Source: Fibrobacterota bacterium (lineage in GTDB: Bacteria > Fibrobacterota > Fibrobacteria > UBA11236). From it: a stretch of DNA of 64,000 bases. Below the pieces are notes generated by a model. The model was not told where the DNA came from, made no database searches, and saw only the letters and a program-made list of their open reading frames with translations. Every line of letters starts with the position of its first letter. Positions within the stretch are counted from its first letter, which is position 1. Made by a program: the position numbers and the translations under genes. Below, piece by piece: positions 1 to 64,000 of the stretch. The stretch spans positions 32,001 through 96,000 of the forward strand of contig JAYUVP010000098.1 of NCBI GenBank assembly GCA_043753995.1, given 5' to 3'.

Positions 1-143
1 GAAACCTTTTCCACCAAGGCCATGATGCGCGGAAGTTCAGCATTGAGGAAAGCGTGGTGGGTGCATTCAATTTGGCCAGCTAGATCCGACAAGGACAGTT
101 CGATGGGTTCCGCGCCTTCGATCCGTTTTGTTTCCGTTTGCAT
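1..143 (-). CDS. Hemerythrin-domain (Ric/YtfE/ScdA-like di-iron) protein, 5' part; runs off the window
   Basis: Not in ORF track. Manual translation from ATG at 143 gives MQTETKRIEGAEPIELSLSDLAGQIECTHHAFLNAELPRIMALVEKV, matching the Ric L..I...HH.yL..eLP.l..L..KV helix. AAGAGG lies upstream. Confidence 0.7.
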   Translation of the reverse strand, partial: MQTETKRIEGAEPIELSLSDLAGQIECTHHAFLNAELPRIMALVEKV

Positions 144-350
144 TTCGACCGCCTCTTTTTGAATATCTGAAAGGTCGCGAGATGCATGCCATCCAACTTC
201 CGGTCGAAATTCAGAGAGAATGGAGCTTCATGCCTGCTTTCGCCAAAATAACTGCCGCTTTGGCAAGGCTAAGGTAAAGATGGCGCGAAACCGTGCATGC
301 ACGGTCACCAGGAACCGACCTAATTTTCAAGCGATTTGTCTGAAGGGAAT

Positions 351-369
351 GCCAGCCCATCGGGCTGGC
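351..369 (-). terminator. GC-rich hairpin just downstream of the 378..917 gene
   Basis: Stem GCCAGCCC/GGGCTGGC with a 3-nt loop; weak U-tract. Confidence 0.35.
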
Positions 370-377
370 GAGGGAAA

Positions 378-917
378 TTAAGCCTGCGTATTCACCATCT
401 TAAAGCGCACGCGGTAGTGGCCACCTTCGCCATAGAAGTTTAATAGTGGCAGATCCCCTTCCGAGGTGTTGATGGACAGATGGCGGGCTTGTATGAACTC
501 GTCATTGGCAAGCATACCCTTGATCGTGGCCGAGAAGTGAGTGACCATGAGGCTCGCTCGCTGTGCCGTGGTCAAGTTCCAATCTTTATAGGATTCCCAG
601 TAAATCTTCATTATGGACTTGAGTAGTATCGACACATTATCACTGAAGTCTGGGTCGAAATCTTCTTCCACTAGGGCGACTACCACCACGGTATTGCTAT
701 CCACATGGTTGTGCGCCCACAAATTCGGAGTAAATAGCTTGCCATCATGAGCATTGTTATCCCATTCGGACAAACGCAGTCTCACGACATCGGTGAAATT
801 TTCTTGGCTTCGGTTGCCTATAAAAACCAGGAAGTAGGGGCTGTCATCATAGCTTTCATCGGTGTCAGTGACACAGCGGAATTCCTTCAGATACAATAGA
901 CTCGGATAAAAGGCCAT
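378..917 (-). CDS. Hypothetical protein (179 aa)
   Basis: Clean ORF with GGAG upstream; no family recognised. Confidence 0.7.
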   Translation of the reverse strand: MAFYPSLLYLKEFRCVTDTDESYDDSPYFLVFIGNRSQENFTDVVRLRLSEWDNNAHDGKLFTPNLWAHNHVDSNTVVVVALVEEDFDPDFSDNVSILLKSIMKIYWESYKDWNLTTAQRASLMVTHFSATIKGMLANDEFIQARHLSINTSEGDLPLLNFYGEGGHYRVRFKMVNTQA

Positions 918-1009
918 ATCATCTCCAATTGAGTAGGCGAGTTTTGACTGCCCTGATGCATCATCGCAGCAGTCTCAATTGGATAGCCGAGTGGAGAAAA
1001 CGGTAACGT

Positions 1010-1290
1010 CTAGTTGTGGAGGCTAACCAGTCCCAGTAGCGATAAAATCCCAATGGGCAAAAGGAGAATCCATTGGGGCAAAATAAGAAGCTTTTTATTC
1101 CCGCTTTCCCTCAATGTGAGGACAAGAAACACAATGAAACTGTAACCATATGCCAGCAAGCATGCATTACACCCTTAGGAACGGGATTCATATCTGATTT
1201 TATGAGTGGCCTTACTATTTCAACTTGGCCGCCTATATTATGAAGGAGTGCGGTCCCAAAGCAAACCATTGCCGAGAGTAGCCAGTAATC
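1010..1290 (-). pseudogene. Remnant of a small membrane protein gene (5' truncated, frameshifted or internally deleted)
   Basis: One frame gives ...TALLHNIGGQVEIVRPLIKSDMNPVPKGVMHACWHMVTVSL. A different frame continues ...KLLILPQWILLLPIGILSLLGLVSLHN*. The two look like the N- and C-terminal parts of one membrane protein. Confidence 0.5.
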
Positions 1291-1367
1291 TTCCCAATCC
1301 CGAAGGGCCACGCCCACACCCAAAAACCACAACCCCATTCTCTCGTCCCACCCCCTATACTTTTTCC

Positions 1368-2399
1368 ATGCGAAAAACATTTGGTTTAGGTCTAACCCTG
1401 TTTGTAATCGGATTCATGGCCTGCGAGAAAAACTCCGGAAGCGGGAACCCCGTCACCACGGACGATCGTAATGGAAAGGAGAATCCCATTACCCCGACCA
1501 CGGGCATCAAGGGGCATTTCTACTACACCTATGACGACGAGGTTTTCCGGATTGAGGCATCCTCCGGCGCCGTAGCGCAGAATATCTCCGAGGCCTTGGC
1601 CAAGCTGAGCGAGGGAAGTCGCGATAGGCGCATTAATGCTAGCACCGACGGTACGCATATGACAATTTCGACCGATCGCTTCGGGTGCGAAGCGGAATGC
1701 TTAGCCCTGATTCCGAAATCCCTTGCCAGCGGTGAACTCGTGAAGCCGGGAGGCGAGGATGCGTATACCGAAGGAATCGCAGCGGTGTCTAACAATGGCG
1801 AGCTTATCATCTACCCCGCCCAAGGTGGACCCCACCGAGTAGACCTCTTCGCCACGCGCAAGCAAGGATCGGGATGGAGCGCGCCTATCCTTCTCACTTC
1901 GGCCTCCAATTATTCATACAATAACATGCCTTCCCTCTCCCTCGATGGCTCGCGAATCGCATTCGATTGCGGCGCCGAACCTTACCCCGAGGCTGGCTCC
2001 AACGATGCTTGCGAAGTGAAGGCAGATGGAACCGGGTTCCGAAAAATCGTCAGCCCCAGCGCGCTTTCAAACCCTCGCAATTCCTATGTGCAGAATCCGC
2101 ATGAAGGCGTGGATGGCTTGCTCTTCGAATCGAGCTGGCCCATCGGCGACGATCACCCCGAGACCATTTGGCTGCTTCCCGCCACCGGCGGATCACCCAA
2201 GCCAATCGGAACGGCCTTTCCCAATGCCGTCTCTCCTTGCGCCCTCTCAGACGGACGTTTCGGAATGCTCTGGCTGGGACGTAGCGGCAATGCTACGGGT
2301 GCCCATGAACTCGTAGTGGCAGAGAGAGACGGTTCCAGCGCCATCACGCTCACTCCCAATCTCGACGTGAACGATATCGGAATCGGCTGCAGCGACTAA
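1368..2399 (+). CDS. Lipoprotein with TolB/PD40-like beta-propeller
   Basis: Start reassigned to ATG 1368 (MRKTFGLGLTLFVIGFMAC, lipobox-like Cys). Contains PSLSLDGSRIAF-type repeats. Confidence 0.7.
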   Translation: MRKTFGLGLTLFVIGFMACEKNSGSGNPVTTDDRNGKENPITPTTGIKGHFYYTYDDEVFRIEASSGAVAQNISEALAKLSEGSRDRRINASTDGTHMTISTDRFGCEAECLALIPKSLASGELVKPGGEDAYTEGIAAVSNNGELIIYPAQGGPHRVDLFATRKQGSGWSAPILLTSASNYSYNNMPSLSLDGSRIAFDCGAEPYPEAGSNDACEVKADGTGFRKIVSPSALSNPRNSYVQNPHEGVDGLLFESSWPIGDDHPETIWLLPATGGSPKPIGTAFPNAVSPCALSDGRFGMLWLGRSGNATGAHELVVAERDGSSAITLTPNLDVNDIGIGCSD

Positions 2400-2480
2400 A
2401 TAAAGTCCGCCCTTCCGAACGATTTATCGGGTTATCCGAAACCCCTTCACATGCCGCCTTTCCCCGGCCTTTCTTTAAAA

Positions 2481-2494
2481 TGAATAATCATTCA
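2481..2494. promoter_or_regulatory. Probable TetR operator
   Basis: Inverted repeat TGAAT-AATC-ATTCA 13 nt upstream of the TetR start codon. Confidence 0.55.
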
Positions 2495-2507
2495 CTATAT
2501 TTTCGGC

Positions 2508-3086
2508 ATGTCTCCTCGTACCGAACAACAAAACCAAGCGTTGCGTGACAAGACCCGCGCGCGCATCATGGCCGCAGGATTGAAACTTTTCAGCCGCAAA
2601 GGCTATGGCGAAACCTCGGTGCAAAGCCTGGCCCGTGAGGCCAAGGTCGCCCAAGGCCATCTGTACCGGCACTTTTCAAGTAAGTCTGAATTGCTGCGCG
2701 CCTTGATGCAGCAAAGCATGGATGATGTGCGCCAATCCTTTGCGGCAGCCAAGGGCGAAGGCCGTGGCGATCCTCTGCGACGCTTGGTGGAAGAAGCCGT
2801 GAGGCTTTTGCAGCAGCATCTCGAAGCCTGGCAATTGGCCTATGCCATTCGCATGCAAAGCGCCGTGCTCAAGACCCTGGCGCGCGACTTCAATGAGATG
2901 CGGGAAGAAATCGCTTCCTTTTTAATCACCCTTTTTAAAAGGCGGGGTTCTCGTCAACCTGAAGTGGACGCCGCCTTGTTTTTCGCCCAACTCGATGGCC
3001 TGTGTCAACACTATGCCATGAACCCGAAGCATTACCCGCTGGCCGAGCTTGCCGAGGCCTGGATGGCCAAGGAGGAAATAAAATGA
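2508..3086 (+). CDS. TetR/AcrR family transcriptional regulator
   Basis: N-terminal HTH: RARIMAAGLKLFSRKGYGETSVQSLAREAKVAQGHLYRHFSSKSELL. Confidence 0.92.
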   Translation: MSPRTEQQNQALRDKTRARIMAAGLKLFSRKGYGETSVQSLAREAKVAQGHLYRHFSSKSELLRALMQQSMDDVRQSFAAAKGEGRGDPLRRLVEEAVRLLQQHLEAWQLAYAIRMQSAVLKTLARDFNEMREEIASFLITLFKRRGSRQPEVDAALFFAQLDGLCQHYAMNPKHYPLAELAEAWMAKEEIK

Positions 3087-3934
3087 AAATCGTTACGGAA
3101 ATGACACAGCTCGACTCGGGCCGCATTCACAGCCTAAGTATGGGACAAGGTCGACCCTTGCTTTTCATCCATGGCACGCCCACTTCCCATGCCGATTGGC
3201 GGGGGGTGATGTCGAGGCTCGCCGCAAGCCGAAAGTGTATTGCCCCCGATCATTTGGGCTTCGGCCGGTCGGAAAGGCCGGCCCAGGCGGATTATTCACC
3301 GGCTGCGCATGCGAGCCGCTTAGCCCAATGGGTGGAAAAGCAAGGCCTGCAGGACTTCGACCTCGTTGTCCATGATTTTGGTGGACCCATTGCCCTGCCC
3401 CTACTGCGTCAAACCAACCTTCGCATCGGCAAGGTTGTTTTGATCAATACCTGGATGTGGCCACTTATTGAGCACACCGAATTGCGAAGCGCCATTCGCT
3501 TGGCTGCGGGTCCGGTGGGGAAATGGCTTTATCGCCACCTCAATTTTTCTCCGCGCTTTCTCATGCCCATGGCCTATGGGGATCGCAAGAAGCTCGATCG
3601 AGGCATGCACCTCGAAGCTATGAATGCCTTTCAGTCCAAGGAGGATCGAGAACGGGTACTTTGGGCTTTGGCGAAATCGCTGCTTGACGAGACGGGGTTT
3701 AATCAGGAACTTTGGAACTTGCGTGAAGCCTTAAGTCAGCGCCCGGTTTTGCTGGCCTGGGGTGTCAAGGATAGGGCTCTTAATTCGGTGGTTTTAAATA
3801 GGTGGCGAGAATTAAGCCAAGGGAATGGGGGACAAGGCTTTAAGATTCGCACCTATGCCGATGCCGGTCACTGGCCTCAGATCGAAGCGGAGGTCCATGT
3901 GGCAGAAGATATTTCGGCCTTTCTGAAAGATTGA
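3083..3934 (+). CDS. Alpha/beta hydrolase (haloalkane dehalogenase/epoxide hydrolase-like)
   Basis: Motifs HGTP, APDHLGFGRS, VHDFGG (Asp nucleophile) and AGHWPQ. ATGA overlap with the tetR stop; GGAGG RBS. Confidence 0.88.
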   Translation: MKIVTEMTQLDSGRIHSLSMGQGRPLLFIHGTPTSHADWRGVMSRLAASRKCIAPDHLGFGRSERPAQADYSPAAHASRLAQWVEKQGLQDFDLVVHDFGGPIALPLLRQTNLRIGKVVLINTWMWPLIEHTELRSAIRLAAGPVGKWLYRHLNFSPRFLMPMAYGDRKKLDRGMHLEAMNAFQSKEDRERVLWALAKSLLDETGFNQELWNLREALSQRPVLLAWGVKDRALNSVVLNRWRELSQGNGGQGFKIRTYADAGHWPQIEAEVHVAEDISAFLKD

Positions 3935-3965
3935 TTTTTCCTCCTCAGGTAAGCAGAATGAAAGC

Positions 3966-4994
3966 ATGAAAAAGCCCCCGCCCTTCGATCCCCAAACCCT
4001 GGCACTGACCGAATCCCTGTTAGATTCGGCTGGGGTCCAGGGGGATGCCTTTCAGCGTCAATGGATTGGAGAGATGATTCATTCCGTCCTGCAACTCGGC
4101 CTCGATGGGCCCGATTCGGGGGAAGTGAAGCTCATGGCCAGGAGCTTCCGAGAATTGCGACATGCTTTAAATGTCTTCCGGCCTTACAAGGGCCGTAAGA
4201 AAGTGTCCATATTCGGATCGGCGCGCACACCACCGGATCATCCCGATTATCTCTGCGCGCGCGATTTCGCTGCGTCCATGGGAAGGCGGGGTTGGATGTC
4301 CATCACGGGGGCTGGCCCAGGCATCATGCAGGCGGGCAATGAGGGGGCGGGGCCGGGGAATTCCTTCGGGCTGTCCATTCGGCTGCCTTGGGAGACCAAT
4401 GGCAATCCCTTCATCGCCAAAGATTCCAAGTTCATGGTCTTCCGGTATTTCTTCACGCGGAAGCTTCTCTTCGCCTTGGGTGCCGATGCCATGGCAGTTT
4501 TCCCCGGGGGATTTGGCACGCTCGATGAATGCTTCGAGCTGCTGACCTTGATTCAAACCGGCAAATCCCCGCTCCTCCCAATCGTCTTGATTAGCCCGGA
4601 GGGAAATGATTATTGGAAGTCTTTCCGAACCTATATGGAAGACCACTTTGTCCGTAATGGCTGGATCAACCAGGAAGATTTGTTTTTGTTCCAGATCTTC
4701 TCTGACGTGGAAGCCGCATCCGATTATGTGGAACGATTCTACCGGAATTACCACTCGTCCCGATTCGTTGGCGATCAATTCGTGATCCGCATGCAGAAAA
4801 CCCTAAAACCGGAAGAACTTGAGTCCTTGAACGAGGCTCATGCGGGGCTATGCGTCAAGGGCTATATCGACCAGGGAGTGGCCTTGAAAGGGGAAGAGGA
4901 TTTCCTGGATTTGCCCCGCCTGGTTTTCCAATTCAACCGGAAGCATTATGGTGGGCTTCGGCTCATGATTGACCGGCTGAATCAGTTTGGCTGA
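3966..4994 (+). CDS. LOG family (TIGR00730-type) nucleotide phosphoribohydrolase
   Basis: Motifs SIFGSAR, ITGAGPGIMQA, FRYFFTRK and PGGFGTLDE. Confidence 0.9.
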   Translation: MKKPPPFDPQTLALTESLLDSAGVQGDAFQRQWIGEMIHSVLQLGLDGPDSGEVKLMARSFRELRHALNVFRPYKGRKKVSIFGSARTPPDHPDYLCARDFAASMGRRGWMSITGAGPGIMQAGNEGAGPGNSFGLSIRLPWETNGNPFIAKDSKFMVFRYFFTRKLLFALGADAMAVFPGGFGTLDECFELLTLIQTGKSPLLPIVLISPEGNDYWKSFRTYMEDHFVRNGWINQEDLFLFQIFSDVEAASDYVERFYRNYHSSRFVGDQFVIRMQKTLKPEELESLNEAHAGLCVKGYIDQGVALKGEEDFLDLPRLVFQFNRKHYGGLRLMIDRLNQFG

Positions 4995-5025
4995 GAGGGT
5001 TTTGAAAGAGGCTGCGCTTGAATCT

Positions 5026-5835
5026 TTAATAGCCTAACTTTTTAAGGCGCGCTTTCACTTCGCGCGCGTTCCGATAGGGTGGCGCATGGATTTTTCTGAA
5101 GGGACTGGCCCAAAGTTCGGCATGCTCCTTTTCCGAAGCCTCATTGCACCCCACGGTATAGCCGAACCTTTGATTTAGCTTAGATAAAGGTTTCAGTGAA
5201 TCGCCTTTTGCAGCGGTAAGATCGTCAAAAAAGTAGGTATGGTAATAGGTGTCACACCCATTATTACCTCCATGGCTATTGATGGCTGTTCTGATCAAGA
5301 TTCCTATTTCTTGTTTGGGGTCGCGGTCAGCGTTGGCAAAAACCACGGCTTGAATTTCGCCTTTCCCACCTGAGTCTCCAAAGGCTTCCATGGCAAAACG
5401 TCGGCACGCATTCGACCTTTGGTGGGTCGGAACGAAAACGTATCCATTGGTACGGCTCGAAATCTCTGGTTCTGGTGACAAGGAATACTTGATCCAAACC
5501 TTGGTGATCTTTTCATTGAAAAAACCGACAACAATAGGCGTGGAATTCCAAACAGTATCCATAGCCAGCATATACTCTGGCTTCCCATACCAAGTTGTAT
5601 CGGGATCGGTTGGCTTGCTTTTCAAATGCAAAGGGTGGATGACGGGGTCGATTGCATAGACGAAATCCGTATCCCTAATTCCATTGGCAGACGAGGGCTT
5701 GGCTTCGATAATACCGAGAAAAAAAGCCAAGATCATGGCTGTGACGTTGATGAGGTAGCCGTCTTTATAGCAAAGTCTTCCACGATCGGCCTTTTCATAA
5801 GCTATCCGATGAGAGAGAGGCCGGCTGGAGGGCAA
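5026..5835 (-). CDS. Hypothetical, probably secreted protein (true start may be near 5736)
   Basis: Long ORF with a hydrophobic segment MILAFFLGIIEA; NADRDPKQEI resembles an FG-GAP-like loop. Confidence 0.55.
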   Translation of the reverse strand: MPSSRPLSHRIAYEKADRGRLCYKDGYLINVTAMILAFFLGIIEAKPSSANGIRDTDFVYAIDPVIHPLHLKSKPTDPDTTWYGKPEYMLAMDTVWNSTPIVVGFFNEKITKVWIKYSLSPEPEISSRTNGYVFVPTHQRSNACRRFAMEAFGDSGGKGEIQAVVFANADRDPKQEIGILIRTAINSHGGNNGCDTYYHTYFFDDLTAAKGDSLKPLSKLNQRFGYTVGCNEASEKEHAELWASPFRKIHAPPYRNAREVKARLKKLGY

Positions 5836-5917
5836 ATACTTATTCGATATGCGGATGGATTATCGTCCTTTCGATGGCTGTTCTCCTGGCGAGTGGGTTG
5901 CCATGTTTATCTTCAGC

Positions 5918-6844
5918 CTATCCTGGTGCGTTTCCAGCCGGGTCCAAAGCTAATGCATTCCTAGGCACCGCCGCCGCAAAATGGGCCAATAGCCCGACTC
6001 CGAGCCCGCCTAAAACATCCACGGCATAGTGATACCCGCAATATACAGTCGAAGCGATGAGCAGAATTCCCAAGGGCCAGAGCACTACTCTTTCCGGTTT
6101 GTGATGCCATGAAGCCAGCAAGGTGACCGTGGTCAAAGCCACGTGGGCGCTGGGGAAATAGCCACCCGGAATTTCCCACTGGTATAACCAATGCATGATA
6201 GATGTGAAGGCATAACCCGGCATTTCGGTGGGGTGTTGTAAGGCACTGGCAGGCGTAAAATTTGCAAAGGAATGCGGGCCCAAGGCGGGAAGGAAGAGAA
6301 AAAGAAAATTGCAGATGTAAAAGGCGATGCCTATGGCAGCCATGAATCGATGAAATTCGGCGACGCGCTTTTTGCGGTAGTAAAGGACGAGAGCCAATCC
6401 AGCGAACTGGACGTAATAGGTGAAATACGCGAAGTGAAAAATTTCGGAAACCCAGGCCTGTGGCCAAACTTGCGACCACAGCAAGGCAGGTTGAAATCCG
6501 AAAAGCATTTGATCGGCATTGCGAAGAATCATATCCCATTCGAAGGCAACCCAAAACCGGTTCAGGGTTCCTACCTGTTCGTAAATGGGTAAGAAAAAGA
6601 AAAACGGATAAAACAATCGGACAAAGCGTGAAATGGATTGCCCTCTACGCGAATGCTCGTCGTCACCCGAGGGAGATGCGAATCTGCAAATGACATAGGC
6701 GCAGCCAATGGCAAAGGCATTGAAAGCAAAAGGCGCAAGCGGTGCATCCATCGCCCAGGCCCGTACTCCGACGACTAGCAAGACCGCGAAGTGGTAACCG
6801 AAGAATAAGAGGTCGGCGGGAAAAACTCTGAACCCGGCTTTCAA
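5918..6844 (-). CDS. PAP2 family membrane protein, Aur1/IPC-synthase-like (PAP2_3) type
   Basis: Multiple TM helices; motifs PALGP, FPSAHV and STVYCGYHYAVDVLGG; lacks the KxxxxxxRP domain-1 motif. TTG start 3 nt after the upstream stop. Confidence 0.85.
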   Translation of the reverse strand: MKAGFRVFPADLLFFGYHFAVLLVVGVRAWAMDAPLAPFAFNAFAIGCAYVICRFASPSGDDEHSRRGQSISRFVRLFYPFFFFLPIYEQVGTLNRFWVAFEWDMILRNADQMLFGFQPALLWSQVWPQAWVSEIFHFAYFTYYVQFAGLALVLYYRKKRVAEFHRFMAAIGIAFYICNFLFLFLPALGPHSFANFTPASALQHPTEMPGYAFTSIMHWLYQWEIPGGYFPSAHVALTTVTLLASWHHKPERVVLWPLGILLIASTVYCGYHYAVDVLGGLGVGLLAHFAAAVPRNALALDPAGNAPG

Positions 6845-6847
6845 TTT

Positions 6848-8518
6848 TTACCCGCTCAGTCTCGACACGGAAAATGGCTCGGCATAGACTGGAGCGTCGG
6901 ACAAAATGTTCAAGTTTGCTTGGGACTGAATTTCGAATTCGATTTGGAACCAAAGAGCTTGCAATGCTTCGAAGCGTACCTCGCCCATCATACAGATTTG
7001 CAACCAGTTGCGCTTGACGAGATAGTCTCCGGCATAATTGCAGAGCAAGCCGCATTTTTCCAAGCGGCGTCCCAAGCCGAGGGAGGAAATTGATTCGGGG
7101 AATTGCAAGGTGAATATTCCAGGTGCGCGGTTTTCGGTGGCTGCGATCAAAAGGATAGGCGATTCGACCATGCGTTCCATCAGCCACGCGCCCATTTCTT
7201 TGCGCCGGGAAAATAGTCTTGCTTTCGTGGTTTGCAATGCCGCCACAAGGGCTTCCAGAAACACAGAGGAGCCGCTGAAGGGAATGCCATCACAGTCGGC
7301 ATAGTAACGCAATTCGAAATAGCGCGGCTTTGGCGCGGCGGACTTCATTAAGGCTTCGGGACGGTAAAAGACCATGGCCATGCCGGTCAAGGCGCCAATA
7401 GCCTTGCCGCTGACCGAGGAAGCCATGCGCGCGCGGCTAAAGTCGCAGGGGATGGCGCCAAGGGAACTGATAGCGTCCCAATGCGTATGCACGCCATGCC
7501 TATCGCAAAGCGATTGAATAGCCTCCAGCGGTTGCACTTGGCCCGTCGACGTTTCGCAGTGCACGGACCAAAGCCAGCGGATATTCGTATGCGTGCGCAG
7601 GGCCTTTTCCAAGGCGTCGAGCGAGGTGGCGTGCCCCCAGGGCGAACGCAGAATATGAGCATTCAGGTGATGAGCCTCGGCATGCTTGACTAGGCGTTCG
7701 CCGAATTCCCCATTACAGAGAATAATGCCTTCACCTCCGAGTTCGGCGATATGGGCGGCCACCACATCATTGGCCAGAGTCCCCGTGCCCAAGAAAATTT
7801 CAACTGCCTGGCCTTGGGTCATGGCCAGAAGCAGGCGCTTCGCTTTCTGCAATTGAGCAACATAACGTTCGGATCGATGGGAGTATGGGGGCACTTGCAA
7901 GGCTTGTCGAACAGGCTCTTGAACTTCAACGGGGCCAGGCAGGAAGTAATGCTGTGGCACTAATATGTCTGGAGCTTGTCGCAAGGTGTCGGGCAGGAGA
8001 GCTAAATGCCGATTGAGCGAATCGAGTGTCAAGGACATGGGTTGATACATGGCTCCAGGTATGCCGACTTGCGGGCCGAAAGCGAGAAAGCCCAACTTTT
8101 CATAAAGGGGAATATTTTCCAAACGGCCCGAGATGAGGCCTCGGTTGAAACCTTGAACGGTGCTATAAGCAAGGATTTCGTGCATGAGCAAGGCAAAGAC
8201 GCGCCCATGCCGGCGACTGGGCTCTATCGCGAGGAGCCTGATTTCACACAGCGAATCTCCTGGTTTCAAAAACACATCAAGGTTGTCGAGCTTGGAGTCC
8301 AGAGAAAAGGGCCGCTGATTGCGCAAGGCCACCATGCCTGCAATTTCGTCTCCGTCTTTGCAAATGAAATAGAGGTTTTCCCGGTGGAATTTATCGACAA
8401 GGCGCCGATCGGTATTGCGGGCATGCTGAGGAATTTCTTCGACAAAGGTGGCATAATTCAGTCGCGCGATGCGATCGAATTCATCCGCTTGATCGGCAAT
8501 TTTCACAATCAGACTCAT
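6848..8518 (-). CDS. Fusion of GNAT-fold N-acyltransferase and class V PLP aminotransferase
   Basis: N-terminal ~165 aa: LNYATFVEEIPQH, CEIRLLAI, LYEKLGFLAFG. C-terminal: FLPGPV, GTGTLAND, VHCETSTG, DAISSLG, SVSGKAIGA (PLP lysine). Confidence 0.88.
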   Translation of the reverse strand: MSLIVKIADQADEFDRIARLNYATFVEEIPQHARNTDRRLVDKFHRENLYFICKDGDEIAGMVALRNQRPFSLDSKLDNLDVFLKPGDSLCEIRLLAIEPSRRHGRVFALLMHEILAYSTVQGFNRGLISGRLENIPLYEKLGFLAFGPQVGIPGAMYQPMSLTLDSLNRHLALLPDTLRQAPDILVPQHYFLPGPVEVQEPVRQALQVPPYSHRSERYVAQLQKAKRLLLAMTQGQAVEIFLGTGTLANDVVAAHIAELGGEGIILCNGEFGERLVKHAEAHHLNAHILRSPWGHATSLDALEKALRTHTNIRWLWSVHCETSTGQVQPLEAIQSLCDRHGVHTHWDAISSLGAIPCDFSRARMASSVSGKAIGALTGMAMVFYRPEALMKSAAPKPRYFELRYYADCDGIPFSGSSVFLEALVAALQTTKARLFSRRKEMGAWLMERMVESPILLIAATENRAPGIFTLQFPESISSLGLGRRLEKCGLLCNYAGDYLVKRNWLQICMMGEVRFEALQALWFQIEFEIQSQANLNILSDAPVYAEPFSVSRLSG

Positions 8519-9048
8519 AGGCGTGACTCCGGGTCCGAGACGTTTTTTTCAGAGGGATTGGATTGCCAAGTCAGTCGGTTCTTCGCCAAATGCGATCGGT
8601 GAGCGAAAAGGACGAGGGCCAGGGTGGCGAGGCACGCGCCGATGACCGAAAGTGCATGGCCGCTGAAATGAATCCGCGGACTATAGATGGCCAAGGCAAG
8701 GGCTCCGCCCGCGGCAACCGACACACCTTTGCCACCGCGAAAACCCATTTGAACCGGGTAAATATGCCCGATGACAAGGCATGGCAAAGACCAAAAGACA
8801 TGGGCCGAATGCGGAACTAAGGCCAAACCAAAAGCGATACCCGCCCAAGCCTTAAGGAAGTCGCCAGCAAAGGTGACAGTAAAGCCGGATGGCCCTAAGA
8901 GTCGCCCGACATTGCGCGCGCCTGTCGATCCGCTACCGAATTCACGTATGTCTTGGCGACGCGTGAGGCGCACCCAGTAATAGCCCGTATTGAAGCAGCC
9001 TAAGGCATAGGCGGCAAGCCAGGCGAGGGCATGCAGGGTTTCGCTCAT
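8515..9048 (-). CDS. plsY: PlsY-family acyltransferase (short, divergent)
   Basis: Motifs DIREFGSGSTGARNVGR, GDFLKA and GHIYPVQMGFRGGKGVS. Start at ATG 9048 overlaps the upstream stop (ATGA). Confidence 0.8.
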   Translation of the reverse strand: MSETLHALAWLAAYALGCFNTGYYWVRLTRRQDIREFGSGSTGARNVGRLLGPSGFTVTFAGDFLKAWAGIAFGLALVPHSAHVFWSLPCLVIGHIYPVQMGFRGGKGVSVAAGGALALAIYSPRIHFSGHALSVIGACLATLALVLFAHRSHLAKNRLTWQSNPSEKNVSDPESRL

Positions 9049-9587
9049 GGGGAATGGAAGGAGTAAACTTCGCCCCACACCGGCCTCACCGGGACATGCC
9101 CCACATAACCGCGGCGGATCAAGCGCTGTTGGAGGTATTGCATGAGGAAGCCATGGGTCACGAGAAGGATGTTTTGCGAAGTATGCATTTCCTCTAATTC
9201 GTCCAGCAAGGCGTCAAGGCGCTGAAAAGTCTGCTCACGATTTTCGGTTTGTGAAGGGTGGGGAAGACGCCAACCGAGGCGACTCAAGGCTTGCCAAGCC
9301 AATAGAGGCAAGGGTATTTCGGTTTTGAAAAGGGGTGCAAAAGGCACTTCGCGCAAGGACTCGTGGACCGCGATGTCGCCGTGGAACAATGCCTGGGCCG
9401 TCTTGTGCGCCCGCGGCAAATCACTGCTATAACAGATGTCCCAGCCTTTGAGCGGTTTTAAAACCAAGGGTATTGCGACATCAAAGCGATCATACCATTG
9501 CGACCAATCGACAAAGCCCCGGCTATTCATCCATTGGTATTGGGGGTGCGGTATGCGGAAATGGCGCATCAAGCCTAGGGTATTCAT
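9045..9587 (-). CDS. Histidine phosphatase family protein
   Basis: Motifs LMRH(F), YSSDLPRAHKTA, LREVPF and LLVTHG. Start taken at ATG 9587. Confidence 0.82.
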   Translation of the reverse strand: MNTLGLMRHFRIPHPQYQWMNSRGFVDWSQWYDRFDVAIPLVLKPLKGWDICYSSDLPRAHKTAQALFHGDIAVHESLREVPFAPLFKTEIPLPLLAWQALSRLGWRLPHPSQTENREQTFQRLDALLDELEEMHTSQNILLVTHGFLMQYLQQRLIRRGYVGHVPVRPVWGEVYSFHSP

Positions 9588-9662
9588 AAGATTCGGAATA
9601 TAGGACGCATCCAAGTCGGTAGGTGTTCCCAAACCCTCCACACCTTATCGGTGGCGATCGAA

Positions 9663-9979
9663 TTACTTCATTTCTCGAAGAAATTTGAGCGCTGCCCCAT
9701 GTTGGCTTAGAATATCCCCGCTGATATAAACCGAAATGGCCGCCTTGCGCGGAGGGAAACCAATCCGAAGCCAGTCCACGTCCCTCCCCGAAGTCGGGCT
9801 CTTAAGTTTGACTAGGCCAAAACCAATGAGGGAGGTACCCCACATTCTCGGTTCTTCCATGCTGGCCTTCTTCATCATTTCTAAAAGCGCAAAACTATCC
9901 TAGCGCTGTTGCACGCCTTTTACGCAATGAGAAATTTCTCAACGCTGGCGCCATTCGGCTTGGTTTTGTTTTCGGCCAT
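9663..9979 (-). pseudogene. DUF1801/YdhG-like gene, degraded
   Basis: AGGAG then ATG 9979 gives MAENKTKPNGASVEKFLIA*. A frameshifted continuation reads VKGVQQR*DSFALLEMMKKASMEEPRMWGTSLIGFG...IGFPPRKAAISVY; the 3' end is truncated. Confidence 0.75.
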
Positions 9980-10150
9980 CGAATTCTCCTAAACGATCCA
10001 TTTGACCAAGGTAAAAAATCATGGTGGCAGCCTTAGGGTAATACCCCATTTCAGCGGCCCCGAAGTGAAGCGACCTTAGTTTCCGTATTCGCCCTTGTTT
10101 CGGAACCTGAATTCGCAGGTGCAATCCAGGAAGGGAAATAGGTTCCAATT

Positions 10151-12313
10151 ATGCAAACCGAAACCTTGATCGCATCCGTAGAGACAGTCAACTCCAAAAA
10201 AATTTCCGTCGGCAATCCGGATATTCTCGGTGCTCGGATTACGGAAACAGGCGTCAATTTCGCGATTGCCTCCCGCAATGCCACCGAAGTTTTTCTTGTC
10301 TTATTCGATGAAGCCGGAGGATCCCCCACCGATACTATCCCCATGCAGGGAAGGACGAACGATGTTTGGCATATGCATATCGAAGGCCTAGTGCAGGGGC
10401 AAATGTATGCCTATCGCGTCAATGGTCCCTATGATCCAGACAATGGTTTTCGCTTCAATCCTTACAAATTGCTGATCGATCCTTATGCCAAAGCCTTTAC
10501 AGGGAAATTCAACAATCCGGACAACCTTCTGCTCGCCTATGACAGCAATTCGGAGCAGAAGGATTTGGTGATGGATACGCGCGATAATGCTGCCGTGGTT
10601 CCGGAATGCATTGTCTGGGACGATGCCTTCGACTGGGAAGGCGTCGAAAAGCCCGGCATCCCTCAAGAGAAGCTGGTGATCTATGAAGTGCATGTCAAGG
10701 GTTTCACGGCCCACCCCTCTTCCAAGGTGAAGCACCCCGGAACTTATTTGGGATTCATCGAAAAAATCCCTTACTTGAAAGAGCTCGGCATTAACGCGGT
10801 AGAACTGCTCCCCATCCATGAATTCGTATGCGAGGATTTTCTCAAGGAAAAAGGGCTTTCGAACTATTGGGGGTATAACACTATCGGATTTTTTGCGCCT
10901 GAATCCTCCTATTCCACCCAGAAAACTTCAGGCTGTGCCATCAATGAATTCAAGACCTTGGTCAAGGAACTGCATAAAGCGGGAATCGAAGTCATTCTCG
11001 ATGTCGTCTACAATCATAGTGCCGAAGGCAATGAATGCGGACCGACGCTCTCCTTCAAGGGGATAGACAATACGGAATATTACTCGCTATGCGGTGACGA
11101 GAACGCTCCCAAGCGCTATTACAGAAATTTTTCGGGTACCGGAAATACATTGAATGCTAGCAGTCCGATCTTTAGTCGCTTAACCTTGGATTCACTTCAT
11201 TACTGGGCTGAGGTCATGCAAGTGGATGGCTTTCGCTTTGATTTAGCGGCCTCCCTGGGGCGCGACCACAACGGTACTTTTTTGGCTGATGGGCATTTGC
11301 TTGGGCAGATTACCAATGACCCGGTGCTTAATAAACTGAAACTAATTGCTGAGCCTTGGGACATGGAAGCCTATGAAGTCGGTAGCTTGCCTTTGGGCTG
11401 GTCGGAATGGAATGGGAAATTCCGTGACAATTTCCGCAAATTCGCCAAAGGGGATGCTGGACAAGTGCAAAAAATCAGCACCCACATCGCCGGATCCCCG
11501 GATCTGTTCGCGCACAATGGCCGTAGTGCCAGCGACAGCATCAACTTTCTCACCTGCCATGACGGTTTCACCTTGTACGATCTGGTTTCATTCAATGAAA
11601 AGCATAATGAGGCGAATCTCGAAAACAACAAAGATGGCGCAAATGACAATCACTCTTGGAATCATGGCGCGGAAGGAGAGACGGAGGACCAGGAGATCAT
11701 GGATCTTCGCAAGCGGCAGGTGAAAAATCTTTTTTGCTACCAGATGTTCTCAATCGGAACACCCATGATTTCCGCTGGGGACGAATTCATGCGCACACAA
11801 AACGGCAACAATAATGTTTATACACAGGACAATGCGCTTTCCTGGTTGGATTGGGATCGACGAGCCGAGAATGAAGATATGGTCTCCTTCGTGCGGAACT
11901 TGCTCGGGTTCCGGAATCGGCATGCGATACTGCAAAGGCCCCGCTTCTTTCTGGGGAATGACAAGTCAGGCGATGGCATTCCCGACATTCATTGGATAGG
12001 CCCGGACAGCGACGCTGTCGATTGGGAGAATGGGGAATTGCGATGCCTGGGATTCCAAGTGGACGGCAGAGAATCCGAAAATGTCGGCGCTGCGGAATGG
12101 GATTACCGCCTATTCATCGTATTCAATGCGGAGACAGACTCGCGCATCTTCCTGCTGCCCCCATTGGAAAACGAAAAGACCTGGCATAGGGTCATCGACA
12201 CCGTCCTTGCCCCGGGCGAAGACTTCATGGAGCAAGGTCAGGAAGTCCCCATCAAGGATTCATGCTACCAGGTAAGCGGGAGAAGCTGTGTCGTTTTGAA
12301 ATCTATTTCTTGA
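10151..12313 (+). CDS. glgX: Glycogen debranching enzyme (isoamylase, GH13 with CBM48)
   Basis: Motifs LLIDPYAK, YEVHVKGFT, NYWGYNT, DVVYNH, DGFRFDLA, IAEPWD and NFLTCHDGFTLYDLVS. Confidence 0.96.
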   Translation: MQTETLIASVETVNSKKISVGNPDILGARITETGVNFAIASRNATEVFLVLFDEAGGSPTDTIPMQGRTNDVWHMHIEGLVQGQMYAYRVNGPYDPDNGFRFNPYKLLIDPYAKAFTGKFNNPDNLLLAYDSNSEQKDLVMDTRDNAAVVPECIVWDDAFDWEGVEKPGIPQEKLVIYEVHVKGFTAHPSSKVKHPGTYLGFIEKIPYLKELGINAVELLPIHEFVCEDFLKEKGLSNYWGYNTIGFFAPESSYSTQKTSGCAINEFKTLVKELHKAGIEVILDVVYNHSAEGNECGPTLSFKGIDNTEYYSLCGDENAPKRYYRNFSGTGNTLNASSPIFSRLTLDSLHYWAEVMQVDGFRFDLAASLGRDHNGTFLADGHLLGQITNDPVLNKLKLIAEPWDMEAYEVGSLPLGWSEWNGKFRDNFRKFAKGDAGQVQKISTHIAGSPDLFAHNGRSASDSINFLTCHDGFTLYDLVSFNEKHNEANLENNKDGANDNHSWNHGAEGETEDQEIMDLRKRQVKNLFCYQMFSIGTPMISAGDEFMRTQNGNNNVYTQDNALSWLDWDRRAENEDMVSFVRNLLGFRNRHAILQRPRFFLGNDKSGDGIPDIHWIGPDSDAVDWENGELRCLGFQVDGRESENVGAAEWDYRLFIVFNAETDSRIFLLPPLENEKTWHRVIDTVLAPGEDFMEQGQEVPIKDSCYQVSGRSCVVLKSIS

Positions 12314-12548
12314 AAATCTCGATCCAAATCGATCCGGGCTCTTCGTCATCGATTTTCCCGTTGATCTGCCAATAGGCATTATCAAAAATCCGATACTCCT
12401 GGCCATCGGCAATATTCCGAAACGAATCGTTTTTAATGCGATGGATAACATTCGGATCTGCGACAATCTGATAACTTCTCTTGATTTCGACTAACAAGTT
12501 ATCCAATCCCGGGTCGACAGGGATCAATTCAAGCATGATGGATTTCAT
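12303..12548 (-). CDS. Small hypothetical protein
   Basis: 81-aa ORF convergent with and overlapping the glgX stop; no family recognised. Confidence 0.35.
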   Translation of the reverse strand: MKSIMLELIPVDPGLDNLLVEIKRSYQIVADPNVIHRIKNDSFRNIADGQEYRIFDNAYWQINGKIDDEEPGSIWIEIFKK

Positions 12549-12671
12549 ATCCGATCAAGGTAAAAATCGTAGCGGTATCCATAGGGTAAGACCCCATTCC
12601 AGCAATCACGACATGAAGCGAACTTACTTGCCATGTTTGCCAATTCGCAAAAGGCATAAAAGATTCACGGG

Positions 12672-12962
12672 CTGGCCTGGGAGGGACATAAAGTGATGAA
12701 GCATTTACTGATAGAGCTGGAAGCCAACGGGAAGAGCAAAAAACAGTGGGGGGCGAAATTGTATGTCAAAACGGAAACCACCTGGCATCACGTCCAAGAG
12801 GAAGAGGAAATCCTTTTCAAGAAATGCATGAATGTGTTTTCCAAAGCGGAAGCGGAGGAAATCGGCAGGGAAATCCAGGCCTTCAAAAACGGCAAATCCC
12901 AAGTACCCGCTTCGATACCTGAAATAAAACCATTGGAAAGCCAAGATGAAAAAAAACCATAA
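12672..12962 (+). pseudogene. C-terminal remnant of a hemerythrin (HHE) domain protein
   Basis: LAWEGHKVMKHLLIELE...WGAKL...HHVQEEEEILFKK...EAEEIG matches the second half of HHE proteins; the N-terminal half is absent. Confidence 0.6.
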
Positions 12963-15156
12963 AACCACAACGACGCCTCCAGTGGAGCAGCCGGATCTCA
13001 AGTCACAGGATCTCCAACCCTATTGCGAAGATGGGACCGATACCTTGCTGACCACCAATCAAGGCCTCAAGATCAATGACAATCAGAATTCCCTGAAGGC
13101 CGGGGAGCGTGGCCCCACCTTGCTCGAAGATTTCATCCTGCGGGAAAAGATCACCCATTTCGATCATGAGCGCATCCCCGAGCGCATTGTGCATGCGCGC
13201 GGGGCCGCGGCCCATGGCTTTTTTCAGGTTTACGAATCAATGCGAAAGTACACCAAGGCGGGTTTCCTCGCGGATCCTTCGATCAAGACTCCGGTTTTCG
13301 CGCGCTTTTCCACGGTGGCTGGTTCTCGCGGTTCTGCCGATTTGGCCCGTGATGTACGCGGGTTTGCCGTCAAGTTCTATACCCAAGAAGGCAATTATGA
13401 TCTGGTCGGTAATAATATGCCCGTCTTCTTTATCCAGGACGCCATCAAATTCCCGGATCTCGTCCATGCTGTGAAACCGGAGCCGCATCGCGAGATTCCG
13501 CAAGCCTCTTCGGCCCACGATACCTTTTGGGATTTCATTTCCCTCATGCCGGAATCGACCCACATGATTATGTGGTTGATGTCGGACCGTGCCATCCCCC
13601 GCAGCTACCGCATGATGGAGGGGTTCGGCGTGCATACCTTCCGTTTCGTGAATGAGGCCGGCGAAGCTCATTTCGTCAAGTTCCATTGGAAGCCTTTATT
13701 GGGCGTGCATTCCGTGGTTTGGGACGAGGCCCAGAAAATTTCCGGAAAGGATCCGGATTTTCACCGGCGCGATCTCTGGGATGCCATTGAGAACGGGGAT
13801 TTCCCGGAATGGGAACTCGGCGTGCAAATCGTCGAGGAGAAGGATGAATTCAAATTCGCCTTCGACTTGCTTGATCCGACCAAGCTGATTCCGGAAGAAG
13901 AAGTCCCTGTGATGCGCATCGGCAAGATGACCTTAAACCGTAATCCCGATAACTTTTTCGCGGAAACGGAGCAGGTTGCCTTCCATCCCGGCCATATTGT
14001 TCCTGGCATCGACTTTTCCAACGATCCCTTATTGCAAGGGCGACTCTTTTCCTATACCGATACCCAACTCAAGCGACTCGGCAGCCCCAATTTCCATGAG
14101 ATACCCATTAACCGCCCGGTTACCCCCGTGCATAATAATCAGCGCGACGGCATGATGCGCCAGGCTATTAATACGGGCAAGGTCAGCTATGAACCGAACA
14201 CCCTGGGTGGAGGATGCCCCATGCAGGCCAAGGCCGGCATGGGTGGATTCGTCAGCCATGTCGAAAAAGTGGACGGCAATAAAATTCGTGCCCGTAGCGA
14301 AAGCTTTTTCGATCATTTCAGCCAGGCGACCTTGTTTTATCATAGCCAGTCGCAACCGGAGAAAGATCATATTGTCCGAGCCTTCTGTTTCGAGTTGGGC
14401 AAGGTGGAAGTTTTGGCCATCCGCGAGCGCATGGTGCACATTCTTGGCTTGGTCGATAAAGGCTTGGCCACCAAGGTGGCTTCGGGGCTGGGAATCCAAT
14501 TGCCAGTTAAGATAGACCCGCCCTTGAATCGCAGCATTCCGGCCGATGGCGATCCCAAGGATTTCCAACCGATGTCGGGAAAGTATTTGCCAAAGAGCGA
14601 GGAGACGTTTTCTTCCGCACTTAGCATGGAGCATACCGTCAAGGGGATCAAAACCCGGAAGGTAGCGCTATTGATGGTCGACGGATTCGATGATGAGGAA
14701 GTAGCGCTGGTAGAAAAAATGTTGATGGAGGCCGGCGCCCAGACCATGATAGTGGCCCCTCACCTGGGGACCCTGAAAAGCGCTAAGGGCGTTGAACTCA
14801 CTATTGATTTCAGCTTGCTGACAGCGGCTTCCGTTCTCTTCGACGCCCTTTATATTCCCGGCTCGACTAATCCCGTGGCGCTCATGGGTGAGCCCGATGC
14901 GCTCGAATTCATCCGTGATGCCTTCAAGCATTGCAAGACCATCGGAGCCAATGTAGCGAGCGAAGGGGTGCTGCGCGCTGCGGACAAGGCTTTGGATAGG
15001 CTGGTGGGAGTCGAGTCCAAAACCCCGGAAAAAATCTTTTCCCAGAAGGGTGTCGTGGTGGGGACTACGAAGGAACTCAAGGTATTTGTTCCGGAATTCA
15101 TTAAGGAGATGGGGGAGGGTCGGCATTGGATTCGGGAGGCGGACAAGCCGCTTTGA
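12946..15156 (+). CDS. katE: Catalase HPII (large subunit, clade 2) with C-terminal DJ-1/GATase-like domain
   Basis: Motifs FDHERIPERIVHARG, RFSTVAGSRGS and RLFSYTDTQ; 736 aa. Confidence 0.97.
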   Translation: MKKNHKTTTTPPVEQPDLKSQDLQPYCEDGTDTLLTTNQGLKINDNQNSLKAGERGPTLLEDFILREKITHFDHERIPERIVHARGAAAHGFFQVYESMRKYTKAGFLADPSIKTPVFARFSTVAGSRGSADLARDVRGFAVKFYTQEGNYDLVGNNMPVFFIQDAIKFPDLVHAVKPEPHREIPQASSAHDTFWDFISLMPESTHMIMWLMSDRAIPRSYRMMEGFGVHTFRFVNEAGEAHFVKFHWKPLLGVHSVVWDEAQKISGKDPDFHRRDLWDAIENGDFPEWELGVQIVEEKDEFKFAFDLLDPTKLIPEEEVPVMRIGKMTLNRNPDNFFAETEQVAFHPGHIVPGIDFSNDPLLQGRLFSYTDTQLKRLGSPNFHEIPINRPVTPVHNNQRDGMMRQAINTGKVSYEPNTLGGGCPMQAKAGMGGFVSHVEKVDGNKIRARSESFFDHFSQATLFYHSQSQPEKDHIVRAFCFELGKVEVLAIRERMVHILGLVDKGLATKVASGLGIQLPVKIDPPLNRSIPADGDPKDFQPMSGKYLPKSEETFSSALSMEHTVKGIKTRKVALLMVDGFDDEEVALVEKMLMEAGAQTMIVAPHLGTLKSAKGVELTIDFSLLTAASVLFDALYIPGSTNPVALMGEPDALEFIRDAFKHCKTIGANVASEGVLRAADKALDRLVGVESKTPEKIFSQKGVVVGTTKELKVFVPEFIKEMGEGRHWIREADKPL

Positions 15157-15285
15157 GCGATTCGGGCTGAGACCTATCTTATTTCATCCATTTGCCCCTT
15201 TCCATGCTGCGGGAGTTTCATCCTTATGCTTAAATAGGGAGACCGAGCTTCACTGACCCGGTAAGGCAAATGGGGTGAGGTTCCC

Positions 15286-17622
15286 ATGAATTTGAATCCA
15301 AGGGGAGCGCGTTTCGCTCCCTTTATGTTAGTCACGCTTTTGCCGGCCCTTTACGCCTTCGGTGAAACTGGCAATAGTCTTTGGCTAAGATATGTCCCCC
15401 TATCGGATACGGCTTTGCGTAACGAGGCGCGGACCAAAATAACGCAAATCGTGGTGCAAGGTAATTCTGAAACGATCACCACCCTGCGCGGCGAATTGCA
15501 ACGTGGTTGCGATAGCCTCCTCGCCCAAAATACGCCGGCTGCGTCCTCCGTCACCTTGGACGGCGCGGTTATCGCCGGAACGCCTTCCTCATCCAGCCTC
15601 ATCAGTGGGCTAGGTCTCACCCTCGATGCCCATCCCGAGGCTTATCGTATTCGGACAACCACGGTGAGCGGCAAAAGCGCCATCGTCATCGCCTCGCAAG
15701 GCGAAATCGGAACGCTATACGGAGCCTTCCACCTTTTGCGATTGCTGCAAACCCACAAGTCCCTAGCCAATTTGGATATCTCAGAGAAACCAAAGATCCG
15801 CCGAAGGCTTCTGAATCATTGGGATAATTTGGATGGATCGATAGAGCGCGGATATGCGGGGAGCTCCTTGTGGAAATGGAGCCAACTTCCGGGGACCCTC
15901 GATCCACGCTATACCGCCTATGCACGCGCCTGCGCGTCGGTGGGCATTAACGGCACGGTATTGAACAATGTCAATAATAGCGGCAATAAAGACATTCTTT
16001 CCACCGCCTATATCGGCAAGGTTGCGGCCTTGGCGAATGTCTTTCGCCCCTATGGAATCCGCGTCTATCTTAGCGCTTACTTCAATGCGCCTCAGCAGGT
16101 GGGGGGCTTGGCTACTTCGGATCCGCTGAACGCCTCGGTCATTTCTTGGTGGGCGACCAAGGCGAATGAAATCTATGCCGCTATTCCCGATTTCGGCGGC
16201 TTTCTGGTCAAGGCCAATTCGGAAGGCCAACCTGGACCGAAAACCTATGGGCGCACCCATGCTGAGGGCGCGAATTGCCTCGCCGACGCCTTAGCGCCGC
16301 ATGGAGGCGTGGTGTTCTGGCGCGCCTTTGTGTATGACGATCATATTGACACCGATCGCATGAAACGAGCTTATCTCGAATTCAAACCACTCGACGGCAA
16401 GTTCCGCAAAAACGTGATTGTCCAAACCAAGAATGGCCCCTTCGATTTCCAGCCCCGCGAGCCCGTTCATCCCTTATTTGGCGGCCTGTCCAGTACTCAT
16501 GTCAGCATGGAGTTCCAGATCACATCGGAGTATCTAGGACAATCGACACACCTGGTATATTTGGCCCCGCTATGGAAAGAAGCCTTGGACTTCGATACCC
16601 ACCAGAATGGGCCGGGTTCGACGGTCGCCAAGGTGGTGGATGGTACGCGTGACGCGGATACTTTGACCGCCATTTCCGGAGTCGCCAATACCGGGGACGG
16701 GGTGAATTGGTGCGGGCACGATTTCTTGCAAGCGAACTGGTATTCCTTTGGCCGCCTTGCTTGGAACCATGAGCAGTCCTCGGATTCCATTGCCGAGGAT
16801 TGGACCCGCATGACTTGGGGAAATGCGTCGGAAATTGTCTCAACAATTACAACCATGATGGCGGGCTCGCGGGAAGCCATCGTCAATTATATGATGCCTC
16901 TGGGCCTGGTCGGCATTTTCGCGAATGGCCATCATTATGGTCCCGATCCCAGTTATAATGCTGACACGACCCATCTCGATTGGAATTCGGTTTATTGGCA
17001 TAAGGCCGATGCTATGGGTTTGGGTTATAACCGAACCGCGACAGGCAGCAATATGGTTGGCCAATATTTCCCAACGGTACGTGATCGCTTCAATAATATC
17101 GCCACCACGCCCCCGGAATACCTCGCCTTCTTCCATCACGTGAGGTGGGATTATGTGCTTCCCTCCACGGGAAAATCGTTCTGGAATGAGCTCAATCAAC
17201 GCTATTGCAGCGGCACCCAATACGTGACGGGGATGCGAACGCAATGGGCATCTCTGAATGGGCGGGTGGATGCGGCGCGCTACGCCGCGGTTTCAACCAA
17301 GCTTACCGCGCATGAAACCAATGCCAATACGTGGCGCACGACTTGCCTGAATTATTTTCGGACCTTCAGCAATTTGCCCATTTCCGGGTGCTCGCCGGTG
17401 GTGGCCCTCCAGGATGCGCGGATAGCGCCCATTTTAACGCCACAGTTACAGCCTATACATCTCTATCATACATCCGGACGCTTGGTACGAATTTTCCCAG
17501 GAGGCGAATTGGATTTCGGTTTGAAAGCCCTCCGTGCAGGGGGGAGCGATTTGCCCATAGGCATTTATTTCCTCCGGCAGGGGGACACCCGAAAGCGTAT
17601 CCTGGTGGAACTTTCGAAATAG
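15286..17622 (+). CDS. aguA: Secreted alpha-glucuronidase (GH67) with T9SS-like C-terminal domain
   Basis: Motifs LWLRY, NHWDNLDGSIERGYAG, GFLVKANSEGQPGP and KNGPFDFQPREP; signal peptide; tail LYHTSGRLV...GIYFL. Confidence 0.93.
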   Translation: MNLNPRGARFAPFMLVTLLPALYAFGETGNSLWLRYVPLSDTALRNEARTKITQIVVQGNSETITTLRGELQRGCDSLLAQNTPAASSVTLDGAVIAGTPSSSSLISGLGLTLDAHPEAYRIRTTTVSGKSAIVIASQGEIGTLYGAFHLLRLLQTHKSLANLDISEKPKIRRRLLNHWDNLDGSIERGYAGSSLWKWSQLPGTLDPRYTAYARACASVGINGTVLNNVNNSGNKDILSTAYIGKVAALANVFRPYGIRVYLSAYFNAPQQVGGLATSDPLNASVISWWATKANEIYAAIPDFGGFLVKANSEGQPGPKTYGRTHAEGANCLADALAPHGGVVFWRAFVYDDHIDTDRMKRAYLEFKPLDGKFRKNVIVQTKNGPFDFQPREPVHPLFGGLSSTHVSMEFQITSEYLGQSTHLVYLAPLWKEALDFDTHQNGPGSTVAKVVDGTRDADTLTAISGVANTGDGVNWCGHDFLQANWYSFGRLAWNHEQSSDSIAEDWTRMTWGNASEIVSTITTMMAGSREAIVNYMMPLGLVGIFANGHHYGPDPSYNADTTHLDWNSVYWHKADAMGLGYNRTATGSNMVGQYFPTVRDRFNNIATTPPEYLAFFHHVRWDYVLPSTGKSFWNELNQRYCSGTQYVTGMRTQWASLNGRVDAARYAAVSTKLTAHETNANTWRTTCLNYFRTFSNLPISGCSPVVALQDARIAPILTPQLQPIHLYHTSGRLVRIFPGGELDFGLKALRAGGSDLPIGIYFLRQGDTRKRILVELSK

Positions 17623-17636
17623 GGAGGAGGAAAAGC

Positions 17637-18143
17637 ATGGCAAGCGCATTCGCCGAGGAGTTCAAGCGGGAAATCACGGAACGCATGGGGGAAAGCCGCG
17701 TGCGCCTGGGCAAATGCCTGGACGAGCTGGCCGCGGAGGACCTGTGGCAGCGGCCCAATGGCTCATCCAATTCCGTCGGCAACCTTCTGCTGCACCTGAA
17801 TGGCAACCTTACTCAATGGGTGCTGGCTGGCTTCGGCGGGGCCGACGACCATCGCCGCCGCGACACCGAGTTCGCCGCCCGCGAGGGAAGCGGCAAGGAG
17901 GACCTCCTGTCGCACCTGGGTTCGACCCTCGATGCCGTGCTGGGGCTGCTCGCGGGCGCGGGGGATGCCGAGCTCCTGCGCGTGCGCCCGGTGCAATGCT
18001 ACCAGGCAAGCGGCATCTCCATCTTCGTGCATGTGACCGAGCATTTGTCCTACCATACGGGGCAGATTGCCTTCTGGACCAAGCAGCTCAAGGACAAGGA
18101 TCTGGGCTTCTACGCGGGAGTGGATCTGAACCGCAAGCCCTAG
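17637..18143 (+). CDS. DinB/DUF1572 family protein
   Basis: Motifs SNSVGNLLLHLNGNL, RRRDTEF and HLSYHTGQI. GGAGG RBS before ATG 17637. Confidence 0.85.
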   Translation: MASAFAEEFKREITERMGESRVRLGKCLDELAAEDLWQRPNGSSNSVGNLLLHLNGNLTQWVLAGFGGADDHRRRDTEFAAREGSGKEDLLSHLGSTLDAVLGLLAGAGDAELLRVRPVQCYQASGISIFVHVTEHLSYHTGQIAFWTKQLKDKDLGFYAGVDLNRKP

Positions 18144-18403
18144 GCGCCGGTATTTTTGTTCGTCTTCCTTTTTTTGGAAATGAAAAACAACCAGGCCGTC
18201 CAGGTTTAGGGCTCGTGCTATGCCTTCTGTTTACTGCTTTCACATCGCATCGGTTTTTGAGCCGGAATAGCCCATATCTCGCCTTTACCTCCCGATTCGG
18301 CAAAAAGGTTGGGCCGGGGTTGCCCGATAGCGTTAATTTGCGAAAACCATATGAGACGTCGCCTCCGAAGTCGGTGGTTAATAGGGCATTTGAAGGGGAA
18401 ACT

Positions 18404-19552
18404 ATGTCGGCCAAAGCCAAAATCTTGTTTAATACCGTTCTTGGGATCACCCTTTCCGTTGCCTTAGGTGGGGCTGCGAATAAGGCCTGGGCGGAAGACT
18501 CGACCTGGGTGCAATTGTTCAATGGCAAAGATCTCAGTGATTGGGACATCAAGTTTGCCGGCAAAGAATTGAATGTCAATTTCAACAATACCTTCAAGGT
18601 CGTGGACAGCGCCATCAGCGTAGACTACAGCGGCTGGACCCGGTTTAGCGATGAGTTCGGTCATGCAGCCAATAAGACCAAGGCTTATTCGCACTATTTA
18701 TTACGTGTCGAGTACCAAGTGGGTCCGACTCAGGTTACCGGCGGACCTGCCTGGGCCGTGCAAAACAATGGTCTGATGGTGCATTCGCAGTCGATGGCCT
18801 CCATGACCCTAAAGCAAGATTTTCCTATCAGCATGGAGACGCAGTTGCTGGGCGCAGGCAATACCGGATCCAATCCGAAGAACACCATGAATTTGTGCAC
18901 GCCAGGAACGGCCTTTTACAATAATCCCTCTGGTGGAAGCGTCAACATGGAACATTGCGTTCCCTCAACTGCCACTGCGCGACCCGCACCCGGAACTTGG
19001 GCATGGGTTTCGGTTTCGGTCATGGGTGATTCCATCATTCGACATTTCAATCAGAAAAGCCCCACAGGCACTCCCGTCTTCACCTATTACCGGCCCGTAT
19101 ATTGGACGGGAAATGTCGCCAACCCTCCCGCGAATACACCCGCCAATGGCACTCCTTTGAAAAGCGGATATATCGCCATTCAAGCCGAAACGCATCCCTA
19201 CAAATTCCGCAAGATGGAGCTACTCGACCTGGAAGGCTGCATGGACAAAGCCAGCCCTGCTTATCGCACCTATTTTGTGAAAAGCAATGCCGCCCTTTGC
19301 GCGGGGACCGCGGTGAATCCGCGCCGAACCTTGCCCCAGGGCACGACCCTGAAGCGGGAGGCCGGAGGCTTTTCCTTTTTGGCTTCCAACCTGGGTAACC
19401 TGGAAGTTACGGATGCCTCGGGCCGCCAAGTGCTTCATTCCCATTTGCAAGCGGGCCATTCTCAGCACGTGTCCTTGCCGCAACGGGGCTTATATGTCGT
19501 GACTTGGCGCCAAGGAGCCGAGATTACCCGTATGAATTGGGCGAATTTTTAA
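18404..19552 (+). CDS. Secreted DUF1080 (3-keto-glycoside hydratase/hydrolase-like) protein with T9SS-like tail
   Basis: Motifs WVQLFNGKDLSDW, NNGLM, FPISMETQLLG and GYIAIQAETHPYKFRK. Start reassigned to ATG 18404 (signal peptide follows). Confidence 0.87.
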   Translation: MSAKAKILFNTVLGITLSVALGGAANKAWAEDSTWVQLFNGKDLSDWDIKFAGKELNVNFNNTFKVVDSAISVDYSGWTRFSDEFGHAANKTKAYSHYLLRVEYQVGPTQVTGGPAWAVQNNGLMVHSQSMASMTLKQDFPISMETQLLGAGNTGSNPKNTMNLCTPGTAFYNNPSGGSVNMEHCVPSTATARPAPGTWAWVSVSVMGDSIIRHFNQKSPTGTPVFTYYRPVYWTGNVANPPANTPANGTPLKSGYIAIQAETHPYKFRKMELLDLEGCMDKASPAYRTYFVKSNAALCAGTAVNPRRTLPQGTTLKREAGGFSFLASNLGNLEVTDASGRQVLHSHLQAGHSQHVSLPQRGLYVVTWRQGAEITRMNWANF

Positions 19553-19757
19553 AGCGCACTAAAGCCAGTAGAATTTTGAGGGTGCGGTGACCTTATTTGC
19601 GCCTTCGCCCTAAGCTCTTTGAGACCGGTTGCGATTTGTGAGTTTCCGGTCTTCCATTTCCCCTTTTTAACTACACCTGCCTTGCATCACAATTCCTGCG
19701 TCATCCGCTCCTGCCTTTGCAAAAAAGTACGGGAGCCCTGGCCCAAAGGAAGAGCGA

Positions 19758-21308
19758 ATGCAAGGACAAAATTTACGCCATGGGTATTTCGGTCTTTTCA
19801 GCATCCTCGGCCTCGCTGGACTGGCGGGTTGCCTGCTTGGCAATAACGCTCCCGCCGACAAAGAAAAAGCCAAGACGATTATAGTCATTAGCGACACGGG
19901 AACCCCCCAGGACACGGCGAAAACCACAAAAACCGACACGATAATAAAGGTAGATACTGTTACAAAAACTAAAACAGATACTGTGGTGACCGTCAAGCCT
20001 ATTGACGTGAAGCCAGTCGACCCCGTGGTCACCCTTCCTCCCGTCGAACCGCCACCAGCACCCACTATTTTGACCCAGATGCTTCGTCTCGAACCGACCA
20101 AGTTGGGAGGTCTCGGCAAAAGGAGTATTTCGGTCGACACCGGTGTCACCGGACCGCATTGGTCGAGTGATTTCAGGCTCACCAGCTTTAAGACCCCCAT
20201 CACCCGCATCGTGCTCGAAAACATTGAGCACAATCGCTATGCCGAGATATTCACCTGCCGCACCGGCAATTGCCTCGTCGAGCTAGTGGGTGATCAATTG
20301 GAAGACATTCTTGGCGCGGTATCGGCTGAAATCCAACCGGGCACCTATACCAGCGTGAACTTCAATTATTGCCGCGATGGAGAATCGGGTTATGAATCCC
20401 ATGTCACCGGGGATGTCGAGCTGGATGGAAGACGCTGGCATACCAAGGAAGGCACCAGTATGACCTTGGAGTCGCCAGCGACAGCATCGCGTATCCATTA
20501 TTCGGGTTGCGGTCGTTCCTTTCCCTTGCCACGTCCTGTAATCATCGCGGGCGATACCTCGCGCTCTGGAGGGGGAGATTCTGTGGGTAACGGCGGAGAT
20601 ACGTCTCATGTCGCTTGCTGGCGCAGCCTTTTCGATTCACTTTCGCGCGCGGGTATTAACCCCGACACTTTGGAGCAGCTTCCACCCGGCCTGGAAGGAC
20701 GGTGCCCAGGCGAACCGCCTCAAGACGGTGGGGAAGGTGGACAGGGGACGACAGGCGGACTCATGAAGAGGGCCACGGGCGTTCTCATCGCCGAACCGGT
20801 GCGTTTTCGCCTATTCTATGACATCGACGGCATAGTCTGGGCAGGCCTGAATGAACCCGACACCAAATGGGCTTGGGCCCCGGGCAATTGCACCGGTCCG
20901 CATCCGGATGAATCCATGACCGATACCGTGCCCTATATTTGCGCAGGATACCCTGACATCGCCGGCACGAGCGATTCGACTGCCCCGACTCTTGAGCGCT
21001 ACTATTTGAATGAGTCTAGCGTCTTCGGCCTCTTCTTCAATTCCGATGACACCTTTATCGGAGGGTATTCCCGGCGTTACCTAGTGCAAGGCTCAAGCCG
21101 CACGCCGGGATTTGAGCCCGTCACCCCCATTCGCTTTTTCACGGCTTTGGGTGGCGGTGCCTATCACTTCGCCAACTATGGTTCTTCGGTGAGTTCGAGT
21201 TATTTCGAAACCAATGATTTCCGCCGAGAGGCACATAGTGGCAGCTACACCGTAGAGCGCGGCACCCCTGGAGATTATTCCGCAACCCTTTCACCACCGA
21301 GTCTTTAG
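19758..21308 (+). CDS. Hypothetical lipoprotein with Thr/Pro-rich linker
   Basis: Lipobox LAGC followed by a DT/KT-rich and PVEPPPAP linker. Confidence 0.75.
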   Translation: MQGQNLRHGYFGLFSILGLAGLAGCLLGNNAPADKEKAKTIIVISDTGTPQDTAKTTKTDTIIKVDTVTKTKTDTVVTVKPIDVKPVDPVVTLPPVEPPPAPTILTQMLRLEPTKLGGLGKRSISVDTGVTGPHWSSDFRLTSFKTPITRIVLENIEHNRYAEIFTCRTGNCLVELVGDQLEDILGAVSAEIQPGTYTSVNFNYCRDGESGYESHVTGDVELDGRRWHTKEGTSMTLESPATASRIHYSGCGRSFPLPRPVIIAGDTSRSGGGDSVGNGGDTSHVACWRSLFDSLSRAGINPDTLEQLPPGLEGRCPGEPPQDGGEGGQGTTGGLMKRATGVLIAEPVRFRLFYDIDGIVWAGLNEPDTKWAWAPGNCTGPHPDESMTDTVPYICAGYPDIAGTSDSTAPTLERYYLNESSVFGLFFNSDDTFIGGYSRRYLVQGSSRTPGFEPVTPIRFFTALGGGAYHFANYGSSVSSSYFETNDFRREAHSGSYTVERGTPGDYSATLSPPSL

Positions 21309-21323
21309 AAGCCATCTCTAAAA

Positions 21324-21420
21324 TCCTTCCTGGCATCTGCCGCCAGGAGGGGGGAGACGAGGCCGACCACGCTTGCCGGGAATGACGGGCCGAAGGCGCG
21401 GGGGGAGACCCAGGGAAGGA
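21324..21420. repeat. Short GC-rich element with near-perfect terminal inverted repeats (MITE/REP-like)
   Basis: Ends TCCTTCCTGG and CCAGGGAAGGA. The core GAGGCCGA-N21-GGCCGA recurs at about 60585-60619. Confidence 0.4.
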
Positions 21421-21553
21421 GTGCTTTACGATACGTCCCCCCGATAAAGGGTGCCTAGAGTGTTGTCCGTCGATTTTTATGGTGGATTCGCTGTTTGTTG
21501 TTCTCCCTTTTTCATGGTTAGCCTAACTTTGTTGTTTCAACGGAGGCGTAGCC

Positions 21554-23848
21554 ATGACTGCCAAACACAGGTGGACTTTTTTTCGTGCGGGAGGCTTTGA
21601 TCAGGTCAAGCTCGAAACGGGTGACGACTTGATGAATCTCGCTTCGCTCGATCAGAAGCTGTGGGTGGCCTTGGCATGTCCGACCAGCGGGCTGGAAATC
21701 GACAAGCGCACTCTTGAATTGATTGACAGCGATAACAATGGTCGCGTGCGTGTGAGAGAGCTGATTGCCGCTGTGCAATTCGCCGGGCAAAGCGTAAAGA
21801 ATGCCGACGATTTGCTCAAGGGCGAAATGAGCCTGCCCTTGGCTTCGATACAAGACGGCACGGCGGAAGGCAAAACCCTGCTGTCCTCGGCCAAACAAAT
21901 CTTGCATCATATCGGCAAAAGCGACGCAAAGACGATTTCGGTGGAAGATGTTTCGGACAAGGCTCGCATTTTCGCGAATACCGCCTTCAATGGCGATGGC
22001 GTCATCACCGAGGCCTCAACGGAAGACGATGCGACCAAGCGATTGTTTGGCGAAATCATGGATTGTCTTGGAAGTGTGACGGATTTATCAGGAAAGCCGG
22101 GTATTGATGCCGCCAAGGTCGATGCTTTTTTCGCGGAGGTAAAGTCCTATGGGGAATGGCATGCCCAGGCCGAAGCCGATGCCGCAACGATATGGCCTTT
22201 GGGACAGGAGAAGACGGCGCAGGCAGCAGGAGCCATAGCGGCGGTGAAGCGCAAGGTCGATGACTATTTCGGACGTTGCCGCCTGGCGGCTTTTGATCCG
22301 CGCACCGCCTCCTTGCTCAATCGCAAGGAAGAAGAATATCAGGCTATCACCAGTCAGGATTTGAGTTTTACCGTGAACGAAGTCGCAGCCTTCCCTCTGG
22401 CTGCCGTTGCTGCGGGCAAGCCCTTGTCTTTAGCAACGGGCCTCAATCCCGCCCATGCCGCCGCCGTAGCCGACCTGGTGGAAAAGGCCATCACGCCCTT
22501 GCTCGGATCGCGAACGCAATTGACCGAAGCGGATTGGGTGGCCCTGCTTGCGAAAATCGCTCCCTATCAAGCTTGGGAATCACAAAAGGCCTGTCCGCAT
22601 GTCGAAAAACTTGGGCATACCCGCCTGCTGGAAATCGCAGCAGGCCAAGGCCGAGCCGCTTTGTCGGATTTGATCGCGCGCGATATGGCCTTGGAAGCTG
22701 AATTCAAAAGCATCGAGAAAGTCGAAAAGCTGGTGCGCTATTATCGCGACTTGCGCTTGCTTTGCACGAATTTCGTGAACTTCAAGGATTTTTACGACGG
22801 TCAGGATCCTGCGATTTTTCAATGCGGCACCCTGTATCTCGATCAGCGCGCCTGCCACCTATGCCTGCGTGTCGAGGATCCGGTCCGACATGCCGCCATG
22901 GCGGGTCTGGCGGGAGCCTACCTGACTTATCTCGATTGTGTCAGCAAGTCGACCTCGGAAAAAATGCAAATCGTGGCTGCCTTCACATCCGGAGATTCAG
23001 ACAATTTGATGGTGGGCCGCAATGGCCTTTTCTATGATCGCCAAGGCCTGGATTGGGATGCGACCATAGTCAAAATCATCGATAATCCCATCAACATTGG
23101 CCAGGCTTTTTGGTCGCCCTATAAGAAATTCGTGCGCTATCTCGAAGAGCAGGTGAATAAGCGCGCGGCTGCCGCGGACGCCGAGTCGCACAATCAACTC
23201 GCTGCTACCGCGGTGACCGCCGTGAACGTGGACAAAACCAAACCGCCCGTAGTTCCGAAAAAGTTGGACGTGGGAACTGTAGCTGCCATTGGCGTAGCCG
23301 CAGGTGCCATTGGCACTTTTTTCACCGCCATGGTGGGCTATGCCACCGGCATTTTCAAGCTGGGCCTTTTGCCCACGGTCGGTGCTTTGATTGGCGTGCT
23401 GCTTCTCATTTCGACGCCTTCGGTGATCATGGCCTATGTGAAGCTTCGCAAGCGCAACCTGGGTCCCATCCTCGATGCCAATGGCTGGGCCGTGAATGCC
23501 AAGGCGAAGATCAATGTGCCCTTCGGAGCTACGCTTAGCAGCACGGCCAAATTACCGCCTGGTTCGCGCCGCGATTCGAGCGATCCCTATGCCGAAAAGG
23601 GCCTGCCCTGGAAGCGCCTGGCCCTGGCGACCGTGTTATTATATGGCTGCTACCGATATTACACCGGCAGTCTGGATCGGGTCTTGCCCGCGGCTGCTCG
23701 TTCCGTCAAGGTGCTGGGCAAATGGTCTCCTAAGGCGGAGAAGGCTCCGGCAGCCGTGCCCGCGCCAGTGAAGGACGCGAACGTTCCCGCACCTGCGGCG
23801 GCTTCGGAATCGGCCCCCGAAGTGGCACCAGCGGCGACAACTCCCTGA
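21554..23848 (+). CDS. Uncharacterised membrane protein with EF-hand-like motifs
   Basis: 764 aa with loops DSDNNGRVRVRE and FNGDGVIT, C-terminal TM helices and an Ala/Pro tail; GGAGG RBS. Confidence 0.8.
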   Translation: MTAKHRWTFFRAGGFDQVKLETGDDLMNLASLDQKLWVALACPTSGLEIDKRTLELIDSDNNGRVRVRELIAAVQFAGQSVKNADDLLKGEMSLPLASIQDGTAEGKTLLSSAKQILHHIGKSDAKTISVEDVSDKARIFANTAFNGDGVITEASTEDDATKRLFGEIMDCLGSVTDLSGKPGIDAAKVDAFFAEVKSYGEWHAQAEADAATIWPLGQEKTAQAAGAIAAVKRKVDDYFGRCRLAAFDPRTASLLNRKEEEYQAITSQDLSFTVNEVAAFPLAAVAAGKPLSLATGLNPAHAAAVADLVEKAITPLLGSRTQLTEADWVALLAKIAPYQAWESQKACPHVEKLGHTRLLEIAAGQGRAALSDLIARDMALEAEFKSIEKVEKLVRYYRDLRLLCTNFVNFKDFYDGQDPAIFQCGTLYLDQRACHLCLRVEDPVRHAAMAGLAGAYLTYLDCVSKSTSEKMQIVAAFTSGDSDNLMVGRNGLFYDRQGLDWDATIVKIIDNPINIGQAFWSPYKKFVRYLEEQVNKRAAAADAESHNQLAATAVTAVNVDKTKPPVVPKKLDVGTVAAIGVAAGAIGTFFTAMVGYATGIFKLGLLPTVGALIGVLLLISTPSVIMAYVKLRKRNLGPILDANGWAVNAKAKINVPFGATLSSTAKLPPGSRRDSSDPYAEKGLPWKRLALATVLLYGCYRYYTGSLDRVLPAAARSVKVLGKWSPKAEKAPAAVPAPVKDANVPAPAAASESAPEVAPAATTP

Positions 23849-23884
23849 AAAAATCGGCGCCTGCAGTTCGCGCGCCGTCTTTTC
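23848..23884. terminator. Probable (bidirectional) intrinsic terminator
   Basis: A-run, CGGCGC/GCGCCG stem, then TCTTTT, directly after the stop. Confidence 0.45.
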
Positions 23885-23905
23885 AGCTTCGAAAAGCCAT
23901 ACGGT

Positions 23906-23943
23906 GTTACCCCCATGTTTCGGTAACATACAGGATACATTTT
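23906..23943. promoter_or_regulatory. Intergenic motif, copy 1 (GTTAC-N6-GTTTC-G-GTAAC-N6-GATAC)
   Basis: 33/38 identical to 31212-31249. Confidence 0.55.
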
Positions 23944-24055
23944 CGCATTTTTCGGGCTTATTCTTGAGATAATTACGCGATACGCATCCCTGTTAGGTCA
24001 TATTGGGAAAGCTATGCCTTCGGTTGAAGGCGGTACTGGCTTCTAGGAGCACTCA

Positions 24056-24961
24056 ATGAAAACATGGACTGGACAAAAAAAAATCGTCATGGCGACCTTG
24101 GTATTCGTGGCCCTCGGTCTCACCGGATGCCTGACGAACGACGATCCAAAATCGAGCGCCGTGCAAATTGCCGATTTGAAAGTGACGCCCAATAGCATTA
24201 TCGCCGGAGAAGGTGCCTATGTCGAGGGCACCTTGACTTCTACCAATGCCTTGACCTCGGTCAAGGTGACGATTTGGAAAGGCACGACGGACATGACCCT
24301 GGGCAAAGGTTTCACAGTCACCCAAGGTGCCTTGGGCGATGCGAAGAAAGCCTGGAGCCTGAAATCGGATGGTAATGTGCGTGTTACGGTAGGTGGGGCG
24401 GCGGCCACGGGGGAATACACCGTCAAGGTGAGCGCCTTTGCGGGTATTGATTCGACAAGTGCTACAGCGACGCTTACCGTGACGGGAAAAGCCGTCACCA
24501 CCCAGGAAATCGTTTTAGGATCCAATAAAAATGCCTTGGGTGGCTCGGTGGATTTGGACGCGATGCTGGTGTACTTGCACGCGGATGCTAAGGCCATTTC
24601 CGGAAAAATCGATCTCTATTATGCCCATTCGGTTACGGGCGGGGACCGGCTTTTCACTCCGGCCCAAGCCAAGGTGAGCGGTTTCGGCGTGGAAACCAAT
24701 GGCCCTGCAACTTGGACGGTGGCCAATGATACCGAGTTTCGCGAATTGATTTTGAGCGAAAGCGCTTTTGCGGCTATCACAACGCAAGAATCCATCGACG
24801 CGCTTTGGGCGGGAGCGACTGCTATTACCAGTGGCGGCGATGCCGTATCCGAAGGTGCCACCTATATCGTGAATACTGAGATGGCGAAAAAGGTTTTGAT
24901 TCGGGTTACCGCTATAACGGCGGGAGATGCCGGGACCTTGACCGTCAAAGGCACCAAGTAA
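24056..24961 (+). CDS. Hypothetical lipoprotein (beta-rich)
   Basis: Lipobox LTGC; AGGAG RBS. Confidence 0.8.
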   Translation: MKTWTGQKKIVMATLVFVALGLTGCLTNDDPKSSAVQIADLKVTPNSIIAGEGAYVEGTLTSTNALTSVKVTIWKGTTDMTLGKGFTVTQGALGDAKKAWSLKSDGNVRVTVGGAAATGEYTVKVSAFAGIDSTSATATLTVTGKAVTTQEIVLGSNKNALGGSVDLDAMLVYLHADAKAISGKIDLYYAHSVTGGDRLFTPAQAKVSGFGVETNGPATWTVANDTEFRELILSESAFAAITTQESIDALWAGATAITSGGDAVSEGATYIVNTEMAKKVLIRVTAITAGDAGTLTVKGTK

Positions 24962-24982
24962 AAACTCGAGGTTGGTCTGCTC

Positions 24983-25897
24983 ATGACTTCAAAAGCTCGC
25001 AATATTATTCAAGTGGCTTGGACGCTTTTACGAGACACTTATAACAGTTGGAGTGCAGACAAAGCGTCGCGGCTAGCCGCGGCGCTTTCCTATTACACCA
25101 TTTTTTCGATCGCTCCCTTATTGATCCTGGTCATCGCCATCGCAGGATGGGTTTTCAATAAAGAAGCGGCTAGTACTCGAATATTTGACCAAGTTCACTC
25201 CTTGGTGGGTGAAGATGGGGCTTCCATCATCAAAACCATGGTCGAAAGCGCAGGAAAATCAGAGAGCACTTTTTTTGCCACCGCAATTGGGATCATCGCC
25301 TTGCTTATCGGTGCGTCGGGGGCATTTATCCAACTTCAAGACGCATTAAATTCAATCTGGGGTGTGCAAGCCAAGCATGGCCACGGCCTCTTGATTTTTA
25401 TTCAAAAGCGCCTGCTTTCTTTTTCCATGGTCTTGGTGATCGGCTTCATGCTTTTGGTCAGCTTGGTGCTCAGCGCCATCCTGGCGGGCATGGGCCAATT
25501 TTTGAATCGGGTTTTGCCATTTCCCGAAGTCTTGCTGCAAATTTTCAATTTCGTGATTTCCTTTGGGGTCACGGCATTGCTCTTCACCTTGATTTTCAAG
25601 GTTTTGCCGGATGTCCTCGTGAAATGGAAAGACGTTTGGGTGGGCGGGGTCGTCACTGCCCTTCTCTTCTCCCTGGGCCGGTATTTGATAGGCCTGTATT
25701 TAGGTCGTGGAAGCGTGAGTTCGGCCTATGGCGCCGCGGGGTCCTTCGTCATTGTGCTTGTATGGATTTATTACTCCTCGCAAATTCTTTTATTTGGAGC
25801 CGAATTCACCAAGGTCTATGCCAATCGAGGAGGCGAGTCGGTTCAGCCTTCGCTCCATGCCGAGGTTGCTCCTGAGGTGATTCCGGCGAGCCATTAA
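24983..25897 (+). CDS. YihY/virulence factor BrkB family membrane protein
   Basis: Motifs AAALSYYTIFSIAP, LQDALNSIW and YGAAGSFVIVLVWIYYSSQILLFGAEFT. Confidence 0.93.
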   Translation: MTSKARNIIQVAWTLLRDTYNSWSADKASRLAAALSYYTIFSIAPLLILVIAIAGWVFNKEAASTRIFDQVHSLVGEDGASIIKTMVESAGKSESTFFATAIGIIALLIGASGAFIQLQDALNSIWGVQAKHGHGLLIFIQKRLLSFSMVLVIGFMLLVSLVLSAILAGMGQFLNRVLPFPEVLLQIFNFVISFGVTALLFTLIFKVLPDVLVKWKDVWVGGVVTALLFSLGRYLIGLYLGRGSVSSAYGAAGSFVIVLVWIYYSSQILLFGAEFTKVYANRGGESVQPSLHAEVAPEVIPASH

Positions 25898-26052
25898 TCC
25901 CATTATGGCTCATTGTTATAGGTGTTGTTTCGAAGTTTGAGTTGTAGCCCCATACGACGGGTATAGGGTTTCGATGCAGTAAGTAATTTGATTTGCGGAT
26001 TCGCATTCCTTTTTAGCGAAAACAAACACAAATTGTTACTGAGGATTCGAAA

Positions 26053-26673
26053 ATGAAGAATTTTGCATTACCCTGCATGCCGAAATGGACTCCGTTCCTT
26101 GCTTTGACCTTGCTCTGGATTGCCGGAATAACCTCCGTAGCCCCGGCCCAGAACGCACCGGAAGGGCTGTTGCCTGTGCACGAAGCCTATTCCAACGGGG
26201 ATTTCGAAGTAGTGCTCACTCGCATCGAGGCTTATCAGAAGCGTCATCGTAGCCTTAGCCTGTCGGATTCGATTTTCATCGCCAAGCATTTGGCCGTGGT
26301 TTATGCCTCCAACCCCCAAACGCGCGAAAAAGGCCGTTATTACATGTTCCGTATGCTGGAAATGAACCCTTCCGCCGATTTAGTGGACATGTTCATCAGT
26401 CAAGATTTGGATGAAACCTTTGAAAAAGTGCGAAAAGAATTTTTAGTGAGACAAAATCGCTCGCAAGGCGTCAAAACCATACATGCCCCTCCGCCCAAGC
26501 CTGAAAAAGGTGAACGAACCATACCCCTTCCCGTTGCTAAGGCGGCTCCCAAACCAAGCAGCAAAACCTGGCTTTGGGTTGCAGGAGGAGCTGCTGTTGC
26601 GGCGGGTGCCGTGACGGCTTATTACTTGACTCTCGATCATCCGTCAGAAGGCAAAAACATTCCCCTGGACTAA
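26053..26673 (+). CDS. Hypothetical exported protein with TPR-like helices and C-terminal membrane anchor
   Basis: Signal peptide, helical core, Pro-rich linker and hydrophobic WLWVAGGAAVAAGAVTAYYL. Confidence 0.75.
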   Translation: MKNFALPCMPKWTPFLALTLLWIAGITSVAPAQNAPEGLLPVHEAYSNGDFEVVLTRIEAYQKRHRSLSLSDSIFIAKHLAVVYASNPQTREKGRYYMFRMLEMNPSADLVDMFISQDLDETFEKVRKEFLVRQNRSQGVKTIHAPPPKPEKGERTIPLPVAKAAPKPSSKTWLWVAGGAAVAAGAVTAYYLTLDHPSEGKNIPLD

Positions 26674-26707
26674 AGCCGGCGCCCGCTAAACCTTAAGAGA
26701 TCGCATC

Positions 26708-29700
26708 ATGAAATTCGAAGCCCCAGTTAAAAAAGCCATTCTATCCGCAGCATCTCTGCTGATCCTCATGCTTTTCCCTTTGATACTCCTCTCCTGTTTA
26801 GCGAAATCGGAAGACGATACCGTTACCATCAAGGTGAAGCCGGCTTGGTTGGAATTGGACAGCTTTGAGGTGGTTTGGGTGGACGCCGAGGGAAAAGAGA
26901 AAGCGATGCTTTTTCAAGGACCCTTAAAAAACGAATGGAGCCTCACCGATTTGCCAGGCAAGGGATATAAGGGAGAAGCCGCGGTTTTCATGCTGAGAGG
27001 GTATGAGGGCGGCGTCTTGGTTTTCGAGCAAAAGCGCGTTTTTAATCCGAATACCAATCCGAAAATTACCGTGACGACCTTGCGCGATCCCTGGGCGACT
27101 TCCGCCGGGCTTACCCTCGATCCGAAGCGCCTGAACTTAGTGGTGGGAGAAACCAAGGCCGTCCGTGCGGAAACGAATCCCGAGGAAGCGATCCAATCGG
27201 TCACCTGGGAAGCGCGAACTCCGGGCATAGTGGAAATCGTAAGCAATGCGGCTTCGCCGGGGAATGTCACGGTCAAAGCCTTACAGGCAGGCAGCACGGT
27301 GATTCTGGTTCGCGTTTCGACGGATCCCAAACTGGTGGATAGTGTAGTGGTCGATGTTTATTCGTCAGCCGACGCCCCTCCCGTCATTGATGCCTTTGGG
27401 CCCGATACGGTGATTTCAATTAAGGATAGTGTGATGTTTTCCGCAGTCTTCCATGCCCGCAATGGGAAGCTGGCTACTTGTACTCTGGACGTGAATAGCG
27501 ACGGTGTAGCTGAATTTCAAGAGAGCTTGACCGATTCCGCCCATTCCTTCAAGCGCAGCTTTGCCTATCCCGATACGGGAAACTTTTCGGCATCCTTGAC
27601 CGTAGTCGATGCCGCCGGTCGAATCAGCCGCGAAACCGCCCTCATCGGGGTCCGTTTGGATGCGCCTCGAATTGATGCAGGAAACGATACCGGAATCGCA
27701 GTTGGCAGTTCTCTTGTATTTGTTGGCAAGGCGACCCAGGACTTTGGAACCTTGGTGTCCTACCGTTGGGATTTCAATGGCGACAATACTTGGGATTTCG
27801 AATCGACGACCACGGGACAAACCACCCATACCTATGCGTCCGAAGGCACCTTCGTGGCGGTATTCGAAGTCAAAGATGATGACGGAAACGTTTCTCGTGA
27901 TACACGCCGCGTGGATGTGGGCAATAAGGCCCCAGCATTCTCAGCCACCCTGCCTGACACCATCATCACTATCAAGGATGCCATCACCTTCAAAGGACGA
28001 GTCGCTGACGGTGACGGCCTCATCACTAAGCTGGAATGGGACTTCACAGGGACCGGAACCTTCACCCATGCGACCACGCCCGGTCTCGCCCAGGTCGATT
28101 TCTCGGTGGAGCAGGTATTCAATACTCCCTCGGTGATCAAGGTGGTGGCCCGAGCGACGGATAATGGCGGAAAAACCTGGGATGACACGGTAAGGGTCGA
28201 GGTGCTACTCGATGCTCCCAAGGTCAGCGCGGGAGATGACGTCTCCATGATCGCGGGTGGCCAGATCACCTTGAATGGCACGGCGACCGATGGCCGTGGC
28301 CAAGTGGTTACGACCGAATGGAAAATCGGATCTGGAAACTTTCTGCAAAGACGTCAGGGCGACACCTCCTTCACCGCCCCGAGCACGCCGCAAATCTTAT
28401 GGGCCTTATTCCGCGCCACGGACGATGACGGAAATCAAGTCATGGATTCGGTGAAAGTCACCGTGCGGGCGAGCACGGACAATTTGCTGAAATTGCTGTC
28501 GGTGGCTTCCGTGATTTTGTCGCCCACCACCTTCAATTCAGGGGTCTTCACTTATTCCGGGAGCGTGGCCAATTCCGTGACCTCGGTTTCGATTACCGCT
28601 GCCCCTGTGGATCCCACGGCGACCCTCACGGTGAACGGCGTGGCGGCCACTTCGGGGACGCCAAGCACGGTAAATCTCAGTACCAGTGTTAATGCCATCC
28701 CCATTGTGGTGAAAGCCCAGGACGGTTCTGAGGAGACCTATACGGTCACCATCACGCGGGCACAGGAGGCGAACAACTCTCTTCTAGCTCTGGCAGTCGC
28801 AACGGTCACGCTTGCGCCTTCCACCTTTAATGCGGCGACCGTGATTTACTCGGGAACGGTGGCCTCGGCCGTGACCTCGGTATCGGTGACCGCGACGACA
28901 CAAAGTGACTTGGCGACCTTGTCGGTGAATAGTCTGGCAGCGACTTCGGGGACCGCGAGTACGGTGAATCTCACCACGGGTCCGAATGCCATCCCCATCG
29001 TGGTGACAGCTCAGGACGGATCCAAGAAAACCTATACCGTGAACATTACCCGAGCGCAAGATGCGAATAACTCCTTGCTATCGCTGTCGGTGGCTTCGGT
29101 CACACTTGCACCTGCCATCTTTAATGCGGCGACCTTGAATTACACAGGGTCGGTAGCCTCTTCGGTGACTTCGGTTTCGGTGACCGCGACGGTGCAAAGT
29201 GCGTCAGCAACCATGACGGTAAATGGGACTACCGCCACCTCGGGGGCCGCGCGCACGGTCAATCTCACCACGGGCCCCAATGCTATTCCCATTGTCGTCA
29301 CCGCGCAAGACGGAACAACAAAAACCTATACAGTGACCATCACCCAACCCGATGCGAATAACGCCTTGCTTTCGCTGTCGGTGGCTTCGGTCACGCTTAC
29401 GCCTAATATCTTCAATGCGGCGACCTTGAATTACACGGGTACGGTGGCTTCTTCGGTGGCTTCGGTCTCGATGACCGCGACCGTGCAAAGTGCCTCGGCG
29501 ACTCTGACGGTGAATGGGACTACCGCCACCTCGGGGACCGCGCGCACGGTCAATCTTGTCCCGGGTCCGAATGCCATCCCCATCGTGGTGACGGCACAAG
29601 ACGGGACAACCCGAACCTATACGGTGACCATCACCCAGCCGGATGCGAATAATGCGTTGCTATCGCTGTCGGTGGCTTCGGTCACGCTTGCACCCGCCAC

Positions 29701-31207
29701 CTTCAATGCTGCGACCTTGAGTTATTCTGGGTCGGTGGCTTCTACCGTGACTTCGGTCTCGGTGACTGCGACGGTGCAAAGTGCGTCGGCGACCCTGTCG
29801 ATCAATGGATCGGCCACGACATCGGGAACCGCGCGCAGCGTTACCCTTACCGCCGGTGCGAATGCCATCCCCGTGATAGTGACGGCCCAGAACGGAACCA
29901 CTCGGACTTATACAGTGACTATCACCCAGCAGGATGGGAACAATAATCTCTCGGACCTGACGCCTTCGGTCGGATCCTTCACGTCGCCCTTCTCGCAAAA
30001 TACGATTGCTTATGACCTGGTCGTTCCTGATGTGAATACCAGCGTTCGCTTGACACCCACGGCCGCAGCTCCTCTCACCTCAACTATTACGGTCAACACA
30101 GTCGCCGTCACTTCGGGAGCCCAATCGGCGGCCCTCGCCTTGGCTGCAGCACAAATGACTACCGCGACCATTCGAGTGACATCGCAAAGCGGGGTGACCA
30201 AAACCTATACGGTGAGGATGCATCGAGGCGGCTGGGTGCAAGCGGGTGGAGTTACGGGCGCTAGCACGGAAGCCCCCGCCGCCTTGGCATCGCATGAAAA
30301 CATGGTCTATCATCTGGGGCAAGTCACCCAAACCAGGGTAGCGACCGTGAAGAGGTTGTCCGGATCCACCTGGGGAGCGGATCCCTCATTTCCGGGATTT
30401 TCGCCGCTGGGCGCCAATGCCATGGTGAGCGATGCAACGAATTTGTTTATAGTCAGCGCATGGACGGCAACGGCCATCATGCACCGCAAAAATGCCGCCG
30501 CAACTTGGTCCAACTCCACGGTGGGGCCCCCCGGCATCGCCCTGATGGCCGCAGGTGGGAATAACGCCTATTACTTGTACAAGGACAATATCAACAGCAC
30601 TCCTCATGTGCTCTCTTTCGGTGGAAGCAGCTGGACGGAAATCGGAACCTTGCCCTCGGATGCGGACTATGCCGATTTGGCGGCGGGGTCGGATGGAACG
30701 CCCTGGGTAGCTCAAAATTCCGGCACCTCACTAGAGGTCAGGCGCTGGAGCAGTTCCTTATGGACCACGTCGAGTGGCGGGGGCACCAATGCGACTGGAA
30801 GTCTGGCCTTTTCCTCCTTTTCATTGGGCATTTGGAATAATCTCCCTTATGTCGCCTTTGCCGACGAAGCCAATGGTGGGGGCCTCACCGTGACTCGGGC
30901 CTCCAGCGGGGCAGTCTTGGGAACGCGCGCTTTTTCGCCTAGCGGCCTTGTCGTGTCGGCGTGCCGGGTCTATGGTTCGTCTGGCGTTTTGATCGTTGTC
31001 GCGCAAATGCGTGATGCCGCAAGCGCCGCCTATTCCAACTATGCCTGGAAGTGGACGGGTTCGGCCTGGGAAATGCTGGGGTCGGGCGCCATATCCACCG
31101 GCACGTCCTCCGGATTCACCTCGACCATGCATCAAGGCTTTCCTTGGATGGGCCAGGTTACGGCTTCCGGAAGTGTCGTCTACCAATACGTCAATACGGC
31201 GCCTTGA
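26708..31207 (+). CDS. Large surface lipoprotein/adhesin: Ig-like (Big_2), PKD domains, six cadherin-like beta-sandwich repeats, C-terminal propeller-like region
   Basis: Lipobox LLSC; PKD motifs YRWDFNGD and LEWDFTGTG; repeats ending VTAQDGTTKTYTVTIT. Confidence 0.85.
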   Translation: MKFEAPVKKAILSAASLLILMLFPLILLSCLAKSEDDTVTIKVKPAWLELDSFEVVWVDAEGKEKAMLFQGPLKNEWSLTDLPGKGYKGEAAVFMLRGYEGGVLVFEQKRVFNPNTNPKITVTTLRDPWATSAGLTLDPKRLNLVVGETKAVRAETNPEEAIQSVTWEARTPGIVEIVSNAASPGNVTVKALQAGSTVILVRVSTDPKLVDSVVVDVYSSADAPPVIDAFGPDTVISIKDSVMFSAVFHARNGKLATCTLDVNSDGVAEFQESLTDSAHSFKRSFAYPDTGNFSASLTVVDAAGRISRETALIGVRLDAPRIDAGNDTGIAVGSSLVFVGKATQDFGTLVSYRWDFNGDNTWDFESTTTGQTTHTYASEGTFVAVFEVKDDDGNVSRDTRRVDVGNKAPAFSATLPDTIITIKDAITFKGRVADGDGLITKLEWDFTGTGTFTHATTPGLAQVDFSVEQVFNTPSVIKVVARATDNGGKTWDDTVRVEVLLDAPKVSAGDDVSMIAGGQITLNGTATDGRGQVVTTEWKIGSGNFLQRRQGDTSFTAPSTPQILWALFRATDDDGNQVMDSVKVTVRASTDNLLKLLSVASVILSPTTFNSGVFTYSGSVANSVTSVSITAAPVDPTATLTVNGVAATSGTPSTVNLSTSVNAIPIVVKAQDGSEETYTVTITRAQEANNSLLALAVATVTLAPSTFNAATVIYSGTVASAVTSVSVTATTQSDLATLSVNSLAATSGTASTVNLTTGPNAIPIVVTAQDGSKKTYTVNITRAQDANNSLLSLSVASVTLAPAIFNAATLNYTGSVASSVTSVSVTATVQSASATMTVNGTTATSGAARTVNLTTGPNAIPIVVTAQDGTTKTYTVTITQPDANNALLSLSVASVTLTPNIFNAATLNYTGTVASSVASVSMTATVQSASATLTVNGTTATSGTARTVNLVPGPNAIPIVVTAQDGTTRTYTVTITQPDANNALLSLSVASVTLAPATFNAATLSYSGSVASTVTSVSVTATVQSASATLSINGSATTSGTARSVTLTAGANAIPVIVTAQNGTTRTYTVTITQQDGNNNLSDLTPSVGSFTSPFSQNTIAYDLVVPDVNTSVRLTPTAAAPLTSTITVNTVAVTSGAQSAALALAAAQMTTATIRVTSQSGVTKTYTVRMHRGGWVQAGGVTGASTEAPAALASHENMVYHLGQVTQTRVATVKRLSGSTWGADPSFPGFSPLGANAMVSDATNLFIVSAWTATAIMHRKNAAATWSNSTVGPPGIALMAAGGNNAYYLYKDNINSTPHVLSFGGSSWTEIGTLPSDADYADLAAGSDGTPWVAQNSGTSLEVRRWSSSLWTTSSGGGTNATGSLAFSSFSLGIWNNLPYVAFADEANGGGLTVTRASSGAVLGTRAFSPSGLVVSACRVYGSSGVLIVVAQMRDAASAAYSNYAWKWTGSAWEMLGSGAISTGTSSGFTSTMHQGFPWMGQVTASGSVVYQYVNTAP
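28475..30215 (+). repeat. Six intragenic tandem repeats of 291-294 bp (cadherin-like domains)
   Basis: Units start at 28475, 28769, 29063, 29354, 29645 and 29936. The central units are closely similar; the last is diverged. Confidence 0.9.
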
Positions 31208-31211
31208 GTAG

Positions 31212-31249
31212 GTTACTTCAATGTTTCGGTAACATATAGGATACGTTTT
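31212..31249. promoter_or_regulatory. Intergenic motif, copy 2
   Basis: GTTACttcaatGTTTCgGTAACatatagGATACgtttt; matches 23906-23943. Confidence 0.55.
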
Positions 31250-31431
31250 GGAGGTTTGAAATCGACTTCCAACGGCGTTTTTTCCCGAAAAGGCGCCTGC
31301 GGCTTAGGGGTCTTGTCAGAAGAGAGGTCCGGGGACCCTCTCTAGGGTGTTGGGTTGGGGGCGCCATCTGAAGTGGCTTCTAGGGCTATCTTTACAGGCG
31401 CACTATTGGCCTCACCTTTCAGGAAATCGGC

Positions 31432-31893
31432 GTGCTTTCGAAAAAAACCATTTATGCCATCAAGGCATTGCAATACTTGGCCCGCAAGCATAAAAGCGGG
31501 CCGGTGCTCATCGCCGAAATCGCCGAGCAAGAATCCATCCCGCAAAAATTCCTGGAGTTGATTCTCCTGGAGCTGAAAAAAGACGGCGTTCTCGACAGCA
31601 AAAAAGGCAAGGGCGGCGGGTATATGCTGGCTCGCCCCGCCGACAGCATTACTTTGGGGCAAATCATTCGCAAAATGGACGGGCCTTTGGCCTTGCGTCC
31701 TTGCGTGAGCCAGACCGCCTATCGCCGCTGCGACGAATGCAAGGACGAAGTCACTTGCGGCATTCGCATGGCGATGAAGGAAGTGCGCGATCGCACCGCA
31801 GAAATTTTAGATCGCACCTCGCTCGCGCAAATCAATGATGCCGCCAAAGCCGCGCAGGCCAATCGCGGTGGCATACTCGACTATTCGATTTGA
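31432..31893 (+). CDS. Rrf2 family transcriptional regulator (probable Fe-S or sulfur-responsive)
   Basis: Motifs IPQKFLELILLELK and SKKGKGGGYML; four Cys in CVSQTAYRRCDECKDEVTC; GTG start. Confidence 0.92.
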   Translation: MLSKKTIYAIKALQYLARKHKSGPVLIAEIAEQESIPQKFLELILLELKKDGVLDSKKGKGGGYMLARPADSITLGQIIRKMDGPLALRPCVSQTAYRRCDECKDEVTCGIRMAMKEVRDRTAEILDRTSLAQINDAAKAAQANRGGILDYSI

Positions 31894-31917
31894 TCCTTTC
31901 CATCACCCGGAGGCCTT

Positions 31918-32898
31918 ATGGCAAACTGGTTCGCTGACAACTCTCTCTCCATCGGCAATACGCCCCTCGTCAAACTCAATCGCGTCACCGATGGCGCTCA
32001 AGCCACCGTGCTGGCGAAAATCGAAGGGCGCAATCCGGCTTATTCGGTGAAATGCCGCATTGGCGCGGCCATGATTTGGGATGCGGAAAAGCGCGGATTA
32101 CTCGGCCCTGGCAAGGAATTGATTGAGCCCACGAGCGGGAATACCGGCATAGCGCTCGCCTTCGTGGCAGCGGCACGCGGCATACCCCTGACGCTCACCA
32201 TGCCCGAAACCATGAGCATCGAACGCCGCAAGCTTTTGCTGGCCTATGGTGCCAAGCTCATTTTGACCGAAGGCCCCAAGGGTATGCCCGGCGCCATCGC
32301 CAAGGCCGAGGAAATCGCCGCCACCGATTCGAAATACGTGCTCTTGCAGCAATTCAAGAATCCCGCCAATCCGGCCATTCATGAAAGCACCACCGGCCCG
32401 GAAATCTGGAATGGCACCGATGGCGCCATCGACATTTTCGTTTCGGGCGTGGGCACGGGCGGCACTTTGACCGGCGTGTCACGCTACATCAAGCACACCA
32501 AGAAAAAAGCCATTCATACCGTCGCCGTCGAACCCTCGGCAAGCCCGGTGATTACGCAAACCCGCAATGGCGAAGCGCCCAAGCCCTCGCCGCATAAGAT
32601 TCAAGGCATAGGCGCGGGTTTTGTGCCGGGTAACCTGGATATGACCCTGGTCGATAGCGTCGAGCAGGTGAGCAATGAAGAGGCCATGGAATTCGCGCGC
32701 CGCCTTGCCAAAGAAGAAGGCATACTCTCGGGCATTTCCTGCGGAGCCGCGGTCGCCGTCGCCGTGCGTCTCGCCAAGCGCCCGGAAAATAAGGGCAAGA
32801 CTCTAGTGGTTGTGTTACCCGATTCGGGCGAGCGTTATCTCAGCACCTTGCTTTTCGAGGGTTACTTCGACGCTACGGGCAATCCATTGCCGGCCTAA
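31918..32898 (+). CDS. cysK: Cysteine synthase A (O-acetylserine sulfhydrylase)
   Basis: Motifs [11 protein letters not shown] (PLP Lys), [15 protein letters not shown] and [11 protein letters not shown]. Confidence 0.97.
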
Positions 32899-32920
32899 AC
32901 TTTGTTTTTAAAATCTCCCT

Positions 32921-33568
32921 ATGACTTCTTTCTCCCTCGTCATTTTCGATTGCGATGGTGTTTTGGTGGACAGCGAAAGCATTGCCGCCCGCACCCTCTC
33001 GCGCTTATTGACCCGGTTGGGTTGGGCCATCACCGCTCCCGAAGTCACCGAGCGCTTCAAGGGTAAATCCCTGGCTGACACCGTGCGCCTGGTGGAAGAG
33101 CATTTGGGTCCTTCTTTGCCGGCAACCTGGCTTTATGACTTGGCCATGTTCACGGCCCTCGATTTTGCGAAAGACTTGCGGCCGATACCGGGCGTGCGAG
33201 AATTATTGCTGAACTTGCAAAGCCAGAGCCGGCCTTTTTGCCTGGCTTCGCAGAGCACGCCCGAGCGCATTGAATTGAGTTTGCGCCTCGCCGATTTGTT
33301 TTCGTTTTTTCCAAACCGATTCTTCAGCGCCACCCAGGTGGAAAGAGGCAAGCCCTTTCCCGACCTTTATTTGCTGGCTGCGCAGGTGATGAAGACGCGG
33401 CCTGCGGACTGCCTGGTCATTGAAGATTCGCCCACCGGGGTGGTTGCGGGGGTTAACGCCGGCATGACGGTGTGGGGATATGCCGGGCCGGGTGGGGGAA
33501 ATGCCGAAGCTCTCGCAGCAGCAGGCGCGAAGGTATTCACGTCGATGCATGATTTGGCCATTCCGTAA
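32921..33568 (+). CDS. HAD family IA hydrolase/phosphatase
   Basis: Motifs FDCDGVLVDSE, GKPFPD and VIEDSPTG. Confidence 0.92.
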   Translation: MTSFSLVIFDCDGVLVDSESIAARTLSRLLTRLGWAITAPEVTERFKGKSLADTVRLVEEHLGPSLPATWLYDLAMFTALDFAKDLRPIPGVRELLLNLQSQSRPFCLASQSTPERIELSLRLADLFSFFPNRFFSATQVERGKPFPDLYLLAAQVMKTRPADCLVIEDSPTGVVAGVNAGMTVWGYAGPGGGNAEALAAAGAKVFTSMHDLAIP

Positions 33569-33719
33569 AGGCGCAATCGAATCGAAACAAGTTTTCGGAA
33601 ACCCGTTTGAAAACCGTCTTCTTATAATCCGTATCAACTTCAGATCAAAAAACGCAAAAGCGTAACCGATATTTACCCCCACTCGTTCGAATCACTTCGA
33701 CGAAACCGGGAGGTAAGAG

Positions 33720-36700
33720 ATGCGGGTTAGAGAGAATCGTTTTCTGTTCGCCGCCATTGCGCTGGCTGCCGGAGTAGGCAGTCCAGCCATTGCGGCGTCT
33801 GATGTGGTCATCAGCCAGATCTATGGCGGCGGAGGGAATTCCGGCGCCACCTTGCGAAATGACTTTATTGAGCTGCACAATCGCAGCGCCAATCCCATCG
33901 ACCTCACGGGTTGGTCGGTGCAATACGCTTCAGCGACGGGCACCACCTGGTCGCGCACCTTGCTTACAGGCAGCATTGCTGCTGGAGGTTATTACCTGGT
34001 TCAGGAGGCGCAGGGCGCGGGTGGCACGGTTGCTTTGCCCACCCCCGATGCCATCGGAACCCTTGCTATGTCGGCAACGGCGGGAAAGGTGGCCTTGTCG
34101 AATTCCGGTACGGCACTCTCAGGCGCCTGCCCCGCGGGCATGATCGATTGGATTGGTTTCGGCACGGCCAATTGCTTTGAAGGATCGGGCGCCGCGGCCG
34201 CGCTGACCAATACCACGGCCTCCTTGCGTGGCGCTTCGGGTTGTGATGATGCCGACAATAATGCGGCAGATTTCGCGTCCGGCACCCCGAATCCCCGTAA
34301 CTCCGCCGCTACGGCATTCGCTTGTGGCGCCGATGCCGCTCCCCAGGTCTCCTCCATGTCGCCGCCACCCTCCAGCGGTAGCGCGGCTCCGAACACTAAC
34401 ATTGTCATCACCTTTAATGAGCCCGTGGCCGTGGCTGGTTCGTGGTTTCAAATATCGGGAACGCTTAGCGGCGGCGTTTCGGCGACGGTTGCAGGTGGCC
34501 CTCAGGTTTTCACCTTGAATCCCGATCTTGACTTCATTCCAGGGGAAAACGTGACAGTGACCGTATTGGCCGCTTCGGTTTCGGATCTGGACACCCTGGA
34601 TCCTCCTAACCAACCTATCGCCAATTTCGTCGGCACCTTCACGGTCTTCTCGCCTGTCCGCATCGCGACGATTCAAGGCATGTCGCATACCTCACCCCTG
34701 GTCGGCCAAAACGTCGCGGGTGTCGAGGGTGTAGTCACGGTCCTGCGTACCAATGGTTTCTATCTGCAAGACACCTTGCCCGATGCCAATCCCGCTACTT
34801 CCGAAGCCATTTTTGTCTTCACCAGCACGGTGCCCACCGTGCTTGTCGGGGATGCCGTGACGGTGAGCGGACAGGTCGCCGAATTCCGTGCTGGAGGCAG
34901 TAGCGGAACCAATAATCTCACCCTGACCGAATTGGTTTCTCCCGTGGTGCAGGTGATTTCTTCGGGACATACCCTGCCCGCCGCCCAAGTCCTCGGGCAA
35001 GCGGGACGCATTCCCCCTGGAGAAATTATTGACAATGATGCCGGTGGTAATGTTGAAACTGGCGGATCCTTCGACGTAAGCCAGGATGGCATTGATTTCT
35101 ATGAGAGCCTCGAAAGCATGCGCGTGCAAGTAAATCAGCCTGTTGTCGTGGGTCCCCGCAACGATTTCGGTGAATTCCTGGTAGTGGGTGATTCGGGTGC
35201 CTTGGCCTCACTGCGCACCCCTCGCGGAGGCGTAAAGGTACGCGCGACGGATTTCAATCCCGAGCGCATCATGGTGGATGACGCCTTGGTTGCCACCCCT
35301 TTGGTCAATGTGGGCGATGCCTTTGACGGCCCCATCCTCGGTGTGCTGGATTATCAATTCGCCAATTTTAAAATCATCCCCACCAGCTTGCCCAATCGCA
35401 TTGTCGGCCCCTTGGTGAAGGAAGTTTCTTCCGCGACCTGCGCAGGTCAATTGACCGTGGCCACCTTTAATGTCGAGAATCTCGATCCTTCCGACCCGCA
35501 AGCGAAATTCGACAGCCTCGCGGTCGCCATCGTTTCGAATTTGCGCTCGCCCATGGTGATTGCCCTCGAAGAAATGCAGGACAATACCGGAGCGGTGAAT
35601 GACGGCGTGGTGGATGCCTCAGTCACTGCCGCGCGTCTTATCGCCGCCGTGCAGGCCGCAGGCGGCCCAATCTATACCTACACGGAAATTGTGCCACAGG
35701 AAATGCAGGATGGTGGCGAACCAGGGGGTAACATTCGCGTTGCCTTCCTGTATCAAGCCGGCAATGGCTTGAGCTTCGTATCGCGCCCGGGCGGAACCTC
35801 CACCAATGCGGTGCAAGCCCAGGCCGCTCCTGGCGGCGGCGTGCGTCTCAATTTCAGCCCGGGCCGCATCGACCCCCTGAATCCCGCTTTCAATAATAGC
35901 CGCAAGCCCTTGGTCGGCGAATTCCTGTATAAGAGCAGGACCTTTTTCTTCATCGCCAATCATTTCAATTCCAAAGGCGGTGACCAACCCCTGTTCGGAC
36001 GGTTTCAGCCCCCGGTTCTCAGCTCCGAAGCGCAGCGAATACAACAAGCCCAGGCGGTGCGGAGTTTCGTGCAGTCGGTATTGAGCCTGGACCCGAATGC
36101 GCGCATTGTCGTACTCGGTGACTTCAATGATTTCGAATTCTCGGCTCCTTTGCAAACCCTGAAAAGCGCTCCTCTGGTCGACCTCATTGAGATCTTGCCC
36201 GAAGGCGAGCGATACAGCTATGTGTATGAAGGCAATTCCCAGGCTCTCGATCACATACTGGTCAGCCCATTCCTTGCGCAACAGCCCGCCAACTTTTATG
36301 ACGTGGTTCACGTGAATTCCGAATTCGCCGACCAAGTCAGCGATCATGAACCCCAGCGCGCCTGTTTCGACAAGGGATTGATAGCCGATGCGGGTTTAAC
36401 CAAGCAGGAATTGCTGGAGTCGTATAGCCGTCCGCTTTTCGGCATGAGCGCTCCATTGGCCGCTTCCGCACCCGCTTCGGTGGTGCAATACCGCACGCCA
36501 GCACAAACGGCCGGAGATCAAGTCGCCTTGGCCCCTGGCCTTGCCGCCGCCTATCTCACTCGCAGCATTGGTAATTCGGCGGATCAATTCGCTTTCTGGC
36601 CGAATGCGACCCAACCCACCCATGCGATTTTCTGCATCGAGGACGATCGTGAGGTGATTGGAACCTTTCCGAATACCTTGCCCAAGTACAACCCTTCGGT

Positions 36701-37787
36701 GCAGCGCGTGGATCGCAATGGCAATGTGCAGACCATTCTTCGCGGCATGACCTCATGCGATGGCATCATTACGACAGCATGGGGCACCGTGCTTGCCACC
36801 GAAGAAGAAGAGGATGGTGGTGCTTATGAAATTTTGAATCCGCTCACGACCACGAATTTCACCGTGCAAGACCGGACCACGGGGGTGATACTCGACTCCA
36901 ATGGCAATGTGCAATCCACTCGGATTGCCAAACGGCAAGCGCTTCCCACCATTTCCTGGGAAGGGATTGTGGCTCTTCCTTCCGGCATTCTTTATGGAGG
37001 CGATGAATTGCGTCCTGGCACCGATTCCGCGGATCGTGACGGCGGCGCCCTGTTCAAATTCATGCCCACCGTGCCAGCCATACCCAATGTCATCATCACA
37101 AATTTGAACCAGTCGCCTTTGGTGTCTGGATCGGTTCATGCGCTTCAGGTCTCTTGCATAGGCAATGGTCAACAAGCCGGCCAGGGCTGCGAAGTCGGCA
37201 ATGCCGCTTGGTTGCCGGTCTTGCCCGCCACGGCCAGGCTCGACGCTCACCGTCTCGGCGCGACCGGATATTACCGGCCGGAAGACATGGATAAGGATCC
37301 CATTTATTCCGACTCTTTGAATCCCACGGCGATTCGGTTTTGCTGGACCAATACCCAGAATGAAGGCGCCCAAAGTTATGGCGAAGTGATGTGCGCCGTC
37401 GACCGTAGCCCGGCGGTGGCCTCGAATACCCAGCGCACCGTGGTCCTCAACCGCTTCATCACGGGCGATAAGGATTTCAATTCCTTCGACAATATCGCCT
37501 TTCAGCCCGGCACGGGAATTCTATATGTGATCGAAGATCACAATAATGGGGATATCTTCGCTTGCCTCACGGATGGCGCGGATCGCGACAATAAGACCGA
37601 TGGTTGCATCAAGGTTCTTTCCGTCAAGGAATCGGGTGCCGAGCCCACGGGCTTCGCCTTTTTAGGCGACGGAAAATCGGCTGTGCTTTCCATTCAACAT
37701 TCCAATGACAGCCAGATGCCTTTAGTCGACGACTATGGCACCGACGACATCCTTCATATCACCGGCTTCCAGGCTATTGCGCCATGA
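33720..37787 (+). CDS. Secreted multidomain nuclease-phosphatase: lamin-tail domain, Ig-like, OB-fold, EEP nuclease, PhoX-like domain
   Basis: LTD (VVISQIYGGGGN, DFIELHN); IATIQG/GFYLQD OB fold; EEP motifs ATFNVENL, NHFNSK, GDFND, LDHILVS and SDHEP; then a PhoX-like region with TAWGTVLATEE, YRPED, FDNI and AEPTG. Confidence 0.85.
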   Translation: MRVRENRFLFAAIALAAGVGSPAIAASDVVISQIYGGGGNSGATLRNDFIELHNRSANPIDLTGWSVQYASATGTTWSRTLLTGSIAAGGYYLVQEAQGAGGTVALPTPDAIGTLAMSATAGKVALSNSGTALSGACPAGMIDWIGFGTANCFEGSGAAAALTNTTASLRGASGCDDADNNAADFASGTPNPRNSAATAFACGADAAPQVSSMSPPPSSGSAAPNTNIVITFNEPVAVAGSWFQISGTLSGGVSATVAGGPQVFTLNPDLDFIPGENVTVTVLAASVSDLDTLDPPNQPIANFVGTFTVFSPVRIATIQGMSHTSPLVGQNVAGVEGVVTVLRTNGFYLQDTLPDANPATSEAIFVFTSTVPTVLVGDAVTVSGQVAEFRAGGSSGTNNLTLTELVSPVVQVISSGHTLPAAQVLGQAGRIPPGEIIDNDAGGNVETGGSFDVSQDGIDFYESLESMRVQVNQPVVVGPRNDFGEFLVVGDSGALASLRTPRGGVKVRATDFNPERIMVDDALVATPLVNVGDAFDGPILGVLDYQFANFKIIPTSLPNRIVGPLVKEVSSATCAGQLTVATFNVENLDPSDPQAKFDSLAVAIVSNLRSPMVIALEEMQDNTGAVNDGVVDASVTAARLIAAVQAAGGPIYTYTEIVPQEMQDGGEPGGNIRVAFLYQAGNGLSFVSRPGGTSTNAVQAQAAPGGGVRLNFSPGRIDPLNPAFNNSRKPLVGEFLYKSRTFFFIANHFNSKGGDQPLFGRFQPPVLSSEAQRIQQAQAVRSFVQSVLSLDPNARIVVLGDFNDFEFSAPLQTLKSAPLVDLIEILPEGERYSYVYEGNSQALDHILVSPFLAQQPANFYDVVHVNSEFADQVSDHEPQRACFDKGLIADAGLTKQELLESYSRPLFGMSAPLAASAPASVVQYRTPAQTAGDQVALAPGLAAAYLTRSIGNSADQFAFWPNATQPTHAIFCIEDDREVIGTFPNTLPKYNPSVQRVDRNGNVQTILRGMTSCDGIITTAWGTVLATEEEEDGGAYEILNPLTTTNFTVQDRTTGVILDSNGNVQSTRIAKRQALPTISWEGIVALPSGILYGGDELRPGTDSADRDGGALFKFMPTVPAIPNVIITNLNQSPLVSGSVHALQVSCIGNGQQAGQGCEVGNAAWLPVLPATARLDAHRLGATGYYRPEDMDKDPIYSDSLNPTAIRFCWTNTQNEGAQSYGEVMCAVDRSPAVASNTQRTVVLNRFITGDKDFNSFDNIAFQPGTGILYVIEDHNNGDIFACLTDGADRDNKTDGCIKVLSVKESGAEPTGFAFLGDGKSAVLSIQHSNDSQMPLVDDYGTDDILHITGFQAIAP

Positions 37788-37837
37788 ACAGCCATCCAGA
37801 AATCAATCCAAAAGCAACCGGAAACCAAAACAGGAGA

Positions 37838-39325
37838 ATGAAAATGCTTCAGCCATCCTATAGCAGGATACTCGCGGCTAGCACGCTCTTAGGCGGACTG
37901 GCGGCCCAAAACATCTTGGCCATCGATGCCGGACTTTATTATCAACAGCAATTGCATGCCTATAGCCGTACGCTCTTCGGAATCAATGGCCCACTGCCGG
38001 CCAGCGCTCCCATTGTCGCGCAGCCTTATCGCTTGCCAGTGCAGAGTGCATCCGATCAAGTCGCCTTGGCGCCAGGTCTCAATGCGGCTTATCTCACCCG
38101 CAAAGTGGCCAATGCCGCGGACATGTTTGCCTTTTGGCCCGACGCGGCCAATCCGACCCATGTCTTTTTCTGCATTGAAGGGGGGCGAGAAGTCATTGGA
38201 ACATTCTCGACTAGCCAGACCAAGTACAATCCCTCGGTGCAGCGCATCGACAGGAATGGAAATGTGGAAACCTTACTTCGGGGCATGTCCGGCTGCGACG
38301 GCATTCGGCTCACTCCTTGGGGCACACTCTTGGCGACGGAAGAAGAGGATGATGGCGGAGCTTATGAGATTCTCAATCCCATGACCATCACCAATTTCAC
38401 GGTTCAAGATCGCGCCACGGGAAATATCGTCGACACCAATGGACTGCCGCAATCCACTCGTATCGCCAAACGCACGGCACTCCCGGTCATGGCCTGGGAA
38501 GGCCTTACCGTGCAGCCCTCGGGCGTAATCATCGGTGGTGATGAATTGCGGCCCGGTACCGGTGCGCCGGATGCCGATGGCGGCTCCCTGTTCAAGTTCG
38601 TCCCCACGAATCCCGCCGTCGGATTGACGTCCATATCCCAATTGTCCGAATCGCCGCTGGTCGCTGGCACCGTGCATGCCTTGCAAGTTTCTTGCGTGGG
38701 AGGCACCCAGCAATTTGGTCAAGGTTGTGAAGTCGGTAATGCTTCCTGGATCCCTGTTTCGGCCGCTAGAGCGCGGGCGTATGCCGACTCCCTGGGCGCG
38801 ACCGGTTATTATCGCCCCGAGGATTTAGAGCAAGACCCTGTCTTTGTGGATACGGCCAATCCCCAGGCTATACGTTTTTGCTGGACCAATACCCAGAACG
38901 AAGGCGCGCAAAGCTACGGAGAAGTTCTTTGCGCGGTGGACCGAAATCCTTTGACAGCTTCCGCGACCCAAAGGACGGTCACGGTTTCGCGTTTCCTCGA
39001 AGGCGACAAGGACTTCAACTCCCTCGACAATATTGCCTTTCAACCCATAACCGGAATACTCTATGTGATCGAGGATCATGACAATGGAGATATTTTCGCT
39101 TGCTTGCCAGATGGTGCCGATCGCGATCTCCAAACGGATGGCTGTATGAAGGTGCTCTCGGTCAAGGACACCAAGGCGGAACCCACGGGTTTTGGCTTTA
39201 CCGCCGATGGCCGCAGCGCTGTGCTTTCGATTCAGCATAGCAATGACGGTAGCATGCCCTCCCAGGATGGGTATCCGACGGATGACATCCTCTTCATTTC
39301 GGGTTTTCAAATACCGGTTAAGTAA
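37838..39325 (+). CDS. PhoX-like (DUF839) alkaline phosphatase, paralog of the C-terminal domain of the upstream gene
   Basis: Motifs GCDG, TPWGTLLATEE, WEG, GGDE, YRPED, LDNI, IEDHD and AEPTG; signal peptide. Start at 37838 or 37844 (AGGAG upstream). Confidence 0.8.
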   Translation: MKMLQPSYSRILAASTLLGGLAAQNILAIDAGLYYQQQLHAYSRTLFGINGPLPASAPIVAQPYRLPVQSASDQVALAPGLNAAYLTRKVANAADMFAFWPDAANPTHVFFCIEGGREVIGTFSTSQTKYNPSVQRIDRNGNVETLLRGMSGCDGIRLTPWGTLLATEEEDDGGAYEILNPMTITNFTVQDRATGNIVDTNGLPQSTRIAKRTALPVMAWEGLTVQPSGVIIGGDELRPGTGAPDADGGSLFKFVPTNPAVGLTSISQLSESPLVAGTVHALQVSCVGGTQQFGQGCEVGNASWIPVSAARARAYADSLGATGYYRPEDLEQDPVFVDTANPQAIRFCWTNTQNEGAQSYGEVLCAVDRNPLTASATQRTVTVSRFLEGDKDFNSLDNIAFQPITGILYVIEDHDNGDIFACLPDGADRDLQTDGCMKVLSVKDTKAEPTGFGFTADGRSAVLSIQHSNDGSMPSQDGYPTDDILFISGFQIPVK

Positions 39326-39346
39326 TTCGGATAATACCGGCCCTCG

Positions 39347-39373
39347 GCCTCGCGCTTCGGCGCGGGGCTTTTT
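39347..39373 (+). terminator. Rho-independent terminator
   Basis: GCCTCGCGC-TTCG-GCGCGGGGC followed by TTTTT. Confidence 0.85.
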
Positions 39374-39469
39374 CATTTCAGGTGAATTAGGTGGGGGAAA
39401 AACGGAGGGGTTTGCGGTGGCAGGCCCGAAAATATTTATGTCTATGCCGGATTTTCAAACGAGGAAGCC

Positions 39470-40552
39470 ATGTGGCGAGCCATAATGAATTTGATACATG
39501 CCATTCTGTCCATTTTCCAAAAGGCGGAGAGAATCTCGCCATGGTCTTTGGAAGTGCTTGGGGATTTGCCCGCCGACTTGGATTTGGATGCAGTCATGCA
39601 AGGCGGTGGATTATCAAGTGACGGCGCGGCGGCTTGGGTGGAAAAAAGCGCGAATAAGCCCGGCGTGATTGTTCGCCGCCTGCCAGGGCAAATGCCAGAT
39701 CGATTGAGCATGTATCAATTGAGCGGAGCCCAAGTTGATTTGCGAATCGGTAATATGAATGATGCGCATTCCGTGGCGGGGATGGCCATTAGCAACCCGC
39801 CAGGATCGACTTGGGGTGTTTTGATTCACGAACAGGGGGGTCAGGTTTGGCTCAGGCCCTCCTATGACGACGTGACCTATTCCGCGAGTGGCATTGACAA
39901 TCAAGGTTTTATCGTGGGAAATGGTATCGGAGCCGTGACTTGGGAAAACGGTATCGCCGAATCCATCAGCATCGATGGAGTTGCCGTATACAGTTTGCTT
40001 GCGGCTTCCGTGAGCCCTACCGGGCAACACGTGGCCGGTGCCTATGTGGGCATCGAGGATAGGCTTCGTTTATTTCCCTGGTATCGTTCCGGGAGCGGCG
40101 TTCATCGACTGAAGTATGTCGAGTTCGAGCAGCCTGGAACCGCCCACGATATTAATGCCGACGAAATCAGTTGCGGAGAAAATATTGATTCCGCGACAAA
40201 TTTAAAAATTGCGTGGCGATTCAAGCCCGCCGATGGGAAGACAGATTGGCTCAATGGGCTTGACCCTAGCGATCATGTCTGCGCCTTATCCCTGAATGCA
40301 CCGGGATCGACAGTGGGATATTCGGGCAATAGGGCGGTGTTTTGGCCTGCTTATTCGGCTCGAAATCCCATACCCCCTATCGACCTGACAGCTCAATTCG
40401 GTGATGCGAACTTGGTGCTGGCACGGGCGCTGCGTATCAACGATCGAGGCGACATCCTTTGTTTCGGATGGCGCGTCGGGACAGGAGGCGCCAAGGATTA
40501 CAAAATGTTTTTGGTGCACTCTGCCACCAGGCGCATTCCTCAATTTGATTGA
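39470..40552 (+). CDS. Hypothetical protein with HAF-like extracellular repeats
   Basis: Repeated A.xIN..G.I.G motifs (ASGIDNQGFIVG, AHDINADEISCG, ALSLNAPGSTVG, ALRINDRGDI). Confidence 0.6.
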   Translation: MWRAIMNLIHAILSIFQKAERISPWSLEVLGDLPADLDLDAVMQGGGLSSDGAAAWVEKSANKPGVIVRRLPGQMPDRLSMYQLSGAQVDLRIGNMNDAHSVAGMAISNPPGSTWGVLIHEQGGQVWLRPSYDDVTYSASGIDNQGFIVGNGIGAVTWENGIAESISIDGVAVYSLLAASVSPTGQHVAGAYVGIEDRLRLFPWYRSGSGVHRLKYVEFEQPGTAHDINADEISCGENIDSATNLKIAWRFKPADGKTDWLNGLDPSDHVCALSLNAPGSTVGYSGNRAVFWPAYSARNPIPPIDLTAQFGDANLVLARALRINDRGDILCFGWRVGTGGAKDYKMFLVHSATRRIPQFD

Positions 40553-41109
40553 GCAGGTTGCAAGGTTTTCACGAGCCGCGAGGTTTCATAGCCCTGGGTT
40601 TGGAGACGCGCAACCAAGCCTTGATAGGTCTCATCGGCCAAAGCCGACTTGCGCGCAAGAATCCAGAGGTAGTCTCGATTGGGGTGGCCGACGACGGCAT
40701 ACGAATAATCGTCCGCGAGCTGAATCACCCAGTATTCCCCCCAAAAGGGCCGGAAAAAGCTCACCTCCAATTTCGCATTTGTAACGGTGTCCACGACGCG
40801 AGCGCGACCTAGCGCCGACTTTTCTTTTCCGTTCAAAGAATCTAAGCGGCAACGATTGAGTACATCGATATCGCCATCCTTGCGAAGCGTGTAGTTCGCC
40901 GTAGTGGCGGCGCAGCCTTTCTGAAAGCTCTGCGGAAAATGGGCGATCTCATACCAGGTCCCGAGATAACGGGAAAGCTCAACCTTTGGGACCGTTTCGA
41001 GTGGAGGCAAGCCCAGCCTTTTAGTCGTGCTTTTCGAACATCCGGTGAATAGTATGAGAGTGGCAAACAGGCAGGCAGAAAGCTTAATGGATTGGGATAA
41101 AACTCTCAT
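40540..41109 (-). CDS. blc: Bacterial lipocalin lipoprotein
   Basis: Lipobox FTGC; motifs RYLGTWYEIA, FFRPFWGEYWV and YLWILAR. Confidence 0.92.
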   Translation of the reverse strand: MRVLSQSIKLSACLFATLILFTGCSKSTTKRLGLPPLETVPKVELSRYLGTWYEIAHFPQSFQKGCAATTANYTLRKDGDIDVLNRCRLDSLNGKEKSALGRARVVDTVTNAKLEVSFFRPFWGEYWVIQLADDYSYAVVGHPNRDYLWILARKSALADETYQGLVARLQTQGYETSRLVKTLQPAQSN

Positions 41110-41342
41110 TTGAGCTTCCTCATTTTTCTAACCCGAGGGTTTGCTTTAGTGCATATCAAAACCTAGTTCGACCCGTGTATATGCCGTTATAGGCACTATC
41201 CCACCTGCTCCGGACAAAGCGAAAGCATTTAAGGGTAGGGGACTAGAGTAATGGGTTACTGTGCGTATTTGGCAATGGATTTGCCAATGCTACATGCGCT
41301 TCAGCGCCTGGACCGGGGGCGCTCTTTCAACAGGAGTTCAGG

Positions 41343-42656
41343 ATGAGAGATGTGATCCTTCATGCATTCAATTGGCGCTACGCCGACATCGCCGCCAAGG
41401 CCGAAGCTATCGCCGCTGCCGGCTACGGTGCCGTGCTATTCCCACCGCCGCTTTGGTCGGACGAGAATGGGGATGTTTGGTGGCAGGTCTATCAGCCCAA
41501 GGACTACCGCATCCTCCGATCTCATCTGGGTAGAAAAGCCGAACTCGTGGAGGCGGTGGAAAAACTCAAGGCCGCGGGCGTTCGCGCCATCGCCGATATC
41601 GTCTTCAATCACATGGCCAAAGAGGATCGCGAGGATCGTTTCGACTTTCCCGGTAAGGAAGCCTTGGCACGCTACGCCTCCGACCCGACCTTTCAGGAGG
41701 ACAAGCTGTATGGCGACCTTACCAAGGGCCTGTTCTCCGACCACGATTTCCACCCCGAGAAGAGCATTGAGGATTGGATGGATACTCAGCAAGTGGTCGA
41801 TGCCGAGCTTGCAGGGTTACCGGACCTCACCCTTTCCATCGCCGTGGTGAGGGAGCAGGTCGAATGTCTTTCGGAACTTGTAAAGATCGGATTCGACGGT
41901 TTCCGTGGCGACGCGGTGAAGCATATGCCGCGCGAGCATGTGGCGGGCGTCTTCCATTCCCAACCCACCGAAGGACGTTTGGTATTTGGCGAAACCCTCA
42001 CCTTTAGCCAAGAGGAAAACGTCGAATTCCTCTGGCCCGATGTGAATGCCACCCGTCTATCCTTCTACGATTTTCCGCTCCAACAAACCTTGAAGCGCGC
42101 CTTGGACCTAAGCGGTTCCCTGCGAGACTTGGCCCAGCCAGAGGTGATGGGCAATGCTCTTCCGTCGTCGCGGGCGATCACGTTCACGGTGACTCACGAT
42201 GTCGCTAACAACGAAGGATTCCGTGGAATGATTTTGGATGTCCAGGACGACTACCTCGCGAGGGGCTATATCCTTGGCCGGGACGGTGGTGTGCCCTTGA
42301 TCTTTTCCGACCATGCGGAGAGCGCCGCCGACCATCCCGAAGACAAAGGCCGATGGGAAGAGTGCTGGAATCGCCCTGATATCGCTGCGATGGTGAAATT
42401 CCACAATGCCGTCCAGGGGTTGCCTCAGCGCAGTCTGTGGGAAGCCGACGAATCCTTGGTTTTCGCGCGCGGCGACTGCGGCATGGTGGCCATCAACAAA
42501 AGCGAAGAATGGGTCACGCTCGAAATCTGGACCTTTGGGTTACAGTGGGGAGACTACCGCTGCCAAATCCATCAGCACCTCATGGAAGTCCAGGGCGAGA
42601 CATTACGATTCGCCATCCCCCCTCGAGAAATACAGATGTGGCTTAAAGAGGGGTAA
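41343..42656 (+). CDS. Cytoplasmic alpha-amylase (GH13)
   Basis: Motifs VILHAFNW, WWQVYQP, DIVFNH, GLPDL, GFRGDAVKH and FTVTHD. Confidence 0.92.
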   Translation: MRDVILHAFNWRYADIAAKAEAIAAAGYGAVLFPPPLWSDENGDVWWQVYQPKDYRILRSHLGRKAELVEAVEKLKAAGVRAIADIVFNHMAKEDREDRFDFPGKEALARYASDPTFQEDKLYGDLTKGLFSDHDFHPEKSIEDWMDTQQVVDAELAGLPDLTLSIAVVREQVECLSELVKIGFDGFRGDAVKHMPREHVAGVFHSQPTEGRLVFGETLTFSQEENVEFLWPDVNATRLSFYDFPLQQTLKRALDLSGSLRDLAQPEVMGNALPSSRAITFTVTHDVANNEGFRGMILDVQDDYLARGYILGRDGGVPLIFSDHAESAADHPEDKGRWEECWNRPDIAAMVKFHNAVQGLPQRSLWEADESLVFARGDCGMVAINKSEEWVTLEIWTFGLQWGDYRCQIHQHLMEVQGETLRFAIPPREIQMWLKEG

Positions 42657-42788
42657 CCTCCTTGTTTCATCCCGGGAGCAAAGCCATCCGATCAGTAAAC
42701 CTTAATGAATCCACCATCATTTAGTAGGCCATCAAACCCGGATGTTCTAAATTAGTAGTCCACACCAACATTTTAACCTGAAAACAGC

Positions 42789-43418
42789 ATGGAAAAGATT
42801 GATCAAATATTCGCCAACAACCGGAAATGGGTCGCCGATAAACTTTCCATAAGCCCAACTTATTTCGAGGATTTAGGCAAAGGACAATCGCCCGAATTTT
42901 TATACATCGGCTGTAGCGACAGCCGGGTTACCGCGGAAGAATTGATGGGCGTGCAGCCGGGTGAAGTGTTCATTCATCGCAATATCGCCAATATGGTCAT
43001 CAGTATTGATTTGAATGCAATGAGCGTATTGAATTACGCTGTTCGGCATTTGAAAGTCAACCACATCATCGTTTGCGGCCACTATGCCTGTGGCGGAGTG
43101 AAAGCCGCGATGCAAAGCGCCGATCTCGGGATATTGAATCCCTGGTTGAGAAATATCCGCGACGTGTACCGGCTGCATAAGGAAGAATTGAACGCCATTG
43201 CCGACAATGAAAAAAGATACGACAGGCTGATAGAATTGAATGTGCAGGAGCAATGCATCAACCTGATAAAGACAGCGGCGGTGCAGCAGGCCTATAAGGA
43301 CCGGGGTTTGATGGTTCATGGGTGGGTTTTTGATGTCCATACGGGGAAATTGATTGATTTGAAAATCGACTTCCCGAAAATTTTGAAGGAGATCATGGAG
43401 ATTTATAAACTGCTTTGA
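42789..43418 (+). CDS. can: Beta-class carbonic anhydrase
   Basis: Motifs GCSDSRV, HRNIAN and CGHYACGG. Confidence 0.95.
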   Translation: MEKIDQIFANNRKWVADKLSISPTYFEDLGKGQSPEFLYIGCSDSRVTAEELMGVQPGEVFIHRNIANMVISIDLNAMSVLNYAVRHLKVNHIIVCGHYACGGVKAAMQSADLGILNPWLRNIRDVYRLHKEELNAIADNEKRYDRLIELNVQEQCINLIKTAAVQQAYKDRGLMVHGWVFDVHTGKLIDLKIDFPKILKEIMEIYKLL

Positions 43419-43424
43419 AGGTGA

Positions 43425-45134
43425 ATGGGATATTCAATGAGCGCTGCCAACCACGAAAGCCTATCGCCCACACCTGCGCCCCAAAGCGTTCATGCCACAT
43501 TGAGGCAAGCTGGCCACCCATTAGCAGCGCATGTCACTCGCGATTTCAGGAAGATTGACGTCGGTTTTTCTTCCACTGGTTCGGGGCATGGATTGAGCGC
43601 CATTACCCTTGGAACACCAGGGTCTCCCGCCGAAAGGGAAGCGCAAACCCTTTCCGAAAACTTGCTTGCAGGCAGGGACTTGCCTGCTCCGATGCGTTTC
43701 GATTTGAGCAGCGTTCGTATTCATGCGGATAAGGCCGCTGCGGAATCCGCACGCCAAATCGGCGCTAGTGCTTATACCGTGGGTTCTCATATCGTTTTCG
43801 GTGAAGGCCAGTATCGTCCCGAGACGGCGCAAGGCCGTCATGTTCTGGCTCATGAATTGATGCATGTCGGCCAAAGTCGATACGAAAGGTCGCCCACTTT
43901 GCATCGCTACGAAGCGCCGGAGCATCAGGATTTCGGCGATCGGGGCCTCGCCGATCTCGCTGAATTTTTGCAAACCGACGAAGGGGAAGTTTTCGCGGAC
44001 CAATTATCGCAGCCCGCAAGCCTGAAAGGCATATCCGGCGATCCTTTTCTAATGGGCAAAGTCTTCATGGTAAATGGCGTTCGCCTAACGGTCGGCGACA
44101 TCATCGCCATGGCCGGTGATTTTTATCCCGACCCGACCCATTTGTTGAATGCCGATCCCGCGGAGCTCACCGAAATTCGCGACGCCATTCAGGAGGAGCG
44201 AGATGGCAAGCTCAAAGGCGGCAAGGCCAATGAACGCTATCAAGCCATTACCCAGAAATATATTGGCCTTGGCAAACGTGACGCGAAGGAATCCTTCATC
44301 GGTTTGGCCAAGGTCAATGCGCCGCATTTCACCCCAACCAATCGTGCGGCTTGGAAAGAATTGCATAAGCAGGCGCTGAAAGAAGCGCGCCTAGCCGTGA
44401 AGGACGCGGCCAAGCTGGACGCGGCATTGCTAAGAGACGCCTTCGGCGGGCACTTCCTCACGGATGCTTTCGCTTCGGGGCATTTATTCGACAAGCAAAA
44501 ACTGGAAGCGGCCATACAGTTTTGGCAAAGCACCAATACCGCCAAGCCTTCCAATCCCGAAATGTCGGTTTATTACGGCATTATCGGGGGAAATATGGGC
44601 CAACTGATACTGAAAAACATTCATGACAGGTTGAATACGGAAGGCGTGGAAGTTTCCAATAAACGGGGATTGAAGTGGAAAACTTATGGCGATGATCATT
44701 TGAAAGACGGGCCTGACTCCCTAAGAATCGGGGCCTTGGCCGTATATGAATCGCGTCAGCAAATCCTCGCCGCCAATCGAGGCGGGCCTACCGAGTCGGA
44801 TAGTTTGGACGAGGATCATTCCAATGAAGTCTTGGACTTACTGCCTGACGATGCCAGCGTCGATATGGCGACAAAGAAAGCCATCAGTTATATCCCCTCT
44901 GCAGCTGCGGGAGTCACTTCGCTCATTTACCGCCAAAGAGGAGCCGGCGCTTTGGCTCTCAAGGAACAGTTGGGTATTGCTGGTTCCATCCTGGCGCCCA
45001 TCATCAAATCGAATATCGCCACCATCGCCGATCCGGGGCGGGAAAAACAGCTTCTCGATCTCGAACGGAGAAGCCAACAAATGAATTCGGGAAAGCTCCT
45101 GGCTCCGCAATTCACGATATTCGATTTTCCGTAA
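43425..45134 (+). CDS. DUF4157 (eCIS core) domain protein with C-terminal Zn-phospholipase C-like domain
   Basis: DUF4157 core FDLSSVRIHAD...AYTVGSHIVF...VLAHELMHVGQ, then EH..FGD, IAMAGDFY, NAPHF, HFLTDAFASGH, HDRLN and WKTYGD. Confidence 0.75.
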   Translation: MGYSMSAANHESLSPTPAPQSVHATLRQAGHPLAAHVTRDFRKIDVGFSSTGSGHGLSAITLGTPGSPAEREAQTLSENLLAGRDLPAPMRFDLSSVRIHADKAAAESARQIGASAYTVGSHIVFGEGQYRPETAQGRHVLAHELMHVGQSRYERSPTLHRYEAPEHQDFGDRGLADLAEFLQTDEGEVFADQLSQPASLKGISGDPFLMGKVFMVNGVRLTVGDIIAMAGDFYPDPTHLLNADPAELTEIRDAIQEERDGKLKGGKANERYQAITQKYIGLGKRDAKESFIGLAKVNAPHFTPTNRAAWKELHKQALKEARLAVKDAAKLDAALLRDAFGGHFLTDAFASGHLFDKQKLEAAIQFWQSTNTAKPSNPEMSVYYGIIGGNMGQLILKNIHDRLNTEGVEVSNKRGLKWKTYGDDHLKDGPDSLRIGALAVYESRQQILAANRGGPTESDSLDEDHSNEVLDLLPDDASVDMATKKAISYIPSAAAGVTSLIYRQRGAGALALKEQLGIAGSILAPIIKSNIATIADPGREKQLLDLERRSQQMNSGKLLAPQFTIFDFP

Positions 45135-45258
45135 AAGGTTGGGCCGGACTAAACAAGCAATTCAAGGGTACGGATTGGACATCCTTGTCCATACCCAAGG
45201 GAAAGTCCGACGAATATACCCGCGGGAGCTATACCAAGGCCTAACCCGCCCAGCTTAT

Positions 45259-46035
45259 TCACTGTGGCCACAGGTTGATGCCTAAGCGCACAATCAAGGC
45301 CGTGACCACGGCCAAAAATGCCCAGCGTATCCACGCATTGCCCGCCGAGATGGCGACACGGCTGCCCAACATGCCGCCTACGAAATTGCAGGCGGCCATG
45401 GGAAGGGCTAAAGACCATACTACCGAGCCCGCCGGCAAAAACCAGAGCAAGGCCCCGAGATTGGATCCGCCATTAATGAATTTCGCCAGTGCCGAGGCTT
45501 GCAGGAAATCGCGGCCGAATCCCAGGATCAAAATCAAAACCAAAACGCTGCCTGTGCCCGGTCCGAAAAAGCCATCGTAAAAGCCCAGTACCATGCCTGT
45601 TACGATGAGCCAAATGGCATGATGGCGCACGAGAAAGCCGGGTCGGACTTGATGCCCTAGGTTCGGCTTCAGGGCCGTGTAAACCGCCATGATCACCAAC
45701 AAAAGCAGAATGGCCGGGCGCAAGACTTGTGGATTGAGATGGGAAACCGCACGCGCGCCGAACCAAGCCGCGATCAGGGCCGCCAAGACGCAGGGAAATA
45801 ATTCACCAAGGTTCAAGGTTAGACGGCGCGCATAGGTGATGGCGGCTCCCGTGGTGCCGAATATCGAAGCACCCTTGGTGGTGGCCAAAACACCGGCCAC
45901 GGGCATTTCGGGAAAAAGCAAGAGCAGGGCCGGGGTGGTGATGAGCCCGCCGCCCCCGACGATGGCGTCAATAAAACCGGCGGCCAGCGAGGCCAGGGCG
46001 GCGGCGATTAAGGAGGTAAGCGGAATTTCAAGCAA
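45259..46035 (-). CDS. TSUP/TauE-SafE family (YfcA-like) transporter
   Basis: Motifs AGFIDAIVGGGGLI and GFYDGFFGPGTGS. Confidence 0.92.
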   Translation of the reverse strand: MLEIPLTSLIAAALASLAAGFIDAIVGGGGLITTPALLLLFPEMPVAGVLATTKGASIFGTTGAAITYARRLTLNLGELFPCVLAALIAAWFGARAVSHLNPQVLRPAILLLLVIMAVYTALKPNLGHQVRPGFLVRHHAIWLIVTGMVLGFYDGFFGPGTGSVLVLILILGFGRDFLQASALAKFINGGSNLGALLWFLPAGSVVWSLALPMAACNFVGGMLGSRVAISAGNAWIRWAFLAVVTALIVRLGINLWPQ

Positions 46036-46133
46036 GGCTTAAACAGTAGGAATGCCTAGTGGCGGCCATTCGCTTGAATTGAGGCGAAAAGTACACCGGC
46101 TTTCCCGTGAACATGGATTTTTGGCCAAATACC

Positions 46134-46267
46134 CTATTTAACTAATAGAACTTGTTTGACCACAATTTTGGAGGATATTGCAGTATTTTGCTGACATTAA
46201 AAGAATTTTAGGATTATCTCTTGACAGTCGCCATGGTCTAGGCTTACATTCTCTACATAAACGATAG
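46134..46267. promoter_or_regulatory. Sigma70-like promoter of the sulfate operon with two CTAY-N7-ATAG inverted repeats
   Basis: TTGACA at 46221-46226, 18 nt spacer, TACATT at 46245-46250. CTAT-ttaacta-ATAG at 46134-46148 and CTAC-ataaacg-ATAG at 46253-46267. Confidence 0.6.
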
Positions 46268-46334
46268 ACTAATAGTTTTTGGATTCGTCCCCACACCCTA
46301 CCTGTCTGCCGAAGGCAAGAAACTGAGGCCCACC

Positions 46335-46496
46335 ATGTCGGAACGACAGCACGAGAATAGCTCGCCGGAATGGCAGCAGGCCCTGCAAGTGGCCCTGCGA
46401 GACTTGCGTTTTGGCTCGGTGGAAATCACCGTGCATGAAGGTAAGGTCACGCAAATCGAGCGCCACGAAAAAATTCGTCTCAACCACAACGCCTGA
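46335..46496 (+). CDS. YezD/OscA-like small protein (DUF2292), 53 aa
   Basis: Below the ORF-track cutoff. MSERQHENSSPEWQQALQVALRDLRFGSVEITVHEGKVTQIERHEKIRLNHNA carries the lrFGsveIvVHdGkVtQIEr.EK.Rl signature; GAGG RBS. Confidence 0.88.
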   Translation: MSERQHENSSPEWQQALQVALRDLRFGSVEITVHEGKVTQIERHEKIRLNHNA

Positions 46497-46507
46497 TGGA
46501 GTTTTTC

Positions 46508-47977
46508 ATGTCCTATCCCCAATTGCCGACGGCACTCCGCGCCGTCTGGATTGCCACCGCCCTAGCTGCGGCCTTGATTCCAAATCGCCTGCTGGCCGGC
46601 GATTCGACGGCCGTGGATTCCCTGACTGCGAAACTGAACGAGCTGGATCAAAAGGTCCGAATTTTGGAACGCAACCGGGAAATCGATCAAGAAGCTGCAA
46701 AGGCGACCGCCGAAAAAGTCGGCAAGGCTCTCAGCGACGACAAGGGATTCGGCCTCGTCAGTCAAGATGACAAGAGTTTCAGTCTCAAGCCAAAAGGCTT
46801 TTTGCAGAGCGTCGGCACCTATTATCTAGATGACGAAGACAATAAGATTTATTCCAACAACTTAACGGCTCGCCGCATGCAAACCTATTTCGATGGGGTC
46901 TTGTATAAGAAATTCGCCTTCCGCGTGCATACCGATTTCGCCGGCGCCAGCTTTGTTTTGCTCGATTCCTATCTCGATTGGAATTTCCTTCCCGAGCTTT
47001 CGCTGCGCGTCGGTAAATTCAAGGTCCCGACCAATTTGGAGCGTTTGCAATCTTCTTCCCGCGCGCAATTCATCGAGCAGGGATATGCTTCGGCCTTGTT
47101 ACCCAACCGCGATTTGGGCATTCAACTGTCAGGCTTGATTTCGGGTGGCTTGCTGGAATACCAAGTCGGTGTTTTCAATGGCGTGCAGGACGCCGGATCG
47201 GGCGCTGATGATGCCAGCGATGACAAGGATGCTTGGGCACGCGTTTTCATTAGCCCATTCGCCAACTCTTCGATTTACTTATTGCAAGGTTTGGGACTAG
47301 GCGTTTCCGCCAGCCAAGGATGGCAAGAAAACGGGGCACTACCTACTTACCGTTCGCCCAATCGCGCCGTTACCTTATTCGCTTATCGTCCAGCTGTTGC
47401 CGCCGTTCCGGCGGTTGGTACAACTCCTGCCGCTCCCGCTATCGCGGCGGTGATTTCCAAAGGCGAAGTCAAGCGCCTGAATCCCCAAGCCAGTTATTAC
47501 AATGGCGGCCTTTCCTTAGGGGGTGAATGGGCCAGCACCACGCAAAAAGTCGAGAAGGCTGGATTCGGCAGCAAGGAATTAATCCATACCGCTTGGCAAG
47601 CATCGGCGGCCTTTGTGGTCACCGGTGAAGCACAAACCTATAAGGGCCTCAAGGTCAAAAACGCCGTTCAAGACAGTGGTCTGGGCGCCATTGAAATTCT
47701 CGGCCGCGTCGGCGCCATCGCATTCGACGAAGACTCCTTTGAGAAAAACCTTTGGGCAGACAGCACGGCTTCGGCGAAATCTGGATTCAGCTGGACCGTG
47801 GGCGTGAACTGGTATTTGAACAATGCCGTTCGTCTGCAACTGAATTATGAGCAAAACACTTTTGATGGCGGCCGAAAAGGCACCGTCCCGACGGGCGCGG
47901 GCGCGGCGACCCGCACCGTGGTGCTAGACAAATTCGACGAGAAAGTCATTTCACTCAGCTTTAACGTGGCTTATTGA
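46508..47977 (+). CDS. OprO/OprP family anion-selective porin
   Basis: Signal peptide and coiled coil; motifs VGKFKVP..LERLQS, PNRDLGIQ and GVNWYLN; terminal aromatic residue. Confidence 0.85.
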   Translation: MSYPQLPTALRAVWIATALAAALIPNRLLAGDSTAVDSLTAKLNELDQKVRILERNREIDQEAAKATAEKVGKALSDDKGFGLVSQDDKSFSLKPKGFLQSVGTYYLDDEDNKIYSNNLTARRMQTYFDGVLYKKFAFRVHTDFAGASFVLLDSYLDWNFLPELSLRVGKFKVPTNLERLQSSSRAQFIEQGYASALLPNRDLGIQLSGLISGGLLEYQVGVFNGVQDAGSGADDASDDKDAWARVFISPFANSSIYLLQGLGLGVSASQGWQENGALPTYRSPNRAVTLFAYRPAVAAVPAVGTTPAAPAIAAVISKGEVKRLNPQASYYNGGLSLGGEWASTTQKVEKAGFGSKELIHTAWQASAAFVVTGEAQTYKGLKVKNAVQDSGLGAIEILGRVGAIAFDEDSFEKNLWADSTASAKSGFSWTVGVNWYLNNAVRLQLNYEQNTFDGGRKGTVPTGAGAATRTVVLDKFDEKVISLSFNVAY

Positions 47978-48024
47978 GCCGCTCTCGAACCCGATAACCC
48001 ATCACCAGCAGACCCATCATACCT

Positions 48025-49038
48025 ATGAAAACAACATTTATATCCCGACCCCTGGCCGCGGCCACTCTCGGCCTAGCCCTGATCGCCAGCGCGGTTTCCG
48101 CCAAAGAAATCAAATTGCTGAACGTGTCTTATGATCCGACTCGTGAACTTTATCACGACGTCAATGCCGCCTTCATCAAGGAATGGAAAACCAAGACTGG
48201 CGACGATGTCAAGATTGATCAAAGTCATGGCGGATCGGGCAAACAGGCCCGTGGCGTGCTGGACGGCCTCAAAGCCGACGTGGTCACCTTGGCCTTGGGC
48301 TATGATGTCGATGTGCTTTACATCCGAGGAAAGCTCCTTCCCAAGGATTGGCAGAGCAAGCTACCGCATAATAGTTCGCCCTACACTTCGACCATAGTCT
48401 TTCTCGTTCGCAAAGGAAATCCCAAGAAGCTGAAGGACTGGGGAGATTTGATTAAGCCGGGAGTTTCCATCATCACGCCGAATCCAAAAACCTCTGGCGG
48501 TGCGCGTTGGAACTATCTGGCGGCCTGGGCTTATGCCAAGCAATTGCCCGGCAGCAGCGATGAAACCGCCAAGGCTTACGTGAAGGCCCTGTTCAAAAAC
48601 GTACCCGTGCTCGACGGCGGCGCCCGAGGATCCACAACGACTTTCGTGCAGCGTGGCATCGGCGATGTCTTGCTGGCCTGGGAGAATGAAGCCTGGTTGG
48701 CGGTGAATGAGCTGGGCAAGGACAAATTCGAAATCGTCTATCCCAGTCTCAGCATACTCGCCGAACCTCCGGTTGCCGTGGTGGAAAAAGTGGCCACCAA
48801 AAAAGGAAATGCAGTCGTGGCCAAGGCCTATTTGGATTTTCTGTACACCGACGAGGGCCAAGATTTAATAGGCAAGAATTACTACCGGCCCACTTCCGAA
48901 AAAGCCATTGCCAAGTATGCGGACAAATATCCGAAACTGAAGCTGGTCACCATTGACGCCGATTTCGGCGGCTGGGCTAAGGCCCAAAAAGATCATTTCG
49001 ATGACGGCGGAAGTTTCGACGCCATCTACGCGCCTTAG
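48025..49038 (+). CDS. sbp: Sulfate ABC transporter substrate-binding protein
   Basis: Motifs [24 protein letters not shown] and [18 protein letters not shown]. Confidence 0.96.
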
Positions 49039-49110
49039 TTTTTCGGTCTTAGAGGCGATGGTCCGGACATCGCCTCATTTTGTTTCATGTCTTTCAGATA
49101 GGATAGAGTC

Positions 49111-49944
49111 ATGGCTTGGAAATGGAAACAGCATAGCGTGATACCCGGATTCCGGCTCACCTTCGGCTATACCATAGCGTATTTGCTGATACTGGTTTTG
49201 ATCCCCCTCGGGGCTTTGTTCTGGAAAAGCGCCACGCTTTCCTGGCCTGAACTTATCGATACCATTTTCGCTCCCCGCGTTTTGGCTTCTTACCGATTAA
49301 GCTTCGGGGCCGCAGCTGTTGCGGCGCTGTTCAATCTCCCCGTGGGCTTGCTCATCGCCTGGGTTTTGGCGCGGTATGAATTCCCGGGCCGTCGCATCAT
49401 GGACGCCTTGGTGGACTTGCCTTTCGCCTTGCCTACCGCGGTGGCGGGCATTGCCTTGACCGCAGTGTTCGGGCCTTCGGGCTGGCTGGGAAAGCCTCTG
49501 CTCGCTATTGGCATCAAGGTCGCCTACACGCCTTTGGGGGTTACGGTTGCCATGATTTTCATCAGCCTGCCTTTCATCGTTCGCACGGTTCAACCGGTGT
49601 TGGAAGATCTGCAACGCGACATCGAAGAAGCGGCCGCGACCTTAGGCGCCAATCGATGGCAAATCTTCACCCAAGTGCTTTTGCCCTTATTGGCTCCCGC
49701 ACTTTTCACGGGATTCGCCCTCGCATTCGCGAGAGCTCTGGGAGAATACGGATCGATTGTTTTCATCGCCGGTAATATGCCGATGAAAACCGAAATCACG
49801 CCCTTGCTCATCATCACCAAGCTGGAGCAATACGAGTATGCCCAGGCCACGGCCATTGCCGCCACAACCTTGCTCGTCTCCTTTACCTTATTGCTGATCA
49901 TCAACCGCATTCAAGCTGTTAGCCGCAAGAAGTATGGCCTATGA
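49111..49944 (+). CDS. cysT: Sulfate ABC transporter permease CysT
   Basis: Motifs [21 protein letters not shown] and [14 protein letters not shown]. Confidence 0.95.
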
Positions 49945-50855
49945 TCGAATCCAATACCGTAGACGCGCCTGAGAAAAAGGCGAAGACCACATCCAAGCCC
50001 ACTCCTCGGGCGACCCTGAAAGCCGCGACTACGGAGACCCCGGCCATACGAATTTTTCTCATCTTGGCGGCGGCATTCCTGTTGTCCGGCATTTTGCTCG
50101 TGCCCCTCGCCGCCGTCTTCATCGAGGCTTTTTCCAAAGGCATAGCTGGCTTCATTCATGCCATCACCGAATCGGATACCCTGGCCGCCTTGCGACTGAC
50201 CTTGCTGGCCTGCGCGATTGCCGTGCCGCTCAATGTCGTATTCGGCTTGGCGGCGGCGTGGTGCATCGCCAAATTTGAGTTCTTCGGCAAAGATTTCTTG
50301 ATCACCTTGATTGATTTGCCCTTCAGCGTTTCTCCCGTCATATCCGGCTTGATTTTCGTTTTGCTCTTCGGCGCGCAAGGTGTTTTCGGGCCTTTCCTGC
50401 AAGAGCATGATATCAGCATCATCTTCGCGGTGCCCGGCATCGTTTTGGCGACGACCTTCGTCACCTTTCCTTTCGTGGCGCGGGAACTCATTCCCATTAT
50501 GCAAGCGCAGGGCACAGATGAAGAGCAGGCAGCCTTGGTCTTGGGATCTTCGGGATGGCAAATTTTCTGGCGCATCACCTTGCCCAATATCAAGTGGGGG
50601 CTGCTTTACGGCGTCATTCTTTGCAATGCCCGCGCCATGGGTGAATTCGGCGCGGTGTCGGTGGTTTCCGGCCATATACGCGGCCAAACCAATACCCTGC
50701 CCCTGCAAGTGGAAATCCTTTACAATGAATATGATTTCTCCGGCGCTTTCGCGGTCGCCTCGCTATTGGCACTTTTGGCAGTCGTAACCTTGATCGCGAA
50801 AAAACTGGTTGAGGGCAATGTTGCCGCCGAGCGTCGAACCGAGACAAAACCATGA
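49941..50855 (+). CDS. cysW: Sulfate ABC transporter permease CysW
   Basis: Motifs [12 protein letters not shown] and [23 protein letters not shown] overlap. Confidence 0.95.
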
Positions 50856-51931
50856 GCATCGAGATTAAAAGCATTTCGAAGAATTTCGCGACCTTCAAGG
50901 CGCTCGACAATATCAATCTCTCCATCCCCTCGGGAGAGTTGGTGGCCTTGCTCGGGCCTTCGGGTTCGGGAAAAACCACCTTGCTACGCATACTCGCGGG
51001 TTTGGAAAATCCCGATTCGGGCAGCGTTTTGTTCGAGGGCCGCGACGCTACCTACGAGCATACCCGCGATCGTCGCGTCGGCTTCGTGTTTCAGCATTAT
51101 GCCTTATTCCGCCACATGACCATATTCGAAAATGTCGCCTATGGTTTGCGCATCAAAGCCAGGAATATTCGCCTTAAGGAAAAGGAAATTGACGAACGCG
51201 TTCACAACTTGCTGACTCTGGTGCAACTCGATTGGCTGGCCGATCGCTATCCCGCCCAATTGTCCGGTGGTCAGCGCCAACGCATCGCCCTGGCGCGCGC
51301 CTTGGCCGTGGAGCCTCAAGTGCTATTGCTCGATGAGCCCTTTGGAGCCCTCGACGCCAAGGTCCGTCTCGAATTGCGCACTTGGCTGCGGCGATTGCAT
51401 GATGACCTGGGAATCACTTCCGTTTTCGTCACTCACGATCAAGAAGAAGCCATGGAAGTTTCCGATCGCGTGGTCATCCTGGATCGTGGGCGTATCGAAC
51501 AGGATGGTTCGCCGGAAAACGTTTACGAGAATCCGGCAACACCTTTTGTGTATGAGTTTCTCGGAATATCCAACAAATTCGCGGGCAATGTCCGGCAAGA
51601 GATTGTGATGGCCGGTGTTAACGTACAGGTGACTACGCATGAAATCGACGAGCTAAATGGCGATTTCGCCTATGTGCGGCCCTTTGATTTCGACGTCAGT
51701 CGGCAGCCATTTTCCTCTGAATCCATTTCCGCGCAATTGCAGCATGCCCAGGTGGTTGGAAATGCCGTTCGCCTGTATTTACGAGTACCTGAGAAGCCAG
51801 AACCGGTGCGTGCCGAGGTGGACAAAAAGCGATACCGCGAACTTGCCGTCGCGGCCGGTGATACCGTTTACCTCAAGCCCAAGCATGTGCAAATTTTTCA
51901 GATGGATCGTCAAAACGTGGTGGCTTATTAG
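50852..51931 (+). CDS. cysA: Sulfate ABC transporter ATP-binding protein
   Basis: Walker A GPSGSGKT, signature [23 protein letters not shown]. Confidence 0.96.
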
Positions 51932-52202
51932 GGTTTGATCCCCATTTTGACCTAGGATGCCGACCGGTACTCCGGAGGTTACCCCTAAACAGGAGTAACA
52001 CGATCTTGCATTCCAGGTTGAATCCGATTAAGGAGAGAGCACTTAGATTCCAAGGAAATATCATCTCGATCCCTCGGCTTGAAATTCGCGGGCAGTGTCA
52101 CAGCGCTGGAAGCTTGGTATTCAATGCAGTCGGGCTTGGCGACCTGGATTTGAATTAGGCACCATTGCCCGGCAACGCGGCGAAGAGTGTACCGATATTT
52201 CC

Positions 52203-52718
52203 GGGCATGCCTTGACCATAGTACGCGATTTTGCTTCTGCTTTGCCGAAGTTGCGCATCCTACTCCACAGCGACGTCTTGGCGGCTTTTCAAGGGGATCC
52301 TGCGGCGCATACCGTCGACCAAGTTTTGCTTTATTATCCAGGTATCGTAGCCATTTTGCATCATCGCTTGGAGCATCACGCCAATATCGTGCCTTGGCAA
52401 ATTCTCGCCCAGGAAAAAGGTGCCAAGCTACGCGTGATACCCGTGGATTCCACCGGGAAAATCCGCTTGGACGAATACCAAAAGCTATTGAACGATCGCA
52501 CCAAGCTCCTCGCCATCACCCAGGTTTCCAATGCCTTGGGAACCATCACCCCCGTGAAGCAAATCGTGGAAATGGCTCACAAAGTCGGGGCTCGCGTGCT
52601 GGTGGACGGGGGGCGCAAGCCGTGTCGCACTTGCGCGTGAACGTGCAGGCCTTAGACGCCGATGCAGTGGGTTTAGGCGCGGCCCTCTCTCGCCTTTTAC
52701 AATACTTGCGAAGAGGTG
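52203..52718 (+). pseudogene. Mosaic remnant: serine O-acetyltransferase fragment fused to three SufS-type cysteine desulfurase fragments
   Basis: DVLAAFQGDPAA...YPGIVAILHHRL (CysE/EpsC), then EHHANIVPWQ...TQVSNALG...VLVDG, a frameshift in a G-run, AQAVSHLRVNVQALDAD, DAVGLGAAL and RPSLAFYNTCEEV. Confidence 0.8.
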
Positions 52719-52899
52719 GGAGTGTGGGTGAGGACGGTGACGCGTTTGAGCGCCCGCAATCGGTTCCGCCACCTAAACGACCTGTGACGGTGTATTCGAA
52801 ATTTCTGACTTCAGCAAATACATACCCTGGCACGAGCTTTTGCGGCAATGCATAGCCCGACGGGTCCGTCGAATGGAATGAATGACCTATGCACACCTT

Positions 52900-52948
52900 T
52901 TAAAAATAAAACCAAGTCCAGCGAGCAATTGGCCCGCTGGACTTGGTT
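52900..52948 (-). terminator. Rho-independent terminator of the astacin gene
   Basis: 14-bp perfect stem AACCAAGTCCAGCG/CGCTGGACTTGGTT with a T-rich tract on the minus strand. Confidence 0.85.
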
Positions 52949-52958
52949 GAAATAGGGT

Positions 52959-54836
52959 CTAGTGGAAAGGTGCACCCGATCCCAGGAAAACCGAGCCTTG
53001 GATGTTGGTGTATTGATAGGCTAAGACATGCTGATAATCGAAATAGCGATTATCCACAATGGCGGCACCGTAATTGACCAAGCCCACGTCATTGGCTGCA
53101 TCGATACGGCTAATGGTATTTCCCAAATTGCCCACCCTGAAAATAGTGGTACCGGTGGTTCTGAATCCTCGATTGTCCATGTCGAAGAGATACATGGTCG
53201 TTCCGCTCACCGTAGCTAAAACCGCCTTGGTTACCGATTGCCACAAACCGACCGGAGTACCCGGCAGGCTGACATCGGCGACGATATTGCCTATGCTACC
53301 CGTACCAGGCATGCTTCGTATGCGGGTAAGACCCGTAGAGGCGGCAAAAAGGAAAAAAGCTGAATTTTTTCCCAAGGAGGTTTCGCTGTAAAAAGGACGG
53401 AAGAAAGTCCAATTTGTCCAAGTGTCCGAATAGGTTAGCGATTGGATATTGCCCAAAGTATTGACTGACCAAATATTGACTAGGAAATTGGTTTTGTTTT
53501 GGAAAAACAAAAACATTTTGCCTTCGGACTGATAATATTCAATGGTAGACCATCCCGTTCCCCAATAGCCTGAAGCGATATTTGCTCCTACAAGCCCGCT
53601 GGCTGAATTGACATAAAAAAGACGGACATAGCCATTGGTGGAATTGTAAAACATCAAGCAAGGTGCTTTATTGGCATCGAAGTAAGGAGCGATGAGATTG
53701 AAGCCTCCGCCCACATTTATATTTTGCAAGGAATTACCAAGGGTATTGTCGGAATTGATAGATGTTATATTGGCGACGCCAGTAACAGGATCATAGGTGC
53801 AAATGAATTTTTTAGCCACGAAATTCGGGAAGGTGTTGAATAGCTTGGTGACCTTGCCCTGTATTCCCGGCAGCAATGCCACCGGCCGCAGAGGAATGGC
53901 ATTTACCCCGATGCCCCATAATGAGGATTTGTCGGTAGCCGTAAACACTGCGCCCCCTAGGGCTTGGCCATTGATGGCCGTCATGGTCACGGTATAGTTC
54001 GCTCCGGTCGCATGCTTGTATGTGACGGTGCCGCTGCCGTAATGCATGATGGATTTTTGATCGTAGACGCCCACGGTATTGCCGTCGTTTTTAATCGCCC
54101 AGTTCGAATTGAACCAACCGCTATCATCGGTGCCGGTGGTGGTAATATTGACGTAGGTTGCCCGGTCAGGCCGCATTTGTTCGTGATACATGCCAGCCGT
54201 ATGCGCCATTTCGTGCATAAGAGTCGAACGACCCACCGCGGCTTGGGGCAGTCGGATATACTGCACCCCATTCGCTGAAACCATGCCAACTTGCGAGTTG
54301 GCAAAGGGGTCATTGGTTTTGACAAAGACCACGACCGGATAGGTTTTTTGATCCCAAGGGATATAGGAAATGCCCCCAGCTTGATTGAACTCATAAACGG
54401 CTCTTTCAACTTCAACCTTGTCGACATTGCCAACCGCGATGTAGGGAATCACGGCATTGGGCCAGGCATTGGCCTTGCCAGTATAGGCCGTATTTAAGAC
54501 AAAACCCGATGACTTGGCCAGTCCAACCGGTTTGTCTTCACGCGGGTCTACCAATTTGGCGCGCAACTCTTCCACTTCCTGAACGCCGCTCGCAATCACA
54601 ATGTCGCCCTCAATTAAGGCAAGACTGTCGGTAAAGGTGACGGGGGTATAATTGGGTATTTGATTTGAATCCAAACCCGTGAACAAATAACTGCGTCCCT
54701 CGGGCAATGCTTGCCATTCGGTTGGCGAATTATCAACCGTATTTTTAGCCGAAGTAGATTCGTCGTGAGTCATATCGAATTGACATCCGGCGAATAAAAG
54801 CACGGCTGGAATGGCCGCAAAAACAAGTGGTTTCAT
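52959..54836 (-). CDS. Astacin-family (M12A) zinc metalloprotease lipoprotein with C-terminal propeller-like repeats
   Basis: Lipobox FAGC; prosegment IEGDI; HEMAHTAGMYHEQMRPDR (HExxHxxGxxH); Met-turn SIMHY. Confidence 0.9.
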   Translation of the reverse strand: MKPLVFAAIPAVLLFAGCQFDMTHDESTSAKNTVDNSPTEWQALPEGRSYLFTGLDSNQIPNYTPVTFTDSLALIEGDIVIASGVQEVEELRAKLVDPREDKPVGLAKSSGFVLNTAYTGKANAWPNAVIPYIAVGNVDKVEVERAVYEFNQAGGISYIPWDQKTYPVVVFVKTNDPFANSQVGMVSANGVQYIRLPQAAVGRSTLMHEMAHTAGMYHEQMRPDRATYVNITTTGTDDSGWFNSNWAIKNDGNTVGVYDQKSIMHYGSGTVTYKHATGANYTVTMTAINGQALGGAVFTATDKSSLWGIGVNAIPLRPVALLPGIQGKVTKLFNTFPNFVAKKFICTYDPVTGVANITSINSDNTLGNSLQNINVGGGFNLIAPYFDANKAPCLMFYNSTNGYVRLFYVNSASGLVGANIASGYWGTGWSTIEYYQSEGKMFLFFQNKTNFLVNIWSVNTLGNIQSLTYSDTWTNWTFFRPFYSETSLGKNSAFFLFAASTGLTRIRSMPGTGSIGNIVADVSLPGTPVGLWQSVTKAVLATVSGTTMYLFDMDNRGFRTTGTTIFRVGNLGNTISRIDAANDVGLVNYGAAIVDNRYFDYQHVLAYQYTNIQGSVFLGSGAPFH

Positions 54837-54959
54837 GCATTACCTACGGTTATGATGTTCGATCTTGGAGTCGCTTGAGAATTCAAGCACCCTGGAAAGT
54901 TAGCCGCGACCCAATCCGATTCATTTGCTATTCACACCAAAAGTGTGCATTTCACACCA

Positions 54960-55145
54960 CCTTCTCCGACCTACGCACTCGGACTTGCGAGATGCAAGCG
55001 AACTTGGGTTCACCTCCCGCAGGTCCCGCGCATAATCGCAAGCCGGTGATTGCGCTGCGTGATGCCGATGCCAACGCTGAACCCAATGGGTTACCTGTGC
55101 GCACAAATCGGCGCGTTCAACCTGCATGCGGTCCGCCTTCCCCCG
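54960..55145 (+). mobile_element. Possible short remnant of an IS91-like (Y2) transposase
   Basis: Peptide LCAQIGAFNLHAVRL resembles the CA...GFsLHA segment of IS91-like transposases; no intact ORF. Confidence 0.3.
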
Positions 55146-55336
55146 GCGCTAAGTCCCCAAAAATATGGATACACACGATTCGCCACGGCTTGCTTTTCCT
55201 CGGGAGAGAGCGGAGGCGTCGGGAGGGCGCCGAAAACGTTGTCCAAAATCGGAATACGAATTGCGGGGAACCGACCCCGTGAGGACGGAGCAATAAGCTC
55301 ATCTTTAAGCGATGGGGCAAATTGCGGAATCGATAT

Positions 55337-56491
55337 CTATTGTATTATCAATCGATAGCGCGCTACTTTTTCCAAGCTTCGCGTCTCAAGTTGATACACG
55401 CCAGCATTGAGCGCTGCATCCAGGCTGAATTCTGGTGTTATTTCTGTGATAGTTCTCCAAAATACCACCGCCCCACGCAAATCACGAATCGTGATTCTTG
55501 TATCGATATTCCCTGACAAATCTATTCGCAATCTTTGCCCCACCTTCGCCATGATTTGAGGCGTCTTGGAAATGGGCTGGCGGCTCAGGCGCGCACTCAA
55601 TGCCGCGCAAGACCCATCGTCGATGCGGGCGCTGGAATCATAACGCGGCGACAGCTTATCGGTGCAGCCATTCTGAAAATCGCCCGCGAGCCAACGCAGG
55701 CTTTGCCAATAAAGCTTAGGGATGGCACTGTCAGCTTGGGCCGTGACATGAGACGCGCCTTGGCCAGGGCTGCTGTATAGCAATTTGCCTTTACCGATAC
55801 TTCGGGCCCAAACCATGGGATGGTCATCGCTTGAATCAGGACCAGGGGCCAGCACTCCCGCTTCGCCATTTTTTGCTGCATATAACACGGTCACACCTGT
55901 TAATGGCCGGACATTCGCGTTGAAACGGAACCATTGATCAGTCAATCGAATCGATTCGGGAATAGCGGCAAGGACATGTTTGAGTTCCGGATGTCGCTTC
56001 GCGCCGCTATCCGAGACAAGGTCAGCCTTACCGGGAAGTGGATGATTGGTAAACTTCGCGCCTAACATATCCTGGAGTTGCGGCCATGTATCGTTGTGAT
56101 CGGCGGCCCATCGAATCAAGAGCCAACCGCCTCCTTGATGGACATACTCTGCCACCGCGTCGCGGGCCGAAGCGGTCGGAACCGAAGCCCGTCCATTGGT
56201 ATTGTTATTCCAAATGATGACTTGATATTTTTTCAAAAATTCCGGTGTCAATTGATTATCGTCGGTTAAGGAATCCAGTTCAAAGCCCTTGGCTTCGGCC
56301 ATTTGCTTAAACACGGCATTCACCTCGGGAATAGCCAACGGCTCCATCCACCCACCCACTTTGTTGTACAACAAGACACGCTTCACCTTGCTGGTGGATT
56401 CAGGCGGGGAGGTTTGAGCTGAGGCTACTCTATTACAAAAAATCAGGATCGGGGCGATTAAAACGGCAGCCCTCAAACAAGATGATGACAT
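55337..56491 (-). CDS. Secreted ThuA-like (class I GATase fold) protein with T9SS-like tail, copy 1
   Basis: Motifs RVLLYNK, LKKYQVIIWNN, YVHQGGG and HPMVWAR..GKGK.LY...G; tail IRDLRG...GVY. Confidence 0.82.
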   Translation of the reverse strand: MSSSCLRAAVLIAPILIFCNRVASAQTSPPESTSKVKRVLLYNKVGGWMEPLAIPEVNAVFKQMAEAKGFELDSLTDDNQLTPEFLKKYQVIIWNNNTNGRASVPTASARDAVAEYVHQGGGWLLIRWAADHNDTWPQLQDMLGAKFTNHPLPGKADLVSDSGAKRHPELKHVLAAIPESIRLTDQWFRFNANVRPLTGVTVLYAAKNGEAGVLAPGPDSSDDHPMVWARSIGKGKLLYSSPGQGASHVTAQADSAIPKLYWQSLRWLAGDFQNGCTDKLSPRYDSSARIDDGSCAALSARLSRQPISKTPQIMAKVGQRLRIDLSGNIDTRITIRDLRGAVVFWRTITEITPEFSLDAALNAGVYQLETRSLEKVARYRLIIQ

Positions 56492-56559
56492 AAACTCTCC
56501 AAGTGAGGGGACGTTGGACAGGCCGTGGCAAAGTCATCACTATTTCGGACTCCGATGAC

Positions 56560-57714
56560 CTAATTCAAGACCAATCGGAATGGAGCAGATGATTTTCCGC
56601 TGCGTGCTTCCAAGTGATAGATTCCGGGCTTAAGGGCCGCATCTACCTGAAATTCCTTAACGCCTCGGACGACACTTTGCCGCGACAGGACACTCCCTCG
56701 CATATCACGAAGCGTGATTTGCATAGCACCTTCATGGGGGAAATCGAGCCTTATTCTTTGTCCCGCCCTCGCCACAATTTGAGGCGCCTTAGAAATGGGC
56801 TGGCGGCTCAGGCGCGCACTCAATGCCGCGCAAGACCCATCCTCGATGCGGGCGCTGGAATCAAAGCGTGGGGAGTTGGGGTCGGTGCACCCATTTTGAA
56901 AATCGCCCGCGAGCCAACGCAGGCTTTGCCAATAAAGCTTGGGAATGGCGCTGTCGGCTTGGGCAGTGACGTTAGCTTCGCCGTGCCCTGGGCTGCTATA
57001 AAAGAGTTTGCCTTTACCGATGGTTCTAGCCCAGACCACGGGAAGATCGAGGTTTGAATTGGGCGAGGTAGTCAGCACTCCAGAATCGCCATTGGCCGCG
57101 GTGAATAAAACCGTCGCGCCAGGCAATGGCCGCACCGCGGCGTCAAAATGAAACCAAATATCATTCAGCCGAATTGTTCCAGGAATGGCGGAGACCACAT
57201 GCTTGAGTTCGGGATGTCCCTTCGCGCTGCTGTCGGGCACAAAGTCGGCATTTCCGAACTTTCTGTGGATTACGAATTTTGTGCCCAGCATCTCTCTGAG
57301 TTGCGGCCAACTATCTAAGTGGTCTCCAGCATAACGAATCAAGAGCCAACCACCCCCTTGATTCACATAATTCGCCACCGCTTCACGCGCCGAGAACGTG
57401 GGTACCGAGCCCCTACCATCGGTATTGTTATTCCAAATGATGACTTGATATTTTTTCAAAAATTCCGGTGTCAATTGGGTATCGTCGGTCAAGGTATCGA
57501 GTACAAAGCCCTTGCTTTTGGCGAGTAAGGCGATGACAGTCTTGGTTTCTTGGATACCATCGACACTTACCCACCCGCCGACTTTGCTGTAAAGCAGCAC
57601 ACGCTTGACCTTGCTGGTCGATTCCGGCGGGGCGGACTCAGCCGAAGCAAAACCGGTAAAAAAACTGGAAGCGAGCGCGACCAAGGTCACCAATAGATTT
57701 CGGGGAGTCTGCAT
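56560..57714 (-). CDS. Secreted ThuA-like protein with T9SS-like tail, copy 2 (tandem paralog)
   Basis: Same length (384 aa) and motifs as copy 1. Confidence 0.82.
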   Translation of the reverse strand: MQTPRNLLVTLVALASSFFTGFASAESAPPESTSKVKRVLLYSKVGGWVSVDGIQETKTVIALLAKSKGFVLDTLTDDTQLTPEFLKKYQVIIWNNNTDGRGSVPTFSAREAVANYVNQGGGWLLIRYAGDHLDSWPQLREMLGTKFVIHRKFGNADFVPDSSAKGHPELKHVVSAIPGTIRLNDIWFHFDAAVRPLPGATVLFTAANGDSGVLTTSPNSNLDLPVVWARTIGKGKLFYSSPGHGEANVTAQADSAIPKLYWQSLRWLAGDFQNGCTDPNSPRFDSSARIEDGSCAALSARLSRQPISKAPQIVARAGQRIRLDFPHEGAMQITLRDMRGSVLSRQSVVRGVKEFQVDAALKPGIYHLEARSGKSSAPFRLVLN

Positions 57715-57834
57715 ATTTTTTCCAGGAGCGGGAACAGCGAAGGGCTACCAAAGGTTAAGCCCGCTTAGAGAAGTTAGCCTCTCTCAGGAAAAATCGCAGG
57801 CGGTTTCAACAACAAACAGATTCGCCCCCTGATT

Positions 57835-58190
57835 TCACCGAAATTTCAAATAAACCACGATAATGCCCACCAGAAAAGCTGCCAACAATACCCACACCAA
57901 AGGCCTTTCCTGGCCTGTCGTGTGCACCACGGTTTTGCCTTGATATTCGCTGCTGCGCGAGCCAAGATTTTTTCCATGAAGTCGCCGAGCTTTTTGAACG
58001 TGCTCGATTCGGCGCGGCGGTCTTCGATTTATTTTCGCCACCAAATGCTTGAGCCGGCGCAAAGTTCGCGGCGCGAAGGCGGCATGGCCGCCGTTTTTGT
58101 CGGAGCCCCAGTTGGGCTCGCTATTCAGATGAGCCGATATGACTTGATTCAAAGTGCCCACAAAAGGCGGACGCCCGAGAATCAATTCAA
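57835..58190 (-). pseudogene. Degraded duplicate of the 3' end of the Ser/Thr kinase at 60693..61775
   Basis: ILGRPPFVGTLNQVISAHL...EYQGKTVVHTTG...VWVLLAAFLVG..VVYLK.R aligns to the kinase C-terminus with internal deletions and frameshifts; most of the catalytic domain is absent. Confidence 0.85.
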
Positions 58191-58234
58191 AATGATTTAT
58201 CCATCATTCGAACCGGGGTTTGCCAAAAATTATT

Positions 58235-60427
58235 TCAGAAGCGGTATGTTGCCGATTTGAGACCGGTCTCGATTCGGATATAGTAAGAGCCATTTCCGAG
58301 TCGGGATAGCGGGATATGATATTTAGTCGCGGGCAATGCATCGAGATATTTTTCGGCAAGGCGGCCTTGTGCGTCGAAAATGGAAATTCCGCTCAGGTAA
58401 TTCGGTGGAATAACGCTGACTATCAGGGTCTTACCATCGATTCGGATCATCGGTTCGGCCGTTTTTGGATGGGTTGTTGCATGAACGACAATGCGGGGTC
58501 CCCCATATTCGTAAGCACCTATGTCTATGGAACGGCCGAAAACGCGTTTATTCCCTTCAAGATCGGCACTGCTGGGCATGGTGTCGTTTGTTTCGACGAT
58601 ACCGGAGTCGATTGCCGGTGAATTTTTCAACAAATGGAAATCACCTGCGTTGGGATTCGCGAAAAGCGATTCTCCGCTCAGACAGCGGGTGAAATAGACG
58701 TGGTTGGTCGAATCGGCTTTGATGGATCCGAGACTGTCCATGAATGCGCAGTTCGTCGATGAAATGCCCGTGGAAACCGTGCCATATTGGGTACGCGCAT
58801 TCATTTGACATCCGCGGGCAATCGTGCAGTTGCGTAGATAGCCCAGGCTGGGGTAGTTATTCTGCCAGCCATTTGTCGTGAAATTGGTGGAATCGGTAAA
58901 CAACGTGTTTTGATAACTGAAACTCGATCCTGACTCAGCGGAGGTGACTGAGTTCCCATTGACGATGGAGTTTGTGATCCGGGTATTGCCGTCATCGATA
59001 AAAAAGGCGGGCGCATTATTTTGGCCGGTGCCAAAGCGGCAGTTTGAAAAGATGACGGCCCCGGTTGTATGAATGGGTATGGAATTATCGGGTCCGCCAC
59101 TCACTCGCGCGTAGGAAACCGAGCCATTTTTAATCTTCAATCCGTTAAACGCTTTGGTCTTGTCGATCGGGGAAAAAAGGATGGAATCCCGTTGCGTACC
59201 CTGTGCATCCAAGAGTTGACAACTGAGGCTTGAAGATTCCTTCATATCAAAAGAAGTTCCGGGCATCACGAGGAGTTCATTGGCGATCACGGCATCCTGA
59301 ATCGTGATGTGCCCGTAAACGCCGAAACTGGCATCGCTTTGCGTGCCCGAGAGAGTCGTATCATGGTAGACAGGCATGTCGCGTTCCCAGTCCGCGCCAT
59401 TGGCCGAGGTCGCGATAAGTCCTTTGTAGCCGACCGCGACGAACCGTGAACCATTCCAGCAAATACTCGTGATCCCTTCCGCAAAACCTTCGGATACTTT
59501 CGACAATGTCGATGCGCCACTCATGAATTTATACACTGGCGCATAGGATCCTCTGCCGACAATAAGCGAAAACGAAGGCAGGCAAATGGCGTCCTGCATA
59601 CGAAAGCTATAATCCGGGCTCGCCTTGGTTTCGGTCACCGATGTGTCGGAGATTTGAACCATCGCGAGCAACGGATCCCATCGGTCGGTTCCCCATCCGG
59701 AGGAATGGATGCCAATGTTTTTAATGATGGTTTTTCCCGAAACTTTTTTCTTGTAGCATGTCTGTTCCGTGTACAGGTAGTTGGTTGGGGACGGCACATA
59801 ATCGAAATTGAAGTTCCATTTTTTCCCATCCCGCGAAAGGGCCGTCGCATCGCCACTGACTGCCACCAGCATGCTTCCCGTCCAGAATGCCGTGTCCAAG
59901 GCACTACTCGTTTCGATTTGGGTGGTGTCCCAGGCGACATCGTTTGCCGTTGAGAGTATATAGGAGTTAATGCGGGTCCCGAAATAATTCAGGCTGAGGG
60001 CACCCAAAGCAACGATCCGATCCGGCGTGCCGGAAAGAAATCCCAACCGCGGAACATTCCCGGTGACGGTATCGGCAATCATCGGTTTCCAGACCACGGC
60101 GCCATTGTGCGTAAGCTGATTCGCGGAATTTTTATTAACGGTTATGGGACTAAGAGTGTATCCTGAAGGGGTAACGGACGGGGGAAATTTGTATTCATCG
60201 ATATTCTGTACCCCGTTCGCCCTCGAGCCCGTATAGGCACTCCAATTTTTCCCATCCAAAGACGAGTAGGCATGATTCGAAGAATCGGACGCGATGAATA
60301 TCCTTTGAACGGGATCCCATTGCACCAGTTTGAGGTCGAAAGTCGTCGGCCGCAAAAACCAAGCGGATGCAGGCAAACAGAGAAGTGCAATCAGACCCGA
60401 AAGTCGGTTGAAGAATGACATCGGCAA
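58235..60427 (-). CDS. Secreted multidomain protein: propeller/BNR-like repeats, beta-helix, choice-of-anchor Q-like region, T9SS-like tail
   Basis: Signal peptide; WNGSRFVAVG...IATSANG..W repeats; DFHLLKNSPAIDSG...DLEGNKR...IDIGAYE; tail IFDAQGR...GSYYIRI. Confidence 0.75.
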   Translation of the reverse strand: MPMSFFNRLSGLIALLCLPASAWFLRPTTFDLKLVQWDPVQRIFIASDSSNHAYSSLDGKNWSAYTGSRANGVQNIDEYKFPPSVTPSGYTLSPITVNKNSANQLTHNGAVVWKPMIADTVTGNVPRLGFLSGTPDRIVALGALSLNYFGTRINSYILSTANDVAWDTTQIETSSALDTAFWTGSMLVAVSGDATALSRDGKKWNFNFDYVPSPTNYLYTEQTCYKKKVSGKTIIKNIGIHSSGWGTDRWDPLLAMVQISDTSVTETKASPDYSFRMQDAICLPSFSLIVGRGSYAPVYKFMSGASTLSKVSEGFAEGITSICWNGSRFVAVGYKGLIATSANGADWERDMPVYHDTTLSGTQSDASFGVYGHITIQDAVIANELLVMPGTSFDMKESSSLSCQLLDAQGTQRDSILFSPIDKTKAFNGLKIKNGSVSYARVSGGPDNSIPIHTTGAVIFSNCRFGTGQNNAPAFFIDDGNTRITNSIVNGNSVTSAESGSSFSYQNTLFTDSTNFTTNGWQNNYPSLGYLRNCTIARGCQMNARTQYGTVSTGISSTNCAFMDSLGSIKADSTNHVYFTRCLSGESLFANPNAGDFHLLKNSPAIDSGIVETNDTMPSSADLEGNKRVFGRSIDIGAYEYGGPRIVVHATTHPKTAEPMIRIDGKTLIVSVIPPNYLSGISIFDAQGRLAEKYLDALPATKYHIPLSRLGNGSYYIRIETGLKSATYRF

Positions 60428-60692
60428 TGTCCTTTTTGTAATGCGGAAACCTCAATTAGAAATATTTAAGTAATTGGTCCGGTTTATATCATTAAAAAAG
60501 ATACCGTTCCCAAGCTCGACACCACCAATCCCGCTGATGGGGCTATGACAAGTGCAGAACCTGACCAAGGACGCGGGGGATTCAGAGGCCGACCTAGGCG
60601 ACGGAGCAAGGCGGGCCGAGGCAGGGGGGCGATTGGATTGCGCGATACGAGAGGCTGAGCCCCCCGTATCTTAAGCGTTACCCTTACTGCCT

Positions 60693-61775
60693 TCACCGCA
60701 TTTTCAAATAAACGACGACCAAGCCCACCAGAAAAGCCGCAAGCAGCACCCACACCAAAAATCTTTCGCGTCCCGTGGTATGTACCACGGTTTTTCCTTG
60801 GTATTCGCTGGTGCGCGAGCCGAGATTCTTTTCCATGAATTCGCCGAGCTTTTTGAAAGTGCTCGAGTCGACGAGATTTTCGGCGCGGCGTAGGCTTTCG
60901 CTGCCGGGGCCGACGGGGGCGAGCCCGCGAATTTCGCGCAGGCGTATTTGCACGAGCTCAACCACATCGCGGCAAGAGGCGGGGCGATCTTCGGCTTTTT
61001 TAGAGAGAAGATGTTTTAGCAAGCGCAAGGTACCAGGCGTAAAGGCGATATGAGATCCGTTTTTGTCGGCCCCCCAATTCGGCTCAGTATGCAAATGGGC
61101 TGAAATCACTTGATTCAAGGTGCCCGTATAAGGCGGACGGCCCAGAATCAATTCATAGAGAATGACGCCGAGAGAATAAATATCTGAAGCGGGGCCAATG
61201 GCCTTGCCATGCGTGAAGCATTCGGGTGCCATGTAGGTGGGCGTGCCCAGCGTGGTGTCGGCCGCCGTCAAGTCGATTTGGGTCATGTCCTTGGCGAGGC
61301 CGAGATCCGAAACCTTGAGCTTGCCTTCCTTGGTCACGAGAATATTGGCGGGCTTGAGATCGCGATGCAGGATTTGTTGGCTATGCGCCACCTGCATGGA
61401 CGAGGCGACATGGCCAATGATTTTCAGCGCTAACTCCTCATGCACGGGACCGGAGCGGCGCAAGTATTCCATCAGGGAATGGCCGCCGACGAATTCCATC
61501 ACCAGATAAAGCAGGCCCATGTCTTCGCCGAAGTCGAGCACGCGCACAATGCCCTCGTGATTGAGGCGTGCGGCCATTTGCGCTTCGCGGCGAAAACGAT
61601 CACGAAAAGAAGTCATTTGCGAAGCGCCGGGCCCATGGGGCTGGGTGCGCAAGACCTTCACCGCCACGGGAATGCCGAGGGTTTGGTGCATGCCTTTATA
61701 GACTTGCGAAGACGAACCCTCGCCAATCAGATTTTCGAGATAGCAACGGCCGAGAACTTTTCCAGTGAGCAGCAT
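60693..61775 (-). CDS. Hanks-type Ser/Thr protein kinase with a single C-terminal TM helix
   Basis: Motifs IGEGSSSQV, VAVK, HRDLKPANIL, DLG, GTPTYMAPE and SDIYSLG; ends VWVLLAAFLVGLVVVYLKMR. Confidence 0.95.
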   Translation of the reverse strand: MLLTGKVLGRCYLENLIGEGSSSQVYKGMHQTLGIPVAVKVLRTQPHGPGASQMTSFRDRFRREAQMAARLNHEGIVRVLDFGEDMGLLYLVMEFVGGHSLMEYLRRSGPVHEELALKIIGHVASSMQVAHSQQILHRDLKPANILVTKEGKLKVSDLGLAKDMTQIDLTAADTTLGTPTYMAPECFTHGKAIGPASDIYSLGVILYELILGRPPYTGTLNQVISAHLHTEPNWGADKNGSHIAFTPGTLRLLKHLLSKKAEDRPASCRDVVELVQIRLREIRGLAPVGPGSESLRRAENLVDSSTFKKLGEFMEKNLGSRTSEYQGKTVVHTTGRERFLVWVLLAAFLVGLVVVYLKMR

Positions 61776-61778
61776 GTT

Positions 61779-63479
61779 TTAGGCTTGTCCCGCTTGGACT
61801 TGGGCATTTGCCGGGGAGGGCAAGGTGCGCGTATTGCGGAAAAGCGAAGAACCCAGATTGCGCAATTGATCCCAGTAATAGGTCATATTGGTGCTACCCG
61901 TTTGCATCTCCACCAATTTTTCCTTCACATTTTCCAGGACTTCGTCGGCTAGCGCGGAATTGCCATCGGACCAAGCCGCGCGCATGCGCAAATCTTTTTC
62001 CACTTTATCGATTTTCCGGGACACCGCTTCAAGCCTCTGGGTTTGGAGCTTATTCTCTTCATGACAGCGCTGTATCAAGGTGAAAATCTGATCGGCGTCT
62101 TGATTGAGCCAGCCGCGGACCTGCTCGATTTCTTCGCGCTCCTTTTCGAGTTTGCGGCTCCAGCCTTCGATGGCTTGCACCAAGCGAAGATATTCCCCCG
62201 CATCGGCTTCGTCGGGGCGGCGTAGATCGCCGGCATTGGTGGAGCGCGCTATCACATAGCCCACCATTTCATCGACGGGGCTGCGCACCTGATGCTCCGA
62301 ATAATTGAGTCCCACGGTCTCTTCGTCGGCGGTGACGCGCAGGGGAGAAATGCGTCCGATAATGGACCAGCATAAATAGCCCACGAGAAAGGCCCACAAA
62401 AAGCAAACCCCCGCGCCGATCAATTGCGTCATGACCAAACCGGATCGCGTGAGCGTGATTCCCAATTCCTGCGAAGTGGAAACGAGATAGCTATTGGGAG
62501 CGAAAATGCCGGTCAGCAAAATACCGGTAATGCCCGCCGCCCCATGCACCGGAACCGCGCCCACGGCATCGTCCAGCTTGGCCAAAAGCAATAATCGGTC
62601 GGCGAAATAAAAGGCGAGGCCCCCGGCAGCGCCAATGAGGGCCGAAGCCGCCGGCGAAACAATGTCGGCGCAAGCGGTGATGGCCACCAAGCCCGCCAAA
62701 ATGCCATTCATGATAGTTGAAGCGCCGCTAATGCCTTGCAAAGCCCAACCGAAAAGCAAGCAGGCCAGACCTCCGAAGACACCGCCGAAAACCGTATTCA
62801 AAACGATGGTGCCGGTATGCGCGCCGAAGGGAGCCGAACCGCCATTAAAGCCTATCCATCCGAAAAACAAAATGAAGGTTCCCAAGGCCACCATAGGCAC
62901 ATCGGCCGCATGAATATCGACCACCTTGCCAAAGCGATCAAAGCGACCCAAGCGCGGCCCCAACTTGATAATGCCCGCCAAGGACACCGAGGCTCCCACC
63001 AAATGCACCACGGAAGAGCCGGCAAAGTCATGAAAACCCATGCGATGCAGCCAGCCTTCGCTATTCCATACCCAATGTCCGTATATCGGATAAATGATCA
63101 AGGAAAGCGCGCCCGAGCCCAGTATATAAGGCAGAAAACGCAGGCGCTCCGCCATGGCACCCGAAACTATGGTGGCAGCCGTGCCGCAAAACACCAATTG
63201 ATATAAGAAGGGAAAGCTGTCGGCCTCGGTCAGGCCTTTAAGAAAAAAGATCGGTTTACCGACAAATCCGGTGAGTCCGTCGATGCCAAACATCATGGCA
63301 TAACCGACCAAATAAAAGCAGAAAGTGGCGACGAGGAAATCGACCACATTTTTCAGCGCCACATTGATGCTGTTCTTATGTCTTACGGAGCCTGCTTCCA
63401 GGCAGCAAAACCCTGCCTGCATGAAAAAAACCAGGCCGGTACATGTGAGCAGCCACATGTTCTTGATATCGGTTTCCAT
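61779..63479 (-). CDS. amt: Ammonium transporter (Amt) with ~170-aa cytoplasmic C-terminal extension
   Basis: Motifs FFMQAGF..LEAG, IVSGAMAER, HDFAGSSVVH, GWIGFNGGS, DDAVGAVPVHG and LRV..DEE..GL..SEH, followed by a helical coiled-coil tail. Confidence 0.93.
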   Translation of the reverse strand: METDIKNMWLLTCTGLVFFMQAGFCCLEAGSVRHKNSINVALKNVVDFLVATFCFYLVGYAMMFGIDGLTGFVGKPIFFLKGLTEADSFPFLYQLVFCGTAATIVSGAMAERLRFLPYILGSGALSLIIYPIYGHWVWNSEGWLHRMGFHDFAGSSVVHLVGASVSLAGIIKLGPRLGRFDRFGKVVDIHAADVPMVALGTFILFFGWIGFNGGSAPFGAHTGTIVLNTVFGGVFGGLACLLFGWALQGISGASTIMNGILAGLVAITACADIVSPAASALIGAAGGLAFYFADRLLLLAKLDDAVGAVPVHGAAGITGILLTGIFAPNSYLVSTSQELGITLTRSGLVMTQLIGAGVCFLWAFLVGYLCWSIIGRISPLRVTADEETVGLNYSEHQVRSPVDEMVGYVIARSTNAGDLRRPDEADAGEYLRLVQAIEGWSRKLEKEREEIEQVRGWLNQDADQIFTLIQRCHEENKLQTQRLEAVSRKIDKVEKDLRMRAAWSDGNSALADEVLENVKEKLVEMQTGSTNMTYYWDQLRNLGSSLFRNTRTLPSPANAQVQAGQA

Positions 63480-63528
63480 AACCCTCGCTAGTTCGCCGTC
63501 CCTGGCTGACTCTTGGAGCGAGAATCAA

Positions 63529-63545
63529 AGCAAATGGCAGGCCGG
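63529..63545 (-). promoter_or_regulatory. Possible sigma54 -24/-12 promoter for the amt-kinase operon
   Basis: Minus strand reads CCGGCCTGCCATTTGCT = GG-N10-GC with TTGCT, about 50 nt upstream of the amt start; the -24 box is imperfect. Confidence 0.35.
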
Positions 63546-63693
63546 TTTGGTAATGCCGATTCGTTTCAATTGTCGCACAAGCGCGGATATTGTAACTATT
63601 TCTGGCAATAATTGATGGCAAGTGCCAAAAGTTGACGCACTTGGTAAACGTGTAACATTAGATGGGTGAGGGCTAGCAACTCCTCCCTGTTCC

Positions 63694-63737
63694 GCGTGAA
63701 CCCATCGGGTTTTTCCCCGCCTGTTTCGGGTTCACGC
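63694..63737. other. Intergenic hairpin
   Basis: 10-bp perfect inverted repeat GCGTGAACCC/GGGTTCACGC. Confidence 0.4.
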
Positions 63738-63842
63738 TCAAGCAATTCATGCCCTCCCCCTCGGCCGAGCCTCCTCGCCGAGCTGCGGGGTCTCGGCCTA
63801 CCCCCTTCCGCCCCAAGGGGCGCCTCCCCTGGGAGTTTGAAC

Positions 63843-64000
63843 TCAGTCCGGGTGCGTCATCACATAGGCCATCATCCCAATCCCGGTCAGTATCGAACCG
63901 ATGAGGATAAGGGTTCGGCTCGCCGAGACTTTCTTCGCACGCAACTCTTCGATATCGGCCAGGGCTACTTTGCGCTCTTTATTGTGGCGAAGTCCAGTCA
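63843..64000 (-). CDS. 3' end of a hypothetical protein with C-terminal TM helix (partial)
   Basis: Manual translation: ...KVALADIEELRAKKVSASRTLILIGSILTGIGMMAYVMTHPD*. Confidence 0.55.
   Translation of the reverse strand, partial: TGLRHNKERKVALADIEELRAKKVSASRTLILIGSILTGIGMMAYVMTHPD

Follow-up and report, generated by a model that had tools for sequence, protein, structure and literature searches.

What product does an operon make in which a paralogue of a glycerol-3-phosphate acyltransferase lies next to an N-acyl synthase fused to an aminotransferase? Such an operon is found in a 64,000-nucleotide stretch of contig JAYUVP010000098.1 (hereafter the window), which comes from a metagenome bin of an uncultured sediment bacterium of the Fibrobacterota (genome G000). 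Four consecutive minus-strand open reading frames are tightly packed at positions 5918–9587, and encode a histidine phosphatase, a PlsY paralogue (PlsY2), the fusion protein and a PAP2_3 membrane protein. ATGA overlaps at 9045–9048 and 8515–8518 and a 3-nt gap at 6845–6847, all read directly in the sequence, point to co-translation of the four genes. An earlier note on this DNA had described the same arrangement and proposed that these genes build membrane lipids on serinol (2-amino-1,3-propanediol). The arrangement is confirmed, and Pfam profile matches agree with the identities given there to the four genes (phosphatase, PlsY, GNAT/class-V aminotransferase fusion and PAP2_3); both the gene identities and the translational coupling of the operon are shown here.

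The fusion (6848–8518, minus strand) consists of a FeeM/GNAT-type N-acyl synthase domain (approximately residues 1–185, 7964–8518) followed by a class-V PLP aminotransferase domain (approximately residues 186–556, 6848–7963). It matches the Pfam families FeeM (41.1 bits), Acetyltransf_5 (PF13444, 31.7 bits), Acetyltransf_1 (27.5 bits) and Aminotran_5 (37.3 bits). These matches agree with the domain identities suggested by the earlier note, and the combination of FeeM, Acetyltransf_5 and Aminotran_5 is the architecture of a large family: the best 120 matches all have at least 92% coverage and are 509–577 aa long, and the nearest Atlas clusters, mostly from Bacillota and Verrucomicrobiota, carry the same three domains. 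At one related locus (L011) the FeeM domain is a separate gene. Of 151 genomes sampled in the phylum to which the window belongs, G000 is the only one in which the full fusion was detected.

The earlier note had also mentioned two-domain N-acyl serinol synthases from gut Bacilli. One of these, hm-NAS of Gemella haemolysans, was reportedly described by Cohen et al. in 2017 in Nature 549:48, and it is presumed to have the two-domain architecture of the window fusion, a FeeM-type domain with a fused class-V aminotransferase. Compared by description only, hm-NAS resembles the window fusion in its PF13444/FeeM-type N-acyl synthase domain, which belongs to a Bacillota-rich family. The two differ in setting, the window fusion sharing its operon with a PlsY paralogue, a phosphatase and PAP2_3, and in product: that of Gemella is reportedly an amide secreted for signalling, whereas a membrane phospholipid is predicted here. 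As for the product, the claim is borne out by a published report, according to which the G. haemolysans nas gene alone causes E. coli to make N-oleoyl serinol, while wild-type E. coli has no detectable N-acyl amides (PMC13012048).

Transamination of dihydroxyacetone phosphate (DHAP) to serinol phosphate, on which the earlier proposal relied, is documented for RtxA of Bradyrhizobium elkanii (PMC3222319) and Cj1437 of Campylobacter jejuni (PMC11800397). The window aminotransferase is likened to these enzymes by its proposed reaction and not by its sequence; they feed toxin and capsule decoration, whereas the window enzyme is proposed to serve lipids. Judged by sequence, its domain is closest to AGXT and PhnW enzymes rather than to a proven DHAP transaminase. 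Among NCBIfam models, PhnW-AepZ scores highest (134 bits against a cut-off of 360.8), and the domain falls well short of every cut-off for PhnW and AGXT equivalogs. Among solved structures, AGT (1vjo) and PhnW (7e7g and 1m32) come nearest, and no PDB match of the domain bears the name of RtxA or Cj1437. S370-G371-K372 is the same in all 18 family members compared, and Q507 is invariant in the family, where 1vjo, 7e7g and 1m32 have an arginine, suggesting a pocket distinct from that of AGT and PhnW. We infer that the domain would act as a DHAP-to-serinol-phosphate transaminase.

PlsY2 (8515–9048, minus strand, 177 aa) is a divergent, shortened PlsY paralogue. It matches G3P_acyltransf (PF02660) with 92.8 bits over profile positions 2–117 of 164 only, and scores 72 and 67 bits with the PlsY equivalogs, whose cut-offs are 199 and 137. 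A canonical, full-length PlsY is encoded elsewhere in G000 (contig C291, 177 bits). Such a canonical copy is also present in all four of the other genomes with an adjacent PlsY2, and the canonical PlsY is the sole copy in the single genome checked that has no adjacent PlsY2. In a quick tree, six canonical PlsYs from four phyla separate from the PlsY2s (SH-aLRT 93). The AlphaFold2 model of the window protein (pLDDT 91.9) has PlsY 5xj5 as its sole Foldseek match (E 2e-5, TMq 0.68). With this enzyme of Aquifex aeolicus (5XJ5; PMC5700162) PlsY2 shares the fold, the motif-1 loop, H92, the GGKG loop with K104, R45 and H177; it differs in being a second copy beside a canonical one, in missing the equivalog cut-offs and in its synteny with, or fusion to, an N-acyl synthase.

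Residue counts over 51 distinct PlsY2 sequences (gaps excluded; site roles from PMC5700162) indicate that the phosphate clamp is mostly kept (S35 in 48/49, R45 in 49/49, K104 in 47/51 and N180 in 35/47), as is H177 (46/51). S142, which binds the 2-OH in PlsY, is glycine in 35 of 48; T41, the acyl-carbonyl binder, is arginine in 33 of 49; and N37 is retained in just 19 of 49, T41 and N37 both being important for canonical PlsY catalysis (PMC5700162). PlsY2 is thus a dedicated second PlsY copy with an altered acceptor pocket. The retained clamp together with the changes at the C2 site fits an acceptor such as serinol phosphate or its N-acyl form, and we propose that PlsY2 is the O-acyltransferase for one of these. 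The window copy retains S35, N42, R45, H92, K104 and H177 (Aquifex numbering) and carries N37S, T41R and N180H; the S142 region is deleted, and in the TMH5–6 region the protein lacks ~33 residues that its relatives have. In Aquifex PlsY, N180H nearly abolished activity and T41A was severely damaging (PMC5700162), and the window PlsY2 could be impaired by its deletion and N180H. Similar deletions occur in three separate PlsY2 branches (the window, L018/L019 and L035), suggesting a tolerated short form.

Of 78 informative loci, which come from several phyla, 53 have PlsY2 immediately upstream of the fusion and on the same strand. These comprise 9 of the 12 loci from genomes and 44 of the 66 informative ones from metagenomes (80 loci, 14 of which were left out as having too little upstream DNA). 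A single open reading frame of Elusimicrobium posterum (L012:4443–5534) encodes both PlsY2 and the FeeM domain. In an evenly drawn Planctomycetota sample, PlsY2 adjoins the fusion in one of five genomes with the full fusion, and at least three genomes carry PlsY2-like paralogues with the fusion neither adjoining nor detected in the genome. The histidine phosphatase and PAP2_3 were found in 0 of 92 related loci, and scans of 73 and 128 neighbour open reading frames turned up neither PAP2 nor His_Phos families. Synteny across phyla is thus seen for the PlsY2–fusion pair, and the four-gene order is not broadly conserved; the extension of the pair by a phosphatase and PAP2_3 is new here.

The first of these additions, the histidine phosphatase (branch 1; 9045–9587, minus strand, 180 aa from its ATG), matches His_Phos_1 (PF00300) with 50.9 bits against a cut-off of 21.7 and has the N-terminal motif RHFRIPH. 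A longer open reading frame with a GTG start extends to 9641; homologues in two genomes of the same family (G102 and G142) begin at the ATG position (9587). CobC-type equivalogs score far under their cut-offs. The homologues, 47% identical, share the R-H, PRA, REV and THG motifs and adjoin MMPL transporters. We searched both genomes for the fusion and for a PAP2_3 homologue and found neither, and the phosphatase may be a resident gene. Its proposed role is to strip the phosphate from serinol phosphate or acylated serinol phosphate.

The PAP2_3 protein (5918–6844, minus strand, 308 aa) matches PF14378 (70.7 bits), PAP2 (30.8 bits) and, just under its cut-off of 27, PAP2_C (26.2 bits). Its N-terminus, from a TTG start, is kept in homologues P0122 and P0287. 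P231-S232-H234, H272 and D276 are invariant in the protein and its homologues, so that the catalytic His/His/Asp is in place, and the C2 and C3 catalytic residues are those of eukaryotic Aur1/IPC- and sphingomyelin-synthase-type PAP2 enzymes; no K/R-P C1 motif is present. A match to undecaprenyl-diphosphate phosphatase was weak (23 bits against a cut-off of 229). The subfamily has a link to sphingolipid genes: in G016 a 40%-identical homologue closes a cluster of serine palmitoyltransferase (Spt), a 396-aa GNAT-like protein, SDR and PAP2_3, and Spt and/or a GNAT-like gene stands alongside the homologue in 8 of the best 20 Planctomycetota loci. Elsewhere in the window's own family the subfamily was found in 0 of 11 genomes and, in the phylum, in just one other of 151 sampled genomes, where it lies within a sphingolipid cluster. 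Fusions 80% and 72% identical share both their source and the length of the longest contig (5838 and 15598) with PAP2_3 proteins 67% and 63% identical, a hint that two close relatives may keep PAP2_3 together with the fusion. We propose that the protein transfers a phospho-head group onto the free hydroxyl of acylated serinol; alternatively, it could be a lipid-phosphate phosphatase. A literature search found no activity for any bacterial member of this subfamily.

The bacterial sphingolipid pathway (Spt/bCerS/CerR; PMC11087976) offers a parallel, as in both systems a PLP enzyme would supply an amino-alcohol backbone, a GNAT-type enzyme would N-acylate it and a PAP2_3 enzyme would follow. Unlike that pathway, G000 has no long-chain base or reductase step and no Spt could be recognised in it; the alpha-oxoamine synthases that score best resemble BioF and CqsA. 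The window backbone would be the C3 serinol, with the second chain ester-linked via PlsY2.

Our best reading of the operon, a tentative one that falls somewhat short of an even chance, is a route from DHAP through serinol phosphate, N- and O-acylation and dephosphorylation to the addition of a head group. The aminotransferase domain would convert DHAP to serinol phosphate, which is glycerol 3-phosphate with an amino group in place of the 2-hydroxyl; the fused FeeM/GNAT domain, judging by its family, would N-acylate the amine from acyl-ACP; and PlsY2 would esterify the free hydroxyl with acyl-phosphate made by PlsX, which is present in G000. The phosphatidic acid analogue N,O-diacylserinol phosphate would result from the acylations, in either order. 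In this lineage, two further genes would then finish the lipid in the manner of a ceramide: the histidine phosphatase would take the phosphate off the acylated serinol phosphate, and PAP2_3, with a glycerophospholipid as donor, would place a phospho-alcohol head group on the freed hydroxyl, much as sphingomyelin and IPC synthases work. A precedent for the late phosphatase step is found in C. jejuni, where the (S)-serinol phosphate of Cj1437 is coupled first and the phosphate is then removed, with a dedicated phosphatase, Cj1435 (PMC11800397). It should be noted that we infer all substrates and products of this pathway, including the order of acylation and the role of the phosphatase.

The operon might instead make only single-chain N-acyl serinol-type amides for signalling or as surfactants. 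In that case the window PlsY2 would be a remnant that is decayed or has no catalytic role, and the two phosphatase-type genes would dephosphorylate N-acyl-serinol phosphate, or PAP2_3 would decorate N-acyl serinol directly. We consider this unlikely. It is consistent with the action of the Gemella nas gene by itself in E. coli, with the ~33-residue deletion, N180H, T41R and N37S in the window PlsY2 and the damage done by N180H and T41A in the Aquifex enzyme, and with the 25 of 78 informative loci and four of five Planctomycetota fusion genomes that have no PlsY2 beside the fusion, which suggest that the fusion works without PlsY2. However, the PlsY2 open reading frame is intact and shares ATGA overlaps with both neighbours, its model is confident and PlsY-like, its short form seems tolerated in three branches, and S35, N42, R45, K104, H92 and H177 are kept; two phosphatases would also be redundant for one dephosphorylation.

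It is similarly improbable that only the PlsY2–fusion pair is functional and that the phosphatase and PAP2_3 are housekeeping neighbours sharing a transcript by chance, the one perhaps a generic phosphatase, the other an enzyme that dephosphorylates lipid phosphates or undecaprenyl pyrophosphate. Their absence beside the pair in all 92 related loci, the 47%-identical phosphatase homologues of relatives in which no such pair was detected, and the frequency of phosphatases among PAP2 enzymes, with the weak 23-bit match, would fit this view; against it stand the overlaps and the 3-nt gap, the rarity of the PAP2_3 subfamily in the family and phylum, the two relatives in which fusion and PAP2_3 seem to travel together, and the lack of a recognisable Spt in G000 to supply ceramide. 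Quite unlikely, in our view, is a different N-acyl aminolipid in which the backbone amine is 2-aminoethylphosphonate, an amino acid or an amino sugar phosphate and PlsY2 acts on glycerol 3-phosphate or another acceptor. The best curated matches of the aminotransferase domain, to PhnW-AepZ and AGXT-type enzymes, agree with such a backbone, as does the glutamine where AGT and PhnW have arginine, yet the PhnW and AGXT cut-offs are all missed widely. Moreover, a clamp-bearing paralogue of a glycerol-3-phosphate acyltransferase should need an acceptor with a phosphate and a free hydroxyl; by this chemical reasoning serinol phosphate would qualify, whereas aminoethylphosphonate lacks the free hydroxyl and phosphoserine a free hydroxymethyl. 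The only tested nas gene presumed to be of this architecture yields serinol amides.

Overall, the serinol-lipid pathway suggested by the earlier note stands in part: the fusion family, the PlsY2 synteny and the sphingolipid link of PAP2_3 argue for it, but the four-gene order is not broadly conserved. The claim that serinol phospholipids have been isolated agrees with a publication on the serinophospholipids of the thermophilic Verrucomicrobium Limisphaera ngatamarikiensis (Vyssotski et al. 2025, J Nat Prod 88:373), which reportedly describes their chemistry. These belong to the same class as the product predicted here, a phospholipid with an acylated serinol backbone, and our literature search found no gene assignment for them. 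If our reading is true, the operon gives genes to a newly discovered class of phospholipids, built on a backbone of serinol and not of glycerol.

The four genes are consecutive on the minus strand and packed as the earlier note had described: a histidine phosphatase (9045-9587), a PlsY homologue (hereafter PlsY2, 8515-9048), a 556-residue fusion of a FeeM/GNAT N-acyl synthase with a class-V aminotransferase (6848-8518), and a PAP2_3 protein with a TTG start (5918-6844). ORF calls gave this order, and direct reading of the sequence gave two ATGA overlaps (9045-9048 and 8515-8518) and a 3-nt spacer at 6845-6847. The phosphatase was taken from an ATG (it begins MNTLGLMRHF), the position at which two homologues also start, while a longer GTG-initiated ORF extends to 9641. 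Pfam bore out the families assigned in that note (His_Phos_1, G3P_acyltransf, FeeM/Acetyltransf_5/Aminotran_5 and PAP2_3), and none of the four proteins reached a curated NCBIfam equivalog cut-off. The GC content of the genes (0.48-0.56) is the same as that of their flanks, and in composition there is no sign of recent transfer. Among sequencing runs, two DNA runs of one sediment-metagenome study contain this DNA and may be its source, and no RNA run was listed as containing it. A promoter and terminator scan of 4900-10200 returned chance-level counts (4 vs 3.9 expected and 6 vs 8.3 expected), and an Rfam search of the window returned no match. One ORF lies on each side of the operon on the same strand: a 269-residue ORF (5026-5835) 82 nt downstream, without a Pfam or NCBIfam match, and a 71-residue ORF (9663-9878) 75 nt upstream of the phosphatase ATG, without a Pfam match. 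By annotation, nothing at 2508-4994 or 10151-15156 relates to the operon: a TetR regulator, an alpha/beta hydrolase and a LOG/TIGR00730-family protein were recognised there, together with what we judged by eye to be a glycogen-debranching-type enzyme and a large catalase on the other side of the operon.

Profile searches confirmed the acyl synthase half of the fusion, which exceeds the cut-offs of both FeeM (41.1 bits, cut-off 27) and Acetyltransf_5 (PF13444; 31.7 bits, cut-off 22.4), but left its C-terminal domain below every PhnW equivalog cut-off (TIGR03301, 134.2 bits of the 360.8 required; TIGR02326, 92.7 of 400.8; NF010006, 86.9 of 296). Aminotran_5 matches residues 214-392 with 37.3 bits, and the PhnW-AepZ model covers residues 193-522. 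Relatives of the fusion are numerous (3981 of 8000 scored candidates at E <= 0.001), and the best 120 of these matches all cover at least 92% of the query and are 509-577 residues long. The nearest Atlas clusters combine FeeM, Acetyltransf_5 and Aminotran_5, most often in Bacillota and Verrucomicrobiota; homologues that are 48-49% identical bear Fibrobacterota names. In an alignment of 18 members, residues 370-372 are an invariant S-G-K, presumably the position of the class-V PLP lysine. The nearest solved structures to the aminotransferase domain, AGT (1vjo) and PhnW (7e7g, 1m32), all have an Arg, within an xFR(I/V)G motif, where the fusion has an invariant Gln (Q507). We take this Arg to bind the acidic group of the substrate; if so, its replacement by Gln points to a specialised aminotransferase pocket. 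Residues 195-552 of another structure, PDB 9os7 (555 residues), match the aminotransferase half of the fusion profile with 109 bits. This entry is labelled a methionine-tRNA ligase, which is odd for such a protein, and its first ~190 residues have no match to the FeeM half.

A similar arrangement has been reported from gut bacteria. Cohen and colleagues reportedly described in 2017 a two-domain nas product from Gemella with a C-terminal aminotransferase, and we take the presence of that domain in the same polypeptide to be the defining architecture of hm-NAS of the Gemella type. On this architecture, the fusion and the Gemella hm-NAS share a PF13444/FeeM domain followed by a C-terminal aminotransferase. 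As an indirect experimental precedent, expression of a nas gene from Gemella haemolysans in E. coli yields N-oleoyl serinol, while N-acyl amides are undetectable in the wild type (PMC13012048). Transamination of DHAP to serinol phosphate is likewise an established activity, of RtxA in Bradyrhizobium (PMC3222319) and of Cj1437 in Campylobacter (PMC11800397).

PlsY2 is a dedicated paralogue of PlsY. It scores 92.8 bits with PF02660 (cut-off 24.1), matching only profile positions 2-117 of 164, and falls below the PlsY equivalogs NF001254 (72.2 bits, cut-off 199) and TIGR00023 (67 bits, cut-off 137.2). The genome of the window has a canonical PlsY encoded on a different contig (177 bits with Pfam, full profile), and it also encodes PlsX, which supplies acyl-phosphate. 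A higher-scoring canonical PlsY was found elsewhere in all four genomes checked that have an adjacent PlsY2 (165-187 vs 105-131 bits), and we therefore rejected the possibility that the operon gene is the housekeeping copy. In Undibacterium danionis, where the fusion has no adjacent PlsY2, the canonical PlsY is the only copy. In a quick maximum-likelihood tree of 52 PlsY rows, remaining after removal of 4 partial and 4 duplicate rows, six canonical sequences from four phyla group apart from the operon-linked ones (SH-aLRT 93); the PlsY of L028, a locus with a fusion relative, is weakly placed beside the canonical group.

The acceptor pocket offers a clue to the substrate. In the Aquifex enzyme, S35, R45, K104 and N180 clamp the phosphate of glycerol-3-phosphate (G3P), S142 and H177 bind its 2-hydroxyl, T41 and H92 bind the acyl-phosphate, and N37 stabilises the oxyanion (PMC5700162). 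We counted these positions in 51 distinct PlsY2 sequences, excluding gaps and using Aquifex numbering. The phosphate clamp is kept at S35 (48/49), R45 (49/49), K104 (47/51, the other four having Arg) and N180 (35/47), and the 2-hydroxyl binder H177 is kept in 46 of 51. S142, the second 2-hydroxyl binder, is Gly in 35 of 48, the acyl-phosphate binder T41 is Arg in 33 of 49, and N37 is kept in only 19 of 49. As the six canonical PlsYs have Ser (four) or Ala (two) at position 142, the contrast with PlsY2 at this site is a majority pattern and not an absolute one. Because the clamp is mostly kept while the surroundings of C2 are altered, the acceptor would still be held by its phosphate but would differ near C2. 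We infer that serinol phosphate, free or N-acylated, would suit this description, and that a phosphonate or an amino acid would not. A predicted complex of PlsY2 with the FeeM domain scored 0.01, which is informative neither way.

The earlier note had proposed a survey of neighbourhoods for co-occurrence of the fusion with plsY and PAP2_3; at the related loci collected, such co-occurrence was partial for plsY and was not found for PAP2_3. Two sets of loci were collected: 12 came from named genomes (Undibacterium, other Burkholderiales/Oxalobacteraceae, Phycisphaerae, other Planctomycetota and Elusimicrobium posterum), and 80 came from metagenomes and were found by two peptide patterns; the latter are the best 80 of at least 568 relatives and hence a biased sample. 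Immediately before the fusion, and on its strand, a PlsY-like gene is present in 9/12 genome and 44/80 metagenome loci. It is missing despite at least 650 nt of upstream sequence in 3 genome and 22 metagenome loci, and a further 14 metagenome loci are too short to tell; that is, a PlsY-like gene is directly upstream in 53 of 78 informative loci and not in 25. The genes also vary in their joins: in E. posterum a PlsY-like part and the FeeM domain form a single 363-residue ORF, followed by a gene for the aminotransferase, and at L011, another locus with fusion relatives, both fusion domains are separate genes. Neither the phosphatase nor PAP2_3 was found at any of the 92 related fusion loci (phmmer, E <= 1e-3), and no member of their Pfam families (PAP2/His_Phos) appeared among the neighbouring ORFs scanned, which were 73 of the 120 at the genome loci and 128 of the 239 listed for the metagenome loci.

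Among 151 sampled genomes of the window's own phylum, only that of the window encodes the full fusion. Five of 151 evenly drawn Planctomycetota genomes encode it, with PlsY2 adjoining in one (G153); the other four have a single PlsY-family match each and nothing PlsY-like near the fusion. At least three Planctomycetota genomes carry PlsY2-like paralogues (145-165 bits with the PlsY2 profile) in unrelated neighbourhoods, and in these the fusion was found neither beside the PlsY2-like gene nor anywhere in the genome. A strict pairing of PlsY2 with the fusion was rejected, as each was found without the other in the Planctomycetota sample. Evidently the fusion is able to work on its own, and other partners are possible for PlsY2-like enzymes. 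Three such PlsY2-like genes of Planctomycetota (L110:3362-5426, L111:3267-3860 and L114:3432-4004) have no N-acyl synthase or aminotransferase nearby, and one of them is directly upstream of tpiA-secG.

Individual loci differ in their surroundings. In U. danionis (L009) and U. amnicola (L010), the fusion stands behind the same sigma-54 two-component genes, preceded by PlsY2 in L010 and by a 118-nt gap without it in L009, a clean presence/absence pair in cultured strains of one genus. At the metagenome locus L029 (873-4465), the genes run from cytidylate kinase through a PlsC-type acyltransferase and PlsY2 to the fusion, which sets the pair among core phospholipid genes. Beside this upstream PlsC-type gene, lipid-type neighbours at other fusion loci include an Aas-like AMP-binding/acyltransferase protein (L069), a fatty-acid hydroxylase (L074), GDSL lipases (L064) and an acyl-ACP thioesterase (L012); MFS transporters occur near the fusion in L016 and L020.

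The phosphatase and the PAP2_3 protein have other associations. The phosphatase (PF00300, 50.9 bits, cut-off 21.7) belongs to branch 1 of its superfamily and has the motifs RHF, PRA, REV and THG, conserved in two homologues, which we take to be the catalytic Arg-His, the second Arg, the Glu and the His. Homologues that are 47% identical and share an RHFxIPH start occur in two genomes of the window's family, directly downstream of MMPL transporters (L100:5403-8358 and L101:5183-8068); searches of both genomes found no fusion and no homologue of PAP2_3. The phosphatase may be a resident gene to which the other three were added, and the MMPL neighbourhood hints at a lipid-related role for its subfamily.

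The PAP2_3 protein (PF14378, 70.7 bits, cut-off 27; PAP2, 30.8; PAP2_C, 26.2, just under its cut-off of 27) is matched elsewhere only in G016, at 40% identity, across the 151 genomes sampled from the phylum. There it closes a four-gene cluster (L102:7856-12422) that runs from a serine palmitoyltransferase (Spt; NF047600, 619.6 bits, cut-off 640) through a 396-residue protein and an SDR to PAP2_3. The 396-residue protein has no Pfam or NCBIfam match, its nearest Atlas clusters are GNAT acetyltransferases, and it is a candidate ceramide synthase. Spt, acyltransferase and reductase constitute the logic of bacterial ceramide synthesis (PMC11087976), and the cluster resembles that pathway in having an Spt, a GNAT-like acyltransferase and an SDR in series. 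The subfamily profile also has matches in 46 of the 151 sampled Planctomycetota genomes; among the best 20 of these loci, 8 have an Spt and/or GNAT-like gene alongside, 4 of them with an SDR too. The Spt/396-residue/SDR/PAP2_3 cluster recurs, in whole or in part, in Planctomycetota at L117, L122, L125, L126, L128, L129, L131 and L133. No Spt is recognisable in the genome of the window: of its two alpha-oxoamine synthases, one matches BioF best (347 bits) and the other is CqsA-like (298 bits), and on Spt models they reach ~200 bits. Given a subfamily found in ceramide clusters and a genome without a recognisable Spt, a ceramide-cluster enzyme here follows genes for a putative N-acylated C3 amino-alcohol. 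The link with the fusion appears to persist in two close relatives, which is suggestive and not proof: a fusion 80% identical (P0002) and a PAP2_3 protein 67% identical (P0287) are both from JGI (longest contig 5838), and a second such pair, 72% (P0003) and 63% identical (P0122), is from Logan (longest contig 15598).

These observations can be arranged into a pathway. DHAP would be transaminated to serinol phosphate, to which the FeeM domain would add an N-acyl chain and PlsY2 an O-acyl chain, in either order, to give a phosphatidic acid analogue. The phosphate would then be taken off by the histidine phosphatase, leaving a neutral, ceramide-like diacylserinol, onto which PAP2_3 would move a phospho-alcohol head group from a glycerophospholipid. 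We put this four-gene scheme at slightly under an even chance; the narrower proposal, that the PlsY2-fusion pair builds acylated serinol or serinol-phosphate lipids, seems to us more probable. A further reading, tentative and on balance doubtful, is that the pair represents the missing serinophospholipid genes, joined here to a sphingolipid-type PAP2_3 to make ceramide-mimicking phospholipids without Spt. PlsY2 would then be an O-acyltransferase for serinol phosphate (or N-acyl-serinol-phosphate) evolved from the G3P enzyme, and the operon would be an independent, modular route to sphingolipid-like membranes.

Three of the proposed steps could be read differently. PAP2_3 could be a lipid-phosphate phosphatase. 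In this protein P231, S232, H234, H272 and D276 are invariant in 18/18 aligned sequences and presumably correspond to the catalytic PAP2 motifs C2 (S-x-H, with P231) and C3 (H-x-x-x-D), and the Lys/Arg-Pro C1 motif was not found in the aligned subfamily. The company of Spt and GNAT-like genes makes the subfamily a candidate bacterial phosphosphingolipid head-group transferase, the role that the four-gene scheme assigns to it. Similarly, soluble serinol phosphate could be the substrate of the histidine phosphatase; the late dephosphorylation of our scheme has a parallel in C. jejuni, where Cj1435 removes the phosphate after coupling (PMC11800397). Lastly, the short PlsY2 of the window could be inactive. 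Its TMH5-6 region is short by ~33 residues, the position of S142 among them, and it has His in place of N180, a substitution that nearly abolishes activity in the Aquifex enzyme (PMC5700162). It has S35, R45, K104 and H177, and in the acyl-phosphate site it keeps H92 and the GGKG of Loop3 (H95 and K107, nearly invariant in alignment A2), with T41 changed to Arg and N37 to Ser. Similar deletions occur in the PlsY2s of L018/L019 and L035, on other branches of the tree, and the AlphaFold2 model (pLDDT 91.9) matches PlsY structures only (5xj5, TMq 0.68). On these features the protein may be either functional or impaired.

Each part of the operon belongs to a known family, and both N-acyl serinol and serinophospholipids have been described before. 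Phospholipid backbones were long held to be glycerol or sphingoid bases, and a serinol backbone, a third class, was reportedly described chemically in 2025 (in J Nat Prod). In the literature searched, which covered few subscription journals, we found no genes assigned to serinol-backbone phospholipids, and no paper tying N-acyl serinol or serinophospholipids to a PlsY paralogue or PAP2_3. No Limisphaera name appears among the best 120 matches to the Verrucomicrobia homologue P0114, most of which are nameless, and a 2026 Limisphaera paper does not mention lipids.

If the proposal is true, the operon would provide a directly testable four-gene recipe for serinol-backbone lipids, for which cultured Undibacterium strains with (L010) and without (L009) PlsY2 offer an immediate natural comparison. 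It would add a new substrate class to the PlsY family, and a PAP2_3 subfamily widespread in the sphingolipid clusters of Planctomycetota would receive its first assigned function. It would also tie the "N-acyl serinol" signalling amides of the gut to the biosynthesis of membrane lipids.
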